Source: an archaeon
GTDB lineage: Archaea; Iainarchaeota; Iainarchaeia; Iainarchaeales; CSSED10-239
DNA: 8,512 nucleotides
Reading direction: 5' to 3'
NCBI GenBank assembly: GCA_035387745.1
Contig: DAOOON010000028.1
Coordinates: 1 to 8,512 of the forward strand
Part shown: positions 1 to 8,512 of the stretch, piece after piece
Layout of the letters: every line of letters begins with the position of its first letter
How positions within the stretch are numbered: the stretch's first letter is position 1
Made by a program: the position numbers and the translations under genes
The notes under the pieces: model-generated
What the model was told of the DNA's origin: nothing
Databases searched by the model: none
The model's input: the letters and a program-made list of their open reading frames with translations, nothing else

Positions 1-2
1 AT

Positions 3-129
3 TCCCTCCTCCCAGATTCGGACTGGGGATCTACCGGTCACTGCCTTTTTCTGTCGTTTTACAACAACAAAAATAGTGTGTTTACTTAAAGTCTACAGCC
101 GGTCGCACTAACCGCTATGCTAAGGAGGG
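3..129 (-). tRNA. tRNA-Tyr(GUA) with a 54-nt intron at the canonical 37/38 position (intron 39..92)
   Basis: The minus-strand read is CCCTCCT-TA-GCAT-AGCGGTTA-GTGC-G-ACCGG-CTGTAG|intron|A-CCGGT-AGATC-CCCAG-TCCGAAT-CTGGG-AGGAGGG-A. All four stems pair. C1:G72 is the archaeal/eukaryal Tyr identity pair. The splice junctions fold into helix / 3-nt bulge / 4-bp helix (CUGU/GCAG) / 3-nt bulge / helix (CUUU/AAAG), which is a bulge-helix-bulge motif. Confidence 0.9.
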
Positions 130-171
130 ATTATCCTTATTTTGCTTGATATAATATTTAAGAAAGAAAAA

Positions 172-180
172 TTATATAAA
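172..180 (-). promoter_or_regulatory. Candidate TATA box (TTTATATAA on the minus strand) for tRNA-Tyr
   Basis: An archaeal TATA-like octamer lies about 43 nt upstream of tRNA position 1. It is followed by a TTTCTTT...TTATAT spacer resembling the other promoters in this window. Confidence 0.4.
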
Positions 181-183
181 TAG

Positions 184-1005
184 CTACTTTTTGCGTTTTA
201 TCATAGATAATATCTTTACAAAAGCAAGCCCAAAAAAAAATATAAATGGAGGAAAAATATAATTAAGAAACAAACAAACTAATATAATCAATATAATTGG
301 AGCGGAATCGGCTTTTGACAAATTAATTATATATTTTTTATTATTATCTGGATTCTCTATTGTATGGATATAATTGTGAGTATAAACATCAATTATTGTC
401 TTTATAACTAAAAATAAAATTATTGCATAATTAAAAAATAACGCAAAAACAACAACAAATAATGGTATTAATCTAACATATGGTAAAAATAATAATCCAT
501 AAATTGTTTCTGGTTTTTCTGTATCTGCTTTAAAGTTTAGAATATAAGATAGAAGGTGATTAATAAAAAATAACAATATAGAAATACCAAAAAAGACCCA
601 ATTAATAGATGCAATTTGTTGACTAGTTACGCCTAAAAAAGCATTCTTGATAATTGATATTCTGAAAATGAAAAATAAAAATATAAATTGTAATAAAAAA
701 CCATTATAAATCCACCAATATATAAAAGCCAATAAATTTTTGAGATTTTTTATTGACGAAAAAGATAGGTAATTAATCTGGGGTAACTTAGTTAAATCTA
801 TATTAGAAACATCTATTCTTTTTTTGTTTATAATTTTAAGGAAATGGAAAAAGCCAATAATTAAGCCTTGTATAAAATACAAAAATACCATTACTGTTAA
901 GTCCCATTTCTGGACAACCGCTAAGACAATAACAATTAGATTTGTAAAAATAAGCGAAACAAGGGATATATCCCATTTTAACTTAAAGTTTTCTAGAAAA
1001 CTCAT
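184..1005 (-). CDS. Polytopic membrane protein of unknown function, paralog of 1010..1891
   Basis: 273-aa ORF with an ATG start and TAG stop, containing many hydrophobic segments. It aligns with the upstream neighbour in three blocks: N-terminal (D-I-x-x-x-S-L-I-x-x-N...Q-K/R-W-D...Y...Q...F-F...L-K), central (LFFINHL[LI]S[YF]I) and C-terminal (KTxxD[VI]YxHNxxH). The start lies 4 nt after the upstream stop. Confidence 0.8.
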   Translation of the reverse strand: MSFLENFKLKWDISLVSLIFTNLIVIVLAVVQKWDLTVMVFLYFIQGLIIGFFHFLKIINKKRIDVSNIDLTKLPQINYLSFSSIKNLKNLLAFIYWWIYNGFLLQFIFLFFIFRISIIKNAFLGVTSQQIASINWVFFGISILLFFINHLLSYILNFKADTEKPETIYGLLFLPYVRLIPLFVVVFALFFNYAIILFLVIKTIIDVYTHNYIHTIENPDNNKKYIINLSKADSAPIILIILVCLFLNYIFPPFIFFFGLAFVKILSMIKRKK

Positions 1006-1009
1006 AATC

Positions 1010-1891
1010 TCACTTTATTTTTATTGGTTTTATCATTATAGCAAGATAAATTAAAAAATAAATAAACCAAATAAGCAAACCAATTATTCCCAAAAAAATG
1101 GGAAAAATAAAAAAAACAAACAAAAATATTGTTAAAATAACATTTCTCCTTTTTTCTTCTGGACTAATTACTCTTTCTTTTATTGATTTGACTATTGCGT
1201 CATTTTGCTTAATTTTATTAATCGTTTCATTTTTTTCTTTTTGAATGTCTTCAGTTGTTTCATGTTCTTTATTATGGAAATAAATATCTACAGGAGTTTT
1301 AAGTATAAATAGTACAATTAATGCAATAAGGTTAAATGAGAAATCTGTTTTACTAATAAAATGGGTAAATAACCCCGTTAACCATATAGTCATATGTATA
1401 ACTACAAATCTATATCCTGTAATTTTAGTAAGTGTCTGTGCTAATTGCTCTTTATTTGCTTCTTTTTTTAAATAATAAATAAAAGAAATTAAATGGTTAA
1501 TAAAAAATAAGATTATTACTGTGATTATCCCGAAACTAAAAATAGGCGGTTTAAATAAAAGCCAAAAACAAAGAAAATAGAATCCATAAAAAAAAATCCA
1601 GGTAATTTGCTGTATAATTACTTGAAATTTAGCAACACTTTTGGATTCTATAGATATAAGTTGTCCTGTGTTATCTATTGCACCAATAAAGCTAATATTT
1701 TTCTTAAATAGTAGTTTTAATATCGTAAAAAACCAAAGTATAATAGTTTGAAATAAATAAATATAAAATATCGTTCCAACATCCCATCTCTGAATGATCG
1801 CTAATGCCAAAGTAATAATATTTACTAATATTAAAGAAATCCAGGTAATGTCTGTTTTAAATTGATATTTTACATTATCTATTAAATTCAC
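1010..1891 (-). CDS. Polytopic membrane protein of unknown function, paralog of 184..1005
   Basis: 293-aa ORF whose start codon is GTG (cac at 1889..1891). A Shine-Dalgarno-like GAGGGT (accctc, 1897..1902) precedes it. The hydrophobic profile and conserved motifs are shared with the downstream paralog. Confidence 0.8.
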   Translation of the reverse strand: MNLIDNVKYQFKTDITWISLILVNIITLALAIIQRWDVGTIFYIYLFQTIILWFFTILKLLFKKNISFIGAIDNTGQLISIESKSVAKFQVIIQQITWIFFYGFYFLCFWLLFKPPIFSFGIITVIILFFINHLISFIYYLKKEANKEQLAQTLTKITGYRFVVIHMTIWLTGLFTHFISKTDFSFNLIALIVLFILKTPVDIYFHNKEHETTEDIQKEKNETINKIKQNDAIVKSIKERVISPEEKRRNVILTIFLFVFFIFPIFLGIIGLLIWFIYFLIYLAIMIKPIKIK

Positions 1892-1903
1892 TTTATTTAC
1901 CCT

Positions 1904-2332
1904 CTATTTCTTAATTTTCATTAGTTTCTTATTTGCTGGAAAGACTATGTGGTGGGCTGCAAAGACTATGCCTTTTTCTACTGCATATTTTTCTATAAGC
2001 CATACTTTAAATAATTCAGTATATGCGTCTTTAACGTCTTTCTTGTCCATGCCTTCTGGAATAAATTCTTTTATTATCTTTTTTGTGTTGTTGGAGTTAA
2101 CTTCATCTATAAATTTGCCTGCTTCAAGAGCCATCAAGGACTTTGTCTTTTCTTCAAATTTTTTAATGTCGCACATCTTTGCAAGATAATCTTTAATCTT
2201 TTGAGAGGTTGAAAACTCTACGCTTGTAAGAAACTCTATGACTTCTTTAGGTCCAACTTCTTTATCTATTGTTAATTTCTTAATAGACACAAATTTATCA
2301 AAATTTGCAATAAATTGAATTGATTCATCCAT
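1904..2332 (-). CDS. Hypothetical soluble protein (142 aa)
   Basis: ATG start preceded by AAGGAGA about 11 nt upstream. The stop is 12 nt from the next gene start. The sequence is charged and helical-looking, with no motif I recognise. Confidence 0.7.
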   Translation of the reverse strand: MDESIQFIANFDKFVSIKKLTIDKEVGPKEVIEFLTSVEFSTSQKIKDYLAKMCDIKKFEEKTKSLMALEAGKFIDEVNSNNTKKIIKEFIPEGMDKKDVKDAYTELFKVWLIEKYAVEKGIVFAAHHIVFPANKKLMKIKK

Positions 2333-2395
2333 ATTTTATCTTTCTCCTTTATTTTATTTTAATATCTTAAGTATGAATTATTTATAAATCTAATG

Positions 2396-3103
2396 TTATA
2401 CCTTTTCAAATTCACATAACTTTTCATTGTATTTATATCCTGGCATTCCTTTAAAATGCACATTCATTTTAAGCACTTTTTCATAATAATATCTGGTGGC
2501 ATGTAAATGAAGCCTGTATTTTTGATCGTCTGTTAATTCTATTCCTTTTTTGTGTTTTTTTAAAATTTGTTTTCTTGTTAATTGTTGAATATCCCAAGCA
2601 ATTTTATTTTCTATTTGTTCTTTTGTATAAACACTCATCATTAAAAAATATTCTTTTAATTGATTTACTGCTTCTAAAGATAGATGCACGTGAATTCTTC
2701 CTGTTTCTTTGCCTTTTTCATCAATTACAGAAATCACTTCTGATTTTGAATTTTTTAAATCTTGTTTAGTTACAGAATCTTGAATGGTTTTATTTTTTTC
2801 CATAAGATGATTATTAAAAAAATCCATAAAAAATACCGCAATGTCTGCGGGGCTAGGCATGTGTCTTATACCAGGGCCGTGTGTATGTATTCTTATAATA
2901 TGTTTGCCTTTATGTTTTAATTCAAAAGCATTATATTTTTCTAAATCTGGGCCAACTGCGTTTTCTGCTCTATTTTTAGATATCTCTTTAATTTCTTTTC
3001 CGGATTTAATAAAGAATGCTTCTTTTTTACTAATTTCTGGAGTTGATTCTATTAATTTATTTGGTTTGCCCCAACGTCTTTTTAATTTAGGTTTTATTGG
3101 CAT
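2396..3103 (-). CDS. Hypothetical protein with a JAMM/MPN+-like metal-binding motif (HTH-x8-SPAD)
   Basis: 235-aa ORF with an ATG start 13 nt after the tdk stop. Residues 73-87, H-T-H-G-P-G-I-R-H-M-P-S-P-A-D (2843..2887), resemble the JAMM signature HxH-x7-S-xx-D but with an 8-residue spacer. The N-terminus is basic and the C-terminal half is long and helical. Confidence 0.65.
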   Translation of the reverse strand: MPIKPKLKRRWGKPNKLIESTPEISKKEAFFIKSGKEIKEISKNRAENAVGPDLEKYNAFELKHKGKHIIRIHTHGPGIRHMPSPADIAVFFMDFFNNHLMEKNKTIQDSVTKQDLKNSKSEVISVIDEKGKETGRIHVHLSLEAVNQLKEYFLMMSVYTKEQIENKIAWDIQQLTRKQILKKHKKGIELTDDQKYRLHLHATRYYYEKVLKMNVHFKGMPGYKYNEKLCEFEKV

Positions 3104-3115
3104 AATTTATCTATT

Positions 3116-3688
3116 TTATTTCTTAAAACAATCCTTACATCTTGCTTGATATTTGTCTTGCCCGCCGACAATCACTGTTTCTGTATCTGTTCCTATCCTA
3201 TAGGTCTTTGTGGCTTTCTTTCCACAAACATTACAAACAGCATCAAGAGATATTATCTGATCACTTATTGCCATCAAGTAACCTATGTCTCTTTTTCCGT
3301 CTTTAAATGGAAATGGTTCTCCTTTGAAGATTTGGTTAAGACCACAAGTATAAACAGCTATTCCCAAATCATTAATTTTTTTAATTATTTCTATAATTCC
3401 TGAATCAAAGAACTGAATTTCGTCAATGAAAACGTTTTCTATTGCTTTTTGTTTATTTAGTTCTAGGGTTTTGTCCAATATATTGTGAGAATCGTTGGCA
3501 ATAATTGCTTTTCTTCCAATGCCGTTATGGTTAAGTACGTCTTCTTCTGAGTATCTGTTATCAATTTGTGGCTTGAAAAGAACAGAGTGTCTTTTAGCAA
3601 TTAGTTCTCTATCCATTATTCTAAGTAATTCTGTGGTCTTACCAGAAAACATTGGCCCTACAATTGTAATTAATGTTCCAGTCATCAT
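3116..3688 (-). CDS. tdk: Thymidine kinase (TK1/type II family)
   Basis: P-loop GPMFSGKTTELLR, an FIDEIQFF Mg/acid motif, and C-terminal Zn-ribbon cysteines CNVCG...RCKDC. The track ORF begins at a TTG (3709). I place the start at the ATG at 3688 (MMTGTL...), about 23 nt downstream of a TATA box, which is consistent with a leaderless mRNA. Confidence 0.9.
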   Translation of the reverse strand: MMTGTLITIVGPMFSGKTTELLRIMDRELIAKRHSVLFKPQIDNRYSEEDVLNHNGIGRKAIIANDSHNILDKTLELNKQKAIENVFIDEIQFFDSGIIEIIKKINDLGIAVYTCGLNQIFKGEPFPFKDGKRDIGYLMAISDQIISLDAVCNVCGKKATKTYRIGTDTETVIVGGQDKYQARCKDCFKK

Positions 3689-3707
3689 TATACTAAATAA
3701 AGAAAGC

Positions 3708-3722
3708 AAATATAAATATTAT
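3708..3722. promoter_or_regulatory. Shared quasi-symmetric TATA element between the divergent tdk and patatin-like genes
   Basis: aaatataaatattat reads TATAAATA on the plus strand and TTTATATT on the minus strand. It lies about 19 nt from the plus-strand ATG (3739) and about 23 nt from the minus-strand ATG (3688). No Shine-Dalgarno sequence precedes either gene. Confidence 0.45.
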
Positions 3723-3738
3723 TGTTATATCTTTTACT

Positions 3739-4605
3739 ATGGAAAGAGACACAATACTAATAATCGAAGGAGGAGCAATGAGTGGAGTATTTGCTGCAGG
3801 GGTATTGACTGCCTTCTATAAAAAAAATCTTTATCCTAGAATACATAGCATATATGCTGTTTCTGCGGGAGCTCACAACACTGCTTATTTTATTTCAAAG
3901 CAAGTTACCTTTGCTTCAGAGGTATATACTAAAGAACTAGTTTCAAAAAGAGCAAAATTTTTAAATATGGATGTCTTTGAGATGCTCCACAAGGTAAAAA
4001 ACCTAGTATTACATAAAAAAAGTTTACAGCTAATTGATTTAGAAGTACTTAAAGAAATTGAAAGAATAAAGCACAAACTTGATCTTAATGAAATAAAAAG
4101 AAGCAAGATTAATTTTTATGTTAAGGTATATGACACTAATCAACTTAAACCTTTAATATTAAATGCTAAAGAAAACACTCTAGATATAATTGAAGTTTCT
4201 TCTTATCTGGCCCCCTATATTTCTCTTAAAACAAAATATAATAACCTTTATGATGGCGAAGAAATACCTAATGACAAATTTCTAAAAATAGTAAAAGAAA
4301 ATAAAGATAAAAAGATAATTTGGATTATGAATGAGAAAAAAACTCTTGCTCATAAAATTAGAAACAGCCCATTTACTTTACTTAATCTATTCACTAAATC
4401 TCTGTATTTTGGCGTACCGTTTTTCATACATTATGTTTACCATGTTTTTGAAGACCCCACAATAGAAGATGTACAAAAATATTCCAATGTTATAGTCATT
4501 TACCCAGAAGGCAATGTTAGAAGATTAACTAAATTTACTTCTAACAAGAAAAATCTAATTAAACTATATCAAGAAGGATTATTAAAAGGTAAAAGAGCAA
4601 TCTAA
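3739..4605 (+). CDS. Patatin-like phospholipase family protein (YjjU-like)
   Basis: N-terminal IIEGGAMSGVFAAGVL is the oxyanion-hole GGxxxG motif. IYAVSAGAHNTAYFI is the nucleophile-elbow SAG motif, with Ala replacing the first Gly of GxSxG. A downstream YDGE is a candidate for the DG[GA] catalytic Asp. Motif order and spacing resemble E. coli YjjU as I recall it. Confidence 0.8.
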   Translation: MERDTILIIEGGAMSGVFAAGVLTAFYKKNLYPRIHSIYAVSAGAHNTAYFISKQVTFASEVYTKELVSKRAKFLNMDVFEMLHKVKNLVLHKKSLQLIDLEVLKEIERIKHKLDLNEIKRSKINFYVKVYDTNQLKPLILNAKENTLDIIEVSSYLAPYISLKTKYNNLYDGEEIPNDKFLKIVKENKDKKIIWIMNEKKTLAHKIRNSPFTLLNLFTKSLYFGVPFFIHYVYHVFEDPTIEDVQKYSNVIVIYPEGNVRRLTKFTSNKKNLIKLYQEGLLKGKRAI

Positions 4606-4616
4606 GAATAAAATTA

Positions 4617-4855
4617 TAGTAGTTGGCTATAAGCCACTTTCTGTACTAAATTGGCAATTCGTCTAAGCGGAAGTTGACTTCCTTGCACTAGAGTTATATT
4701 CTGCGTCTTTCAGCCTCTCTTTCTGTCCATCAGTTCTACACATCATTTGTTAAAACAAAAAGCCGTTATATTCTCTATTCAGAAAATAACTTTAACCTAG
4801 TGAGTGGACTTTCCTTTTGGAATAAAAATCCCAAATGCCAAAACACCAACTACTA
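4617..4855 (-). ncRNA. rnpB: RNase P RNA, compact form (about 239 nt)
   Basis: P1 is UAGUAGUUGG (4855..4846) pairing with CCAACUACUA (4626..4617). P2 is UUGGCA (4841..4836) with UGCCAA (4656..4651). P3 is UUUGGGAU-UUUU-AUUCCAAA. CR-I is GGAAAGUCC (4814..4806) and CR-V is ACAGAAAGUGGCUUAU (4644..4629). The P4 pairing AAG[U]CCAC/GUGGCUU keeps the conserved bulged U. P5 is CACUAG/CUAGUG. The P15-like hairpin is GGAAG-UCAA-CUUCC. Confidence 0.85.
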
Positions 4856-4879
4856 ATATATAAATAAAGAGAAAAAGAG

Positions 4880-4887
4880 AATAAAAA
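4880..4887 (-). promoter_or_regulatory. Candidate TATA box (TTTTTATT) for RNase P RNA
   Basis: It lies about 25 nt upstream of the first P1 nucleotide (4855) and abuts the stop codon of the upstream CDS (4891). The spacer CTCTTTTTCTCTTTATTTATATATTAG ends with the same TATATTAG seen in front of tRNA-Ala(CGC). Confidence 0.4.
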
Positions 4888-4890
4888 GCT

Positions 4891-5637
4891 TTACTTTTTA
4901 TCATGTTGATAATCTGCAATCAATGAATAGTTAGAACTTGTTATTACATATAATAAAAATGTTGCTAATATATTTGCGACAATTGTAGCGGCTGTTTCAT
5001 TAAATAAACTAAGAATTATCCATAATAAACCAACAACTACAATTCCTAGTATTCCATATCCTAAACAAAACATTGTTATTGTAAAATAATCTTTTGTAAA
5101 TATTGCTTTTAGGTTTTTTAACATTTTAAAATTTTCTGAAAATTTATTTGTTTTAAAACTTCTTACTAAACCAATAACTTTCATAAATTCTAATGCCATT
5201 ATTGCAAAACCAAATAAGAAAAACAAAAACATTATAGTTACTAATGTGCCCGTAGATGAACTATAGATTATTGATTCGATACTCAAATCTGTAAGCTCTC
5301 CAATATTTGCGGTTGCTGCAACAGATATTAAAAATACACCTAAAACTATTACTACTACTTCTATAATCAGATATATTAATGACATTAGTAAATAAACTCC
5401 TGAGTTTTTCAATATTGATTTACTAGATGTTTTAAGATTTTTTAATTTCCCTGAAATCTTTGTGCCTATAACTCCTCCTATTATTCCGAATAACAAGGAT
5501 AAAAAAATAAGAGAAATCGTTGTATTTTGTAATGCATTAGCTATAGAGTATATTATTATTAATACAAAAATAAATAACAAATAATACCACTTAATTCCTG
5601 TAAGTCCGTAAAATATTGATTTTTTAAAGTCTATCAT
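4891..5637 (-). CDS. Polytopic membrane protein of unknown function (248 aa)
   Basis: ATG start and TAA stop, with about six long hydrophobic segments including Gly-rich ones (LLFGIIGGVIG). It begins 15 nt after the upstream small ORF. I recognise no catalytic motif. Confidence 0.75.
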   Translation of the reverse strand: MIDFKKSIFYGLTGIKWYYLLFIFVLIIIYSIANALQNTTISLIFLSLLFGIIGGVIGTKISGKLKNLKTSSKSILKNSGVYLLMSLIYLIIEVVVIVLGVFLISVAATANIGELTDLSIESIIYSSSTGTLVTIMFLFFLFGFAIMALEFMKVIGLVRSFKTNKFSENFKMLKNLKAIFTKDYFTITMFCLGYGILGIVVVGLLWIILSLFNETAATIVANILATFLLYVITSSNYSLIADYQHDKK

Positions 5638-5652
5638 ATTATCACAATTAAT

Positions 5653-5895
5653 TTATTTTTTTGATCTAATTATTTTCTTTCTTATTTCTGGAGGTAATGC
5701 TGACATCTTTTTATGGAATGCATCTATTTCCTCTTGTAGTTTAGGTGTTGGTTTTTGTAATCTCTGTAATTTTGCTTTTAATTTTATATAATCTCTTTCT
5801 GTTCTTAATTCTAATTTTTTTAAATTTCTATTTGCAATTATTCTTTTTAATGTTCCTGATTGTGCAGTTTTACCTGCTGGTTTTGTTACTGGCAT
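5653..5895 (-). CDS. Small, highly basic hypothetical protein (80 aa)
   Basis: ATG start about 36 nt downstream of a TTTTTAAATT TATA-like element. The sequence is Lys/Arg-rich and predicted helical. It lies between the tRNA-Ala cluster terminator and the membrane protein gene. Confidence 0.6.
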   Translation of the reverse strand: MPVTKPAGKTAQSGTLKRIIANRNLKKLELRTERDYIKLKAKLQRLQKPTPKLQEEIDAFHKKMSALPPEIRKKIIRSKK

Positions 5896-5996
5896 ACTAT
5901 AATCACACTAAATAATAGAAATAAATAATTTAAAAAGCTATCTAAAAATAGAATTGCAGAATAAATAGTTTCTTTTCCGCGTGTTTCTTTTTAAAA

Positions 5997-6062
5997 GCCC
6001 AAAGGAAAAATTCTTTTTTTCTGGGCCCAGAGAAATTCATTAATTTCTCTTGGAAAAACGCA
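5997..6062 (-). terminator. Terminator region downstream of tRNA-Ala(UGC): U5 tract plus two hairpins
   Basis: On the minus strand the tRNA 3' end is followed by GCGUUUUUCC. Next comes a perfect 9-bp hairpin, AGAGAAAUU/AAUUUCUCU (6029..6050). An imperfect hairpin closed by GCCCA/UGGGC (5997..6026) follows and runs into CUUUU. Confidence 0.5.
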
Positions 6063-6134
6063 TGGACTCCGCGAGACTCGAACTCGCAACCCCTTCCGTG
6101 CAAGGGAAGTACTCTACCATTGAGCCAGGAGCCC
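6063..6134 (-). tRNA. tRNA-Ala(UGC)
   Basis: GGGCTCC-TG-GCTC-AATGGTA-GAGT-A-CTTCC-CTTGCAC-GGAAG-GGGTT-GCGAG-TTCGAGT-CTCGC-GGAGTCC-A. It has the G3:U70 Ala identity pair and a canonical cloverleaf. CCA is not encoded. Confidence 0.95.
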
Positions 6135-6163
6135 TCTAAAAAGTTTTCTTAAATTGCTTGAAA

Positions 6164-6195
6164 CTAATATAATTAACTAAAGAAATAAATATAAA
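6164..6195 (-). promoter_or_regulatory. Promoter repeat copy A (TTTATATTTATTTCTTTAGTTAATTATATTAG)
   Basis: One of three copies of a 32-nt element. This copy differs at one position from the other two, which are identical to each other. The TATA box TTTATATT lies at the distal end. The element ends 29 nt upstream of tRNA-Ala(UGC). Confidence 0.6.
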
Positions 6196-6204
6196 TAAAT
6201 CTAT

Positions 6205-6253
6205 TTTAAAAATTTGGAAGTGTTCTTTTGGAATGAAATACTTTTCTTCCAAA
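6205..6253 (-). terminator. Hairpin plus U5 tract downstream of tRNA-Ala(AGC)
   Basis: A perfect 8-bp inverted repeat, UUUGGAAG (6253..6246) and CUUCCAAA (6220..6213), is followed directly by UUUUU on the minus strand. CCUUUUCUUU tracts also follow the tRNA 3' end directly. Confidence 0.5.
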
Positions 6254-6265
6254 GAAAAGGATTCA

Positions 6266-8512: not shown

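What the first reader, a model, noticed from the sequence alone, without database searches (positions are those of the whole stretch)
4617..4855. Unannotated, strongly reduced RNase P RNA in the ORF-free gap
The 285-nt ORF-free gap is visibly less AT-rich than its flanks. On the minus strand it contains every catalytic-core landmark of RNase P RNA.
- P1 is a perfect 10-bp helix.
- P2, P3 and CR-I (GGAAAGUCC) are present.
- CR-V is ACAGAAAGUGGCUUAU.
- The P4 helix leaves the universally conserved bulged U.

The molecule is only about 239 nt, against roughly 300 nt for typical archaeal type A RNAs. P15 is a plain hairpin (GGAAG-UCAA-CUUCC) with no L15/P16/P17 module, the part that contacts the tRNA 3' end in type A RNAs. 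Only about 104 nt lie between the two P5 strands to form the whole specificity domain. A long helix, GUUAUUUUCUG/CAGAAUAUAAC, takes up part of that stretch. Inside it, AUGAUGU...CUGA (4729..4746) resembles a C/D-type K-turn, a possible L7Ae site as in archaeal P12. This looks like a type-M-like or further minimised variant, relevant to how far RNase P can shrink in reduced archaea.
Basis: partly seen in the sequence, partly recalled or inferred. Interest (0 to 1): 0.7.

Follow-up and report, generated by a model that had tools for sequence, protein, structure and literature searches.

The report
Shrunken RNase P RNA in a DPANN archaeon
The gap holds a real gene for the RNA subunit of RNase P, the enzyme that trims tRNA precursors. 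It is a stripped-down form, found in a small group of tiny archaea, that lacks several helices all described archaeal types keep and that standard annotation thresholds miss.

Summary

**The gene.** Window 4617-4855 (minus strand) is a 239-nt archaeal RNase P RNA. Rfam RF00373 aligns end to end at 62.9 bits (E 2.6e-17). That is below the gathering score of 84, so routine annotation would miss it.

**Relatives and structure.** Eighteen relatives came from public genome and metagenome contigs; with the window they make 15 distinct sequences. On them the proposed structure is 97% paired, and 41 of 62 pairs show compensatory changes, with changes in P1, P2, P3, P4, P5, P12 and P15.

**Catalytic domain.** It resembles type M: P15 is a plain hairpin, and L15, P16, P17 and P6 are absent.

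**Specificity domain.** It is smaller than in type M, because both P8 and P9 are gone. A single 11-bp helix (P7 fused with P10/11), well supported by covariation, leads straight into CR-II, a P12 carrying a K-turn, and CR-III. This is the reverse of the type T reduction.

**Organism and clade.** The host is an AT-rich member of the DPANN phylum Iainarchaeota. Close relatives score 40-63 bits with RF00373. A sister group with 26% GC is not detected at all.

**Verdict.** This is a new structural variant of a known ribozyme. Activity and protein partners are inferred, not shown.

The parts
4617..4855 (-). RNase P RNA gene, 239 nt, bounded by the two P1 strands
   Evidence: RF00373 matches the full model at 62.9 bits, E 2.6e-17. 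The family model R1 scores 282.5 bits over 4617-4855.
4846..4855 (-). P1 5' strand (RNA 1-10); it pairs with window 4617-4626
   Evidence: 100% paired in the 9 close relatives, with changes on both sides at 2 pairs and one G-C to G-U; 4 pairs with changes on both sides in the wider set.
4816..4841 (-). P2 5' strand (RNA 15-20, pairing with 200-205 = window 4651-4656) and the P3 hairpin (RNA 21-40)
   Evidence: P2 has C-G to U-A and A-U to U-A swaps. All 8 P3 pairs change on both sides across the family.
4804..4815 (-). CR-I and the P4 5' strand: AGGAAAGUCCAC, with U48 bulged
   Evidence: Invariant in the close relatives. It pairs with GUGGCUU in CR-V. One A-U to G-C compensatory change is seen in L004.
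4796..4802 (-). P5 5' strand (RNA 54-59, plus the G60-U164 wobble); partner strand at window 4686-4691
   Evidence: 4 of 6 pairs change on both sides in the wider family, for example CACUAG/CUAGUG against CAUUAG/CUAAUG.
4780..4790 (-). 5' strand of the 11-bp helix (RNA 66-76), read as P7 fused with P10/11; no P8 or P9 branches from it
   Evidence: 98% paired with 5 pairs changed on both sides in an unfitted alignment; 9 of 11 in the wider set. RNAalifold predicts it independently. The rival P9 hairpin fails at the positions that covary.
4693..4703 (-). 3' strand of the 11-bp helix (RNA 153-163)
   Evidence: Same evidence as for the 5' strand.
4763..4779 (-). J11/12 = degenerate CR-II, AAUAGAGAAUAUAACGG (RNA 77-93)
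   Evidence: In the family alignment it sits at the same position as the canonical ACAGAAACAACACGG of L070 and GCAGAAAAAAAACA of group B. Rfam aligns the L070 stretch to CR-II.
4719..4762 (-). P12 (RNA 94-137): proximal 9-bp stem 94-102 with 129-137, and a distal K-turn hairpin
   Evidence: The stem has 5 pairs changed on both sides and 8 in the wider set.
4730..4746 (-). K-turn motif AUGAUGUG...CUGA: G112-A126 and A113-G125 sheared pairs, a 3-nt bulge at 109-111, and a C-stem of C107-G128 and A108-U127
   Evidence: Aligned to the P12 K-turn of the RF00373 consensus at high posterior probability. Positions 111-117 and 121-130 are invariant in the 9 relatives. The K-turn geometry is read from the sequence. 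L7Ae binding is inferred from PMC5499556 and PMC9371926.
4704..4718 (-). J12/11 with CR-III, AGAGGCUGAAAGACG (RNA 138-152), containing the UGAAA T-loop motif
   Evidence: GCUGAAA is invariant and aligns to the UGAAACG of the Rfam consensus.
4669..4682 (-). P15 reduced to a hairpin, GGAAG-UCAA-CUUCC; L15, P16, P17 and P6 are absent
   Evidence: Rfam aligns 6 nt where the model has 37. 3 to 4 of the 5 pairs change on both sides.
4657..4668 (-). CR-IV / J15/2, GCUUAGACGAAU
   Evidence: Matches the RF00373 consensus GCuuAGucGAAU. GCUUAGA is invariant in the family.
4629..4644 (-). CR-V and the P4 3' strand, ACAGAAAGUGGCUUAU
   Evidence: Invariant in the family and matches the Rfam consensus.
4880..4892 (-). 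Putative BRE/TATA promoter, AAAGCUUUUUAUU, at about -37 to -25 from the P1 5' end
   Evidence: Identical in all 9 close relatives despite 78-95% RNA identity. The tRNA genes in the window have the same layout: a T-rich box, then 24-27 nt, then TATATTAG. The promoter role is inferred.
4853..4860 (-). TATATTAG motif overlapping the RNA 5' end; likely transcription start region
   Evidence: 7 copies in the window against 0.99 expected, reached by 0 of 200 shuffles. Four of them precede the three tRNA genes and this RNA. The role is inferred.
4606..4616 (-). 3' flank UAAUUUUAUUC with a U-run; likely archaeal oligo-T terminator
   Evidence: T-runs follow the P1 3' strand within about 10 nt in all relatives. 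The role is inferred.

Best explanation
Window 4617-4855 (minus strand) encodes the catalytic RNA subunit of the RNase P ribonucleoprotein of an AT-rich Iainarchaeota (DPANN) archaeon.

**Shown here**
- It is a homologue of archaeal RNase P RNA with the full catalytic core: P1, P2, P3, P4 with the bulged U, P5, CR-I, CR-IV and CR-V.
- P15 is a closed hairpin, so L15, P16, P17 and the P6 pseudoknot are absent.
- In the specificity domain, the P7-P8-P9-P10 junction is replaced by one continuous 11-bp helix. That helix opens directly into CR-II, a P12 that carries a K-turn, and CR-III.
- The fold is maintained by compensatory substitutions across a clade in which the RNA diverges much faster than the 16S rRNA.

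**Inferred by homology with the Methanocaldococcus jannaschii holoenzyme and bacterial structures**
- The RNA is transcribed from its own BRE/TATA promoter and ends at an oligo-T run.
- The CR-II/CR-III T-loop module stacks on the tRNA elbow to measure the distance to the cleavage site.
- L7Ae binds the P12 K-turn and helps recruit Rpp21-Rpp29 to the small specificity domain. Pop5-Rpp30 supports the catalytic domain.
- Because L15 is missing, the 3' RCCA of the substrate is not base-paired. This fits the window's tRNA genes, which encode no CCA and have leaders that need trimming.
- The bracing and substrate contacts normally given by P8 and P9 are presumed to be supplied by proteins or to be dispensable.
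For: **Match to the family**
- RF00373 aligns the full model at 62.9 bits, E 2.6e-17, on the minus strand only.
- Noise for this model on random genomes is at most 14.3 bits (PMC3579882).

**Relatives**
- Eighteen relatives were recovered from genome and metagenome contigs.

**Covariation**
- On an alignment not fitted to any structure, 95.9% of cells are paired and 23 of 62 pairs change on both sides. With partners slid by 1-3 columns the figures are 33-50% and 3-8 pairs.
- On the wider model-fitted alignment (15 distinct sequences), 97.1% of cells are paired and 41 of 62 pairs are compensatory.
- RNAalifold independently predicts P1, P2, P5, the 11-bp helix, P12 and P15.

**Absence of P9**
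- The Rfam-style P9 hairpin is only 88.9% paired. It breaks in L043, L115, L122 and L145 at exactly the columns where the long helix covaries.
- In L070, Rfam's own alignment deletes both P8 and P9 and places the homologous helix at P10/11, next to a canonical ACAGAAAC CR-II.
- The family alignment puts the window's AAUAGAGAAUAUAACGG at that CR-II position.

**Other parts**
- P15: 6 nt are aligned where the model has 37.
- The K-turn aligns to the consensus P12 K-turn and is invariant in the close relatives.

**Context**
- The tRNA-Ala genes in the window lack an encoded CCA and sit 2 to about 35 nt downstream of promoter-like boxes.
- The order 16S, tRNAs, ORFs, RNase P RNA on one strand is conserved in relatives.
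- The upstream AAAGCTTTTTATT box is identical in 9 relatives.
- A published survey of archaeal genomes reports at least one RNase P protein in every genome examined, and no HARP (the protein-only RNase P) in any DPANN genome examined (PMC6380272).
Against: - The score is below Rfam's curated threshold of 84.
- No expression data, mapped ends or activity are available.
- The protein subunits Pop5, Rpp30, Rpp29, Rpp21 and L7Ae could not be looked for in this genome; none is in the window.
- CR-II departs from the consensus (AAUAGAGAAUAUAAC against ACAGAAACGAYAC), so whether it still forms a T-loop is not established.
- P4 and P5 are invariant among the 9 closest relatives. Their covariation comes only from more distant members, in an alignment fitted to the model.
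- The C-stem of the K-turn is only 2 bp long.
- A second, conventional RNase P RNA elsewhere in the genome cannot be excluded.
Confidence: 0.88

Rival explanations
1. It is an ordinary member of archaeal type M by descent, and the low Rfam score only reflects AT-rich drift. A small P9 hairpin (RNA 72-75 with 82-85) is present, as the Rfam alignment draws it.
For: - The Rfam alignment places UUUCUGAAUAGAGAA on the P9 positions.
- That hairpin is 88.9% paired across 9 relatives, and one pair shows C-G to U-A changes.
- The more distant L004 has a clear P9 with a GAGA loop at a similar position.
Against: - The hairpin breaks in four relatives exactly where its nucleotides covary with the 3' strand of the long helix.
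- RNAalifold chooses the long helix.
- L070 and group B have the helix directly next to a canonical CR-II, with no hairpin in between.
- The host is a DPANN archaeon, not Methanococcales or Archaeoglobaceae.
- Other Iainarchaeota RNAs are reduced differently: they keep P9 and have a tiny P12. The reduction is therefore lineage-specific.
Confidence: 0.07
2. It is a decaying relic. tRNA 5' processing has been taken over by a protein-only enzyme or made unnecessary by leaderless tRNAs, as in Nanoarchaeum equitans, and the RNA is no longer a working ribozyme.
For: - The organism belongs to DPANN, the group that includes the only known organism without RNase P (PMC4919922).
- The RNA has lost several helices, its CR-II departs from the consensus, and it evolves fast: 78-95% identity where 16S is 97-99% identical.
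Against: - Compensatory rather than random substitutions occur in every helix.
- CR-I, CR-IV, CR-V, CR-III and the K-turn are invariant across relatives.
- The promoter box and the gene position are conserved.
- HARP is reported absent from all DPANN genomes examined (PMC6380272).
- The window's tandem tRNA-Ala genes sit downstream of promoter boxes with 2 to about 35-nt leaders.
Confidence: 0.03
3. The region is a box C/D-type small RNA or another small RNA, and the RNase P resemblance is incidental.
For: - AUGAUG and CUGA boxes are present.
- There is a weak match to a Tetrahymena C/D snoRNA family (13.2 bits, E 6.2).
Against: - That match is at noise level, whereas the RNase P model matches end to end with E 2.6e-17.
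- The boxes lie inside a covarying P12 stem and align to the K-turn of the RNase P consensus.
Confidence: 0.01

Closest known systems
[quoted passage not shown]
   Same: - P15 is a closed hairpin without L15, P16, P17 or the P6 pseudoknot, and P8 is missing.
- P12 keeps a K-turn of the kind bound by L7Ae.
- CR-I to CR-V are present.
- The tRNA genes encode no CCA.
- Overall size is similar, about 240-250 nt.
   Different: - P9 is also missing, so the junction is one continuous helix.
- A 6-nt single-stranded linker (GUUAAA) lies between P5 and that helix, where archaeal RNase P RNAs are reported to have none, apart from a 2-nt linker in one type T RNA (PMC3579882).
- In the window only one K-turn is well formed (AAUGAUG rather than GAUGAUG).
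- CR-II departs from the consensus.
- The host is a DPANN archaeon, so the similarity is most simply convergent.
- It scores below the RF00373 threshold.
[quoted passage not shown]
   Same: It is a strongly reduced archaeal RNase P RNA that the general archaeal model fails to annotate.
   Different: The reduction is the opposite one.
- Type T keeps a type A-like catalytic domain and the P7/P8/P9 stems, but loses or truncates P10-P12 (PMC3579882); modelling of one type T RNA adds loss of the CR-II T-loop (PMC13462272).
- This RNA keeps P10/11, P12, CR-II and CR-III, and loses P8, P9 and L15-P17.
- P2 is 6 bp here, against 3 bp in type T.
   Same: They are short, have a hairpin P15, and lack P8. 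They come from the same superphylum and partly the same phylum.
   Different: - They retain a GNRA-capped P9 next to a canonical ACAGAAACGA CR-II.
- Several have a minimal P12 without a K-turn.
- L004 and L009 pass the Rfam threshold at 108-109 bits.
- This sample is biased, because the search pattern required short spacing.
Archaeal type A RNase P RNA
   Same: The catalytic core, the numbering of helices, and the absence of P13, P14 and P18 are shared.
   Different: Type A is about 300 nt or more. It has the P7-P10 four-way junction, and L15/P16/P17/P6 with a further K-turn.

Membership tests
RNase P RNA (universal core) | P4 helix with a bulged U, formed between CR-I (GGAAAGUCC) and CR-V (ACAGAAnnnnGCUUA) | tested here: met
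   AAG[U]CCAC pairs with GUGGCUU. It is 100% paired in 15 distinct sequences, with one A-U to G-C compensatory change.
RNase P RNA (universal core) | P1, P2 and P3 helices and CR-IV in the canonical order | tested here: met
   All are aligned to RF00373. Pairs changed on both sides: P1 4, P2 3, P3 8.
RNase P RNA (universal core) | Cleaves the 5' leaders of pre-tRNA | not testable with these tools
   This needs reconstitution or genetics.
Rfam RF00373 RNaseP_arch | Score at or above the curated gathering threshold of 84 bits | tested here: not met
   62.9 bits over the full model, E 2.6e-17. Close relatives score 40-61 bits, group B is not detected, and L070 scores 96. The shortfall comes from the deleted P8, P9 and P16/17 and from the AT-rich sequence, not from lack of homology.
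Archaeal type M | No L15, P16, P17 or P6; P15 closed by a small loop | tested here: met
   GGAAG-UCAA-CUUCC; 6 nt where the model has 37. The stem covaries. Definition from PMC3579882 and PMC4919922.
Archaeal type M | P8 absent (typical type M) | tested here: met
   The model's P8 positions are deleted, and there is no sequence between P5 and the long helix to form it.
Archaeal type M | The rest of the specificity domain is as in type A, including P9 on a P7/P9/P10 junction | tested here: not met
   A continuous 11-bp helix is favoured by covariation over a P9 hairpin. That type M keeps P9 follows from the published lists of what it lacks and from my own knowledge of the M. jannaschii RNA.
Archaeal type M | Found in Methanococcales and Archaeoglobaceae | tested here: not met
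   The window's 16S is 90-99% identical to that of contigs labelled Candidatus Iainarchaeum or ainarchaeum.
Archaeal type T | Type A-like catalytic domain, a 3-bp P2, and P10-P12 truncated or missing | tested here: not met
   P2 is 6 bp, L15-P17 are absent, and P10/11-P12 with CR-II and CR-III are present.
L7Ae-binding K-turn in archaeal P12 | C-stem, a 3-nt bulge, then tandem sheared G-A and A-G pairs | tested here: met
   The sequence gives C107-G128 and A108-U127, a bulge at 109-111, then G112-A126 and A113-G125. It aligns to the consensus K-turn and is invariant. Protein binding was not tested.
L7Ae-binding K-turn in archaeal P12 | Double K-turn (KT2 plus KT3), as in Thermococcales, Methanococcales and Methanobacteriales | tested here: inconclusive
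   The window reads AAUGAUG. Four relatives (L043, L007, L115, L122) read GAUGAUG, like the consensus. The partner strand was not analysed rigorously.

The most novel reading that the evidence does not exclude
This clade of Iainarchaeota carries a fourth structural class of archaeal RNase P RNA.
- The whole P7-P8-P9-P10 junction has collapsed into one helix, and L15/P16/P17/P6 are also gone.
- What remains of the specificity domain is a rod that carries only the two conserved loops (CR-II and CR-III) and one K-turn.
- It would be the smallest natural specificity domain that still keeps both conserved loops, and the mirror image of the type T reduction.
- The holoenzyme would then need proteins to replace the P8/P9 contacts.
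- The RNA evolves so fast that a sister group is invisible to the Rfam model. RNase P RNA may therefore be under-annotated across DPANN genomes.
Probability: 0.7. Interest if true: 0.55.

Novelty: new variant of a known kind. Interest (0 to 1): 0.5.

Why it matters
RNase P RNA is a model for how much RNA structure a ribozyme can hand over to proteins. Archaeal forms are currently sorted into types A, M and T (PMC13462272, 2026).

- **Structure.** This RNA combines the type M loss (L15-P17, P8) with loss of P9, while keeping the elbow-recognition loops. None of the three types has that pattern. It gives a natural test of whether P8 and P9 are needed for substrate positioning or only for bracing.
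- **Annotation.** This clade scores 40-63 bits against a threshold of 84, and its sister group is not detected. Genome surveys that rely on Rfam thresholds would wrongly report these DPANN genomes as lacking RNase P RNA. That matters because a DPANN organism, Nanoarchaeum equitans, is the textbook case of life without RNase P.

Tried and rejected
- **Default Rfam scan.** The whole window at gathering thresholds gave only the 16S and three tRNAs. The RNase P match appears only with E-value reporting.
- **Other weak Rfam matches.** Matches in the gap to MIR3627, TtnuCD32, GABA3 and enod40 have E of 1.8-9.7 and were dismissed as noise.
- **RNaseP-T score.** Type T was rejected on structure instead.
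- **Single-sequence fold.** The minimum-free-energy fold has a z-score of only -2.4 and finds P1, P3, P5 and P15 but garbles P4 and P12. It is not decisive for an AT-rich RNA.
- **Rfam-drawn P9 hairpin.** Tested and rejected.
- **Flanking ORFs as RNase P proteins.** The 248-aa ORF just upstream is a multi-pass membrane protein and the 80-aa ORF is a Lys-rich basic protein; neither has a Pfam hit. The other ORFs are two DUF6498 proteins, a DUF2666 protein, thymidine kinase, a patatin-like protein, and a 235-aa ORF without a Pfam hit.
- **MAFFT alignment of P3.** It misplaces P3 (76% paired); the model-fitted alignment repairs this (94%).
- **Promoter pattern.** A fixed-spacing promoter pattern search was uninformative. 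The short TATATTAG motif was informative.
- **Literature.** Searches found no description of RNase P RNA structure in DPANN lineages. The library covers only open-access papers.
Full report
**1. What is in the window**

The window is AT-rich: 26.6% GC outside the stable RNA genes. On the minus strand it carries, in order:
- an archaeal 16S rRNA gene (6710-8204);
- three tandem tRNA-Ala genes (6063-6516);
- two ORFs (5653-5895 and 4891-5637);
- a 285-nt ORF-free gap (4606-4890).

A patatin-like ORF on the plus strand ends at 4605. The gap holds only chance ORFs of 40 aa or less. Its central 239 nt are 36.4% GC.

**2. Check of the observation**

These are the perfect 10-bp P1, P2, P3, CR-I AGGAAAGUCC, CR-V ACAGAAAGUGGCUUAU, P4 with a bulged U, the P15 hairpin GGAAG-UCAA-CUUCC, the long helix GUUAUUUUCUG/CAGAAUAUAAC, and the AUGAUG...CUGA motif.

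- At default (gathering) thresholds Rfam reports no RNase P in the window.
- With E-value reporting on 4550-4950, RF00373 (archaeal RNase P) aligns its whole length (1-288) to 4618-4854(-) at 62.9 bits, E 2.6e-17.
- The curated threshold is 84 bits. The published maximum for the same model on random genomes is 14.3 bits, and real archaeal RNAs scored 53.6-228.6 bits (PMC3579882).
- The hit is therefore real homology that falls below an annotation cut-off.
- The other matches in the gap have E of 1.8-9.7 and are noise.

**3. Relatives**

- A pattern joining CR-I and CR-V at short spacing found 115 stretches in one genome per species.
- A tighter pattern found 34 stretches in metagenomes.
- nhmmer and a covariance model built here (R1) separate a narrow family scoring above 120 bits.
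  - Group A: the window, L027, L127, L144, L007, L122, L043, L145, L115, L123 and L131; 238-246 nt; 78-95% identical to the window.
  - Group B: L021, L086, L120, L139 and L142; 285-287 nt; 26% GC; a P3 of about 60 nt.
  - L070 and L130 (identical RNA sequences, 241 nt).
  - L004 is a more distant relative at 69.5 bits.
- 16S identity to the window is 96.7-98.9% for group A and 94% for L139 and L142 of group B.
- It is 90.3% for L070, whose record is named Candidatus Iainarchaeum; L021 is named Candidatus ainarchaeum.
- Candidatus Iainarchaeum belongs to the phylum Iainarchaeota in the kingdom Nanobdellati, that is, DPANN.
- The RNA diverges far faster than the 16S. L131 has 98.9% 16S identity but only 77.6% RNA identity.
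- The gene order 16S, tRNAs, ORFs, RNase P RNA on one strand recurs in L027, L131, L007, L021 and L070.

**4. Structure and covariation**

RNA coordinates count from 1 = window 4855. The structure tested was:
- P1: 1-10 with 230-239
- P2: 15-20 with 200-205
- P3: 21-28 with 33-40
- P4: 45-47 and 49-52 with 219-225
- P5: 54-59 with 165-170
- long helix: 66-76 with 153-163
- P12 stem: 94-102 with 129-137
- P15: 174-178 with 183-187

*Unfitted alignment.* On a plain MAFFT alignment of the nine group A sequences, not fitted to any structure, 95.9% of cells pair and 23 of 62 pairs change on both sides. With the partners slid by 1-3 columns the figures are 33-50% and 3-8 pairs. No shuffle reached the observed values on four of the five measures, and 2 of 500 did on the fifth. 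RNAalifold, run on the same alignment without any input from me, predicts P1, P2, P5, the 11-bp helix, P12 and P15.

*Wider alignment.* On the model-fitted alignment (19 sequences, 15 distinct), 97.1% of cells pair and 41 of 62 pairs are compensatory. Every helix has at least one compensatory pair, including P4 and four of the six P5 pairs. That alignment leans toward the model by construction. The unfitted result is the cleaner test, and it agrees.

**5. P8 and P9 are both missing**

The Rfam alignment deletes P8 but draws a P9 hairpin from UUUCUGAAUAGAGAA and deletes most of CR-II. I tested that hairpin (72-75 with 82-85) against the long helix.
- The hairpin is 88.9% paired. It fails in L043 and L115 (C opposite A) and in L122 and L145 (C opposite A).
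- These are exactly the columns at which the same nucleotides keep pairing with the 3' strand of the long helix through U-A to C-G and C-G to U-A changes.
- L070 settles the homology. Rfam's own alignment there deletes both P8 and P9. It places CUUCUGU/ACAGAAG at P10/11, directly next to a canonical CR-II, ACAGAAACAACACGG.
- In the family alignment the window's CUG-AAUAGAGAAUAUAACGG occupies the same columns. So does group B's AGU-UGUUGCAGAAAAAAAACA.

The 11-bp helix is therefore P10/11 extended by, or fused with, P7. AAUAGAGAAUAUAACGG is a degenerate CR-II. No hairpin branches off. A 6-nt linker (GUUAAA) joins P5 to the helix. Apart from a 2-nt linker in one type T RNA, archaeal RNase P RNAs are reported to have no such linker (PMC3579882).

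L070 has a possible small hairpin (CAUCA-ACA-UGAUG) in that linker, which I read from the sequence but did not test. L004 keeps a clear GAGA-capped P9. Other Iainarchaeota and DPANN RNAs in the sample keep P9 and instead shrink P12. That sample is biased toward short RNAs by the search pattern.

**6. The rest of the molecule**

- P15 is a 5-bp hairpin with a 4-nt loop. Six nucleotides align where the model has 37, so L15, P16, P17 and the P6 pseudoknot are absent. The stem covaries.
- CR-III (GCUGAAA) is invariant.
- In P12 the sequence gives a standard K-turn:
  - a C-stem of C107-G128 and A108-U127;
  - a bulge at 109-111;
  - sheared pairs G112-A126 and A113-G125, then U114-U124, G115-C123 and U116-A122;
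  - a 5-nt loop.
- The K-turn aligns with the K-turn of the Rfam consensus at high posterior probability and is invariant in group A.
- Four relatives read GAUGAUG, like the consensus 'double K-turn' strand, whereas the window reads AAUGAUG. I leave the double K-turn open.

**7. Expression signals (inferred)**

- AAAGCTTTTTATT, at about -37 to -25 from the P1 5' end, is identical in all nine group A sequences, which otherwise differ by up to 22% in the RNA.
- The three tRNA-Ala genes each have a TTTATATT box followed 24 nt later by TATATTAG. The RNase P RNA has the same layout.
- TATATTAG occurs seven times in the window against 0.99 expected, and 0 of 200 shuffles reach that number. Four of the copies sit in front of the three tRNA genes and the RNase P RNA.
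- A U-run follows the P1 3' strand in all relatives.
- These features suggest an independent transcript that starts within a few nucleotides of the mature 5' end.

**8. How it most likely works**

*Shown:* homology, fold, which parts are present and absent, and purifying selection on the structure.

*Inferred from established knowledge of RNase P:*
- The P4/CR-I/CR-V core carries out metal-dependent cleavage.
- CR-II and CR-III form the T-loop platform that reads the tRNA elbow.
- L7Ae binds the P12 K-turn and contacts Rpp21, which with Rpp29 binds the specificity domain. Pop5-Rpp30 binds the catalytic domain (PMC9371926, PMC13462272, PMC5499556).
- Loss of L15 removes pairing with the 3' RCCA, as in type M and eukaryotes, where CCA is not genome-encoded (PMC4919922).
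- In line with this, none of the window's three tRNA genes encodes CCA. They also have leaders that need trimming.
- A published survey of archaeal genomes found at least one RNase P protein in every genome examined and no HARP (the protein-only RNase P) in any DPANN genome examined (PMC6380272).
- I could not search this genome for the subunits.

**9. Comparison with known types**

As of 2026, archaeal RNase P RNAs are classed as A, M and T (PMC13462272).
- Type M lacks P8, P16, P6 and the P15 recognition loop (PMC4919922; PMC3579882). This RNA shares all of these losses but also lacks P9, has a P5 linker, and comes from a different archaeal superphylum. It works like type M but fails two membership features.
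- Type T keeps a type A-like catalytic domain and P7-P9, and truncates P10-P12, with a 3-bp P2. That is the opposite pattern.
- I found no paper describing RNase P RNA structure in DPANN lineages, within an open-access library only.

**10. Verdict**

- It is a new structural variant of a well-known ribozyme, not a new kind of system.
- Interest is moderate. It adds a fourth reduction pattern to archaeal RNase P RNA, gives a natural test of what P8 and P9 are for, and exposes an annotation blind spot. Group A scores 40-63 bits and group B is undetected by RF00373. This matters in the one superphylum where absence of RNase P has been claimed for an organism.
- The main gaps are expression, the protein partners and activity.

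Noticed in passing
window 6266-6337 (-): The middle gene of a tandem CGC/AGC/TGC tRNA-Ala array has the anticodon AGC (A34). L027, L007 and L115 have the same AGC, whereas the gene at that position is GGC in L122 and L070. To my knowledge A34 tRNAs are unusual in Archaea, so this looks like a recent G34-to-A34 switch within the clade.
   Followed up: partly
window 4853-4860, 6164-6171, 6349-6356, 6518-6525 (all -); also 279-286 (-), 799-806 (+), 4965-4972 (-): TATATTAG occurs 7 times against 0.99 expected, reached by 0 of 200 shuffles. Four copies lie just upstream of the three tRNA-Ala genes and the RNase P RNA, each about 24-27 nt after a TTT(A/T)TATT box. This is probably a shared stable-RNA promoter and initiator. 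A similar T-rich box precedes the 16S near 8380-8395.
   Followed up: partly
window 6063-8204 (-): The 16S rRNA gene is followed by three tRNA-Ala genes, each with its own promoter-like box, and then by protein genes. No 23S gene follows in the 6.7 kb downstream that the window covers. None of the tRNA genes encodes CCA. The order 16S, tRNAs, ORFs, RNase P RNA is conserved in relatives.
   Followed up: partly
L021 1941-2225, L086 6975-7260, L120 3211-3495, L139 1559-1845, L142 409-695: The sister group of RNase P RNAs is 285-287 nt long, only 26% GC, and has a P3 expanded to about 60 nt. In the two members tested (L021, L086), RF00373 does not detect it at E <= 1e-4.
   Followed up: partly
L009, L041, L074, L090, L092 (other Iainarchaeota), the L141 group, L076 (Woesearchaeota), L065 (Nanohaloarchaea): Many other DPANN RNase P RNAs in the sample also have a hairpin P15 and no P8. 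They keep P9, and several shrink P12 to a few base pairs without a K-turn. That is a different route of reduction. The sample is biased by the short-spacing search pattern.
   Followed up: partly
L001-L115 (for example L003, L010, L025, L033, L057, L109 Dojkabacteria and Saccharibacteria; L062, L066, L072 Elusimicrobia): The short-spacing CR-I to CR-V pattern also hit many bacterial contigs, especially candidate phyla radiation and Elusimicrobia. Model R1 matches these end to end at 25-58 bits. This suggests compact bacterial RNase P RNAs there.
   Followed up: no
window 184-1005 (-) and 1010-1891 (-): Two adjacent paralogous genes encode DUF6498 membrane-family proteins. They are followed by genes for a DUF2666 protein, an unassigned 235-aa protein and a thymidine kinase.
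   Followed up: no
window 4891-5637 (-) and 5653-5895 (-): Two ORFs lie between the tRNA array and the RNase P RNA. One is a 248-aa multi-pass membrane protein and the other an 80-aa Lys/Arg-rich protein; neither has a Pfam match. The end of the 248-aa ORF and its stop codon are conserved next to the RNase P RNA promoter in all group A relatives.
   Followed up: partly
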